This document shows positions 1 through 64,000 of a DNA stretch of 64,000 nucleotides, in pieces. The stretch spans positions 3,021 through 67,020 of the forward strand of contig JAZTXL010000003.1 of the NCBI GenBank assembly GCA_045636405.1. The letters are read 5' to 3'. Position 1 is the first letter of the stretch; the number at the start of each line of letters is the position of its first letter. The stretch is from Alloprevotella sp. (GTDB taxonomy: Bacteria; Bacteroidota; Bacteroidia; Bacteroidales; Bacteroidaceae). The notes beneath the pieces are model-generated. The model was given only the letters and a program-made list of their open reading frames with translations. It had not been told where the DNA came from and ran no database searches. The position numbers and the translations under genes were made by a program.

Positions 1-264
1 CAACTCAAGGAGGAACCGCGCACCATGATTTTCTATGAGAGCCCCTATCGTGTGGTCAAAACCCTTGCGCAGTTTGCCGAAACCTTTGGCGCCGAGCGCC
101 GTGTAGCTGCCTGCCGCGAAATATCCAAGCTCCACGAAGAGTGTGTGCGTGGCACGATGGCCGAAGTGCTGGCCCATTTCGAAGAGAACGAGCCGCGCGG
201 CGAGTTTGTCATTGTGGTGGAAGGGCTGGTGCGCGAGAAGAAAAAGTCCAAAAATGTAGAATGA
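1..264 (+). CDS. rsmI: 16S rRNA (cytidine(1402)-2'-O)-methyltransferase, C-terminal part (5'-truncated by window edge)
   Basis: Open frame from base 1: QLKEEPRTMIFYESPYRVVKTL...ACREISKLHEECVRGT...PRGEFVIVVEG, the typical RsmI C-terminal motifs (FYESP, REISKLHEE, RGEFV). Confidence 0.93.
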   Translation, partial: QLKEEPRTMIFYESPYRVVKTLAQFAETFGAERRVAACREISKLHEECVRGTMAEVLAHFEENEPRGEFVIVVEGLVREKKKSKNVE

Positions 265-282
265 CACCTTACTATTAGTGGT

Positions 283-1155
283 ATGAAAAAGATATACTTA
301 GGAGCCGCCCTGCTAGCCTTCTCGCTGGTGGCTTGCGATTTTCCGAAAGAACAAAATGCCGCCCAAGCAGAGATGGTAGACTCGTCCGACTCGCTGCAAA
401 GGGTGATTCAGCAAAAGGACAACGAGCTGAACAACATCATGAGCACCCTCAACGAAATACAGGAGGGCTTCCGCCAAATCAACGAGGCTGAGGGCCGCGT
501 ATGCATTGAAAGCGTCAGCGGAGAAGGCTCCAAGCACAAAACCATCATGGAGAACATGGCCTTCATCCAGCGCACGATGAAGACCAACCGCGAGTTGATT
601 GCCAACCTCAAGCAGCAGTTGAGAAACACCACTTCCACCAACACCAAACTGAAAGCTACCATTGAGGAAACTCTGGCCGGGCTGATGGTGCAGATGGAGG
701 AAAAAAATACCAAGATTACAGCCTTGAAAGAGGAATTGGCACAGAAGGAAACACGTCTGGCCGAGCAAGGCGACAGCATCTCTGTGCTCGCCACCAATGT
801 GGCAGAGCTAAGCTCGGACAATGCCGAGAAACAAATCACCATGGCCAAGCAGGAAATAGAACTCAATACGGCCTGGTATGCATTGGGTACAAAGAAAGAA
901 CTCCGTTCACAGAAAATTCTGAAGGATGGCGATGTGTTGCGCACTGGCGACTTCAATAAGAATTACTTTACCCGCATCGACTTAAGAGAGACCACCGTGA
1001 TACCCCTTGATTCGAAGAGCGCAAAACTCCTTACCAACCACCCCGCAGGCTCTTATGGCTTGGAGAAAGACGGCCAAGACAAGTACGTGTTGCACATCTA
1101 CAATCCCCAAACCTTTTGGAGCGTGAGCCGTTACCTTGTGGTGTCGGTAAAATAA
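283..1155 (+). CDS. Conserved Bacteroidetes coiled-coil lipoprotein (resembles Cbp1-type collagen-binding adhesin family)
   Basis: 290 aa; lipoprotein signal MKKIYLGAALLAFSLVAC; long heptad coiled coil; C-terminal NTAWYALGTKKEL...FWSVSRYLVV domain; position after rsmI matches recalled Bacteroides synteny (family name from memory). Confidence 0.6.
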   Translation: MKKIYLGAALLAFSLVACDFPKEQNAAQAEMVDSSDSLQRVIQQKDNELNNIMSTLNEIQEGFRQINEAEGRVCIESVSGEGSKHKTIMENMAFIQRTMKTNRELIANLKQQLRNTTSTNTKLKATIEETLAGLMVQMEEKNTKITALKEELAQKETRLAEQGDSISVLATNVAELSSDNAEKQITMAKQEIELNTAWYALGTKKELRSQKILKDGDVLRTGDFNKNYFTRIDLRETTVIPLDSKSAKLLTNHPAGSYGLEKDGQDKYVLHIYNPQTFWSVSRYLVVSVK

Positions 1156-1165
1156 GATTAGGACG

Positions 1166-1849
1166 ATGAAGAAAGTATGCCTCTTTCTTTCCTCTCTTTT
1201 CTTGCTGAGCAGCTGTAGTTACACCCAGATGGCCGGCGTAGCCACCGGAGGTAGCCTGGGCGCTATCTTCGGCTCCAGCATAGGCGGCTTGATGGGCGGC
1301 CCGCGTGGCTCAGACGTAGGCAGCCTGGTGGGCTTGATGGCCGGTGGTGCTCTGGGTGCAGCCGCAACGACAGAGCGATCAAAGGAAACCGACTACGAAA
1401 GAAAGGCCGGCTATTCTGCTTACCGAACTCCTCACCACTACACCGAAGATATTCAATACGGATACAGCGAGCGCCCTTCTGCGCATAGAAACAACGCCCC
1501 ACAGTCTGGTTGGGCTTATCTGGAAGTGAGCAATCTGCGCTTCAACGACTCCAATAATAACCGCTGCCTCGACGCCGGCGAGAAGGCATATATTATAATG
1601 GACATCTACAATCGCGGTACGGCTCCGTTGCACAATGTGGCTCCGCAAGTGAGTTGCGACAATCGCCGCATCAGCATCTCGCCCACCGCCATTGTCAGCA
1701 TGTTGCCTCCCGGCTCGGGCATTCGCTATAAGGCCGCCCTCGTGGCCGACGAGCGTTTGAAGAGTGGTCAGTCCCTGTTTACGGTGAGCTTCGGCGAGGG
1801 CCGCGAGAAGGTTGTGGCCAAAACATTCCCCATTCAGACCGCCCGTTAG
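1166..1849 (+). CDS. Glycine-zipper lipoprotein with C-terminal Ig-like domain
   Basis: 227 aa; lipobox LLLSSC; GGSLGAIFGSSIGG...GLMAGGALGAA glycine zipper; beta-rich C-terminus. Confidence 0.7.
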   Translation: MKKVCLFLSSLFLLSSCSYTQMAGVATGGSLGAIFGSSIGGLMGGPRGSDVGSLVGLMAGGALGAAATTERSKETDYERKAGYSAYRTPHHYTEDIQYGYSERPSAHRNNAPQSGWAYLEVSNLRFNDSNNNRCLDAGEKAYIIMDIYNRGTAPLHNVAPQVSCDNRRISISPTAIVSMLPPGSGIRYKAALVADERLKSGQSLFTVSFGEGREKVVAKTFPIQTAR

Positions 1850-1917
1850 CCCATTTTCATCGCCCTACCCAGCGCAGCGGAAATTCCCCATCCGAAATAG
1901 AAAATCAGAATAAGCAC

Positions 1918-3546
1918 ATGCAGAAAACCCTGCAAATAAGAGTTAGCCCCGAAGTGGCAGCCACAGAGTCTTTGCTTCGCAGACACGTAGCAGAGACTCT
2001 CTCTGTAACTCAGAAAGCCATCAAAGCCCTTCGCATACGTCGCCGCAGCATCGATGCTCGCCAGCGTACCATTTTTGTGAACCTCACACTGGATATTTTC
2101 CTTTACGAAGCTCCCACCGAGCCTGAGTTTGAAACAATAGAATACACCAATGTGGCCCACGCCAAGCCCGTAGTGGTGGTGGGCGCAGGCCCTGGCGGAC
2201 TTTTTGCCGCCCTGCGCCTGATAGAGTTGGGCTTGCGCCCGATATTGCTTGAGCGCGGAAAAGATGTGCGCGAACGTAAGAAAGACATTGCCCGCATCTC
2301 GCGCGAGCACCTGGTAGACCCGGAGAGCAATTACTCCTTTGGCGAAGGCGGAGCAGGAGCTTATTCCGACGGCAAGCTATATACGCGCTCCAAGAAGCGT
2401 GGCAATGTGGAGAAGATACTCCGTGTCTTTTGCCAGCATGGTGCGAAGACCGACATCCTTTGCGATGCACATCCGCACATCGGCACCGACTGTCTGCCAC
2501 GCATCATTGAGAACATGCGCGAGCAAATCCTGCAGTGCGGCGGCGAGGTGCATTTCCAAACGCGCACCGACCGCTTCCTCTTCAGTCAGGGAAAGGTGGT
2601 GGGTGTAGCTACTGCCGACGGCCGAGAGTTTGAAGGCCCGGTCATCTTAGCCACCGGCCACTCCGCCCGCGATGTCTATCGCTACCTCCACAACGCCGGC
2701 ATCGCCATCGAAGCCAAAGGCATCGCCGTAGGCGTTCGCCTGGAGCATCCCTCAGCCATCATCGACCGCATACAATACCATAATTCCAACGGCCGTGGCA
2801 AGTATCTTCCTGCCGCCGAATATAGTTTTGTCACTCAGTCGGGCGGCCGTGGAGTTTATAGCTTCTGCATGTGTCCCGGAGGCTTCGTAGTGCCTGCTGC
2901 CAGCGGACCTGAGCAGGTGGTGGTAAATGGTATGAGTCCCTCAGGGCGTTCTTCGCGCTGGAGCAACTCCGGCATGGTGGTTGAAACACACCCCGAGGAT
3001 TTGGAAGGCGAACTCAAGCCTTTCCTGCAAGAAGCTATGGCTGACGAGGCCTTTGCTGCTGCCCACCCCGAAGGTTGCCTGAATCCGGACAACCCATTGC
3101 GCATGATGTACCTGCAAGAAGCCATCGAGCGCGCTTGCTGGCGCCAGGGCGGCTGCAAGCAAACAGCCCCTGCGCAGCGTATGGCCGACTTTGTCAATCG
3201 CCGTTTGAGCAGCGAGCTACCCGCCTCCAGCTATTCGGCAGGCTTGCTCGCCTCGCCCCTCCACTTCTGGATGCCCAAGTTCATTACCACCCGTCTGCAA
3301 GATGCCTTCGGTCAGTTTGGGCGCAAGAGTCGCGGCTTTCTGACCAACGAGGCCGTGCTCATCGCCGCCGAAACCCGCACCTCGGCGCCGGTGCGCATTC
3401 TCCGCAACGACGACACGCTGCAACACATCACCCTCGAAGGCCTCTTCCCCTGCGGCGAAGGAGCCGGATATGCCGGCGGCATTGTTTCGGCAGCCATCGA
3501 CGGCGAGCGTTGTGCTGAGGCCGTGGCAAGGTATAGCGGAATGTAG
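1918..3546 (+). CDS. Uncharacterised NAD(P)/FAD-dependent oxidoreductase
   Basis: 542 aa; Rossmann motif VVVGAGPGGLFAA, FGEGGAGAYSDGKL, SFCMCPGG, GLFPCGEGAGYAGGIVSAAIDG. Confidence 0.88.
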   Translation: MQKTLQIRVSPEVAATESLLRRHVAETLSVTQKAIKALRIRRRSIDARQRTIFVNLTLDIFLYEAPTEPEFETIEYTNVAHAKPVVVVGAGPGGLFAALRLIELGLRPILLERGKDVRERKKDIARISREHLVDPESNYSFGEGGAGAYSDGKLYTRSKKRGNVEKILRVFCQHGAKTDILCDAHPHIGTDCLPRIIENMREQILQCGGEVHFQTRTDRFLFSQGKVVGVATADGREFEGPVILATGHSARDVYRYLHNAGIAIEAKGIAVGVRLEHPSAIIDRIQYHNSNGRGKYLPAAEYSFVTQSGGRGVYSFCMCPGGFVVPAASGPEQVVVNGMSPSGRSSRWSNSGMVVETHPEDLEGELKPFLQEAMADEAFAAAHPEGCLNPDNPLRMMYLQEAIERACWRQGGCKQTAPAQRMADFVNRRLSSELPASSYSAGLLASPLHFWMPKFITTRLQDAFGQFGRKSRGFLTNEAVLIAAETRTSAPVRILRNDDTLQHITLEGLFPCGEGAGYAGGIVSAAIDGERCAEAVARYSGM

Positions 3547-3617
3547 TCGGAGCGCAAAACAAAGGGCTGTCTGTCAAACTTTTCAAAGAAAAAAGGCGCC
3601 CGTATCTTTTTTATTTG

Positions 3618-3625
3618 TAGCTTTG
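3618..3625 (+). promoter_or_regulatory. Bacteroidetes sigma-A -7 box (TAGCTTTG)
   Basis: Matches TAnnTTTG 50 nt upstream of the nucleotidyltransferase start. Confidence 0.6.
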
Positions 3626-3675
3626 CAAAACCATAGTACAGCATACAATAATTACTATCTAAAAAATAATTTACT

Positions 3676-4587
3676 ATGAAACCTACTCTTTTTCTCCTCG
3701 CAGCCGGTATGGGAAGCCGCTATGGCGGTTTGAAGCAGCTCGATAGCCTTGGCCCTAATGGCGAAACCATCATGGACTATTCTATCTATGACGCTATCAA
3801 CGCAGGCTTTGGCAAGCTCGTATTTGTTATCCGTAAAGATTTCGAAGAAGATTTCCGCCGCATCGTGCTCTCTAAGTACGAAGGTCATATCCCTTGCGAA
3901 TTGGTGTTCCAGGCTTTGGACGCACTGCCCGAAGGCTTTACCTGTCCTGCCGACCGTGTGAAACCCTGGGGTACTAACCACGCTGTGATGATGGGTAAAG
4001 ATGCCATCAAGGAGCCATTTGCAGTGCTCAACTGCGATGACTTCTACGATCGCGACGCCTTCAAGGTGATGGGTAAGTTCTTGAGCGAGCTTCCCGAAGG
4101 TAGCACCGGAAAATATGCCATGGTGGGATTCCGTGTTGGCAACACCCTCTCTGAAAGCGGTACTGTGAGCCGTGGTGTTTGCGAAACCAACGAGCAAAAC
4201 CTCCTTACCAGCGTAGTAGAGCGCACCAAGATTCAGCGCTTCGACGGTGTAGTGAAATACCTCGACGAGAACGAAGAATGGGTTGCCATCCCCGATAGCA
4301 CTCCCGTTTCTATGAACTTCTGGGGCTTCACCCCCGACTATTTCGAACACAGCGTTGAGTACTTCAAGACTTTCCTTTCTGATCCTAAGAACATGGAGAA
4401 CTTGAAGAGCGAGTTCTTTATCCCCCTCATGGTAGATAAGCTCATCAACGACGGCACAGCTACTTGCGAAGTGCTCGACACTACTTCTAAGTGGTTCGGT
4501 GTTACTTATCCCGAAGACCGCCCCGAAGTGGTAGAGAAATTCAAGAAGCTCGGCGAAGAGGGCGTTTATCCCGAAAAGATGTTCTAA
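3676..4587 (+). CDS. Sugar-phosphate nucleotidyltransferase (NTP_transferase family)
   Basis: 303 aa; LLAAGMGSRYGGLKQ, KPWGTNHA, NCDDFY, WFGVTYPED motifs. Confidence 0.88.
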   Translation: MKPTLFLLAAGMGSRYGGLKQLDSLGPNGETIMDYSIYDAINAGFGKLVFVIRKDFEEDFRRIVLSKYEGHIPCELVFQALDALPEGFTCPADRVKPWGTNHAVMMGKDAIKEPFAVLNCDDFYDRDAFKVMGKFLSELPEGSTGKYAMVGFRVGNTLSESGTVSRGVCETNEQNLLTSVVERTKIQRFDGVVKYLDENEEWVAIPDSTPVSMNFWGFTPDYFEHSVEYFKTFLSDPKNMENLKSEFFIPLMVDKLINDGTATCEVLDTTSKWFGVTYPEDRPEVVEKFKKLGEEGVYPEKMF

Positions 4588-4613
4588 GTCCACTTAGACT
4601 CCGAGAATAAAAC

Positions 4614-4655
4614 AGGGAGGTGTCTGTACATGTACGGACACCTCCCTCTCTTTTT
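4614..4655 (+). terminator. Intrinsic terminator
   Basis: AGGGAGGTGTC/GACACCTCCCT 11-bp stem followed by CTCTTTTT, 27 nt after the stop codon. Confidence 0.75.
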
Positions 4656-4805
4656 GTGTGTGGAGATGATGGGGGATGAAAGCCCCGGCCAATCTCCCTT
4701 AATAGAGAGAGGCTTTGAGCGCTGAGGTAAGTTTGGGGAGTAAAGCATCCCGGTGGTAGAGAAAGTGGAAAACCTCACGGCCCACACCTAGCTGACCACT
4801 GCCCA

Positions 4806-4891
4806 TTTCGAAAGTCTGATCTAGGAAAAACTAGGTCTTAAGAAATTTTTCCTAGGTCTTGCGGAATTTTTCGCAGATCAGACTTTCGAAA
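4806..4891. repeat. 86-bp intergenic element with perfect 17-bp terminal inverted repeats (CTAGGAAAAA family)
   Basis: TTTCGAAAGTCTGATCT (4806-4822) / AGATCAGACTTTCGAAA (4875-4891); reverse complement matches 62773-62858 at 83/86 and also matches 43932-44002. Confidence 0.92.
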
Positions 4892-4934
4892 ACGGGGTCC
4901 GCAGGGCGGCGTTCGCAGGCGTTTATGAAATTTT

Positions 4935-5017
4935 GTAACGAGCCATGTTACAATGTGTAACTTCCCATGTTACGAAGTGTAACATGCCATGTTACAAGTT
5001 GTAACACGCCGTGTTAC
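4935..5017. repeat. Tandem array of 4 palindromic 22-bp units GTAAC-N7-GTTAC-N5
   Basis: GTAAC at 4935, 4957, 4979, 5001, each followed 7 nt later by GTTAC. Confidence 0.95.
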
Positions 5018-5040
5018 TTTTATAAGCAAAGGGAAAGGAG

Positions 5041-5075
5041 AAGCCCCCTCCTAAACTCCCCCTAAAAGGGGAGGA
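5041..5075. repeat. REP-like C-rich hairpin AAGCCCCCTCCTAAACTCCCCCTAAAAGGGGAGGA (degenerate second copy at 4680-4714)
   Basis: CTCCCC/GGGGAG stem preceded by a CCCCCTCC arm; 4680-4714 has the same AAGCCCC...TCTCCC...GAGAGAGG layout. Confidence 0.45.
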
Positions 5076-5100
5076 ATTTTTTTCACCCTACATTACCCTC

Positions 5101-5168
5101 GTTTCTTTGTAGCTTTCTAGGAAAAAACAGTAAGCTACAAATTCTCTCCTAGCGAGCTACGAAGTAAC
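5101..5168. repeat. CTAGGAAAAA-family element (68 bp)
   Basis: Imperfect terminal IR GTTTCTTTGTAGCT / AGCTACGAAGTAAC; internal CTAGGAAAAA at 5117; reverse complement resembles 43993-44040. Confidence 0.7.
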
Positions 5169-5232
5169 GGCTCAAGATGACCGTAGATTTTCAGAAGGTT
5201 ACGAAGCCCAAGAGAGGTCCACTTTTCGCGGC

Positions 5233-7422
5233 TCAATGCTTACCGCCCTTTTCTCCCCCTTCGTATTGCATGGAGAAGGGCAAGCCGCGTTGCATCATGT
5301 CGGCTAGCAGAGGCTGCAGACGCTTGCAGAACGATGCCCACGAGCGCTTGGAGGGTTGGCTCCAACCCACTTCGGCCAGGGCGATGGCGCGGGGATAGGC
5401 CTGATAGAAGAGGCGCTCGGGCGAGGTGATACATTCGCTCCACAGCGTGCCGGCCACTCCGTAGAGATGGCTCTCTTCAAATTTCTTTTCTCTGCCCCAT
5501 GACGGCTCAAGGCTGTAGGTTTGCTTCAGCGAGGTGGTGGGCATTCCCCAGTTCACCTCGGGCATATCGCCGCGGGCCATGGGGTAGTCCAGATAACAAT
5601 GTTCGCCCGGGCAGAGCATGATGTGTGCGCCGTTGGCCATGGCGGCGTCGATGGCAGCATTGGTCAGTCCGTGGCGCCAAGCAAAGGTGATGCAGCCTTC
5701 GGGTATGTTTTTGAAGTCGGTCTCGTACCAGAACATCGGCGTCTTGCCGTGGCAAGTGCGCAGCGTGTCAATGGCACGCTGGAACATATATTCCTGCAAG
5801 CGCCAGTTCTCGCTGCGGTCGGTGGTGGTGATGCCGAGGCGCTGCTTGAGGGCTTGGCATTTCTTACAATGCGTCCAGCAGTCGAGCGCAGGGTTTCCGG
5901 CCTCGTCGCCGCCCAAGTGAATGTAGCGACTGGGGAACACATCGGCCAACTCGCGGAACACATTTCCCAAAAACTCATATACAAATTCTTCGCCAGGGCA
6001 CAACAATTCGTTGGACACACCACACGTCAGGCGGATGGGCACTTGGCGGCCGCCGCAGGTGAGTTGCGGATAGCAGTGGATGGCTGCCACCTCATGGCCG
6101 GGCATCTCTATTTCGGGGATAATCTCTACGTGGTAGCGCGCGGCGAAGTCCACCAGTTCGCGCATCTCGGCCTGTGTGTAGAAACCCGAGGTGGGCAGCA
6201 GCATGTCGTCCATACCCACACGCGAAGCACCCAGCTCCGTCAGCAGAGGGTAGGATTTTATCTCGATGCGCCAGGCTTGGTCGTCCACCAAGTGCAGGTG
6301 GAGCGCATTGAATTTGTAGCGCGCCATCTCCACGACAAAGTCCTTCAGAGTTTGTAGCGGGATGAAGATGCGGGCAGGGTCTACCATCAACTCACGCATA
6401 CGGGTGCGTGGTGCATCGGCAATCTCGACGGCGGGAAGGCCGGCGCAGCACTTTCCTTCATCAGCAATGAGCATCTGCTCCAGTGTCATCAGTCCCCAAA
6501 ATACGGCTTGCGGCGTGCAGCCTTGTAGCGTGATGCCCGAGGCCGACACATTTAATATATAGGCCTCTTCGTTCTCCAAAGAGGGGTTGAGGCTGAGGCG
6601 TATAGTTCCTTTGCCGCGTCCGGACTTGAAGGTGGTGCGCTCAGAGAGGATGCGCTTCAAGTGGGTGTGCTCGTTTTCCAAACCGTCCTCTACGACGATG
6701 CGGCCTACGTTTTTCCAGAGCAGCGGCTCACGACCGGTGTAGCGCAAAGATTGGGGTGCCGGTGTGAGATAGAGCGAGTCGGGCACCAGGGCGGTGCTTT
6801 CTTTTTGGAAGAAGTGGCGCCAGCCCTCGGCGGTGCGATAGGCTTTGCGGGCACCTTTGGGCAGAACGAGTTGGCAACGCTTGGAGTCGATGCCGGAAAA
6901 GGTGTTGGCTTGGGCCGTGGGAGGAACGGGCGAGTTGACCACTATCTGCCGCAGCCCGCTGCAATGGGCAAAGGCGTAAGCGCCCAGTTCGGGGCTGCCA
7001 TCAATGTGCAGCTCGCTCAAGCGCTTGCAACCGGAGAATGACGCAGTACCTACGGTGCGTAGCGAAGCGGGCAGGCGGAGCGTTTGCAGGGAGTCGCAAG
7101 CAAAGAAAGCCTGCGAGCCAATTTCTTCCACACCTTGTGGTAAGAGCAAAGTCTGCAGGCGGTGGTGGGAGTAGAGCGCATTCTTAGGAATGACAGGGCA
7201 GTTGGCGCGGCTAAGGTCGAGGTGGTTCAGCCTAAAGCAGAGGTCGCGCAGCTGGCGGAAGTCGGAATTGCCGGAGAGGGTAGGTGTGCCGGTGAGTACA
7301 ATGCTTTTTGCTGCAGCCTTTTGCTCAGGTTGTAGTTGCGAGATGGAGTTCACCTGCTGGGCCTTTGCTGTGAAGAAGGAGCCGATGAGGGCGAGGCTGA
7401 TAATAAGTACGTGTTGCTTCAT
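5233..7422 (-). CDS. BspA-type leucine-rich-repeat / GH20 beta-N-acetylhexosaminidase fusion
   Basis: 729 aa; signal peptide; LRR_5 repeats (IGSQAFFACDSLQTLRLPASLRTVGTASFSGC); GH20 motifs HLHLVDDQAWRIEI, PEIEMPGH, catalytic HLGGDEAG, GTLWSE. Confidence 0.9.
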   Translation of the reverse strand: MKQHVLIISLALIGSFFTAKAQQVNSISQLQPEQKAAAKSIVLTGTPTLSGNSDFRQLRDLCFRLNHLDLSRANCPVIPKNALYSHHRLQTLLLPQGVEEIGSQAFFACDSLQTLRLPASLRTVGTASFSGCKRLSELHIDGSPELGAYAFAHCSGLRQIVVNSPVPPTAQANTFSGIDSKRCQLVLPKGARKAYRTAEGWRHFFQKESTALVPDSLYLTPAPQSLRYTGREPLLWKNVGRIVVEDGLENEHTHLKRILSERTTFKSGRGKGTIRLSLNPSLENEEAYILNVSASGITLQGCTPQAVFWGLMTLEQMLIADEGKCCAGLPAVEIADAPRTRMRELMVDPARIFIPLQTLKDFVVEMARYKFNALHLHLVDDQAWRIEIKSYPLLTELGASRVGMDDMLLPTSGFYTQAEMRELVDFAARYHVEIIPEIEMPGHEVAAIHCYPQLTCGGRQVPIRLTCGVSNELLCPGEEFVYEFLGNVFRELADVFPSRYIHLGGDEAGNPALDCWTHCKKCQALKQRLGITTTDRSENWRLQEYMFQRAIDTLRTCHGKTPMFWYETDFKNIPEGCITFAWRHGLTNAAIDAAMANGAHIMLCPGEHCYLDYPMARGDMPEVNWGMPTTSLKQTYSLEPSWGREKKFEESHLYGVAGTLWSECITSPERLFYQAYPRAIALAEVGWSQPSKRSWASFCKRLQPLLADMMQRGLPFSMQYEGGEKGGKH

Positions 7423-7506
7423 AGTAAATAGATGCTACGGGAAAATGATAAGAAAAGACCGGACAAGGGCTACGGGTAGCTACCTGTCCGGTCGTTGTTG
7501 TTTCTA

Positions 7507-37000: not shown

Positions 37001-37180
37001 GGCGTGCTCAACCTCGAGAACGTAGAAAAGGCTTGGGTTTACAGTGCTGATGGTAAGTTTGTGAAGTTCGCTTCCGAAAATCCCAGCAGCATGAACCTCG
37101 AAGGTCTTGCTCCCGGTGCTTACATCGTGAAGATGCAGTATCAGAACGTAATGCGTACTGCTAAGTTCTTGGTGAAATAA
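34085..37180 (+). CDS. GH85 endo-beta-N-acetylglucosaminidase with GEVED domain and T9SS C-terminal sorting domain
   Basis: 1031 aa; WQYTNLFGSW, PGAWVDAAHRNG, catalytic DGINYNWE (N-x-E), FGTYFTLGNG, QDVVPTYRW; GEVED-like GWIDLNGSGDF...RLRIVFSD; CTD ending YIVKMQYQNVMRTAKFLVK. Confidence 0.87.
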   Translation: MKKKYIAGFVFACSLFGVPVQAQEYSPSATSEIYDFSGFNDVNILNLFYKVWQDGNRRYPTEAEFEAAGIQAQDLAFIRSHVRRAEIMSRADRLVPKTYETRNLFMNIPMDVGKDGSVGHPEGKFLADVYSMWQYTNLFGSWNHGVFSVPGAWVDAAHRNGTDIMSGIKFFESWNAGGDAEYSSFITQKDSKGKFKWVEPLINCLMYFGSDGINYNWEDISYQEEDIINFHKALWVYAKEVGFDNYHSAIYTASSSLTSANADALFGTKENGKTHDTMLNYSGGAFSYSMGSSVLAAEKAMGTTDGLYAGVWIAGMSGRGWDRVDVGDAHRCGLCLWGEHGQSRFMSYNTGDGQFDTQGNYQRLLERGFSGGYRNPASRPVVSDQNLSWERTATAEALETFAGLAEWIPERSAIQGNLPFGTYFTLGNGDRYFYKGKKSYAGNWYNMGAQDVVPTYRWLIYNTGTTTTANNIEVNYTHLDAYTGGSCIELTGKSNSTGNDIILYKTNLKVSGSNPYAKVAVKTIKDVKATNLYVILKKKDSNAWIEVPVGNVAGTTWEEKTLEVPGLATGDVVERIGLRVKGENKDYQLYVGKLEINDNSKVVPAEVSNLTAEVKQETKSSMAVKLYWNVEAQAKTRAAWDLLYNDEANIHHFEVLYKVGEKGAVQQVGTTTQWATLVPNIEFANATDEPYIGVRAVSTDLKTYSEVQWLKVPRANANNLPERKVTYGNYGVSELDEYSEGVDRARALRYLTDVTTSGAVQNLDYHSDTRVLDGTQYVDALDHVLKVKQGQTVSIYLKAYDSTYGPLYSDSGGPDGLRWCFAGGWIDLNGSGDFDKPLPVERTASEIANGKTDTDPEGERIFFAGKVREGSPEIELSGSTYTFKIPEDATPGPSRLRIVFSDAWFAGMFQPVGYYAKGHSIDFSVEIQGSNPGRVVVDTRDQGEAEEPEGLGGTVDAIEQVKSEVSQAAYADGVLNLENVEKAWVYSADGKFVKFASENPSSMNLEGLAPGAYIVKMQYQNVMRTAKFLVK

Positions 37181-37205
37181 TCCATCGAACTGACACACAA
37201 TATGG

Positions 37206-37240
37206 GCGGGTTGCACGTTGAGTGCGGCCCGCTTTTTCTT
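37206..37240 (+). terminator. Intrinsic terminator
   Basis: GCGGGTTGCAC / GTGCGGCCCGC stem plus TTTTTCTTT. Confidence 0.75.
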
Positions 37241-37356
37241 TGTCGCTCTGCGCCGCTCGCTGCTTTCTGGCTCTTGTGAGAACTCTTCTTGCGCCGCCTC
37301 CTTTCAGAGCAGCCTAAACTGCCAACTTTTTTCAGTACACCTCAGTTTGGCTTTTT

Positions 37357-37483
37357 GTAACAAGCCATGTTATACGATATAACGAGCCATGTTACATGTT
37401 GTAACGAGCCGCGTTACATGTTGTAACAAGCCATGTTACATGTTGTAACGAGCCATGTTACATGTTGTAACAAGCCGCGTTAC
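37357..37483. repeat. Tandem array of 6 palindromic 22-bp units GTAAC-N7-GTTAC-N5 (largest, most homogeneous)
   Basis: Unit starts at 37357, 37379 (ATAAC), 37401, 37423, 37445, 37467; consensus GTAAC RAGCCRY GTTAC ATGTT. Confidence 0.96.
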
Positions 37484-37505
37484 GGAATTTCTAAAAAGAA
37501 AATAT

Positions 37506-37513
37506 TATCTTTG
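37506..37513 (+). promoter_or_regulatory. -7 box (TATCTTTG) for the HpaII-like/acyltransferase operon
   Basis: TAnnTTTG 22 nt downstream of the repeat array and 50 nt upstream of ATG. Confidence 0.65.
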
Positions 37514-37563
37514 CAAGCATCTTAAAAACGCCAGCCGCCTTAGGGAGGCATGAAATCAAAAGT

Positions 37564-38646
37564 ATGTTTACAGTAAGTAGAAGAGACCTGGGCGAACTTT
37601 TGGCTTTGTTTCGCCTGGTAGAGGATATGTCCGTGCCCGAGGCTATGGCCGACGGCAAAGCCGCCGAGCAATGTGTGGAGTTTGAGGCCGTGATGCGCGA
37701 GGAAGAGAAGGTGATGAAATGCTATCGCCGCGAGGGCAACGAGGTGCTCATTGAGAGCAGCGACAGCGACGAGACAGTGCGCCTGGACATTGAGGAATGG
37801 CGCTCTGCAGCCAACGGATTTTTCGAGGCGCTGCGCCAGAACGACGACGAGAATCTGGTGCTCGTGGACGACGCCGAGGAGGCTTTTCTGGACAAAGCCA
37901 AAATCTATAGCATAGCCGGAACGGGCGAGGGGCAAAACCATTTGCTGCTGGCCACAGCTGCCGGCTTGCAGCCCGTGGGCGTATGGTTGCGAGTGGGGGC
38001 TTTCCCCACCAAGGTGCTCGATGGCGGAAGATTGGCCAATCTTAAGTTGGAGCAGACCGGTGCGCGCTTTGCCACCCCCATGGCTGCCAAGGTGAACGCC
38101 CTGACCTCTGCGGCCACCGTGCGCGACAGAATGTGGCTCATCGAAGAGATGGGCAGTTCGCTGCGCTATAGCAATGTGGCCGACAAGGTGTTCCGCGCCA
38201 ACTGCGCCATGATAGACCTCCACCTCGGCAGGTTGCTCACAGAGATGGTGCGCCTCTCCTATATGGAAGATGTGGTCCGCCTGGACGAACTCGTGCAGCG
38301 CATGAACGAGATGAACCCGCTCAAGGTGAAGAGCGAGCTGATAGAGAAACACGGATTCTATGAGTACAAGCTCAAGCAGCTGCTCATGGCCTGTGCTGCG
38401 GGTATGCGCCCGGCCAAAATCTATACCGGCGTGGAAGACTTGCCCGCCTATCGCCTGATTGTGAATCCCGACGGCCGCCTTGTGGTCTTCCCCGGCGGAG
38501 AGCGTGCTCGCCTGGCCGACTTCCTTTTCCACCACACACGCCTGGAGCGCGGCAGCATGGAGAAGGATAAGTATGGCGAACTGGAGCGCGAGAACAATGT
38601 CTACTACTTTAAGTTGAATCTGAAAATAGGTCTTACCAAACGATAA
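37564..38646 (+). CDS. Orphan HpaII-family restriction-endonuclease-like protein (catalytic motif degenerate)
   Basis: 360 aa; recalled HpaII-family motifs LLALFRLV, VLDGGRLANLK, VFRANCAMIDLH, FYEYKLKQLL...GMRPAKIYTG, terminal YYFKLNLKI; no methyltransferase adjacent. Confidence 0.75.
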   Translation: MFTVSRRDLGELLALFRLVEDMSVPEAMADGKAAEQCVEFEAVMREEEKVMKCYRREGNEVLIESSDSDETVRLDIEEWRSAANGFFEALRQNDDENLVLVDDAEEAFLDKAKIYSIAGTGEGQNHLLLATAAGLQPVGVWLRVGAFPTKVLDGGRLANLKLEQTGARFATPMAAKVNALTSAATVRDRMWLIEEMGSSLRYSNVADKVFRANCAMIDLHLGRLLTEMVRLSYMEDVVRLDELVQRMNEMNPLKVKSELIEKHGFYEYKLKQLLMACAAGMRPAKIYTGVEDLPAYRLIVNPDGRLVVFPGGERARLADFLFHHTRLERGSMEKDKYGELERENNVYYFKLNLKIGLTKR

Positions 38647-38655
38647 AATATCTCT

Positions 38656-39813
38656 ATGAAAAATATTACATCTACCACCACATTCCTGGATACCAAGCCC
38701 CACTACGACTTGCTTGACGGCTTGCGCGGCGTGGCTGCATTGCTCGTGGTCATCTACCATGTGTTTGAAGGCTTCTCTTTCGCCGAACTCACCAACGGCG
38801 CAGGCGACGGACTCATCCGTACCTTCAACCACGGATACCTGGCTGTCGACTTCTTCTTTATGCTCTCCGGCTTCGTCCTCAGCTATGCCTACGACGACCG
38901 CTTCCGCACCATGAGCCTGGGTGGCTTCTTCAAGCGCCGCCTTGTTCGCCTGCACCCCATGCTGCTTGTCGGCGTGCTCATCGGAGTGACTACTTTCCTT
39001 ATACAAGGCGCAGTGACTTGGAGCGGCGAGGCCGTGGCGCCCCATTGGATTGCCATCTCGGCGGTGCTGGCTTGCTTCATGATTCCCGCTCTGCCCGGCA
39101 TGGGTTACGAGGTGCGCGGCAATGGCGAAGCGTTCCCCCTGAACGGCCCCAGTTGGTCGCTCTTCTTCGAGTATATCGGCAACATCCTCTACGTCCTTGT
39201 GCTGCGTCGTCTCAATAAGACTTTGTTGGCCGTGGTAGTGGCGCTCACCGGCCTCGGATGGGCCTGGTTTGCCCTGACCAACGTGTCGGGCTACGGCTCT
39301 ATGGGAGTGGGCTGGACCATAGATACTGTGAACTTCGGCGGCGGTATGCTGCGCATGCTCTTCCCCTTCGCTTTGGGTATGCTATTGGCACGCCACTTCA
39401 AGCCCCTCTATGTGCGCGGCGCCTTCCTTTGGTGCAGCCTGGCCTTGGTGGCCCTCTTTGCCGTACCTTATATCGAAGGCCAATCGCCGGTGTGCCTGAA
39501 CAGCGTCTATGAGCTGTTCTGCCTCGTGGTGGCTTTCCCCATCATCGTGTGGTTGGGCGCATCGGGTCTGGCAGGCGGCAAGAAAGCCTCAGCCCTTTGC
39601 GACATGCTCGGACAGCTGTCCTATCCGCTCTACGTAATCCACTATCCCTTCATGTACCTCTTCTACGATTTCCTCATCAAGGAAGAACGCTACACGCTGG
39701 CTTCGGCATGGCCCCAGGCATTGCTCGTGGTGACCGGCTGCTTGGTGCTGGCTTATCTGCTGCTTAAGTTCTACGACCTGCCCGTGCGCCGCTATCTGGC
39801 ACGCCGCGTGTAA
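38656..39813 (+). CDS. Acyltransferase family 3 (OafA-like membrane O-acyltransferase)
   Basis: 385 aa; LDGLRGVAALLVVIYH, GYLAVDFFFMLSGFVL, RRLVRLHP, WSLFFEY, GQLSYPLYVIHYP. Confidence 0.92.
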   Translation: MKNITSTTTFLDTKPHYDLLDGLRGVAALLVVIYHVFEGFSFAELTNGAGDGLIRTFNHGYLAVDFFFMLSGFVLSYAYDDRFRTMSLGGFFKRRLVRLHPMLLVGVLIGVTTFLIQGAVTWSGEAVAPHWIAISAVLACFMIPALPGMGYEVRGNGEAFPLNGPSWSLFFEYIGNILYVLVLRRLNKTLLAVVVALTGLGWAWFALTNVSGYGSMGVGWTIDTVNFGGGMLRMLFPFALGMLLARHFKPLYVRGAFLWCSLALVALFAVPYIEGQSPVCLNSVYELFCLVVAFPIIVWLGASGLAGGKKASALCDMLGQLSYPLYVIHYPFMYLFYDFLIKEERYTLASAWPQALLVVTGCLVLAYLLLKFYDLPVRRYLARRV

Positions 39814-39835
39814 GAACAATATATATTGATGCGTT

Positions 39836-39870
39836 GGGGAGCAAGAGGCCATGGCTTTTTGCTCCCCTTT
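39836..39870 (+). terminator. Intrinsic terminator
   Basis: GGGGAGCAAGAG...TTTTTGCTCCCC stem plus TTT, 22 nt after the stop. Confidence 0.7.
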
Positions 39871-39947
39871 AGTTTGTGGCAGGCATATAATATTCTTTAA
39901 TAAATGTTTTTCTGTAATAAAAATGCAAGAGTATATAGGTTTTTATT

Positions 39948-39955
39948 TATCTTTG
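39948..39955 (+). promoter_or_regulatory. -7 box (TATCTTTG) for the second GH85 gene
   Basis: TAnnTTTG in an AT-rich upstream region, 92 nt before ATG 40048. Confidence 0.6.
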
Positions 39956-40047
39956 TACCCTAGACTACACATAATATATATATAGCCTAAGCAAACCCTT
40001 TTTTGAAAAACATATTTTTTATTAACCAATTTATTCACAGTAGTTTT

Positions 40048-43000
40048 ATGAAGAATAAAAAACTTATTCTTGCCGGACTGGCTTTCGTAGCTCTCAGCGC
40101 TTCAGCTCAGGAGTTTAAGGAAGGCTATGTAGAATGGGGTTATGGTAGCGACCAGTATGGTGCTATGATGAAGACCTGGCAGAAGGGTCAAGCGGTTAAC
40201 GCCGATGACAACTTCTTCATCTCTCGCGTAAAACCCCGCGAGCGTTTCCGTAATGTAAACACACAGGTGCGTTCAGACCTGAACGAGACCAACGACAAGA
40301 AACTCTTGTTCTGGGTGCCCATCAACGGTACTAAGAACAATGCCTTGCCCGATGGTGTGTATGATTCAGAAGTGTTCAACATGTGGCCCTACGTTACCCA
40401 CTATGGTAATTGGACTGCAGGTATCGGACGCGTACCCGGTAACTTCCTCGACGTAGCTCACAAGAATGGTGTAGCTGTGTCAGGTGTGGCCGGTATCCCT
40501 TATGGTTCACTTTTCCAATTCCCCGCATGGGAAACTTGTCTTAAAGAGATGGTAGAAGTGGGTGCACAAAAGATCGTGGACTTCCACCACTACTATGGTG
40601 TGGATGGTATCGGCTACAACTCTGAGTTTGGTGGCGGTTTCGCTATCCAGCAAGACTTGATTCCCTTGCACCAAGAGATGACCAAGCTTGCAAGACAAAA
40701 AAATCCATTGTTTGAAAACGTATGGTATGATGGTACCAATGACAATGGTATGATCACCTTCGACCAAGGTCTTGGCACACACAACGATGCTACTTTCGGT
40801 GCCGCAGGCGAAGAGGCTGCCAACTTGTTCTTCAACTACAACTGGAACAGAGAAAGCTTGCTGAGCAACTCTGTAAACTACGCCAAAAATATTGGTCGTA
40901 ATCCGCTCGACCTCTACGCTGGTGTGAACATGCAAGGTGCTGAGCCCGGTACAAACAACTGGCCTCTCCTCCAAAAGTATCCTATCTCAATCGGTCTTTG
41001 GGGCGCTCACAGCGAAAACATGTTCTGGGAAAGCCGCGGCGAAAAGGGTAGCGAGCCCGATGTTAAGCAGCGCACTTACCAGTTGCGTACAGAGCGTTGG
41101 TTCACCGGCGGTACTCGTAACCCGGCTAACACTCCCGCTGTTACCAACTCTATGAAGTACCACGCAGACAACGTTACCTACCACGGTATGTCTACATTCA
41201 TGACAGCACGCAGTGCGATGAAGTGGGACTTGAGCGAAGAGCCCTTCATCACCTACTTCAACCTTGGTAACGGTAAATACTTCAATTGGAACGGTGTTCG
41301 CCAGCACGACAAAGAATGGTACAACATCGGTTCACAGGACTACTTGCCCACATGGCGTTGGTGGTTCACAAAGACTTTGCTTGGCACAGACGTAGTGGCT
41401 AGCGGTCTCGATGCAGAGTTTGTTTGGGATGAAGCTTACGTGGGCGGTTCTACAGTACGCGTATTTGGTTCTACCAGCAGCGAGTATCTCCACCTTTTCA
41501 AGACAGAATATGCTTTGAAGGCCGGCGACGTAGTAACTTTCCGCTATAAGCTTAAGAAAGGTGCTGCTGATGTGAAGTTGGTGTTCACAGCTCTCGGCAA
41601 TGAAAAAGTTGCTCTTGGCAACTATTCTGTGCTTACCTCAGCTGACGAAGCTGATGAGGATGTTTGGGTAGAGCGTCAATTTACTGTCGGCTCTGAGTTG
41701 GACGGTAAAACTGCAGCCCTCATCGCTCTCCAGTTCCAAAATGCTAAGGATATGGAACTCTATCTTGGTGAGCTCTCTATCGTACGCGGTGCTGCTGCTA
41801 CTCCCGCAACTCCTATTGTGGCTAGCTCAGCTCTTCTCTCTAACAGCAAGTTTGGTGTAGATGCTAAGATCATTTTCAACATGCCTAACAACAAGCCCGC
41901 AGGTGAGCCTTGCTACAACCTTGATGTGAAGACTGCGTTCTTCAAAGTTTACGCACAGCAAGAAGGTCAGCAGCCTGTGTTGATGGGCTTCACTACTTCT
42001 TGGGCTGCTTTGGCTTACAATGTGCCCATGAACTTGAAGTCAGCCGACCGTGTTCGTATCGGTGTTAGCGCAGTTGCTCTCGACCACAAGTCAGAATCTG
42101 CAATCGCTTGGAGCAACTACATGGACGCTCCTGCTTATGTTTACGATGACAATATCCAGTGCAGCAAGAACACTATCAAGCCCAACGAAAGCTTTGATAT
42201 GTCTTACATTGACCCGCGTCACGAAAGCGCTACTTGGAAGCTTGTGAGCGCCACTACAGGTAAAGAAGTGTTCAGCGGAGAAGGCCACACTGTAACTTGC
42301 GATGGTCTTGCAGAAACCGGTAGCTACGACTTGCACCTCACAGGTGTGGTTCGCGATGCTGAAGGTGTTGCTTCTACTACTACTCTCACCTTTGGTAGCT
42401 TCGTACAGATTACAGGCGAAGGCGTTGGTGCGCTTCCCGAAATCTATACTCTTACTGCCAATGGCAAAGAGGCTGATATCGAAGTGATGGCAGGCGATGT
42501 TGTTGACTTCGCTTACACCGGCCGTGCAGCAGACGGTGCAGGTTCACAAGGTGTAGACCTCAAGGAAAGACGCTTCGGTGTGAAGGCCGGTGACCTCGAA
42601 CTCCAGGGCAAGAAAGACTTCTCAGTTTCATTCTGGTTGAAGATCAACAAGCTCGCAGTTGGCGAAACTCAGCTCCTCGCTGTTGCTTACAAGCTCGATG
42701 CATGGCCCAAGACTGACTGGGGTTGGTTGTGGTCAAACATCGATGAGACCGGTGCTATGACCAGCTTCACTTGGCGTGGTACAGACCGCACCAACAACAA
42801 TGAGCTCCGCTACAAGTATGACAACACTAAGTTGCCCGTTGGTAACTGGGTACACATCGCTTATACTTTCGACTATGACGAAAGCGGTAAGTTCAAGGGT
42901 GAATACTATGTGAATGGTGTGAAGCAAGAAATCACTCGCTGGAACCGTCAGTCTCAAGGCGACCGCTACAACAATGGCGCTCCCGGTTATGAAGCCGACG

Positions 43001-43797
43001 TATACGAAATCACAGACAAGCAAGTTATCTCTGTCGGTGGTGCAGCCCACGGCCGTGCCGGTATCGACGGTGTAATCGATAACTTCACAATCTGGAACAA
43101 GGTGCTTTCTGAAGACGAAGTTAAGACTTCTATGGGCGACCTCACTGACGCTAACCTCCCCGCTGACGTTCTCGCATTCTGGGGCCTCGAAACTAAGGCC
43201 GGAAGTGAGTTCACCTTCCCCTCTGCAGGTGCTAAGGCCGGTGTACAAGCCGGTTGCCACGACTACACTGCTACAGGCGCTGAAGGCCAAGGCGTATTCG
43301 GATGGATCGAGTCTGAATACACTTCAGGTTGTCCCTTCATCAGCGGTACAGCTTATCCTGTAACAACTCTTCCCACTTGGAAGGCTAAGAAGGCTACTGT
43401 ATCTGAAGTAACCGGTAACGGCGAAGCAGGTTCAGCTAAGGTTTCTTATGCTAAGGCCGGTGACTACGAAGTTACTCTTACTCTTGCCAACTCTCTCGGT
43501 CAAGACCAACGTACATTTGGTGTTATCAAGGTAGGTGCTCCTGAAGGTATCGACAACGCTGCCGGTGCTGAAATGAAGGCTTACACTGTTGACAGCCAGC
43601 TCTTCGTTGAATTGGCAGAGGCAGGCAACTACAGCATCAACGTGTACAACGCAGCCGGTAAGCTCGTTGCTAAGGCAGCTCAGCAGTTCAACGCCGGTGC
43701 TAAGGCACAACTCACTCTCCACCAAAAGGGTGTTTACGTATTGAGCGTAGAAAAGGACGGCAAGGTGGTTCGCACCGTTAAGCTTCTCCGCAAGTAA
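40048..43797 (+). CDS. GH85 endo-beta-N-acetylglucosaminidase with LamG-like, PKD-like and T9SS C-terminal domains
   Basis: Start at ATG 40048 (1249 aa); WPYVTHYGNW, FLDVAHKNGV, catalytic DGIGYNSE, VWYDG, FITYFNLGNG, QDYLPTWRW; LamG FSVSFWLK...WVHIAYTFD...IDNFTIWNKVL; CTD ending GVYVLSVEKDGKVVRTVKLLRK. Confidence 0.87.
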   Translation: MKNKKLILAGLAFVALSASAQEFKEGYVEWGYGSDQYGAMMKTWQKGQAVNADDNFFISRVKPRERFRNVNTQVRSDLNETNDKKLLFWVPINGTKNNALPDGVYDSEVFNMWPYVTHYGNWTAGIGRVPGNFLDVAHKNGVAVSGVAGIPYGSLFQFPAWETCLKEMVEVGAQKIVDFHHYYGVDGIGYNSEFGGGFAIQQDLIPLHQEMTKLARQKNPLFENVWYDGTNDNGMITFDQGLGTHNDATFGAAGEEAANLFFNYNWNRESLLSNSVNYAKNIGRNPLDLYAGVNMQGAEPGTNNWPLLQKYPISIGLWGAHSENMFWESRGEKGSEPDVKQRTYQLRTERWFTGGTRNPANTPAVTNSMKYHADNVTYHGMSTFMTARSAMKWDLSEEPFITYFNLGNGKYFNWNGVRQHDKEWYNIGSQDYLPTWRWWFTKTLLGTDVVASGLDAEFVWDEAYVGGSTVRVFGSTSSEYLHLFKTEYALKAGDVVTFRYKLKKGAADVKLVFTALGNEKVALGNYSVLTSADEADEDVWVERQFTVGSELDGKTAALIALQFQNAKDMELYLGELSIVRGAAATPATPIVASSALLSNSKFGVDAKIIFNMPNNKPAGEPCYNLDVKTAFFKVYAQQEGQQPVLMGFTTSWAALAYNVPMNLKSADRVRIGVSAVALDHKSESAIAWSNYMDAPAYVYDDNIQCSKNTIKPNESFDMSYIDPRHESATWKLVSATTGKEVFSGEGHTVTCDGLAETGSYDLHLTGVVRDAEGVASTTTLTFGSFVQITGEGVGALPEIYTLTANGKEADIEVMAGDVVDFAYTGRAADGAGSQGVDLKERRFGVKAGDLELQGKKDFSVSFWLKINKLAVGETQLLAVAYKLDAWPKTDWGWLWSNIDETGAMTSFTWRGTDRTNNNELRYKYDNTKLPVGNWVHIAYTFDYDESGKFKGEYYVNGVKQEITRWNRQSQGDRYNNGAPGYEADVYEITDKQVISVGGAAHGRAGIDGVIDNFTIWNKVLSEDEVKTSMGDLTDANLPADVLAFWGLETKAGSEFTFPSAGAKAGVQAGCHDYTATGAEGQGVFGWIESEYTSGCPFISGTAYPVTTLPTWKAKKATVSEVTGNGEAGSAKVSYAKAGDYEVTLTLANSLGQDQRTFGVIKVGAPEGIDNAAGAEMKAYTVDSQLFVELAEAGNYSINVYNAAGKLVAKAAQQFNAGAKAQLTLHQKGVYVLSVEKDGKVVRTVKLLRK

Positions 43798-43823
43798 TCT
43801 CTTTTGAGATTCCGCAAATATTG

Positions 43824-43858
43824 GTTCCGCTGCCCGCTTGGGTGGCGGAACTTTTTTT
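43824..43858 (+). terminator. Intrinsic terminator
   Basis: GTTCCGCTGCCC-GCTT-GGGTGGCGGAAC followed by a T7 tract. Confidence 0.8.
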
Positions 43859-43879
43859 GTGTCCTCGCAGCTCCTCGCG

Positions 43880-44040
43880 AGCCATTTTTTGCCTTTGTAA
43901 TTGTCTGAAAATCAGTAGGCATTTTTGGGCGTTTCGAAAGTCTGATCTACGAAAAATTCCGCAAGACCTAGGAAAAATTTCTTAAGACCTAGTTTTTCCT
44001 AGAAAGCTACTAGTTTTTCCTAGTAGCTTACTAAGAAATG
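43880..44040. repeat. Composite CTAGGAAAAA-family element; 43892-44002 is identical to 62733-62843
   Basis: Left module CCTTTGTAATTGTCTGAAAATCAGTAGGC, core TTTCGAAAGTCTGATCT..., tail GTAGCTTACTAAGAAATG; 111/111 identity by manual alignment. Confidence 0.93.
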
Positions 44041-44148
44041 GCAGGTGGTTGGCCGCTCTTCTGAAGCCGATGCCGGCATTTTCCTGCCGCCTTCTGGTGG
44101 AGCGTAGGAAATAGCCGAGTGCGTGCCGCCTTATCTGTTACTTTTGCC

Positions 44149-44156
44149 TATCTTTG
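44149..44156 (+). promoter_or_regulatory. -7 box (TATCTTTG)
   Basis: TAnnTTTG 26 nt upstream of ATG 44183. Confidence 0.6.
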
Positions 44157-44182
44157 CAAAAATTAATAAATTCCAATAAGCT

Positions 44183-44914
44183 ATGAAGAAAATCAAGACT
44201 CTCATTCTCCTGGCGCTGCTCTGCTTTGTGAGCGGACTCTCAGCGCAGACAGTTGCCAACACCACCGCCTCCGAAGAAGAGATGGTGACCATCGAAGTAA
44301 AAGGCAGCGGTGGCTACGCCTATGTGGGCGAAGGCACAGACCGCAAGGTGAAAGTGGCCAAAGGCACCGTGGTGTATGTGAGAGCCGAAGCGCTGGAAGG
44401 CTCCGGTAAGAAATTTGCCTATTGGACCACCAAAAACACCATGGCCAGCGGTAAAGGTATCATCGAGACCAACAAAAACCCCTATGAATTTGTGGCTACG
44501 GAAAACATAGCTCTCTATGTGAACTTCGTAGCTGAGGATACCGACCTCAATGTGGTGGTAGAGGCTGCCACAACTCCCGGCGGAACAGCTTCTGTTAATG
44601 GATTCGAGTCGCTCAAGGTGGCCTTAGGCGCCGAGATTATTCTTTATGCCAGACCCGATGCCGGCTATAAATTTGTGGGTTGGCAGATGGACGACCAGGA
44701 AGAATTAGTGAGCACAGAAGCCCGCTACATCAGCGTGGCACGCGGCGCCAACAAGTTTACCGCCGTCTTTGAGAGCAAAGACCCCACCGGCGTAGGCGCC
44801 GTCACTGCACAGCCGCAGAAGAAGACCATCTACGACCTCGCCGGCCGCCGTGTCAGCAAAGCAAAAGCCCCCGGCGTTTACGTAGTGAACGGAAAGAAAA
44901 CCCTCGTGCGCTAA
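44183..44914 (+). CDS. Exported protein with two InlB-B-repeat-like (Flg_new-type) domains and a short T9SS-like tail
   Basis: 243 aa; signal peptide; two repeats with GxxFxxW and Y.FV/F.AVF; tail IYDLAGRRVSKAKAPGVYVVNGKK. Confidence 0.7.
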   Translation: MKKIKTLILLALLCFVSGLSAQTVANTTASEEEMVTIEVKGSGGYAYVGEGTDRKVKVAKGTVVYVRAEALEGSGKKFAYWTTKNTMASGKGIIETNKNPYEFVATENIALYVNFVAEDTDLNVVVEAATTPGGTASVNGFESLKVALGAEIILYARPDAGYKFVGWQMDDQEELVSTEARYISVARGANKFTAVFESKDPTGVGAVTAQPQKKTIYDLAGRRVSKAKAPGVYVVNGKKTLVR

Positions 44915-44962
44915 GACTGGCGCTGAGGCATCACCCTATACACATTATTATATAACGCGCGC

Positions 44963-46459
44963 GTGAAACTCAAAGCCCCCAACACCTACGTCATTATCTT
45001 CGGCGTACTGCTTCTTTGTGCCCTCTCCACCTGGTTGGTGCCGGGAGGAAAACCTCAATCCTGGCAAGTGCTCTCAGCTCTCTACGAAGGCTTCAGCCGT
45101 CAGGCCGGCATCATTGCCTTTGTCCTGATTATCGGCGGCGCCTTCTGGTTGATAAACAGCACACGGGCCGTCGACGACGGCATTCTGCGCTTCATCGGCC
45201 GTGTGCGTCGGCTCGAGCGCCATAGCTGGGTGCGTCGTTTGGGAGTGGGCAACATTGTCATCGTCCTTGTGATGCTCCTCTTCGGACTCTTCGGTGCCGT
45301 TTTCGGCATGAGCGAAGAGACCATAGCCTTTGTGGCTGTGGTGCTGCCCTTGGCCCGCTCGCTCGGCTACGACGACTTTGTCGGCGTGTGTATGGTCTAC
45401 CTCGCCGCCCATGTGGGCTTCGCCGGCGCTATGCTCAATCCCTTTACCATAGGCATTGCGCAGGACATGTCCGGGCTGCCGCTTTTCTCCGGCATAGAAT
45501 ACCGCACGCTCTGCTGGGTGGTGGTCATGACGCTGGCCATTGCCTTTGTGCTCTGGTACGCCCACGGCCATCGCCGCGAGGTGAGCGGCGAGCAACAGCA
45601 ACCGCTGGCCGTGGAGGCCGAAGTCGCAGAAGAGCGTCCCGGCAAGCGTCCGTGGATTTGTCTCGCCTTGCTCTCGCTCGTCCTCTTGGCGTTCTGCTAC
45701 CTTTATAGCGCCGACTGCCTCATCAAGGTGGGCAGTGTGCAATGGCATGCCCCTTATCTGCTCTGGCTGGTGACTGCCGCTTTTGTGGTAGCTTCCGTAG
45801 TGGCGCTCAGAGTGTCCCACCGCATGTTCATCCTCACCCTCTTGCTCTTCTCCATCGTCTACCTCGTGCTGGGTGCTATGGGCTACGGCTGGTATCTTCC
45901 GGAGATATGCGCCCTGTTTATGGCGCTGGGCATCTGCGCCGGATTCAGTGCCGGATATAGTGCCGACAAGGTGGCGCAAGAGTTTGTGGCCGGCGCCAAG
46001 GATATCTTCTCGGCCGCCCTCATCATCGGCTTTGCCGCCGGCATTATTGTGGTGCTCGAGAACGGCGAGGTCATCGACACGATGCTGCGCTCCATGGCCG
46101 ACAGCCTTGTGGCAACGGGCCGCGAAGGCGCACTGGCCACGATGTATGGCATACAGACCGTCATCAATGTATTCATCCCCTCCGCCTCGGCCAAGGCTGC
46201 CGTCACGATGCCCATTATGGCACCATTTTCCGACATGATAGGCGTGTCGCGCCAGGCCACGGTGCTCGCTTTCCAGTTTGGCGATGGCATCACCAACATG
46301 ATTACGCCCTGCTCCGGCGTGCTGATAGCCGTCTTGTCGATAGCAAAAATCCCCTACGAGCAGTGGGTGAAGTTCATCTGGAAGTTCATTCTCCTCTTGA
46401 TGCTGGTAGGGCTGCTCCTGTTGTTGCCCACGCTTTATTTCCCCTTACCGGGATTCTAA
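44963..46459 (+). CDS. YfcC-family (DcuC/ArcD-like) membrane transporter
   Basis: 498 aa, GTG start; GAVFGMSEETIAF, GFAGAMLNPFTIGIAQ, FIPSASAKA, AFQFGDGITNMITP. Confidence 0.9.
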   Translation: MKLKAPNTYVIIFGVLLLCALSTWLVPGGKPQSWQVLSALYEGFSRQAGIIAFVLIIGGAFWLINSTRAVDDGILRFIGRVRRLERHSWVRRLGVGNIVIVLVMLLFGLFGAVFGMSEETIAFVAVVLPLARSLGYDDFVGVCMVYLAAHVGFAGAMLNPFTIGIAQDMSGLPLFSGIEYRTLCWVVVMTLAIAFVLWYAHGHRREVSGEQQQPLAVEAEVAEERPGKRPWICLALLSLVLLAFCYLYSADCLIKVGSVQWHAPYLLWLVTAAFVVASVVALRVSHRMFILTLLLFSIVYLVLGAMGYGWYLPEICALFMALGICAGFSAGYSADKVAQEFVAGAKDIFSAALIIGFAAGIIVVLENGEVIDTMLRSMADSLVATGREGALATMYGIQTVINVFIPSASAKAAVTMPIMAPFSDMIGVSRQATVLAFQFGDGITNMITPCSGVLIAVLSIAKIPYEQWVKFIWKFILLLMLVGLLLLLPTLYFPLPGF

Positions 46460-46487
46460 GAGCAAAGCCATCACTGCTTTTTATACT

Positions 46488-46587
46488 GCCATTTTTGCCT
46501 TTTGTAATCCCTTGAAAATCAATGGCTATTTTGGGGCGTTTCTTAGGTAAAAGCTAGGTGAATTTCGGTAACTACTAAGAAAATGGC
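46488..46587. repeat. Degenerate member of the intergenic element family (left module plus TTTCTTAG/CTAAGAAA core)
   Basis: GCCATTTTTGCCTTTTGTAATCCCTTGAAAATCAATGGC aligns with 43880-43931; short IR at 46539-46546 / 46575-46582. Confidence 0.7.
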
Positions 46588-46686
46588 CGTGATGTAGGGC
46601 AAAAAAGTTAATAATTATTGACTTTTTATTTTTTATAGAAAAAGAATAATTAAATTGCGCCATCTAACCTTTATAAATTAAAAGAT

Positions 46687-47880
46687 ATGGAAAAAAGAGT
46701 ATTTTTTATTATGTTTTTAATGTTTTTATCATTAGGAGTCTTTGCTCAATTATCTGTAAATTCTTCGGGTAAAGTTTCAATTTCTAATAATGGTTATAGA
46801 GTATTAGATATTAGTGGTAAAAACCAAAATATTTATGCTGTTCGTACAGGGAATGCTTCTTCTAGTGCGATAGCTACTATTACTGGTATTTGTGATAAAG
46901 ATGGAATACCTACAAGTATTGGTGTTGAAGGAACATCTGTGTCTTCTTCCTCAACCCAATACTATGATAATCTTAATCGATCCTATGGTGTTATGGGTAC
47001 AGCCGGTCATGGTGGCAATGGTTGGAATTTTGGTGTCTTTGGAAGACTGCAAAATTCCTATGGCGCAGGAATTTATGGATCAGCAATAACCAATGATTGG
47101 GGGAGAAATATTTCCGACCCTTATGCTGGCTATTTTAACGGGAATGTACAAGTGTTGGGAAATGTGCAAGCTACAGGTTCAGTAAGTGGTATTTTACTTG
47201 GTGCGAGTGTATCTCCTACATCTTCAGTTTCTATTTTGGCTGATGATATTAAATCTGAGTCCGTTTCTGATAAGATGGCAAATCTTTCTGTTGTTTCTTA
47301 TTACAAAGAACAGCCTATGGTTTTGACAGAAAACCTAAAAGAAAGTGAGGAAGTTGTTCCTAATTGGATTTCAGAAATAGAACTACAGAGTCTTTCTAAA
47401 AAACATTACGCACTTTCTGCAGAAGAATTAGAAGATGTTTTTCCGGAATTAGTATATACGAATGCAGATAAAAGTAAAAGTATCAACTATGTAGAGATGA
47501 TTCCTTTGTTGTTACAGTCAATAAATGAACTACGTAGTGAAGTTGCTAAATTGAAAGAGGAAAACAATAAGTATTCCAATAAAAAAATGGCTACAGATAT
47601 AAAAGATTGTATCGAAAGTCCTATAGAATTATCTCAAAATAAACCGAATCCTTGGAATGAAAGTACTGAAATTACGCTATCAGTTCCTGAAAGTTTCAAA
47701 AACGCTATAGTTCTGTTCTTTGATTTGAAAGGAAAACAGGTTTTTGAACAAAAGCTATATACTAGTGGAGAACAGAGTTTGAAATTCTATGCAAAAGATT
47801 TTACACCAGGAATATACATATATTCTTTAGTCGTTGATGGAAATCTTGTAGCATCGAAAAAGATGCTAGTACTAAAGTAA
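46687..47880 (+). CDS. Secreted protein with Peptidase_S74-like intramolecular chaperone domain and T9SS C-terminal sorting domain
   Basis: 397 aa; signal peptide; Gly-rich beta repeats (YGVMG, FGVFG, GIYG, YAGYFNGNV); S74-like HYALSAEELEDVFPELV...SINYVEMIPLLLQSINEL; CTD LSQNKPNPWN...PGIYIYSLVVDG...KKMLVLK. Confidence 0.8.
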   Translation: MEKRVFFIMFLMFLSLGVFAQLSVNSSGKVSISNNGYRVLDISGKNQNIYAVRTGNASSSAIATITGICDKDGIPTSIGVEGTSVSSSSTQYYDNLNRSYGVMGTAGHGGNGWNFGVFGRLQNSYGAGIYGSAITNDWGRNISDPYAGYFNGNVQVLGNVQATGSVSGILLGASVSPTSSVSILADDIKSESVSDKMANLSVVSYYKEQPMVLTENLKESEEVVPNWISEIELQSLSKKHYALSAEELEDVFPELVYTNADKSKSINYVEMIPLLLQSINELRSEVAKLKEENNKYSNKKMATDIKDCIESPIELSQNKPNPWNESTEITLSVPESFKNAIVLFFDLKGKQVFEQKLYTSGEQSLKFYAKDFTPGIYIYSLVVDGNLVASKKMLVLK

Positions 47881-47950
47881 TAATTTTTATTGTTGATTAA
47901 ATGATGTTCGAGATACTTAATGATATTGTTTAATTTAAGTATTAGGTTTT

Positions 47951-48526
47951 ATGAAACGTTTTTTATTTATATATATATTCTTATGTATAATACCAAACAT
48001 TATATATTCAAAGAATCTTGTATTTACTCCAGAATTTTCAAAAAAAATTTTTGAAAATGATACTATTTTCTTTGAGAAAAATTCTGTTCCTATAAATGGG
48101 CTATCAATAACGGCAGATATTTTTCAAAAAACAGACAGAAGTTTAATCAGACTTGTTTTAGAAGATATATATGGTAAAGAATATCTTGTTGGGGAATGTA
48201 CAAAGTTCTTGAATGAAAAAGATACAATTTTTTGGAAAGATTATTGTGAAGAAAGTTATAGATTAGAAAATGTAGTTCCAAAGTTCTTAAAGATAATTCT
48301 TGTAGATGCGAGTATATATATAAACAAAATAAATTTTTTAGAGATTACTAACAATACTTTATCTAAGGATTTTGTGGCTAGACAAGATTCTATAAGGAAT
48401 CTTCAAGTAAAAGAAAAAATTAAGTCAATAAATAACTATAATAAAAAACATGGAATTTTGTGGACGGCAGGTATCTCTGATATTGCCCTAAAATCTTATG
48501 CAGAAAAAAAGAATTATTTAATATAG
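47951..48526 (+). CDS. N-terminal (signal/pro-region) fragment of a C1 cysteine protease
   Basis: 191 aa; signal peptide, DYCEES, WTAGISDIALKSYAEKK; reading continues in the -1 frame into the next ORF. Confidence 0.6.
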   Translation: MKRFLFIYIFLCIIPNIIYSKNLVFTPEFSKKIFENDTIFFEKNSVPINGLSITADIFQKTDRSLIRLVLEDIYGKEYLVGECTKFLNEKDTIFWKDYCEESYRLENVVPKFLKIILVDASIYINKINFLEITNNTLSKDFVARQDSIRNLQVKEKIKSINNYNKKHGILWTAGISDIALKSYAEKKNYLI

Positions 48527-48636
48527 AAAGTGATAACTTTGACCTAGGGGGATTTGAATATTATAAATATGGTATTTTTAGTATTCCAACAAACCACCAG
48601 AATGTAAAAAGGAACTCAGAATCTTCTAGAATTTCT

Positions 48637-49839
48637 ATGTATGTAAAAAGTTATGATTGGCGGAATAGGCATGGAAAAAATTGGATAACTGTTCCTAAAG
48701 TACAAGTTGGTAGAACTTGCTGGGCTTTTGCTATTGCTACTTTGACAGAGAGTTATATTAATTTATTTTATAATAAACAATTAAATTATGATTTATCTGA
48801 GCAAGATCTAATAATTAATGGAGGAGTGAATTTCATACCTAGTGTAGGTGGATTTGTAACAGATGCTCTAAATTATATAAAACAAGAAGGAGTTGTTAAA
48901 GAAGAATGTTATCCATTTAGTTTTCCTAATGATTTGTTTGAAAAATGTTCTACGCCTGATGAGATTATTAAGATAGAAGATTATGAAATAAACCCGAATG
49001 TGGCTGAAGCTGAATTAAAAGAACTTCTTTTTAAATATCCTCTTTGTGTTAATCTTTTTTGGCCTGGAAATATTGGACATAGTGTACAACTTGTTGGCTA
49101 TAATCAATTAATGCTAGGAGATAGTATAATGTTAGAATCTTATGATGATACTAATCCTGAATGGACTTATATTGATGAAGATAGTGAATATTTAGGAAAA
49201 ACTTGTTGGATTATTAAGAATTCTTATGGAGAAAATTGGGGCATTGATGGATACGCTTATATCATTACTGATAATTTATTAAGATTACCGACTTCCTATT
49301 CTATTAAAGGAAGAGTTAGTAGCTTGCTTTATGGAAATAATGATGTCCTTTGTACAGATGCTGATGGTGATGGCTTTTATTTTTGGGGAGTAGGAGAAAG
49401 ACCTTTACATTGTCCTTCATGGGCTCCTGATTTTGCTGATGGTGATGATTCTAATTATGAAGTAGGTCCTATGAATGAGTATGGATATTGTATTACTATT
49501 AATCCCAATGGAAACGACAGCTTATTTTCGCCAATCTATGTTTGTGAGGATACTACTTGGACTTCATATAAATATTATCACCAAAATATAATAGTTGAAA
49601 ATTCTGCATGCTTGAATATACAATCAAATACAGATTTTTATAAAGGTACTACAATTTATTTGGCAAGTGGTTCTGTCTTGGTTATAGATGGGGCTATTCT
49701 TAACAATGTAAGAATAGAAGCTGCAAGTGGTAGTAAAATTATTATTAAGAATAATGGTGTGGTAAATTATTGTCCTACTAGTAATTTTATATTACCAATA
49801 GGGGCTGAATTAGATTTGATTCAAGGTTTAATTCATTAA
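48637..49839 (+). CDS. Catalytic fragment of a C1 (papain-like) cysteine protease
   Basis: 400 aa; YDWRNRHG, QVGRTCWAFA (Gln/Cys), DLSEQDL, GHSVQLVGY (His), WIIKNSYGENWGIDGY (Asn). Confidence 0.88.
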   Translation: MYVKSYDWRNRHGKNWITVPKVQVGRTCWAFAIATLTESYINLFYNKQLNYDLSEQDLIINGGVNFIPSVGGFVTDALNYIKQEGVVKEECYPFSFPNDLFEKCSTPDEIIKIEDYEINPNVAEAELKELLFKYPLCVNLFWPGNIGHSVQLVGYNQLMLGDSIMLESYDDTNPEWTYIDEDSEYLGKTCWIIKNSYGENWGIDGYAYIITDNLLRLPTSYSIKGRVSSLLYGNNDVLCTDADGDGFYFWGVGERPLHCPSWAPDFADGDDSNYEVGPMNEYGYCITINPNGNDSLFSPIYVCEDTTWTSYKYYHQNIIVENSACLNIQSNTDFYKGTTIYLASGSVLVIDGAILNNVRIEAASGSKIIIKNNGVVNYCPTSNFILPIGAELDLIQGLIH

Positions 49840-49851
49840 AAATAAAATTTT

Positions 49852-50655
49852 ATGGAAAAAATTTTGACTATTATCTCAATATGTTTTTGCTATTGCTTCA
49901 GTAGCTTTGCACAAACACTTCCAATACTTGAAGAAGGAAAAATATGGTATGGGGAAACGTGGGCTTATGGTTTAGAACTTAGTTCTACTTCAGAAAGAAA
50001 AGTGTGTGGAGATTCTGTCGTTAATGGAGTTTCTTATAATAAAATTTACTTGACGACAAATTTTATTGAATATGAAGAACCTATTATAACAGAAGAGGTT
50101 TTTTTGGCTCGTGAGGAGAATGGTGTGATGTATTACTATATAGGAAATAAAGAGTTTTGTTTCTTTGACTTCAATCGTAAAATCGGTGATACTTTCTTAT
50201 TTGAATATGATACCTCTCTCCTAGAATCAGAAGGAATAGAAGTGTATGGAGTTGTTGAAGATATTACTACTATAGAAACAGCAGATGGTAATACTCGAAA
50301 AGTTTATCATGTGAAGTGCTATACTAAGAAAGTTGAAGATGGAGATTTCTTAGATGACATATGGGGAGAATATATGTTTATAGAGGGCATTGGCGAGGCT
50401 CGTTATGGTATATCATTCCGTTATGGTGTGCTTATGACGGGAGGTGGTGTTCCTAAACTCATATGTGTACATGACGTGGACGGAAACCACTTGTATGGTG
50501 GTGGTGATAAGCAAGAATGTATTATTTCTTGCGTAGGTGCTCCTAAAGTTCAACAAGGATATAATTGGATTTACGATTTACAGGGGTGTAAGAGAAATTC
50601 TATTCCAATGAGAGGTATATATATACGCAACGGAAAGAAATATATATCTAAATAG
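49852..50655 (+). CDS. Hypothetical secreted protein with short T9SS-like tail
   Basis: 267 aa; signal peptide; PILEEGKIW, FDFNRKIGD, FIEGIG motifs; tail IYDLQGCK...GIYIRNGKKY. Confidence 0.7.
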   Translation: MEKILTIISICFCYCFSSFAQTLPILEEGKIWYGETWAYGLELSSTSERKVCGDSVVNGVSYNKIYLTTNFIEYEEPIITEEVFLAREENGVMYYYIGNKEFCFFDFNRKIGDTFLFEYDTSLLESEGIEVYGVVEDITTIETADGNTRKVYHVKCYTKKVEDGDFLDDIWGEYMFIEGIGEARYGISFRYGVLMTGGGVPKLICVHDVDGNHLYGGGDKQECIISCVGAPKVQQGYNWIYDLQGCKRNSIPMRGIYIRNGKKYISK

Positions 50656-50681
50656 AATTTCTTTCTTAGAGTAAGTAGATA

Positions 50682-50713
50682 AACAAATTAGCCCTCATGA
50701 GGGCTAATTTGTT
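50682..50713. terminator. Perfect 32-bp loop-less palindrome, probable bidirectional terminator at the island's right edge
   Basis: AACAAATTAGCCCTCA|TGAGGGCTAATTTGTT is exactly self-complementary; between convergent stops at 50655 and 50743. Confidence 0.8.
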
Positions 50714-50742
50714 ATATGGATAAATCAGGAGAACCTGTCTTG

Positions 50743-53364
50743 CTAGATTTTTCCGACAGTCATCTTGATGCGCTCACCAATGCCGATGGTGTAGCCCTGC
50801 GAAGAGAAGACCACGCGGTTGAAGGTATCGCCGATGATGATAACGGGCAGGTCTTCCGAGGTGGTGAGGTTGCCGCTGAAGAGGTCGCGGGCCACGTTTC
50901 CGCCGTTGTCTACGCCGAAGCAGAGCGTAGAGGGCAGGTTGGTAAACTCGCTGCGGTTCTTTTCAAAGCGCTCCCATTCTTCTTGCGTGGGGAAGAGCAG
51001 CAAGATGGGACGGCCCCAGGCTTCGAGGGCGGCGCGCTGTTTCTCCAAGTCGTGGAGAATGTGGTTGGTAGGCTCGTGGTTGGCGCGGATGAGGCCCACT
51101 ACGAAATAGCCGCGGCCGGTGGTGGCCAGCACTGACTTCTCCTTGCCGTCGGCCACATCGAGGTAGCGATTCTCAGAGTTGAACGAGCCAATCACCTGCA
51201 CCTGTTCTTTGTCTTCGCGCATGATGAGCGGTGTCTCGGTCTTCCATTTTGAGTTGGTGGGGAAGAGGGCGAGGCGCGCCAATACGCGTCCGCTGGCCAT
51301 GCGAGTGCCAGAGGTGAGCAGATAGTAACCCTCATCTACCTTGGTACCCTCCTTGAACTTGGCAGCCCAAGTATCGTCGTCCTCGTAGTTTTGCAACTGC
51401 GGCATGCCGCCTTCAAGTTTGCTCAGTGTAAAATGGTAGTAGTAGCCGGGGTCTTCCATGTACTGGCGGGGCGTATAGGCCAGCGCCAATTCGGCTTGCT
51501 CGGCTTGCGCCTTTTGAGCATCTGCTGTCTGGTCAAATGCCACTGTCTGCCATTCGCTTTGGGCGTTCATGCGGAACTGTACCTTGCCTGTCACCTCATC
51601 GATGCGGGCCGGGATGTTGAGGCTGCGTGCTGCGGCCACAAAGAGTATTCCCTTCGAGCGAACATCGGCAGTACGCAAACGGTGGGCCGACTCGGGCGAG
51701 AGACAGAGTGAGAGCGGATTCCAAGTAGCATCGGTGGCCACGTTGTTGGTAATCCATTCGGCCAAAGCGGCGGGCGCAGCCTTGAAGGCAGTCTGTTCGT
51801 CGGCCGAGAATGCGGTGCGGAAATAGGAGCGCCAGGGGGTGAGGATCTCGTTTACCACGCGAGGACAGTAGATGAAGGGGTCTGCCATAGCCACAGAGTC
51901 GACCAAGAGCAAACCGAGGTGGTTGTCGGCTACGCGGAAACTGAAGTCGCGGAGGTCTTTCTCGCTCATGCTCTCAAGAAAACTGTAGACGAAGGTGTCG
52001 GGATATTTCTCCACCAAGGCCATCAGGCTCTTGTAGTTGCCACGGCTCTTCTCCACTAAAGGAAGTACGCGCGCATAGTCGGCGCCGGTTCTCTCGCAGA
52101 AGGCCTGTACTTTTTCGGAGGTGGGGAAGGTTGAAACGTAGGCCGTGCGGATGGAGTCTTCAATGGCAAAGCGGCGCACATTCTCAGCAGCAGCCTTTGC
52201 CGACACCTTAGGCAGATTGTTCTTGCCAACGGGCGGTGTGATGTCCATCTCGCAGAAGTAAATGCCGGAAGCCTTGCGGTTGAGTGTAACCACCGGTTTT
52301 TTGTCTTTCCCCACAGAGAATTTTACGAAGCCATAGTTTGTGCCGTCCGAAGCCCAAGCCAGCATGTCGCCCAAGCCGGCTGTGATAGCGGCCTCGCCTT
52401 TGGCATCGGTGCGGGTGGTTTGTACGGTGTAGAACTCAGCGTAGTTGTAGAGCTTGAACTCAAGGTGAGCGTTGGGAACAGCATTGCCTTCCTTGTCCAC
52501 CACCTTGACGATGGTCTTCTTCACGGGGGCGTAGTTGCGTGTCACGTTGATTTCTGTGTAGCAAGGAGTGTGGCTCATCACATCCTCAGGTCCGTCGTAG
52601 CTACCAAACACTTTGGTGTGCATCAGCATACCGCGCGAAGCCGGTTGGTTGAACCAGCCCAGGTTGAGAACGGGCTCGGGCTCGCAGGCGCCTAGGAAAT
52701 ACCATTTGCCATCTATCCAGGCCTCCACCCAAGCGTGGTTGTCGTCGGTGTGAGCCCAGCGCGGAGTGTAAACCTGGCGGGCGGGAATGCCGATGGTGCG
52801 CAGCGCAGCCACGGTAAAGGTTGACTCTTCGCCGCAGCGTCCTGTGGCGGTGCGCATGCTGGCCAGCGGTGCCGAGGTGCGGCTGTCTGAGGGCTTGTAA
52901 GTAACATATTCATGGCACCAGTGGTTTACCTCGAGTGCCGCCTCTTTCATGGACAAGCCCTCCACGCGCTGCTTCAATTCCTCGTAGCACACATCGCGGA
53001 AGTCATCCAGGTTTTCGTTGTTCACACGTGGCGGAAGCACGAAGTGAAGCCATTCGCGCATGGGCACCTTCTTGCCCCACGCCATTTCCTTACGTGCTCG
53101 CAAGGCATAGTCGGCTTGTTGCAAGAAGTACTCTGTCGAGTAGTCGGCCAAGTCGGGCCAAGCCATGTAGGCGTATAGGAATTCCAGCGCCTCGCGTTGC
53201 TCGGCACTGAGCTTCATTTTGTCAAGCTGCGCCGGAATGTTGGCGGGCGATTTTGCAAAGCGCGCTTCAAAGTCGCGGCTGATTTTTTCAAAGCGATCGG
53301 CACTTGCGGTCCAGCAACTCATGGCTGCCAGCAAGCAAGCGGCTGTCAGTTTTTTCAGTTTCAT
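50743..53364 (-). CDS. Large transglutaminase-like domain protein (two cores) with carboxypeptidase-regulatory-like middle domain
   Basis: 873 aa; signal peptide; FVLPPRVNNE, TGRCGEEST, DNHAWVEAWIDGKW; second core ILFVAAARSLNIPARID without Cys. Confidence 0.85.
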   Translation of the reverse strand: MKLKKLTAACLLAAMSCWTASADRFEKISRDFEARFAKSPANIPAQLDKMKLSAEQREALEFLYAYMAWPDLADYSTEYFLQQADYALRARKEMAWGKKVPMREWLHFVLPPRVNNENLDDFRDVCYEELKQRVEGLSMKEAALEVNHWCHEYVTYKPSDSRTSAPLASMRTATGRCGEESTFTVAALRTIGIPARQVYTPRWAHTDDNHAWVEAWIDGKWYFLGACEPEPVLNLGWFNQPASRGMLMHTKVFGSYDGPEDVMSHTPCYTEINVTRNYAPVKKTIVKVVDKEGNAVPNAHLEFKLYNYAEFYTVQTTRTDAKGEAAITAGLGDMLAWASDGTNYGFVKFSVGKDKKPVVTLNRKASGIYFCEMDITPPVGKNNLPKVSAKAAAENVRRFAIEDSIRTAYVSTFPTSEKVQAFCERTGADYARVLPLVEKSRGNYKSLMALVEKYPDTFVYSFLESMSEKDLRDFSFRVADNHLGLLLVDSVAMADPFIYCPRVVNEILTPWRSYFRTAFSADEQTAFKAAPAALAEWITNNVATDATWNPLSLCLSPESAHRLRTADVRSKGILFVAAARSLNIPARIDEVTGKVQFRMNAQSEWQTVAFDQTADAQKAQAEQAELALAYTPRQYMEDPGYYYHFTLSKLEGGMPQLQNYEDDDTWAAKFKEGTKVDEGYYLLTSGTRMASGRVLARLALFPTNSKWKTETPLIMREDKEQVQVIGSFNSENRYLDVADGKEKSVLATTGRGYFVVGLIRANHEPTNHILHDLEKQRAALEAWGRPILLLFPTQEEWERFEKNRSEFTNLPSTLCFGVDNGGNVARDLFSGNLTTSEDLPVIIIGDTFNRVVFSSQGYTIGIGERIKMTVGKI

Positions 53365-53483
53365 AGGTAGTAGGATGTCTAATTGCTCTTACAAAAATAG
53401 GAAAATAGCTTTGGATAGCCCCTTTGTAACATATTTTTTTTAATAAAAAGAGCCTCAAGTGTTTCGCAGCCGAAAAAAAGTTG

Positions 53484-53491
53484 TAACTTTG
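53484..53491 (+). promoter_or_regulatory. -7 box (TAACTTTG) for rplU-rpmA
   Basis: TAnnTTTG 86 nt upstream of rplU. Confidence 0.7.
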
Positions 53492-62900: not shown

Positions 62901-62937
62901 AAAAATCCCTCGGTCGCAACCGTTGTGCAACCGAGGG
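62901..62937 (-). terminator. Intrinsic terminator of rfbB
   Basis: CCCTCGGTTGC...GCGACCGAGGG stem with ATTTTT on the minus strand. Confidence 0.7.
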
Positions 62938-62974
62938 GTATGTTGTGTGTAAAGCGCCTTCGCTCCGAGGAGGC

Positions 62975-64000
62975 TTATCGCTTGCCGTACATCATTTCGT
63001 AGTAGAGCTGGTAGTCCTCACCGCTCACGGCTTCCACCCAGTCGCGGTTTTCAAGGTTCCAGCGGATGGTCTTCACGATGCCCTCTTCAAAGCAAGTCTC
63101 GGGATACCATCCGAGGTCGGCCTTGATTTTAGAAGGATCGATACCGTAGCGCAAATCGTGACCCAGGCGGTCGGCCACAAAGGTGATGAGGCTGTCGTTG
63201 ATCCACTCGATGTCTACCTCGCCGTTGGCGTCTTTCTCCTGGCGTTTGAGCATAGCTCTCCAAGCGGGGTTCTCCTTCATCAAGTCGTGGATGGTGCGGA
63301 TGATCACCTTTACAATCTGTATGTTCTGGCGCTCGTTGTGTCCGCCTACGTTGTAGATGCAGCCGTCGGCGCCTTGGCGGATGACCATATCAATGGCCTT
63401 GCAGTGGTCTTCCACGTAGAGCCAGTCGCGTACGTTGGTGCCTTGTCCGTAGACAGGTAAGCGCTTGCCTTCCAAAATGTTGTTGATGATCAGAGGAATG
63501 AGCTTTTCGGGGAACTGATAGGGACCGTAGTTGTTAGAGCAGCGTGTGATGGACACAGGCATCTTGAATGTGTCGCGATAGGCGCAGACGATGTGGTCGG
63601 CGCTGGTTTTGGATGCGCTGTAAGGGCTGTGGGGGCAGAGGGGAGTCTCCTCGGTGAAGAAACCATCCTCGCCCAGGCTGCCGTAAACTTCGTCGGTCGA
63701 CACTTGGTGGAAGCGCACTCCCTTGCGCCATGTGGGGTAGCCTTGCTCGTCGCGGCCGGTCACCCAGGCAGCGCGTGCAGAGTCCAAGAGGTTTTGCGTG
63801 CCCAAAATGTTGGTCTGCAAGAAGAGCTGTGGGTTTTCGATGCTGCGGTCCACGTGGCTCTCGGCTGCGAAGTTCACCACTACGTCAAATTTGTATTCGC
63901 CAAAGAGGCGGTCGGTCAGACTTCTGTCGCAGATATCACCGCGCACAAAGAAGCAACGCTCGTTGTCAATATCCTTGGCAATGGTGCCGAAATAGCCGGC
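62975..64000 (-). CDS. rfbB: dTDP-glucose 4,6-dehydratase (5'-truncated by window edge)
   Basis: Open frame to base 64000; VVNFAAESHVDRSI, QVSTDEVYG, YSASK, RCSNNYGPYQFPEKLIP, RDWLYVEDH, DRLGHDLRY. Confidence 0.97.
   Translation of the reverse strand, partial: AGYFGTIAKDIDNERCFFVRGDICDRSLTDRLFGEYKFDVVVNFAAESHVDRSIENPQLFLQTNILGTQNLLDSARAAWVTGRDEQGYPTWRKGVRFHQVSTDEVYGSLGEDGFFTEETPLCPHSPYSASKTSADHIVCAYRDTFKMPVSITRCSNNYGPYQFPEKLIPLIINNILEGKRLPVYGQGTNVRDWLYVEDHCKAIDMVIRQGADGCIYNVGGHNERQNIQIVKVIIRTIHDLMKENPAWRAMLKRQEKDANGEVDIEWINDSLITFVADRLGHDLRYGIDPSKIKADLGWYPETCFEEGIVKTIRWNLENRDWVEAVSGEDYQLYYEMMYGKR

What the first reader, a model, noticed from the sequence alone, without database searches (positions are those of the whole stretch)
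4588..5232. Mosaic 'repeat garden' between convergent genes
This 645-bp gap stacks a terminator, two C-rich REP-like hairpins (4680-4714, 5041-5075), the 86-bp inverted-repeat element, a 4-unit GTAAC array and a second CTAG-family element. The same modules recur in different order and orientation at 19330, 25340-25710, 43880, 46490, 54350-54715 and 62730 (seen in sequence). Modular reshuffling of short palindromic units in intergenic space is what enterobacterial BIMEs do (established), but these sequences are unrelated to enterobacterial REP consensus. Inference: an independent Prevotellaceae BIME-like system with an unknown trans-acting binder or mobiliser.
Basis: partly seen in the sequence, partly recalled or inferred. 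Interest (0 to 1): 0.62.

Follow-up and report, generated by a model that had tools for sequence, protein, structure and literature searches.

The report
Brick-built mosaic intergenic repeat family
The gap holds one ~450-bp composite copy of a repeat family confined to this species and its sister, built from 21-22-bp palindromic "bricks" behind a promoter-like leader; it is a new example of the known BIME/BrickBuilt kind of bacterial intergenic repeat, with no mobilising enzyme identified.

Summary
The 86-bp inverted repeat, the 4-unit GTAAC array, the second C-rich hairpin and the CTAG element all belong to genome-wide families. There are ~225 repeat islands, 94% of repeated bases are non-coding, and convergent gaps are twice as often occupied as divergent ones. 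Three corrections apply.

- The first "REP-like" hairpin (4680-4714) is unique sequence.
- Positions 4806-5208 are one colinear composite found in the same order at 18 loci, not a free shuffle.
- Its right end is a reverse-strand copy of a ~48-nt leader ("L") that heads about 100 units in this genome.

Units change by whole bricks. Strains differ by 21/22-bp steps, and the sister species keeps L at orthologous gaps but carries other bricks. No target-site duplication was found. The only Y1 (RAYT-type) transposase gene is not flanked by these modules. No matching IS, TnpB or IS110 gene was found. The family was found only in this species and one sister among 147 other genus species searched. 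The L core motif, however, also heads other multi-copy hairpin repeats in scattered Bacteroidota.

Verdict: a new variant of BIME/BrickBuilt-like mosaic repeats that evolves mainly by slippage and ectopic recombination. How whole units disperse and what they do are unresolved.

The parts
4606..4655 (+). Intrinsic terminator of the upstream gene (stem 4614-4647 plus T-run). It is unique sequence, not a member of the repeat family.
   Evidence: It has no other genomic copy. The sister species has a terminator at the same place with a different stem.
4672..4722 (.). It is unique sequence and not a repeat.
   Evidence: No BLAST or nhmmer copy elsewhere. Fold z-score -1.7.
4753..4805 (+). Module K: a semi-conserved flank often found on the leader-distal side of A (...CCCnTAGCTnAnGGCCAT).
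   Evidence: 4-20 BLAST copies. The motif recurs in the flanks of A copies.
4806..4891 (-). Module A: an 86-bp inverted-repeat element made of 21-nt CTAG bricks joined by TTTTTCCTAG / CTAGGAAAAA. It is reversed here relative to the usual L-to-A order.
   Evidence: 131 loci. Median pairwise identity 93%. Fold z-scores -6.1 and -7.6 on the two strands. The leader-distal arm varies without compensating changes.
4892..4930 (.). Module B: the linker that joins A to the GTAAC array.
   Evidence: 24 nhmmer hits, always between A and C or D.
4931..5018 (.). Module C: four 22-bp units of GTAAC-N7-GTTAC, a palindromic minisatellite.
   Evidence: Copy number varies among strains at another locus. Fold z-score about -6.
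5019..5101 (.). Module D: a C-rich hairpin (5044-5073) with a T7 tail, terminator-like on both strands.
   Evidence: About 36 copies. Terminator scan. The fold itself is not exceptional, z -0.9.
5102..5161 (-). Module E: a CTAG-brick hairpin (TTTCTTTGTAGCTTTCTAGG...). It is the hairpin body of an L-headed unit that reads leftwards.
   Evidence: Fold of 5098-5210 on the minus strand, z -3.6.
5162..5208 (-). Module L: the leader, here a diverged copy (GCTTCGTAACCTTCTGAAAATCTACGGTCATCTTGAGCCG). It has two TTTG boxes about 25 nt apart around the palindrome TGAAAATCA.
   Evidence: nhmmer L hit ending at 5208; the 'F tail' model overlaps reverse-complement L hits genome-wide. Consensus from 106 copies.
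5209..5235 (.). Fading tail of the composite. It runs into the stop codon of the GH20 gene (5233-5235).
   Evidence: The copy at C30:10593-11020 aligns as far as 5232.

Best explanation
Positions 4753-5208 hold one composite member of a non-autonomous mosaic repeat family. The family was found only in this species and its sister.

The basic unit is a ~48-nt leader L. L looks like a Bacteroidota promoter: two TTTG boxes about 25 nt apart, separated by the palindrome TGAnAATCA. L is followed by a long hairpin built from 21-nt 'bricks' joined by the 10-nt junction TTTTTCCTAG. In this gap an L-plus-brick unit lies on the minus strand (5208 down to 5102). It is fused to a terminator-like hairpin (D), a 4 x 22-bp GTAAC-N7-GTTAC array (C), a linker (B) and the abundant 86-bp brick hairpin (A).

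Shown:
- The family is multi-copy, intergenic and enriched in convergent gaps.
- Whole bricks or units are gained and lost between strains.
- The composite exists as dispersed colinear copies.
- Orthologous gaps in the sister species keep L but carry different bricks.

Inferred:
- Change happens mainly by slipped-strand mispairing within arrays.
- Bricks are exchanged between dispersed copies by ectopic recombination or gene conversion, with breakpoints at the conserved brick junctions. This would homogenise A to 93% identity while the adjacent L stays at 67%.
- New gaps are colonised occasionally by copying whole units, through an unidentified route, preferentially just beyond terminators where insertions are tolerated.
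- Any function (outward promoter, terminator or insulator, protein-binding array) is secondary and untested.
For: - Copy number and location: 225 islands in the 1.43 Mb of high-GC contigs, with 94% of bases repeated >=5x non-coding.
- Gap type: convergent 61/100, divergent 30/97, tandem 94/449.
- Colinear composites: A-B-C(-D-E-L) at 18 loci, 79-92% identical, with a sharp edge at 4806.
- Brick-step polymorphism among strains: the GTAAC array at 58984 has 1, 3 or 4 units; a 21-bp brick indel lies at ~54430; G129 has two extra bricks at 46540.
- Brick replacement at orthologous gaps with L retained.
- The orthologous gap of 4588-5232 in sister G129 (326 bp) holds a different L-plus-brick unit in the opposite orientation and none of A, B, C or D.
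- The 111-bp identity between 43892-44002 and 62733-62843 ends exactly at a TTTTTCCTAG junction. Strain L037 carries the other distal bricks there, followed by rearranged DNA.
- A copies are 93% identical; the adjacent L is 67%.
- No target-site duplication: the longest shared flank word averages 5.07 nt against 5.04 in the control.
- Repeat islands diverge less between strains (2.9%) than unique intergenic DNA (5.8%).
- No cognate transposase was found.
Against: - No clean filled-versus-empty site was recovered for any A, L or composite copy, so dispersal to new loci is inferred from copy distribution only.
- The genome is a 43-contig draft, and the comparison strains are metagenome assemblies. 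These can drop IS copies and collapse repeats, which could also lower apparent divergence in repeats.
- The high conservation of A (95-99% identity to copies in the sister species) could reflect selection for a function rather than conversion.
- Gene calls used for the location statistics come from my own simple codon model.
Confidence: 0.6

Rival explanations
1. The units are small RNA genes or mobile promoter cassettes. L would be a sigma-A-type promoter that fires into the hairpin (an ~90-nt RNA in L-A units, ~350 nt in this composite). The sequence would be kept by selection, with the copies acting in regulation.
For: - L has two TTTG boxes at the spacing of the published Bacteroides -33 TTTG / -7 TAnnTTTG promoter (consensus cited in PMC7366714; L consensus).
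- The hairpin always starts about 5-8 nt after the second box.
- The L-proximal arm of A is invariant while the distal arm varies.
- Repeats diverge less than unique intergenic DNA.
- The exact L core heads other multi-copy hairpin repeats in other Bacteroidota, and in some single-copy hits an ATG follows 20-70 nt downstream.
- BrickBuilt leaders show promoter activity (PMC4596501).
Against: - The second box lacks the TA of TAnnTTTG.
- L orientation is unbiased relative to neighbouring genes: 27 against 22 in tandem gaps.
- No Rfam family matched.
- No compensating changes occur in the arms of A.
Confidence: 0.2
2. The units are classical MITEs or REP-type elements moved in trans by a transposase. 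Candidates are an IS5-like DDE enzyme, as proposed for BrickBuilt, or a RAYT/IS200-type Y1 enzyme, as for REP/BIME. On this view the enzyme gene is simply missing from, or unrecognised in, the draft assembly.
For: - About 130 copies of A at 93% identity, and dispersed colinear composites, suggest recent copying.
- The arms of A (CAGACTTTCGAA) resemble the IS5-type end GAGACCTTTGCA listed for BrickBuilt and ISPg1 in 8 of 12 positions (PMC4596501, my own comparison).
- The L motif has a patchy, multi-copy distribution across Bacteroidota, as mobile DNA does.
- One Y1_Tnp gene exists in the genome.
Against: - No target-site duplication signal.
- The IS5-like similarity lies inside-out, with the outer bases of the published end sitting on the inner side of A's arms.
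- The Y1 gene is flanked by different, unique hairpins, not by these modules.
- Only a DDE_Tnp_1 fragment, and no TnpB or IS110 gene, was found.
- The long repeats in the genome are repeat-protein genes, not IS copies.
- The differences seen between strains are brick-level, not whole-element.
Confidence: 0.15
3. The arrays are binding platforms for a host DNA-binding protein, such as a nucleoid or regulatory factor. GTAAC-N7-GTTAC dimer sites every 22 bp would sit on one face of the helix, and copy number would tune the expression of neighbouring genes.
For: - The half-site spacing (N7 only) and the 22-bp phasing are strict.
- Arrays occur in promoter-side gaps, for example upstream of the UbiA-family gene at 59062, and vary in unit number among strains.
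- The L palindrome TGAnAATCA is conserved across lineages.
Against: - No candidate binder was found. The HpaII-like gene next to the largest array has homologues in 29 of 148 genus genomes, while arrays occur in 2.
- Most arrays are the same 4-unit module copied as a block (38 of 64), as expected for a dispersed repeat rather than tuned operators.
- Arrays lie in convergent gaps as well.
Confidence: 0.05

Closest known systems
BrickBuilt MITE-like element of Porphyromonas gingivalis (Klein et al. 2015, PMC4596501)
   Same: - Bacteroidales host and strictly intergenic location.
- A tandem ~22-23-nt minisatellite embedded between leader and tail segments.
- Full, partial and leader-only or tail-only forms.
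- Whole repeat units gained or lost between strains.
- A promoter-bearing leader.
- A narrow host range (the species plus one sister species).
   Different: - No sequence relation was tested or seen.
- BrickBuilt has 19 copies; here there are ~225 islands.
- BrickBuilt units are direct repeats; here the units are palindromic (GTAAC-N7-GTTAC) or alternate in orientation (CTAG bricks).
- BrickBuilt has IS5-type terminal inverted repeats matching resident ISPg elements. Here no matching IS and no target-site duplication were found.
Enterobacterial BIMEs (mosaics of REP palindromes with linker motifs, mobilised by RAYT)
   Same: - A mosaic of short palindromic units with a small set of linker modules.
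- Intergenic location with a preference for the 3' ends of genes and convergent gaps.
- Hundreds of copies per genome.
- One module type sits between palindromes, as the BIME linker motifs do.
   Different: - No similarity to any described element or RNA family was found, though the enterobacterial REP consensus itself was not compared.
- Units are longer (21-22-nt bricks, an 86-bp hairpin).
- The only Y1/RAYT-type gene is not flanked by the units.
- A directional promoter-like leader heads the units.
[quoted passage not shown] 2016, PMC4755523)
   Same: - A repeat restricted to a few related species of Prevotella-type bacteria.
- 177-184 intergenic copies.
- No terminal inverted repeats and no coding capacity.
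- Most loci conserved between strains.
- Function unknown.
   Different: - The PINSR sequence is given only in a figure, so it could not be compared.
- PINSR is described as a single 188-bp unit, not a mosaic of bricks and arrays.
Correia elements of Neisseria and 'putative mobile promoters' (Matus-Garcia et al. 2012, cited in PMC4596501)
   Same: Abundant short intergenic inverted-repeat elements that can carry outward promoters and terminator-like hairpins.
   Different: - Correia elements have defined terminal inverted repeats and a TA duplication; neither is seen here.
- Promoter activity of L is untested.

Membership tests
REP/BIME mobilised by RAYT | A single-copy Y1 (IS200-like) transposase gene flanked by the same palindromic units | tested here: not met
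   There is one PF01797 gene, at C13:39741-40130. Its flanks carry different hairpins that are unique in the genome (depth 0), and no A, L or C hits lie nearby.
REP/BIME mobilised by RAYT | Short (20-40 nt) imperfect palindromes in hundreds of intergenic copies, combined with a few linker motifs | tested here: met
   221 GTAAC-N7-GTTAC units, about 250 TTTTTCCTAG junctions, and a constrained module grammar; 94% of repeated bases are non-coding.
MITE (IS-derived, e.g. BrickBuilt / IS5-type) | Terminal inverted repeats matching a resident autonomous IS | tested here: not met
   No multi-copy IS appears in the self-BLAST. Only an IS3-like copy and a DDE_Tnp_1 fragment were found, neither with A- or L-like ends. 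Caveat: this is a draft assembly.
MITE (IS-derived, e.g. BrickBuilt / IS5-type) | Target-site duplications flanking copies | tested here: not met
   For 67 A+L units the longest direct word shared by the two flanks averages 5.07 nt, against 5.04 nt for mismatched flanks. The outer boundary of L is fuzzy, so very short duplications cannot be excluded.
MITE (IS-derived, e.g. BrickBuilt / IS5-type) | Presence/absence polymorphism of whole elements at otherwise conserved sites | tested here: inconclusive
   The composite is absent from the orthologous gap of sister G129, but that gap holds another family member. Among the strain contigs only brick-level differences were seen.
BrickBuilt-like architecture (leader + minisatellite + tail) | An internal tandem ~22-23-nt repeat whose unit number varies between strains, flanked by non-repetitive conserved segments, always intergenic | tested here: met
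   This is a match of architecture only. Sequence homology to BrickBuilt was not testable, because its sequence is not in the paper's text.
Known RNA families (Rfam, including FopS/GibS) | A match at or above a family's gathering score | tested here: not met
   There were no gathering-level hits in the 64-kb window. Only sub-threshold generic hairpin (miRNA) matches appear in 4560-5260.
Bacteroidota sigma-A promoter (-33 TTTG / -7 TAnnTTTG) | Both boxes at 19-21 nt spacing, with a transcription start about 7 nt downstream | tested here: inconclusive
   The L consensus has TTTG, then 21 nt, then nCATTTTG. The TTTG parts fit but the TA is absent (consensus as cited in PMC7366714). Transcription starts could not be tested.

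The most novel reading that the evidence does not exclude
'L + hairpin' units may be a widespread but unrecognised class of Bacteroidota elements. A conserved ~32-nt leader core (TTTGTAA-N5-TGAnAATCA-N6-ATTTT) would be read by a conserved host or element-encoded factor, either RNA polymerase as a promoter or a nicking/recombination protein. That factor would drive the transcription or copying of lineage-specific brick hairpins.

This would explain why the same leader heads unrelated multi-copy hairpin arrays in this species and its sister, and in these other lineages:
- Prevotellaceae SUG1766
- Bacteroides sp. CAG:709 and CAG:770
- a 'Bacteroidetes bin_28' lineage
- Tidjanibacter
- Alistipes
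- Massilibacteroides
Probability: 0.25. Interest if true: 0.7.

Novelty: new variant of a known kind. Interest (0 to 1): 0.45.

Why it matters
**Scale.** About 2.4% of the main part of this small rumen-type genome, and roughly 12% of its non-coding DNA, is made of these units.

**Practical consequences.**
- The repeats break metagenome assemblies. Many sister-species contigs end inside them.
- They create strain-level length polymorphisms that could serve as typing markers.
- They sit at a rearrangement point in at least one strain.

**Open question.** If the leader proves to be an active promoter or a recognition site shared across Bacteroidota, these units would be a tractable model for two things. 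One is how promoter-bearing repeats spread and rewire transcription in gut Bacteroidales. The other is how palindromic minisatellites are homogenised without a transposase.

**What changes now.** As it stands, the finding adds a well-characterised new family to a known class. It does not reveal a new mechanism.

Tried and rejected
1. **RAYT link.** The single Y1_Tnp gene is not flanked by the modules.
2. **IS-derived MITE.** No matching IS, only a DDE fragment, no TnpB and no IS110 gene. No target-site duplication.
3. **HpaII-like protein (37564-38646) as a dedicated binder of GTAAC arrays.** It sits beside the largest array. Homologues occur in 29 of 148 genus genomes, while arrays occur in 2. 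Rejected as a specific partner.
4. **Known RNA family.** None matched, including the Rfam-deposited FopS family.
5. **Plasmid or phage origin.** No blastn match in either collection, and only 5 L-motif hits in 2.9 million viral contigs.
6. **L as the promoter of the adjacent gene.** There is no orientation bias.
7. **Chimeric assembly as the cause of the uneven repeat distribution.** Contig GC content ranges from 0.37 to 0.53, and repeats concentrate in the high-GC contigs. Marker-based contamination is only 1.6%. Left unresolved.
9. **Exact-protein look-ups for two window genes.** They found nothing, probably because of start-codon choice.
10. **A concatenated-flank query to find many empty sites in the sister genome.** It was prepared but could not be submitted.

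Full report
**1. What is at the coordinates**

The 645-bp gap lies between convergent genes. Upstream is 3676-4587(+), a weak MobA-like NTP-transferase match. Downstream is 5233-7422(-), an LRR-GH20 hexosaminidase. Reading left to right, the gap contains:

| Coordinates | Content |
|---|---|
| 4614-4647 + T-run | Strong terminator |
| 4753-4805 | K, a weakly repeated flank |
| 4806-4891 | A, the 86-bp inverted repeat |
| 4892-4930 | B, a linker |
| 4931-5018 | C, four 22-bp GTAAC-N7-GTTAC units |
| 5019-5101 | D, a C-rich terminator-like hairpin with T7 |
| 5102-5161 | E, a CTAG-brick hairpin |
| 5162-5208 | A diverged reverse-strand copy of the leader L |

The first 'C-rich hairpin' has no other genomic copy, and its fold is unremarkable (z -1.7). 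I recognised the leader L at 43886, 46490, 54350 and 62733.

**2. The modules are far beyond chance, but this gap is one colinear composite**

- BLAST of the gap against the 2.40-Mb, 43-contig assembly gives more than 200 hits each for A and C and 30-50 for B, D, E and L.
- GTAAC-N7-GTTAC occurs 221 times, against 0-2 for other spacings. The 64 arrays have exact 22-bp phasing, and 38 of them have exactly four units.
- The tract from 4806 to about 5208 recurs in the same order and orientation elsewhere: C30:10593-11020, C17:31515-31918, C3:81305-81702, C35:57575-57948, C5:25106-25443 and others. These copies are 79-92% identical. The edge at 4806 is sharp, and the far end varies in a nested way.
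- Strings of module hits show a constrained grammar:
  - A followed by reverse-complement L: about 67 loci
  - A-B-C(-D(-E-L)): 18 loci
  - C alone: about 35 loci
  - A alone: 16 loci
  - L with other bricks: about 37 loci

**3. Genome-wide behaviour**

The figures below use my own codon-model gene calls and a self-BLAST.

- In the contigs with GC >= 0.465 (1.43 Mb), 34.8 kb is repeated at least 5 times, and 94% of it is non-coding.
- There are 225 islands.
- Occupied gaps: 61 of 100 convergent, 30 of 97 divergent and 94 of 449 tandem. Convergent against divergent gives an odds ratio of 3.5, p=3e-5. The effect holds for gaps whose non-repeat remainder is at least 100 bp.
- Repeats are nearly absent from the low-GC contigs, although marker contamination is only 1.6%.

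**4. Anatomy of the units**

- The CTAG family consists of 21-nt bricks. Each is a variable ~11-nt core between A5/T5 runs, and bricks are joined by TTTTTCCTAG or its complement.
- A is a hairpin of such bricks, with fold z-scores of -6 to -7.6 on both strands.
- In about 100 loci a brick hairpin is preceded by L. The consensus from 106 copies is aaa.ggc..tttttt.gccTTTGTAA.t..cTGAaAATCAgtAG.CATTTTgGggCG, and the hairpin follows directly.
- L has two TTTG boxes at the spacing of the published Bacteroides -33/-7 promoter, but it lacks the TA of TAnnTTTG (consensus as cited in PMC7366714).
- L orientation shows no bias relative to neighbouring genes.
- The L-proximal arm of A is invariant. The distal arm varies at three positions in 17-40% of copies with no compensating change, so pairing as such is not being conserved.
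- In this gap the L-E unit reads leftwards on the minus strand and is fused to D-C-B-A.

**5. How the units change**

*Strain contigs.* Other metagenome assemblies and two NCBI assemblies carry the same genes. They are ruminant-gut samples according to their record names.

- The composite in this gap has the same length in two other strains. SNPs are concentrated in the unique flanks rather than in the repeat.
- The GTAAC array upstream of the UbiA-family gene has 1, 3 or 4 units in different strains.
- A 21-bp brick is present or absent at ~54430.
- In strain L037 the distal bricks of the element at 62.8 kb are replaced, and the downstream DNA is different.

*Sister species G129.* Its flanking genes are 93-97% identical to those here, and it was the only other genus member with GTAAC arrays.

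- Its orthologous gaps keep L but carry other bricks.
- Its version of the present gap is 326 bp. It has its own terminator and a forward-strand L-plus-brick unit, and none of A to D.

*Other evidence.*

- The 111-bp perfect identity between 43892-44002 and 62733-62843 ends exactly at a brick junction.
- A copies are 93% identical to each other, while the L next to them is 67% identical.
- Across about 40 kb compared among strains, per-site differences are 7.6% in coding DNA, 5.8% in unique intergenic DNA and 2.9% in repeat islands.

Together these results show brick-step slippage and brick replacement. They also suggest homogenisation among dispersed copies. Selection on A, or collapse of repeats during assembly, could contribute to the same pattern.

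**6. Search for a mobiliser or binder**

- The genome has one Y1_Tnp gene. It lies in an AT-rich stretch next to an IS3-like copy and is flanked by its own unique hairpins.
- Only a fragment of a DDE_Tnp_1 gene was found, and no TnpB or IS110 gene.
- The long repeats in the genome are repeat-protein genes.
- Flanks of 67 A+L units share no more direct sequence than mismatched flanks do.
It has homologues in 29 of 148 genus genomes, while arrays occur in 2.
- There were no plasmid, phage or Rfam matches.

**7. Distribution**

- L+A was found in none of 24 genus and 16 other-family genomes searched.
- The A-core pattern occurred in G000 only, among 401 family genomes from 35 genera, apart from one chance-like hit.
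- GTAAC double units occurred in G000 (151 matches) and G129 (17) only, among 148 genus genomes.
- The exact L core (20 specified bases) behaves differently. It hits more than 112 stretches in the species-genome collection, and nearly all of these are in Bacteroidota.
- The L core is multi-copy in a few scattered lineages, where it again precedes hairpin or brick arrays with lineage-specific sequences: Prevotellaceae SUG1766, Bacteroides sp. CAG:709 and CAG:770, 'Bacteroidetes bin_28', Tidjanibacter, Alistipes and Massilibacteroides.
- In an order-level sample of 250 genomes, only G000, one bin_28-like genome and two single hits matched, and the control pattern gave zero.
- Within the genus, allowing one mismatch, G000 has 65 matches, G129 has 111, and twelve relatives have 1-3 each.
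- One relative's locus shows a terminator hairpin, a T-run, an L-like motif and different 22-nt bricks.

The leader-plus-bricks architecture is therefore older and wider than this family. The specific bricks (A, C) are confined to two sister species.

**8. Comparison with known systems and verdict**

- The architecture matches BrickBuilt of P. gingivalis most closely: a leader, a ~23-nt minisatellite and a tail; intergenic location; whole units gained or lost between strains; promoter activity; and a host range of the species plus one sister (PMC4596501).
- It also matches BIMEs in its mosaic logic and its preference for the 3' ends of genes. PINSR is a comparable repeat restricted to a few related Prevotella species (PMC4755523).
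- It fails the defining tests for RAYT-REP (no flanked Y1 gene).
- It also fails the tests for IS-derived MITEs (no matching IS ends, no duplications). The draft assembly is a caveat for both failures.

I file it as a new variant of the known class of mosaic intergenic repeats. Brick-level evolution is shown, recombination is the inferred cause, and both the route of dispersal and the function are unresolved. The leader motif shared across Bacteroidota is the most interesting open thread.

Noticed in passing
window 37352-37483 and 37564-38646: The largest GTAAC array (6-7 units) lies 81 nt upstream of a full-length HpaII-family restriction-endonuclease homologue (PF09561, E=2.5e-79). Homologues occur in 29 of 148 genus genomes, so the pairing with arrays is not specific.
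   Followed up: partly
window 46584-49835: A ~3.2-kb low-GC stretch lies next to the L+brick unit at 46490-46583. The sister species G129 has only 134 bp here. Both versions begin with similar ATGGAAAAA... gene starts, so this looks like gene gain or loss in an AT-rich island.
   Followed up: partly
window 12951-13410 (minus strand): A further palindromic minisatellite family (TGTCAAG..CTTGAAATTTTTG, ~22-24-bp units) differs by one or two units among strains. Two strains lack a ~260-bp segment of this gap.
   Followed up: partly
whole genome (contigs C1-C43): Contig GC content ranges from 0.37 to 0.53. The repeat family is concentrated in the contigs with GC around 0.5 and is almost absent from the low-GC contigs (C9, C12, C26, C36, C38). 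Marker-based contamination is only 1.6%.
   Followed up: no
G000 contig C13:39560-41586 (outside the window): The only IS200-like Y1 transposase gene is preceded by three different short GC hairpins (for example TAGCCCTTGCGGGCTA) and followed by an IS3-like element, all within AT-rich DNA at a contig end.
   Followed up: partly
window 62840-62975 compared with strain locus L037 (GCA_045630165.1): In this strain the distal bricks of the L-A unit are of the type seen at 43970-44040, and the DNA beyond them is a different, AT-rich region with a DUF7477 gene. This marks a rearrangement breakpoint at the repeat.
   Followed up: partly
window 5209-5235: Similarity to another composite copy (C30) runs up to the stop codon of the GH20 gene. 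The last codons or the stop of that gene may therefore derive from the repeat.
   Followed up: no
loci L062 and L073 (Chitinophagaceae genomes): A single-copy exact L-core motif, with further conserved upstream sequence (..CCAAGAA..TTATTTTTA..), lies ~35-145 nt upstream of the rplM-rpsI ribosomal protein genes. It points away from them.
   Followed up: partly
window 4614-4647 compared with G129:C212: The terminator of the upstream gene sits at the same position in the sister species, but the stem sequence is entirely different. The structure is conserved while the sequence has been replaced.
   Followed up: no

What the first reader, a model, noticed from the sequence alone, without database searches (positions are those of the whole stretch)
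4806..4891. 86-bp element with 17-bp perfect terminal inverted repeats and an internal 21-bp phased A-tract repeat
Nearly full copies occur at 4806 (reverse), 43932, 54578 and 62773; 4806-4891 and 62773-62858 differ at 3 of 86 positions. The interior is two 21-bp units (TACGAAAAATTCCGCAAGACC / TAGGAAAAATTTCTTAAGACC) followed by an inverted CTAG-TTTTTCCTAG. Chimeric relatives lie at 5101, 19330, 25626, 46539 and 54405. I count about 16 CTAGGAAAAA/TTTTTCCTAG motifs, all intergenic and often 21 bp apart. CTAG is usually rare in bacterial genomes (established). No target-site duplication is evident. Inference: a MITE-like or REP-like element; A5 tracts two helical turns apart could bend DNA or phase protein binding on one face of the helix.
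Basis: partly seen in the sequence, partly recalled or inferred. Interest (0 to 1): 0.66.

Follow-up and report, generated by a model that had tools for sequence, protein, structure and literature searches.

The report
Phased A-tract brick repeats between genes
The 86-bp element is one module of a roughly 150-copy family of non-coding repeats that sit between genes in an uncultured cattle-gut Bacteroidales bacterium; they are built from 21-bp "bricks" whose A-tracts line up on one face of the helix, and they look like the mosaic repeats known from other bacteria rather than a jumping mini-transposon.

Summary
The 86-bp element, its perfect 17-bp inverted ends, the 21-bp interior units and 16 CTAGGAAAAA motifs (0.2 expected) are all present.

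The element is only the central module of a larger unit. A 40-bp leader (CCTTTGTAAY-N4-TGAAAATCA-...-ATTTTnGGnCG) precedes 2-5 bricks of 21 bp. Each brick is a ~12-nt word plus CTAG plus A5, or the inverse T5CCTAG. Short inverted ends (TTTC...GAAA) close the array. There are at least three subfamilies.

The host is an uncultured bovine-gut Bacteroidales. Read depth suggests about 150 copies per genome, all intergenic.

No target duplication, transposase or empty site was found. Orthologous sites in strains, a sister species and two more distant relatives are all occupied. The arrays differ there by whole bricks: ±21 nt, brick-for-brick swaps or subfamily swaps. A relative at ~75% identity keeps the 21-bp period and A/T runs with an almost wholly different sequence.

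There is no covariation, coding potential or Rfam match.

Under a wedge model, the arrays are the six most curved segments of the window.

Best reading: a BIME/BOX/BrickBuilt-like mosaic repeat that evolves as a dispersed minisatellite and supplies curved DNA at gene boundaries. Function and spreading enzyme are unproven.

The parts
4806..4891 (-). A-type array: the finding itself. 86 bp, four 21-bp-phased bricks, perfect 17-bp inverted ends.
   Evidence: Predicted bend 102 degrees.
4892..4933 (-). Alternative connector (AAATTTCATAAACGCCTGCGAACGCCGCCCTGCGGACCCCGT) that replaces the usual leader in front of the A-type array. Shared with L021 and L022.
   Evidence: alignment A3.
5168..5209 (-). 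Leader of a C-type unit (degenerate). It lies 27 nt after the stop codon of the GH20 gene.
5102..5167 (-). C-type array (words AGCTAC/AGCTTAC), closed by TTACTTCG...CAAAGAAA.
   Evidence: z -2.9.
19332..19417 (+). C-type array without a clear leader. The first two bricks form the terminator-like hairpin GGAGGCTCGCAG-GAAAAA-CTGCGAGCCTCC plus a T-run.
   Evidence: z -7.0; brick swap among strains; orthologous array in L126; bend 123 degrees.
25626..25709 (+). C-type array, TTCTTCGG...CCGAAGAA, next to the 3' end of the alanyl-tRNA synthetase gene.
   Evidence: 98% identical in L027; orthologous array in L126.
43891..43931 (+). Leader (GCCTTTGTAATTGTCTGAAAATCAGTAGGCATTTTTGGGCG).
43932..44043 (+). 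Chimeric array. A-type bricks run to 44002, then C-type bricks to ...CTAAGAAATGG. The join is at the shared TTTTTCCTAG motif.
   Evidence: Highest predicted bend in the window, 128 degrees.
46498..46538 (+). Leader of the B-type unit.
46539..46583 (+). B-type array (word GGTAACTAC). Two bricks (42 nt) shorter than its orthologue in L014.
   Evidence: z +0.6, no hairpin; bend 121 degrees.
54365..54404 (+). Leader, 186 nt downstream of the L21-L27 ribosomal protein operon. Two very different alleles occur among strains.
54405..54448 (+). Short C-type array. It lacks one 21-nt brick that the other strains covering that stretch carry (5 of the 6; L114 is disrupted there by an unrelated insertion).
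54573..54658 (+). A-type array with a degenerate left end and a direct-type last brick, so no right inverted end. It is 100% identical in four strains.
   Evidence: bend 113 degrees.
62733..62772 (+). Leader, identical to 43892-43931.
62773..62858 (+). A-type array, 156 nt upstream of (and divergent from) the MatE gene. A 21-bp array occupies the same site in L128.
   Evidence: z -5.7; bend 117 degrees.

Best explanation
The 86-bp element is the 'A-type' array of a lineage-specific, high-copy family of mosaic, non-coding, non-autonomous intergenic repeats. The host is an uncultured bovine-gut Bacteroidales related to Alloprevotella and Pseudoprevotella.

A full unit has three parts:
- a 40-bp leader;
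- 2-5 'bricks' of exactly 21 bp, each a ~12-nt word plus CTAG plus A5, or the same brick inverted;
- short complementary ends (TTTC...GAAA).

Shown:
- The family has about 150 copies and sits only between genes, often just after terminators.
- It changes by whole-brick gain, loss and replacement, and by exchange of arrays and leaders between copies. The shared 10-nt motif serves as the recombination joint. In other words it behaves as a dispersed minisatellite homogenised by gene conversion or template switching.
- The same intergenic sites stay occupied across lineages while the sequence turns over.

Inferred:
- The property that all subfamilies share and that evolution preserves is helical phasing of the A/T tracts: 21 bp is two turns, either strand will do, and indels come only in multiples of 21.
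- Each array would therefore be an intrinsically curved, anisotropically flexible stretch of duplex DNA at a gene boundary.
- I take this to be how it acts. It would be an architectural DNA module, a bent site favoured by nucleoid or topology proteins or by plectoneme tips, comparable to what BIMEs do in enterobacteria. Hairpins in read-through transcripts would be a side effect.
- The enzyme or process that homogenises the copies is unknown.
For: Anatomy and subfamilies.

Copy number: summed contig depth is 1085-1328 over the element against 6.9-8.7 on single-copy flanks in four runs, and about 150 contigs break at the element.

Location: all 28 leader-bearing copies are intergenic. 18 of 28 are co-oriented with the upstream gene, typically 80-100 nt after its stop. 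Flanking genes are unrelated housekeeping genes; 56 Pfam families were found and none recurs.

Brick dynamics:
- The window lacks one 21-nt brick at 54405 that the other strains covering that stretch carry, and the leader there has two divergent alleles on near-identical flanks.
- One brick is swapped for another in 3 of 10 strains that are ~99% identical.
- The window has 42 nt fewer than L014 at 46539, and a different subfamily from L014 at 43932.
- The chimera at 44002 joins at TTTTTCCTAG.

Site conservation with sequence turnover:
- L027 at ~94% identity and L014 at ~86%.
- L126 at ~80% carries arrays with CTAAGAAAAA at both alignable sites.
- L128 at ~75% carries 21-bp arrays at the MatE-upstream site and the site downstream of the 215-aa gene. 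It has only 1 CTAG in 20 kb.

Phasing and curvature:
- The six highest predicted bends in 64 kb are arrays of subfamilies A, B and C, at 102-128 degrees. The background mean is 31 and the 99th percentile 84.5.
- 25 of 27 units in the window and related loci reach the 95th percentile; the median is 118 degrees.
- Adding 5 bp between bricks in silico drops the bend from 97 to about 38 degrees.
- The B subfamily is curved although it has no hairpin (z +0.6).
Against: Curvature is predicted, not measured. It comes from a wedge model whose parameters I recalled from Bolshoy and Trifonov.

Any 21-bp tandem repeat that contains an A-tract would score as curved, so the bend could be a by-product of the repeat.

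The L128 arrays reach only 22-71 degrees. Two short window arrays reach only about 55 degrees.

No binding protein is known.

Near-identity of about 150 copies needs a copying process that I did not identify.

The conserved leader blocks (CCTTTGTAA, TGAAAATCA) are not explained by curvature.

The element is present in metatranscriptome contigs, so RNA-level roles are not excluded.
Confidence: 0.5

Rival explanations
1. Classical MITE. The 86-bp module, or the leader plus array, is a deletion derivative of an insertion sequence. A transposase supplied in trans recognises the inverted ends and moves it by cut-and-paste.
For: - Inverted ends of 17 bp and high copy number.
- The A module occurs behind two different upstream connectors, as if it were a discrete cassette.
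- Its ends, and the leader start (G)CCTTTGTAA, loosely resemble the IS5-type ends GAGACCTTTGCA of BrickBuilt and ISPg1 (PMC4596501).
- An unrelated insertion has landed in or near the array in two strains (L111, L114), so the region does tolerate insertions.
Against: - No target-site duplication.
- No empty site at any of the orthologous sites compared, across five levels of divergence.
- Mismatches in the inverted ends are frequent and uncompensated.
- The B subfamily has only an 8-bp closing helix.
- No transposase in the window or next to 31 copies.
- No match of the end in viral contigs.
- In the resemblance to IS5 ends the orientation is inverted, so it is weak.
Confidence: 0.12
2. REP/REPIN-type system. 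A single-copy domesticated Y1 (RAYT-like) transposase, encoded elsewhere in the genome, copies the arrays on single-stranded DNA. This would explain occupied sites being overwritten with lineage-specific sequence.
For: - Site conservation combined with genome-wide, lineage-specific sequence turnover.
- High copy number, placement after terminators and inverted pairs of units.
- Absence of target-site duplication is expected for this mechanism.
Against: - Individual bricks are not hairpins.
- There is no conserved GTAG-plus-GC-rich palindrome like the REPs listed in PMC2817692.
- No RAYT gene was seen, although only about 64 kb plus scattered loci of the genome were available.
- RAYT-associated REPs in that paper are all from Proteobacteria.
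Confidence: 0.13
3. RNA-level element. Either the leader is a promoter and the array a small structured RNA, giving a multi-copy sRNA family or protein sponge with repeated AGGAAAAA. Or the array is a 3'-UTR hairpin that stabilises or terminates the upstream transcript.
For: - A and C arrays fold strongly: z -5.7, -5.2, -7.0.
- At 19339 the first bricks form a canonical hairpin plus T-run terminator, conserved in L126.
- The leader has TTTG...TTTG roughly at Bacteroidetes -33/-7 spacing.
- 18 of 28 copies are co-oriented with the upstream gene.
- The element lies inside metatranscriptome contigs of 0.9-1.6 kb at depth 10-56.
- BrickBuilt segments show promoter activity (PMC4596501).
Against: - No covariation: score 0.020 against 0.017 in shuffles, and six pairs vary only by breaking.
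- B arrays are unstructured: z +0.6 and -1.4.
- A5 and T5 interchange freely, which is not neutral for an RNA.
- No leader matches TTTG-N17-23-TAnnTTTG, and about a third of leaders lack the second TTTG.
- No terminator follows the array.
- No Rfam match, even at E up to 10.
- The RNA contigs are long read-throughs, not discrete small RNAs, and could include DNA carry-over.
Confidence: 0.15
4. Neutral by-product. The arrays are ordinary minisatellites that arose from terminator T-runs by slippage and have no function. Their similarity reflects common descent only.
For: - Arrays abut terminators.
- Evolution is dominated by slippage-like changes of whole units.
Against: - About 150 dispersed copies are 92-100% identical, including between genomes whose flanking genes are only 86-94% identical.
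- The A array is invariant in four strains while the adjacent spacer carries SNPs.
- Period 21 is kept in three lineages with different sequences.
- The leader has sharply defined conserved blocks.
Confidence: 0.1

Closest known systems
BrickBuilt MITE/minisatellite of Porphyromonas gingivalis (Klein et al. 2015, PMC4596501)
   Same: - Same bacterial order.
- Always intergenic.
- Architecture is a 'leader' plus tandem units of about two helical turns without spacers plus a terminal segment.
- Unit number varies between copies and strains.
- Many copies are partial.
- Small inverted ends.
- Restricted host range.
   Different: - Units are 23 nt there and 21 nt here.
- 19 copies there against about 150 here.
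- Leaders and tails reach about 300 nt there; here the leader is 40 nt and there is no tail.
- BrickBuilt has IS5-type 12-bp ends (GAGACCTTTGCA) and some flanking duplications. Here there is no such end, only a loose resemblance, and no duplication.
- Bricks here occur in both orientations and carry a phased A-tract.
- No sequence homology could be tested, because the paper text gives only the ends.
BOX elements of Streptococcus pneumoniae (boxA-boxB(n)-boxC; Croucher et al. 2011, PMC3049150)
   Same: - Composite intergenic repeat: a 5' module, a variable number of tandem internal modules and a complementary 3' end.
- High copy number.
- No clear mobilising enzyme, and apparently dormant.
- Frequently co-transcribed as untranslated adducts.
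   Different: - boxB is longer, about 45 nt (from memory), is not phased to the helix and has no A-tract.
- boxA and boxC are long and pair with each other.
- The phylum is different and the sequence unrelated.
- BOX spread in a burst, whereas the sites here are old and stably occupied.
REP/BIME of enterobacteria and pseudomonads, with RAYT transposases (Nunvar et al. 2010, PMC2817692)
   Same: - Hundreds of copies, extragenic, often after terminators.
- Mosaic clusters of units in alternating orientation.
- Species-specific sequence at conserved intergenic sites (from memory).
- No target duplication.
- Proposed architectural roles such as gyrase and IHF binding (established for BIMEs).
   Different: - REP units are 20-40-nt GC-rich imperfect palindromes headed by GTAG. 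The bricks here are not palindromes and carry CTAG plus A5.
- No RAYT was identified.
- The strict 21-bp register and leader have no REP counterpart.
Correia elements (CREE) of Neisseria
   Same: About 100-150-bp intergenic repeats with inverted ends, high copy number, an internal protein-bending (IHF) site, and effects through hairpins in transcripts (established knowledge, also summarised in PMC3049150).
   Different: - Correia elements have 26-bp ends and a TA target duplication, and show presence/absence polymorphism.
- None of these is seen here.
- They have no internal phased tandem units.

Membership tests
MITE | Terminal inverted repeats at both ends of the element | tested here: inconclusive
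   A modules have 17-bp ends, but 6 of 17 pairs are broken in some copies. B arrays have only an 8-bp closing helix. The full unit (leader plus array) has no inverted ends.
MITE | Target-site duplication flanking the element | tested here: not met
   No direct repeat flanks any of 15 A modules or 28 leader-bearing units.
MITE | Presence/absence (empty-site) polymorphism between related genomes | tested here: not met
   All orthologous sites examined are occupied: strains, L027, L014, L126 and L128.
MITE | A related autonomous IS with the same ends in the same host | tested here: inconclusive
   None was found in the window (Pfam), among 31 flanking genes or in viral contigs. The whole genome and ISfinder were not available.
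REP/BIME | Unit is a 20-40-nt imperfect palindrome with a conserved 5' GTAG-type tetranucleotide | tested here: not met
   Single bricks do not fold. The constant part is CTAG plus A5. See the REP list in PMC2817692.
REP/BIME | High copy number, strictly extragenic, mosaic clusters with units in both orientations | tested here: met
   About 150 copy-equivalents. All copies are intergenic. Direct and inverted bricks and chimeric arrays occur.
REP/BIME | Cognate RAYT (Y1 transposase) gene in the genome | not testable with these tools
   Only 64 kb plus scattered loci of the lineage were available.
BOX-type composite repeat | 5' module, then a variable number of tandem internal modules, then a complementary 3' module | tested here: met
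   Leader plus 2-5 bricks plus closing TTTC.../...GAAA. Brick number varies between orthologues. This is a likeness of architecture only; there is no sequence relationship.
BrickBuilt | 23-nt tandem repeat with IS5-type ends GAGACCTTTGCA / TGCAAAGGTCTC | tested here: not met
   The period here is 21. The ends are TTTCGAAAG.../TTTCTTAG.... There is only a loose likeness, (G)CCTTTGTAA at the leader start.
Known RNA family (Rfam 15) | Match to a covariance model | tested here: not met
   No hit at gathering threshold in the window. Only chance-level hits with E at or above 0.47 over 43800-46700.
Intrinsically curved DNA (phased A-tracts) | A-tracts of at least 4-5 bp repeated in phase with the helix, giving a large predicted or measured bend | tested here: met
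   A5/T5 recurs every 21 bp. Predicted bends are 102-128 degrees per 100 bp, the top six in the window. 25 of 27 units reach the 95th percentile, and a +5 bp phase shift abolishes the bend. This is prediction only; no gel measurement exists.

The most novel reading that the evidence does not exclude
The arrays are binding platforms of a chromosome-architecture system peculiar to this Bacteroidales clade. A lineage-specific DNA-bending or wrapping protein, or a domesticated recombinase, would recognise the constant half of each brick on one face of the helix. It would co-evolve with that motif (CTAGGAAAAA here, CTAAGAAAAA in L126, CCTTGAAAAA in L128) and drive genome-wide overwriting of about 150 conserved intergenic sites. 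CTAG would then be tolerated only where this protein needs it.
Probability: 0.2. Interest if true: 0.75.

Novelty: new variant of a known kind. Interest (0 to 1): 0.52.

Why it matters
Small dispersed repeats are well described in Proteobacteria and Firmicutes. Outside P. gingivalis they are barely described in Bacteroidales, the dominant order of gut bacteria.

This family has an unusually explicit grammar: whole 21-bp bricks, either orientation, a strict helical register. That links a repeat family directly to a physical property of DNA.

It also pairs two features that are rarely documented together. Intergenic sites stay occupied over long divergence, while the sequence is replaced in a lineage-specific way across the whole genome.

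If the arrays are architectural sites, they would mark gene or domain boundaries in a group where nucleoid organisation is almost unknown.

Practical consequences:
- The elements break short-read assemblies; about 150 contigs end at them.
- They concentrate the otherwise avoided CTAG.
- Their brick-number polymorphism could serve for strain typing.

Tried and rejected
- **Coding.** Every frame of the arrays has TAG or TAA within about 20 nt on both strands (read directly from the sequence). Rejected.
- **CRISPR-like or toxI-like array.** The period is too short, the 7-8-nt variable parts have low diversity, and there is no conserved neighbouring gene. Rejected.
- **tRNA, tmRNA or Rfam family.** None found.
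- **Leader as a hairpin.** Beyond the palindrome TGA-AAA-TCA, the flanking Y-R position mismatches in 9 of 25 copies. The central AAA is sometimes TTT (L008, L009). Both were judged by eye, and neither supports a structured leader.
- **Leader as a Bacteroidetes promoter.** No leader matches TTTG-N17-23-TAnnTTTG.
- **Metagenome scan with the leader pattern.** 73 hits, all chance; none is followed by an array.
- **Viral contigs.** One chance hit and zero hits.
- **Exact-protein look-ups.** Nothing was found for the Zn-peptidase or the 164-aa phosphoesterase of the window. The L27 and MerR proteins worked.
- **RNA evidence.** Only assembled contigs were available, with no raw stranded reads, so no transcript ends could be read.
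- **IS5-type end resemblance.** It was recalled from the BrickBuilt table. Orientation and identity are too weak to count.
- **Pseudoprevotella muciniphila as a cultured model.** 20 kb around the orthologous gene holds no 21-bp arrays.

Full report
**1. Observation**

Window 4806-4891 is an 86-bp sequence with perfect 17-bp inverted ends, TTTCGAAAGTCTGATCT / AGATCAGACTTTCGAAA. Further copies start at 43932, 54573 and 62773. The copy at 62773 differs from the reverse complement of 4806-4891 at 3 of 86 positions. CTAGGAAAAA occurs 16 times against 0.2 expected, always between genes. Tandem Repeats Finder reports period 21 in these arrays.

CTAG is strongly avoided in the window: 49 observed against 156-249 expected. 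23 of the 49 lie in the ~900 nt covered by these elements.

**2. Anatomy: the element is one module of a larger unit**

A profile search with the sequence upstream of 43932 found 28 copies of a 40-bp 'leader' in the window and in related loci. The leader reads (G)CCTTTGTAAY-N4-TGAAAATCA-N5-ATTTTnGGnCG. Each copy is directly followed by an array.

The arrays are built from 21-bp bricks. A brick is a ~12-nt word that ends in CTAG (sometimes CTAA or CTAC), followed by GAAAAAnn. The same brick can be inverted, giving nnTTTTTC-CTAG-word. Arrays hold 2-5 bricks and are closed by short complementary ends, TTTCGAAAG.../...CTTTCGAAA or TTTCTTAG.../...CTAAGAAA.

There are three subfamilies, distinguished by word:
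- A: GTCTGATCT / AAGACC. This is the finding itself, at 4806, 43932, 54573 and 62773.
- B: GGTAACTAC, at 46539.
- C: AGTTTAC / AGCTAC / GGAGGCTCGC, at 5102, 19332, 25626, 44003 and 54405.

The unit starts sharply at CCTTTGTAA, usually after an A- or T-run. It has no inverted ends as a whole and no target duplication.

The A module also occurs behind a different connector, at window 4892-4933 and in L021 and L022. The array at 43932-44043 is a chimera of A and C bricks joined at the shared TTTTTCCTAG. The family is therefore mosaic.

**3. Host, copy number and distribution**

Flanking genes show a Bacteroidales chromosome: type IX secretion sorting domains, SusC/SusD, GH20, GH85, ThrA, AlaRS, L21/L27. 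Close homologues of one gene are named Bacteroidaceae, Alloprevotella, Pseudoprevotella and Prevotellamassilia by their sources.

The sequence occurs in bovine gut metagenomes.

In four runs that hold a near relative, the summed contig depth over the element is 1085-1328, against 6.9-8.7 on the adjoining single-copy genes. About 150 contigs end at the element. That gives roughly 150 copy-equivalents per genome.

In 185,579 species-representative genomes, the motif pair CTAGGAAAAA-N15-TTTTTCCTAG is concentrated in one MAG, CALCHR01, with 19 loci. There are single contigs in three other MAGs; the rest are chance hits. It is absent from viral contigs. A leader-pattern scan of JGI metagenomes gave only chance hits.

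**4. Context**

All copies are intergenic. Nearly every gap over 300 nt in the window contains one of these arrays or a separate 22-bp array. Orientation is only weakly biased: 18 of 28 are co-oriented with the upstream gene, usually 80-100 nt after its stop and just beyond its terminator, and 11 of 26 are co-oriented with the downstream gene. Neighbouring genes are unrelated housekeeping genes, and no family recurs. There is no transposase or recombinase in the window.

**5. Evolution at orthologous sites**

- **Strains with an identical L27 protein.** The window's array at 54405 lacks exactly one 21-nt brick that is present in five of the six other strains covering that stretch; the sixth, L114, is disrupted there by an unrelated insertion. 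The leader has two very different alleles on otherwise near-identical flanks. The A-type array at 54573-54658 is identical in four strains although the adjacent spacer carries SNPs.
- **Strains ~99% identical at the MerR locus.** The only clustered difference in a 364-nt spacer is the replacement of one brick by another of equal length, in 3 of 10 strains.
- **Sister species CALCHR01.**
  - The site at 25626 is 98% identical.
  - The site at 43891 carries a leader in both genomes, but a different subfamily and one more brick in the window.
  - The site at 46539 has two more bricks in the MAG.
- **L126, ~80% nucleotide identity, 20 kb syntenic.** Both alignable sites carry 21-bp arrays with other words, and with CTAAGAAAAA in place of CTAGGAAAAA. 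The terminator hairpin at the first site is kept, with its loop flipped from GAAAAA to ATTTTT.
- **L128, ~75% identity, GC 56%.** There are four 21-bp arrays in 20 kb, including the sites upstream of MatE and downstream of the 215-aa gene. Their units are GC-rich word plus A5-8/T4-8, and there is only one CTAG in the whole locus. A-like words (AAGGTCTGACCTAA, AAAGTCCGACCTA) persist there.
- **Pseudoprevotella muciniphila, 75% protein identity.** No such arrays in 20 kb.

No empty site was seen anywhere. What is conserved is the site, the 21-bp period and an A/T run per brick on either strand. The sequence itself is replaced in a lineage-specific and genome-wide manner.

**6. RNA, promoter and coding tests**

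- A and C arrays fold strongly as single strands, with z from -2.6 to -7.0. B arrays do not, at +0.6 and -1.4.
- On 14 A modules, 92.9% of cells pair, but there is no covariation: 0.020 against 0.017 in shuffles, with 253 of 500 shuffles as high. Six pairs vary only by breaking.
- There is no Rfam match and no tRNA.
- The leader does not match the Bacteroidetes promoter consensus.
- Stop codons fill all frames of the arrays.
- In metatranscriptome assemblies the element lies inside contigs of 0.9-1.6 kb at depth 10-56. It is therefore co-transcribed with neighbours, or present as DNA carry-over. No stranded raw reads were available.

**7. Curvature**

I used a dinucleotide wedge model with parameters recalled from Bolshoy and Trifonov. 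As a sanity check, A6 phased at 10 bp gave 127 degrees and random sequence gave 12 degrees.

- The six most curved 100-bp segments of the whole window are arrays of all three subfamilies, at 102-128 degrees. The background mean is 31 and the 99th percentile 84.5.
- Of 27 leader-bearing units in the window and related loci, 25 reach the 95th percentile and 23 the 99th. The median is 118 degrees.
- Inserting 5 bp between bricks in silico lowers the A unit from 97 to about 38 degrees.
- The 22-bp GTAAC arrays are not curved, and the L128 arrays only moderately so.

**8. Interpretation**

Firmly established: a high-copy, mosaic, non-coding intergenic repeat family built from 21-bp bricks. It evolves by whole-brick changes and by exchange between copies, at sites that remain occupied for a long time.

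This is not the behaviour of a cut-and-paste MITE. The closest matches in behaviour are BIME/REP clusters; in architecture, BOX and BrickBuilt.

The one property common to subfamilies A, B and C is helical phasing of A-tracts. Orientation flips preserve it, and so does the multiples-of-21 rule for indels. I therefore favour a DNA-level, architectural role as curved or wrappable DNA at gene boundaries, with hairpins in transcripts as a by-product. This step is inference.

Curvature could still be a by-product of tandem repetition. The homogenising mechanism and any binding protein are unknown. Rivals are the MITE, the RAYT-driven REPIN, the RNA element and the neutral minisatellite. Each keeps a probability of roughly 0.1-0.15.

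**9. Novelty**

Searches of the held literature found no description of this family. The closest published analogue in the same order is BrickBuilt (PMC4596501). It differs in period, ends, copy number and the absence of phased A-tracts.

I rate this a new variant of a known kind. It is of moderate interest, mainly for three reasons:
- the explicit link between repeat grammar and DNA geometry;
- the pattern of conserved sites with replaced sequence;
- the concentration of the otherwise avoided CTAG.

Noticed in passing
window 4930-5017, 25388-25480, 37350-37483, 58984-59050 (single unit at 31030-31053): A second intergenic repeat family: tandem 22-bp units, each a small palindrome TGTAAC-N7-GTTACA plus a 5-nt linker, 3-6 units per array. 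It is present in CALCHR01 loci (L021, L022, L027) and absent from L126 and L128. It is not predicted to be curved. The leader of the brick elements contains one TGTAAC half-site.
   Followed up: partly
window 46684-49835: A low-GC (~39%) stretch of about 3.1 kb is absent from the sister MAG: L014 jumps from window 46584 to 49835. It encodes a type IX-secreted protein, a 191-aa protein and a papain-family C1 peptidase, and holds 10 of the window's 49 CTAG sites. It is probably a horizontally acquired island. Identity to L014 is 86% to the left of it and 98.6% to the right.
   Followed up: partly
whole window: GATC is as depleted as CTAG, with observed/expected 0.25. This hints at a GATC-directed restriction or repair pressure. 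The elements also contain GATC, in TGATCT.
   Followed up: no
L111 ~1175-1288 and L114 ~640-879 (orthologues of window ~54230-54440): In two strains the spacer downstream of L27 is interrupted at different points by unrelated sequence that contains GGACAAAAAGTAGGAT. This is probably the end of a mobile element inserted in or near the array.
   Followed up: no
window 54449-54572; L004 ~1090-1230; L009 ~545-690: The ~120-nt spacer between the C-type and A-type arrays (GGGTGTGAGTTAAGGG...GTCGGCACGAC...) is itself repeated at ~77% identity in two other loci. Larger composites (leader, C array, spacer, A array) are therefore also copied as a block.
   Followed up: partly
L126 3314-4588: The relative at ~80% identity has an extra DUF5077/BPSS1860-family gene between the alanyl-tRNA synthetase gene and the 215-aa gene. 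The window lacks it.
   Followed up: no
window 19339-19376 vs L126 ~10975-11012; leaders of L008_3073 and L009_5867: Loops or centres of palindromes are flipped between copies. GAAAAA becomes ATTTTT in a conserved terminator loop, and TGAAAATCA becomes TGATTTTCA in leaders. This is the signature of intrastrand template switching at hairpins.
   Followed up: no

What the first reader, a model, noticed from the sequence alone, without database searches (positions are those of the whole stretch)
46600..50715. Low-GC secreted three-gene module: S74-chaperone/T9SS protein, papain-like protease and unknown partner
The island is sharply AT-rich, co-oriented and lacks mobility genes; it is bounded by a repeat-family element on the left and a perfect palindrome on the right. 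All three products have signal peptides. Peptidase_S74 domains are trimerisation chaperones of phage tailspike and fibre beta-helices (established). Here one follows Gly-rich beta repeats and is followed by a coiled coil and a T9SS CTD, i.e. a phage-fibre-like fold routed through T9SS. The canonical SDxRxK autocleavage motif looks degenerate. Inference: a horizontally exchanged surface protease system (trimeric fibre or scaffold, protease, and accessory or inhibitor protein) that I do not know to be described.
Basis: partly seen in the sequence, partly recalled or inferred. Interest (0 to 1): 0.66.

Follow-up and report, generated by a model that had tools for sequence, protein, structure and literature searches.

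The report
Fibre–protease–partner cassette of gut Bacteroidales
The AT-rich island is one copy of a widespread, horizontally exchanged three-gene operon of gut and rumen Bacteroidales, apparently undescribed, in which a surface protein resembling a phage tail fibre is followed by a secreted protease whose catalytic type is freely swapped and by a small secreted partner protein.

Summary
The island is real. GC is 0.24-0.39 against 0.55-0.61 in the flanks. It lies between a host repeat element and a perfect 32-nt palindrome. Conspecific contigs have an empty site.

It holds three co-oriented genes:
- A is a T9SS-sorted protein related to phage tail fibres.
- B is a pre-pro papain-family protease. 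In this window only, it is split by a 1-nt deletion in an A8 run.
- C is a secreted beta-rich protein with no annotation.

Pfam's S74 model misses A (E 0.22). Relatives, PHROG tail-fibre profiles, viral fold matches and 155 viral loci support a remote S74/intramolecular-chaperone domain. It lacks the Ser-Lys dyad.

The proposed census came out positive and broader than expected:
- 60 of 69 A-family loci have a protease directly downstream: C25, C1, S8, S1, M12B or M6.
- These proteases end in a shared C-terminal element.
- 44 of 53 B-family loci have A upstream, and 42 of 61 have C downstream.
- A proteins 61-69% identical pair with different protease classes.

Most likely this is a mobile secreted-protease cassette with a surface fibre and a cognate binder. 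The closest known analogue is the Tannerella KLIKK/potempin system. The roles of the parts are inferred, not shown.

The parts
46487..46585 (.). Copy of a multi-copy intergenic repeat family of the host genome. It forms the left border of the island and is also present in the empty site.
   Evidence: It aligns with window 43880-44060, window 54520-54740 and the empty-site spacer of L086. Depth rises 3-5 fold and contigs break here in four runs.
46600..46686 (+). AT-rich leader of gene A; presumed promoter region of the operon (inferred).
   Evidence: GC falls to about 0.28. The sigma-70 consensus scan found no more sites than in shuffled sequence, and Bacteroidetes promoters are not covered by the tool.
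46687..47880 (+). Gene A, 397 aa: Sec signal peptide, Gly-rich fibre region, S74/ICA-like domain without the catalytic dyad, and a T9SS type A sorting domain.
46774..47241 (+). A residues about 30-185: Gly-rich repeats (GVxGxAG, NYGVFG, GAGIYG, YAGYFNGNV), similar to phage tail-fibre shafts.
   Evidence: PHROG tail-fibre and tail-protein profiles phrog_1330 and phrog_1980 align from residues 32-34 onward. Gly, Tyr and Asn columns are invariant. The monomer AlphaFold model is poor here (pLDDT below 50).
47254..47586 (+). A residues about 190-300: domain related to the intramolecular chaperone (Peptidase_S74/ICA) of tail fibres. The Ser-Lys dyad is not conserved.
   Evidence: PF13884 E 0.22 here, but 6 of 43 relatives hit it, best 3.2e-6. 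The E9-3 homologue carries PF13884. The family profile hits phage S16 gp37 (6f45) at E 0.01. Foldseek matches the MyRF ICA domain 7dc3, TM 0.53-0.55. 82 BFVD matches at E<=1e-3, mostly S74, ICA or tail-fibre proteins. 155 viral loci match residues about 235-295. Dyad absent.
47644..47868 (+). A residues 320-394: T9SS type A C-terminal sorting domain.
   Evidence: PF18962 E 2e-6, 28.4 bits (cut-off 27). TIGR04183 28.5 bits (cut-off 23). Foldseek matches the PorU C-terminal domain and substrate C-terminal domains in T9SS translocon structures.
47951..49839 (+). Gene B: pre-pro papain-family (C1A) peptidase, 628 aa when intact. Here it is a frameshifted gene read as two ORFs, 47951-48526 and 48637-49839.
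48504..48510 (+). A7 homopolymer, the site of the 1-nt deletion that breaks gene B. All ten other assemblies have A8.
   Evidence: Six contigs L001-L006. Runs X1, X2, X5 and X8 all show an extra A after 48503.
48646..49272 (+). C1 catalytic domain. Gln, Cys (QVGRTCWAF), His (GHSVQLVGY) and Asn (IKNSYG) are all present.
   Evidence: PF00112 E 5e-21. Q251, C256 and H376 are invariant in 36 relatives. Closest solved structures are dipeptidyl peptidase 1 and cathepsins L and K, E 1e-34 to 1e-27.
49483..49836 (+). C-terminal domain of B, with beta-helix-like sequence repeats. Its last ~40 residues are shared by the cassette proteases of all catalytic classes.
   Evidence: An iterated profile finds it at the C-terminus of 49 proteases of classes C1, C25, S1, S8 and M12B. 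hhalign between the two subgroups gives probability 94.4%, E 8.6e-8. One subgroup hits NCBIfam NF045639, the '3-coathanger stack' domain.
49852..50655 (+). Gene C, 267 aa: signal peptide, a beta-rich domain of about 200 aa with no Pfam family, and a short C-terminal tag.
50572..50652 (+). C-terminal tag YDLQGCKRNSIPMRGIYIRNGKKYISK. The same tag ends two unrelated secreted proteins of the window.
   Evidence: Regex scan. The C-family profile's tag region matches the C-terminus of a rumen arabinanase, 4kca, E 4.5e-8.
50682..50713 (.). Perfect 32-nt palindrome; a hairpin that could terminate transcription from both directions, between convergent genes.

Best explanation
The island is a mobile, self-contained operon of a family common in Bacteroidales: fibre (A), protease (B), partner (C).

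Shown:
- A has a Sec signal and a T9SS sorting domain.
- Residues about 30-300 of A are homologous to the distal part of phage tail fibres, including their terminal intramolecular chaperone. That domain lacks the Ser-Lys dyad.
- B is a pre-pro C1A peptidase with an intact catalytic set in its reading frame.
- Across the family the protease between A and C is exchanged among C25, C1, S8, S1, M12B and M6 types. The C-terminal element of the protease and the neighbouring genes are kept.
- The cassette is AT-rich and present or absent within a species.

Inferred:
- A folds in the periplasm into a trimeric fibre, as tail fibres with this domain do. Because the chaperone is not cut off, it keeps the fibre joined to the sorting domain.
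- T9SS exports the fibre and anchors it on the cell surface or on vesicles.
- The protease is exported as a zymogen. It is held at or delivered to the surface through its shared C-terminal element, by binding A or C.
- C is a cognate binder that keeps the protease in check on the producer, as potempins do for KLIKK peptidases. C evolves fast, tracks the protease class and is often duplicated.
- The pay-off is degradation of dietary, host or competitor proteins.

In this particular genome the protease gene is switched off by a frameshift in an A8 tract. This may be a mutation, a phase-off state or an assembly error.
For: - Association: 60 of 69 evaluable A-family loci from species-representative genomes have a protease gene directly downstream on the same strand, often with overlapping or near-touching stop and start codons.
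- Reverse direction: A lies upstream of 44 of 53 B-family loci, and C downstream of 42 of 61.
- A cultured isolate, Prevotella sp. E9-3, has the order S74+Por_Secre_tail gene, C1 peptidase gene, then two unannotated genes.
- Modularity: A proteins 61-69% identical sit next to different protease classes. The C-terminal element is shared across classes.
- C follows protease class in 25 of 32 nearest-neighbour pairs, against 16 by chance. It occurs in 1-3 tandem copies.
- A is related to tail fibres and S74. The dyad is absent. The sorting domain is present.
- B's catalytic residues are conserved.
- Mobility: empty site, step in identity, AT-richness.
- Precedent for proteases of disparate classes, each with a linked beta-barrel inhibitor, in a T9SS bacterium: PMC9890683.
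Against: - No interaction, localisation, expression or activity data exist.
- B has no recognisable T9SS sorting domain, so its passage across the outer membrane is unexplained.
- The fold of C is only weakly similar to calycin- or YmcC-like beta proteins (TM<=0.39). Its domain also occurs in thousands of other secreted proteins, in up to 9 copies. It may therefore be a general binding module rather than an inhibitor.
- One C family following proteases of different chemistries argues against an active-site-specific inhibitor.
- Trimerisation of A is inferred from homology alone; the monomer model of the fibre region is poor.
- A-family genes also occur in Bacteroides and Phocaeicola. From memory, these genera usually lack T9SS; I did not check this.
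Confidence: 0.45

Rival explanations
1. Inter-bacterial antagonism module: a T9SS counterpart of the T6SS VgrG-effector-immunity islands. The fibre A is carrier and target-recognition device. The protease, which lacks a sorting domain, rides on A through its shared C-terminal element. C is the immunity protein.
For: - A variable enzymatic module sits in a constant frame, with swaps between close relatives.
- The downstream partner evolves fast and is often arrayed in tandem.
- Presence or absence varies within a species, exchange is recent, and the cassette is AT-rich.
- Some genomes carry several cassettes: three loci from one Prevotella MAG (L041, L054, L079), and two in tandem in L050.
- The carrier is derived from a phage fibre.
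Against: - Pro-domain-bearing C25, S8, S1, C1 and M12B endopeptidases are typical digestive or virulence enzymes, not known antibacterial effectors.
- C carries a signal peptide and a secretion-type tag and belongs to a very large general domain family.
- Hitch-hiking through T9SS is not an established mechanism, as far as I know.
Confidence: 0.15
2. Dedicated maturation protease. Because the S74-like domain of A has lost its self-cleaving dyad, the neighbouring protease cuts A in trans to release or activate the fibre. C is a further substrate or assembly factor.
For: The dyad is absent throughout the family. A and the protease are tightly coupled, with gaps of -4 to +12 nt in many loci.
Against: - Close A relatives pair with proteases of unrelated chemistry and specificity, which is unusual for a dedicated processing enzyme.
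- The proteases carry class-specific pro-domains and large extra domains (Propeptide_C25, FG-GAP, a Fervidolysin-like pro-domain), typical of extracellular enzymes.
- Cutting between the fibre and the sorting domain before export would uncouple A from T9SS.
Confidence: 0.1
3. The fibre is an adhesin for food particles or host surfaces and works independently of the protease. The genes merely travel together as accessory cargo, with no physical or regulatory coupling beyond co-transcription.
For: No interaction evidence exists. The domain of C is common outside cassettes.
Against: Linkage of 83-87% in both directions across many families of Bacteroidales, maintained despite repeated protease swaps, is hard to keep without selection on the combination.
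Confidence: 0.2
4. Prophage remnant: a decayed tail-fibre module with passenger genes.
For: A matches phage tail-fibre profiles. One full-length relative lies on a contig catalogued as viral (L172).
Against: - There are no other phage genes in the island or in the related loci examined.
- A has a Sec signal peptide and a T9SS sorting domain, which virion proteins do not need.
- Of 80 viral loci, 79 match only part of A, mostly residues about 235-295 and in a few cases as far back as residue ~53.
- L172 itself carries the same A-B-C cassette.
Confidence: 0.03

Closest known systems
KLIKK peptidase / potempin system of Tannerella forsythia (PMC9890683; PMC4404884)
   Same: It is in a T9SS-bearing member of Bacteroidales. 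Several secreted pro-peptidases of disparate catalytic classes share one C-terminal domain. Each is genetically linked and co-transcribed with a small secreted beta-barrel protein. The arrays are strain-variable.
   Different: In KLIKK the shared C-terminal domain is a canonical T9SS sorting domain ending in KLIKK; B has none. Potempins are 98-132-residue lipoproteins encoded upstream, whereas C is 267 aa, encoded downstream, and has no lipobox. KLIKK loci have no fibre gene. No sequence relationship was seen. Classes C1 and C25 are not among the KLIKK enzymes.
Phage tail fibres and tailspikes with a C-terminal intramolecular chaperone (Peptidase_S74; e.g. K1F endosialidase, T5 pb1, S16 gp37) and the eukaryotic MyRF ICA domain
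   Same: A shares the Gly-rich shaft followed by the chaperone-like domain with its terminal helix. Support comes from profile and fold matches.
   Different: The Ser-Lys dyad is absent. The domain is internal, followed by a T9SS sorting domain. The protein has a signal peptide and is chromosomal, not part of a virion.
T9SS cargo proteases such as the gingipains (Peptidase_C25) of Porphyromonas gingivalis
   Same: C25 enzymes with Propeptide_C25 are the commonest protease type in the cassette family. The cellular setting is the same.
   Different: Gingipains carry their own sorting domain and are not preceded by a fibre gene. The cassette proteases end in a '3-coathanger'-like element instead.
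T6SS vgrG-effector-immunity islands
   Same: The gene order is a phage-derived trimeric carrier, then an effector with exchangeable enzymatic module and a conserved docking part, then one or several small partner genes. These islands are mobile and strain-variable.
   Different: The secretion system is different. No homology was found. An effector or immunity role is untested here.
C10 protease / staphostatin-like inhibitor pairs of Bacteroides fragilis (recalled from memory, not checked here)
   Same: A secreted cysteine protease is co-transcribed with a small beta-barrel binding protein in gut Bacteroidales.
   Different: The protease family is different. There is no fibre gene and no class swapping.

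Membership tests
Peptidase_S74 / intramolecular chaperone auto-processing domain (PF13884) | Match to the family HMM above the gathering score | tested here: not met
   Window protein A: E 0.22, 12.3 bits against a cut-off of 22, profile positions 30-58 only. Six of 43 relatives match, best E 3.2e-6. The Prevotella sp. E9-3 homologue has PF13884 on record.
Peptidase_S74 / intramolecular chaperone auto-processing domain (PF13884) | Catalytic Ser-Lys dyad in the S-D-x-R-x-K motif | tested here: not met
   Among 117 relatives Ser194 is present in 46%, and position 199 is Gly or Asn. With Ser192 as the alternative nucleophile, position 197 is Leu, Met or Ile.
Peptidase_S74 / intramolecular chaperone auto-processing domain (PF13884) | Lies at the C-terminal end of a fibre or spike region and is homologous to phage fibre termini | tested here: met
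   Ten PHROG tail, tail-fibre or baseplate families match, most of them at the end of their own profile, best E 1.5e-9. 155 viral loci match residues about 235-295. The PDB profile hit is the C-terminus of phage S16 gp37. In A, however, it is followed by a sorting domain.
Peptidase_S74 / intramolecular chaperone auto-processing domain (PF13884) | Fold of the chaperone domain | tested here: inconclusive
   Foldseek gives MyRF ICA 7dc3 at E 2.8e-3, TM 0.53-0.55 on the target, and 82 BFVD matches at E<=1e-3, dominated by S74/ICA proteins. The model is a monomer with pLDDT 70-83 in this region and rmsd values are high.
Peptidase_S74 / intramolecular chaperone auto-processing domain (PF13884) | Promotes trimerisation and is released by self-cleavage | not testable with these tools
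   This needs multimer modelling or protein chemistry.
T9SS type A cargo (PF18962 / TIGR04183) | C-terminal sorting domain above the curated cut-off, at the extreme C-terminus | tested here: met
   Residues 320-394 of 397: 28.4 bits (cut-off 27) and 28.5 bits (cut-off 23). 42 of 43 relatives match.
T9SS type A cargo (PF18962 / TIGR04183) | N-terminal Sec signal peptide | tested here: met
   By inspection of the sequence only: MEKRVFFIMFLMFLSLGVFA|QLSV. The Ala-Gln junction is conserved in the family.
T9SS type A cargo (PF18962 / TIGR04183) | Host encodes a T9SS | not tested
   No T9SS component was looked for in the window or genome.
Papain family, Peptidase_C1 (PF00112) | HMM match and the catalytic Gln, Cys, His, Asn | tested here: met
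   76.2 bits (cut-off 20.7). Q251, C256 and H376 are invariant in 36 relatives. The Asn of 'KNSYG' is present here and is Asp in a few relatives.
Papain family, Peptidase_C1 (PF00112) | Intact reading frame in this window | tested here: not met
   A7 instead of A8 at 48504-48510 splits the gene.
Papain family, Peptidase_C1 (PF00112) | Cathepsin-type I29 pro-peptide | tested here: inconclusive
   There is no Pfam hit in residues 1-191. The stretch 'INxYNxxxxxLWRAGVTxxSLxxYEEKK' resembles the I29 core by eye only.
KLIKK peptidase / potempin system | Peptidases of disparate catalytic classes in one shared frame | tested here: met
   C25, C1, S8, S1, M12B and M6 enzymes occur behind A-family genes, with a shared C-terminal element.
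KLIKK peptidase / potempin system | The shared C-terminal domain is a T9SS sorting domain ending in KLIKK | tested here: not met
   B has no Por_Secre_tail or TIGR04183 match and ends in ...LIQGLIH.
KLIKK peptidase / potempin system | A 98-132-residue lipoprotein inhibitor encoded immediately upstream | tested here: not met
   The upstream gene is the 397-aa fibre. The small partner lies downstream, is 267 aa, and shows a signal-peptidase-I type junction.
KLIKK peptidase / potempin system | The partner inhibits the linked peptidase | not testable with these tools
   This needs enzymology.

The most novel reading that the evidence does not exclude
The cassette is a carrier-effector-immunity system for the type IX secretion pathway. 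Proteases without a sorting domain dock through their shared '3-coathanger'-like C-terminus onto a trimeric fibre derived from a phage tail fibre. The fibre's non-cleaving chaperone domain ties it to a T9SS sorting domain. The proteases would thus be exported and displayed by hitch-hiking. The fast-evolving downstream protein protects the producer. This would be the first modular, exchangeable effector-delivery frame described for T9SS, and a new use for the S74 domain.
Probability: 0.13. Interest if true: 0.9.

Novelty: new variant of a known kind. Interest (0 to 1): 0.66.

Why it matters
Proteolysis by Prevotella and related Bacteroidales drives nitrogen turnover in the rumen and contributes to virulence in the mouth.

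Some genomes hold several copies. Every gene in it is currently annotated only as 'T9SS type A sorting domain-containing protein', 'C1 family peptidase' or 'hypothetical'.

If the three products work together, the cassette would explain three things:
- how proteases without a sorting signal reach the surface;
- why one frame tolerates six catalytic chemistries;
- what a tail-fibre chaperone domain does in a cellular secreted protein.

It also offers a natural plug-in site for displaying enzymes on Bacteroidales cells.

Tried and rejected
- Direct Pfam and NCBIfam scans for S74 in protein A gave nothing above threshold. I kept the assignment only as remote homology.
- PADLOC gave one weak LmuB coiled-coil match, which I take as noise. 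A defence system is rejected.
L27 clusters at 90% with Alloprevotella MAG proteins, and the island occurs mainly in bovine gut metagenomes.
- The search for RNA runs returned only runs of unknown type kept as contigs, so co-expression could not be assessed.
- The Foldseek search of the C model gave only weak matches to YmcC-like, putative-lipoprotein and lipocalin structures (TM<=0.39). The profile search of the PDB hit only the C-terminal tag. No fold assignment is made.
- The sigma-70 promoter and terminator scan found no more than in shuffled sequence, and it missed the palindrome because there is no T-run.
- Literature searches for T9SS plus intramolecular chaperone or tail fibre, for the 3-coathanger domain, and for polymorphic T9SS proteases found nothing on this cassette.
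- The prophage-remnant reading is rejected.
- I considered treating the 191-aa ORF as a separate fourth gene. I rejected this because the +1 frame continues without a stop into the C1 ORF and every relative has a single gene.

Full report
**What is in the sequence**

Between 46450 and 50700 the GC content drops to 0.24-0.39. It is 0.55-0.615 in the DcuC-family transporter gene on the left (44963-46459) and in the transglutaminase-like gene on the right (50743-53364, minus strand).

The island holds only + strand ORFs:
- A: 46687-47880, 397 aa.
- Two ORFs, 47951-48526 (191 aa) and 48637-49839 (400 aa).
- C: 49852-50655, 267 aa.

The two middle ORFs are one gene. The 191-aa ORF stops just after an A7 run, and the +1 frame reads on without a stop into the 400-aa ORF. 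Six closely related contigs carry A8 and a single 628-aa gene. Contigs from four independent metagenome runs also have the extra A. So the island has three genes, and in this record the protease gene is broken. I cannot tell whether this is a real mutation, a phase-off state or an assembly error. The flanking genes of the window are intact.

**Borders and mobility**

The left spacer contains a degenerate copy (46487-46585) of an intergenic repeat found elsewhere in the window. Depth rises 3-5 fold there, and contigs of four runs break there.

The right border is a perfect 32-nt palindrome, 50682-50713. It folds with a 14-bp stem, dG -21 kcal/mol, z -3.85.

Contigs L086-L089 have the transporter gene followed after 261 bp by the transglutaminase-like gene, with no island. 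Their flanks are 97-98% identical to those of island-bearing L002. The island replaces that spacer exactly from stop codon to stop codon.

Between the window and L002 the flanks are 82-92% identical but the island is 96-100% identical. The step falls right at the island edges, and there are two internal patches of 90-93%. This shows presence/absence polymorphism within a species and recent exchange between diverged lineages. The sharpness of the step is unexplained. The possibilities are recombination within the cassette between lineages that both already had it, a role for the repeat element, or assembly chimerism.

The island occurs mainly in bovine gut metagenomes. The organism is an uncultured member of Bacteroidales. 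Its L27 protein clusters at 90% with Alloprevotella MAG proteins.

**Gene A**

The T9SS type A sorting domain at residues 320-394 passes both curated cut-offs. It matches the PorU C-terminal domain and the substrate C-terminal domains in solved translocon complexes.

Pfam Peptidase_S74 is not hit: E 0.22, 12.3 bits against 22. The homology is nevertheless supported by independent lines:
- 6 of 43 relatives hit PF13884, best E 3.2e-6.
- The homologue in the isolate Prevotella sp. E9-3 has PF13884 plus PF18962 on record.
- Ten PHROG tail-fibre, tail or baseplate families match. Most matches end at the last positions of the PHROG profile. Two of them start at A residues 32-34, so the Gly-rich N-terminal part is fibre-like as well.
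- A profile of residues 188-305 finds only phage fibre C-termini in the PDB: S16 gp37 (6f45) at E 0.01.
- 155 viral loci match, mostly over residues about 235-295, at 38-52% identity in the best cases.
- Foldseek finds the MyRF ICA domain in the PDB (TM 0.53-0.55) and 82 BFVD matches at E<=1e-3, dominated by S74, ICA and tail-fibre proteins.

The catalytic Ser-Lys dyad is not conserved. The family is therefore best described as a tail-fibre end with a non-cleaving chaperone-like domain, joined to a T9SS sorting domain. The predicted helix 268-298 belongs to that domain.

The family has more than 765 members. Those that carry a name are called only 'T9SS type A sorting domain-containing protein' or 'hypothetical protein'.

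**Gene B**

When intact, B consists of:
- a signal peptide;
- an N-terminal region of about 200 residues with no Pfam match;
- a C1A catalytic domain with Gln, Cys, His and Asn conserved, closest to dipeptidyl peptidase 1 and cathepsins among solved structures;
- a DxDxDG-rich linker;
- a C-terminal domain of about 120 residues.

It has no T9SS sorting domain. Full-length relatives number more than 828.

**Gene C**

C has a signal peptide, a beta-rich domain of about 200 residues and a short C-terminal tag. Word-based search finds only 10 relatives. A profile search finds 3,789 cluster representatives at E<=1e-10, with 1-9 copies of the domain per protein. None of seven multi-copy relatives scanned has a Pfam family covering this domain.

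The model has pLDDT 76. It resembles YmcC-like, putative-lipoprotein and lipocalin structures only weakly.

The tag also ends two unrelated secreted proteins of the window and a rumen arabinanase in the PDB.

**The census**

Starting from the A family, 79 loci were fetched from species-representative genomes. They come from Prevotella, Xylanibacter, Alloprevotella, Paraprevotella, Bacteroides, Phocaeicola, Paludibacteraceae, Dysgonomonadaceae, Tannerella, Mariniphaga and many rumen MAGs.

Of the 69 loci with at least 2.5 kb downstream, 60 have a protease gene directly after A on the same strand. Intergenic gaps are often -4 to +12 nt.

| Protease class after A | Loci |
|---|---|
| C25, about 770 aa | 28 |
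| C25 with FG-GAP repeats, about 1580 aa | 10 |
| C1 | 10 |
| S8 | 8 |
| S1 | 5 |
| M12B | 1 |
| M6 | 1 |

Classes were assigned from Pfam scans of representatives and similarity to them. The table counts all 63 loci that could be given a class, including some with less than 2.5 kb downstream.

One to three C-like genes usually follow the protease.

Starting from the B family in metagenomes, A lies upstream in 44 of 53 evaluable loci and C downstream in 42 of 61.

The pro-regions are class-specific, for example Propeptide_C25 and a Fervidolysin-like pro-domain. An iterated profile of the extreme C-terminus, however, finds the same element in 49 proteases of five classes and nowhere else in these loci. 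The two subgroups align with 94% hhalign probability. One subgroup matches NCBIfam NF045639, the '3-coathanger stack' domain.

A proteins that are 61-69% identical sit next to different protease classes. The nearest A neighbour has the same class in 38 of 61 cases, against 25 by chance. C tracks protease class more closely: 25 of 32, against 16 by chance.

The cassettes are AT-rich relative to their flanks in 44 of 52 loci. Some genomes hold several cassettes.

**Interpretation**

What is conserved is a frame: fibre gene, a protease of any chemistry ending in a common element, then partner gene. That frame moves horizontally.

My preferred reading (confidence 0.45) is a secreted or surface protease cassette:
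- A forms a surface-anchored fibre.
- The protease is a zymogen that is positioned through its shared C-terminal element.
- C is a cognate binder that restrains or escorts the protease.

The closest described system is the KLIKK peptidase/potempin network of Tannerella forsythia (PMC9890683). It shares the disparate catalytic classes, a common C-terminal domain and linked beta-barrel partners. This cassette fails three of that system's defining features: no sorting domain on the protease, no upstream lipoprotein, and no KLIKK tail. It also adds the fibre gene.

The rivals are:
- a T9SS carrier-effector-immunity module for antagonism (0.15);
- trans-processing of A by the protease (0.10);
- co-travelling but functionally independent genes (0.20);
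- a prophage remnant (0.03).

All functional roles are inferred. None could be tested with the tools at hand.

**Novelty**

Four literature searches found no description of this gene combination. I rate it a new variant of known kinds (T9SS cargo, protease-plus-binder operons, S74-bearing fibres) with a well-supported genomic signature and an open mechanism.

Noticed in passing
window 4908-5039, 25388-25480, 37330-37505, 58984-59071: Arrays of 3-7 tandem copies of a 22-nt unit (about ATGTTGTAACGAGCCATGTTAC) built around GTAAC...GTTAC palindromes. They occur in both orientations, at four intergenic places (families D1 and I2-I14).
   Followed up: no
window 4803-4891, 19326-19419, 25630-25716, 43892-44040, 54405-54722, 62733-62861 (and degenerate at 46487-46585): An intergenic repeat family built of TTTTCCTAG / CTAGGAAAAA modules, up to 99-100% identical between copies. 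Metagenome contigs break at the copy next to the island, and depth rises 3-5 fold there.
   Followed up: partly
window 44831-44914 (+), 50572-50652 (+), 54790-54873 (-): Three unrelated secreted proteins end in the same ~27-residue tag, YDLxGR(6-10 aa)G[IV]Y[IV]xxGKKxxx. They are the 243-aa Flg_new_2 protein, gene C and a 1364-aa GH20 enzyme. Pfam does not call the tag Por_Secre_tail. It also matches the C-terminus of a rumen arabinanase in the PDB (4kca, E 4.5e-8). It may be a short sorting signal.
   Followed up: partly
window 46460 and ~50656 (compared with L002): Nucleotide identity steps from 85-93% to 98-100% exactly at the island edges, with no donor tract extending into the flanks. Two internal patches of 90-93% lie at 47811-48107 and 50207-50356. 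The mechanism is unresolved, and assembly chimerism is not excluded.
   Followed up: partly
L001 8277-9773 and L003 8278-9773: In two related metagenome contigs the DcuC-family transporter gene next to the island is itself split into two ORFs. Broken genes are therefore not unique to this window's assembly.
   Followed up: no
L031 (Bacteroides salyersiae DSM 18765), L024, L026, L029 (Phocaeicola MAGs): A-family genes with a T9SS sorting domain, followed by C25 or C1 proteases, occur in genera that (from memory) usually lack a T9SS. I did not check whether these genomes encode one.
   Followed up: no
L017, L024, L028, L031, L032, L036, L037, L043: In the cassettes with the 1580-aa C25+FG-GAP protease, an extra gene sits between A and the protease. 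It is either an Acyl_transf_3 membrane acyltransferase (about 329 aa) or a protein of about 390 aa with a weak BspA-type LRR match.
   Followed up: partly
L078 3781-9861: One A-family gene is followed, after a 338-nt gap, not by a protease but by a 2027-aa protein with SpvB, TcdB-middle, FG-GAP and RHS-repeat domains, that is, a polymorphic-toxin-type protein.
   Followed up: no
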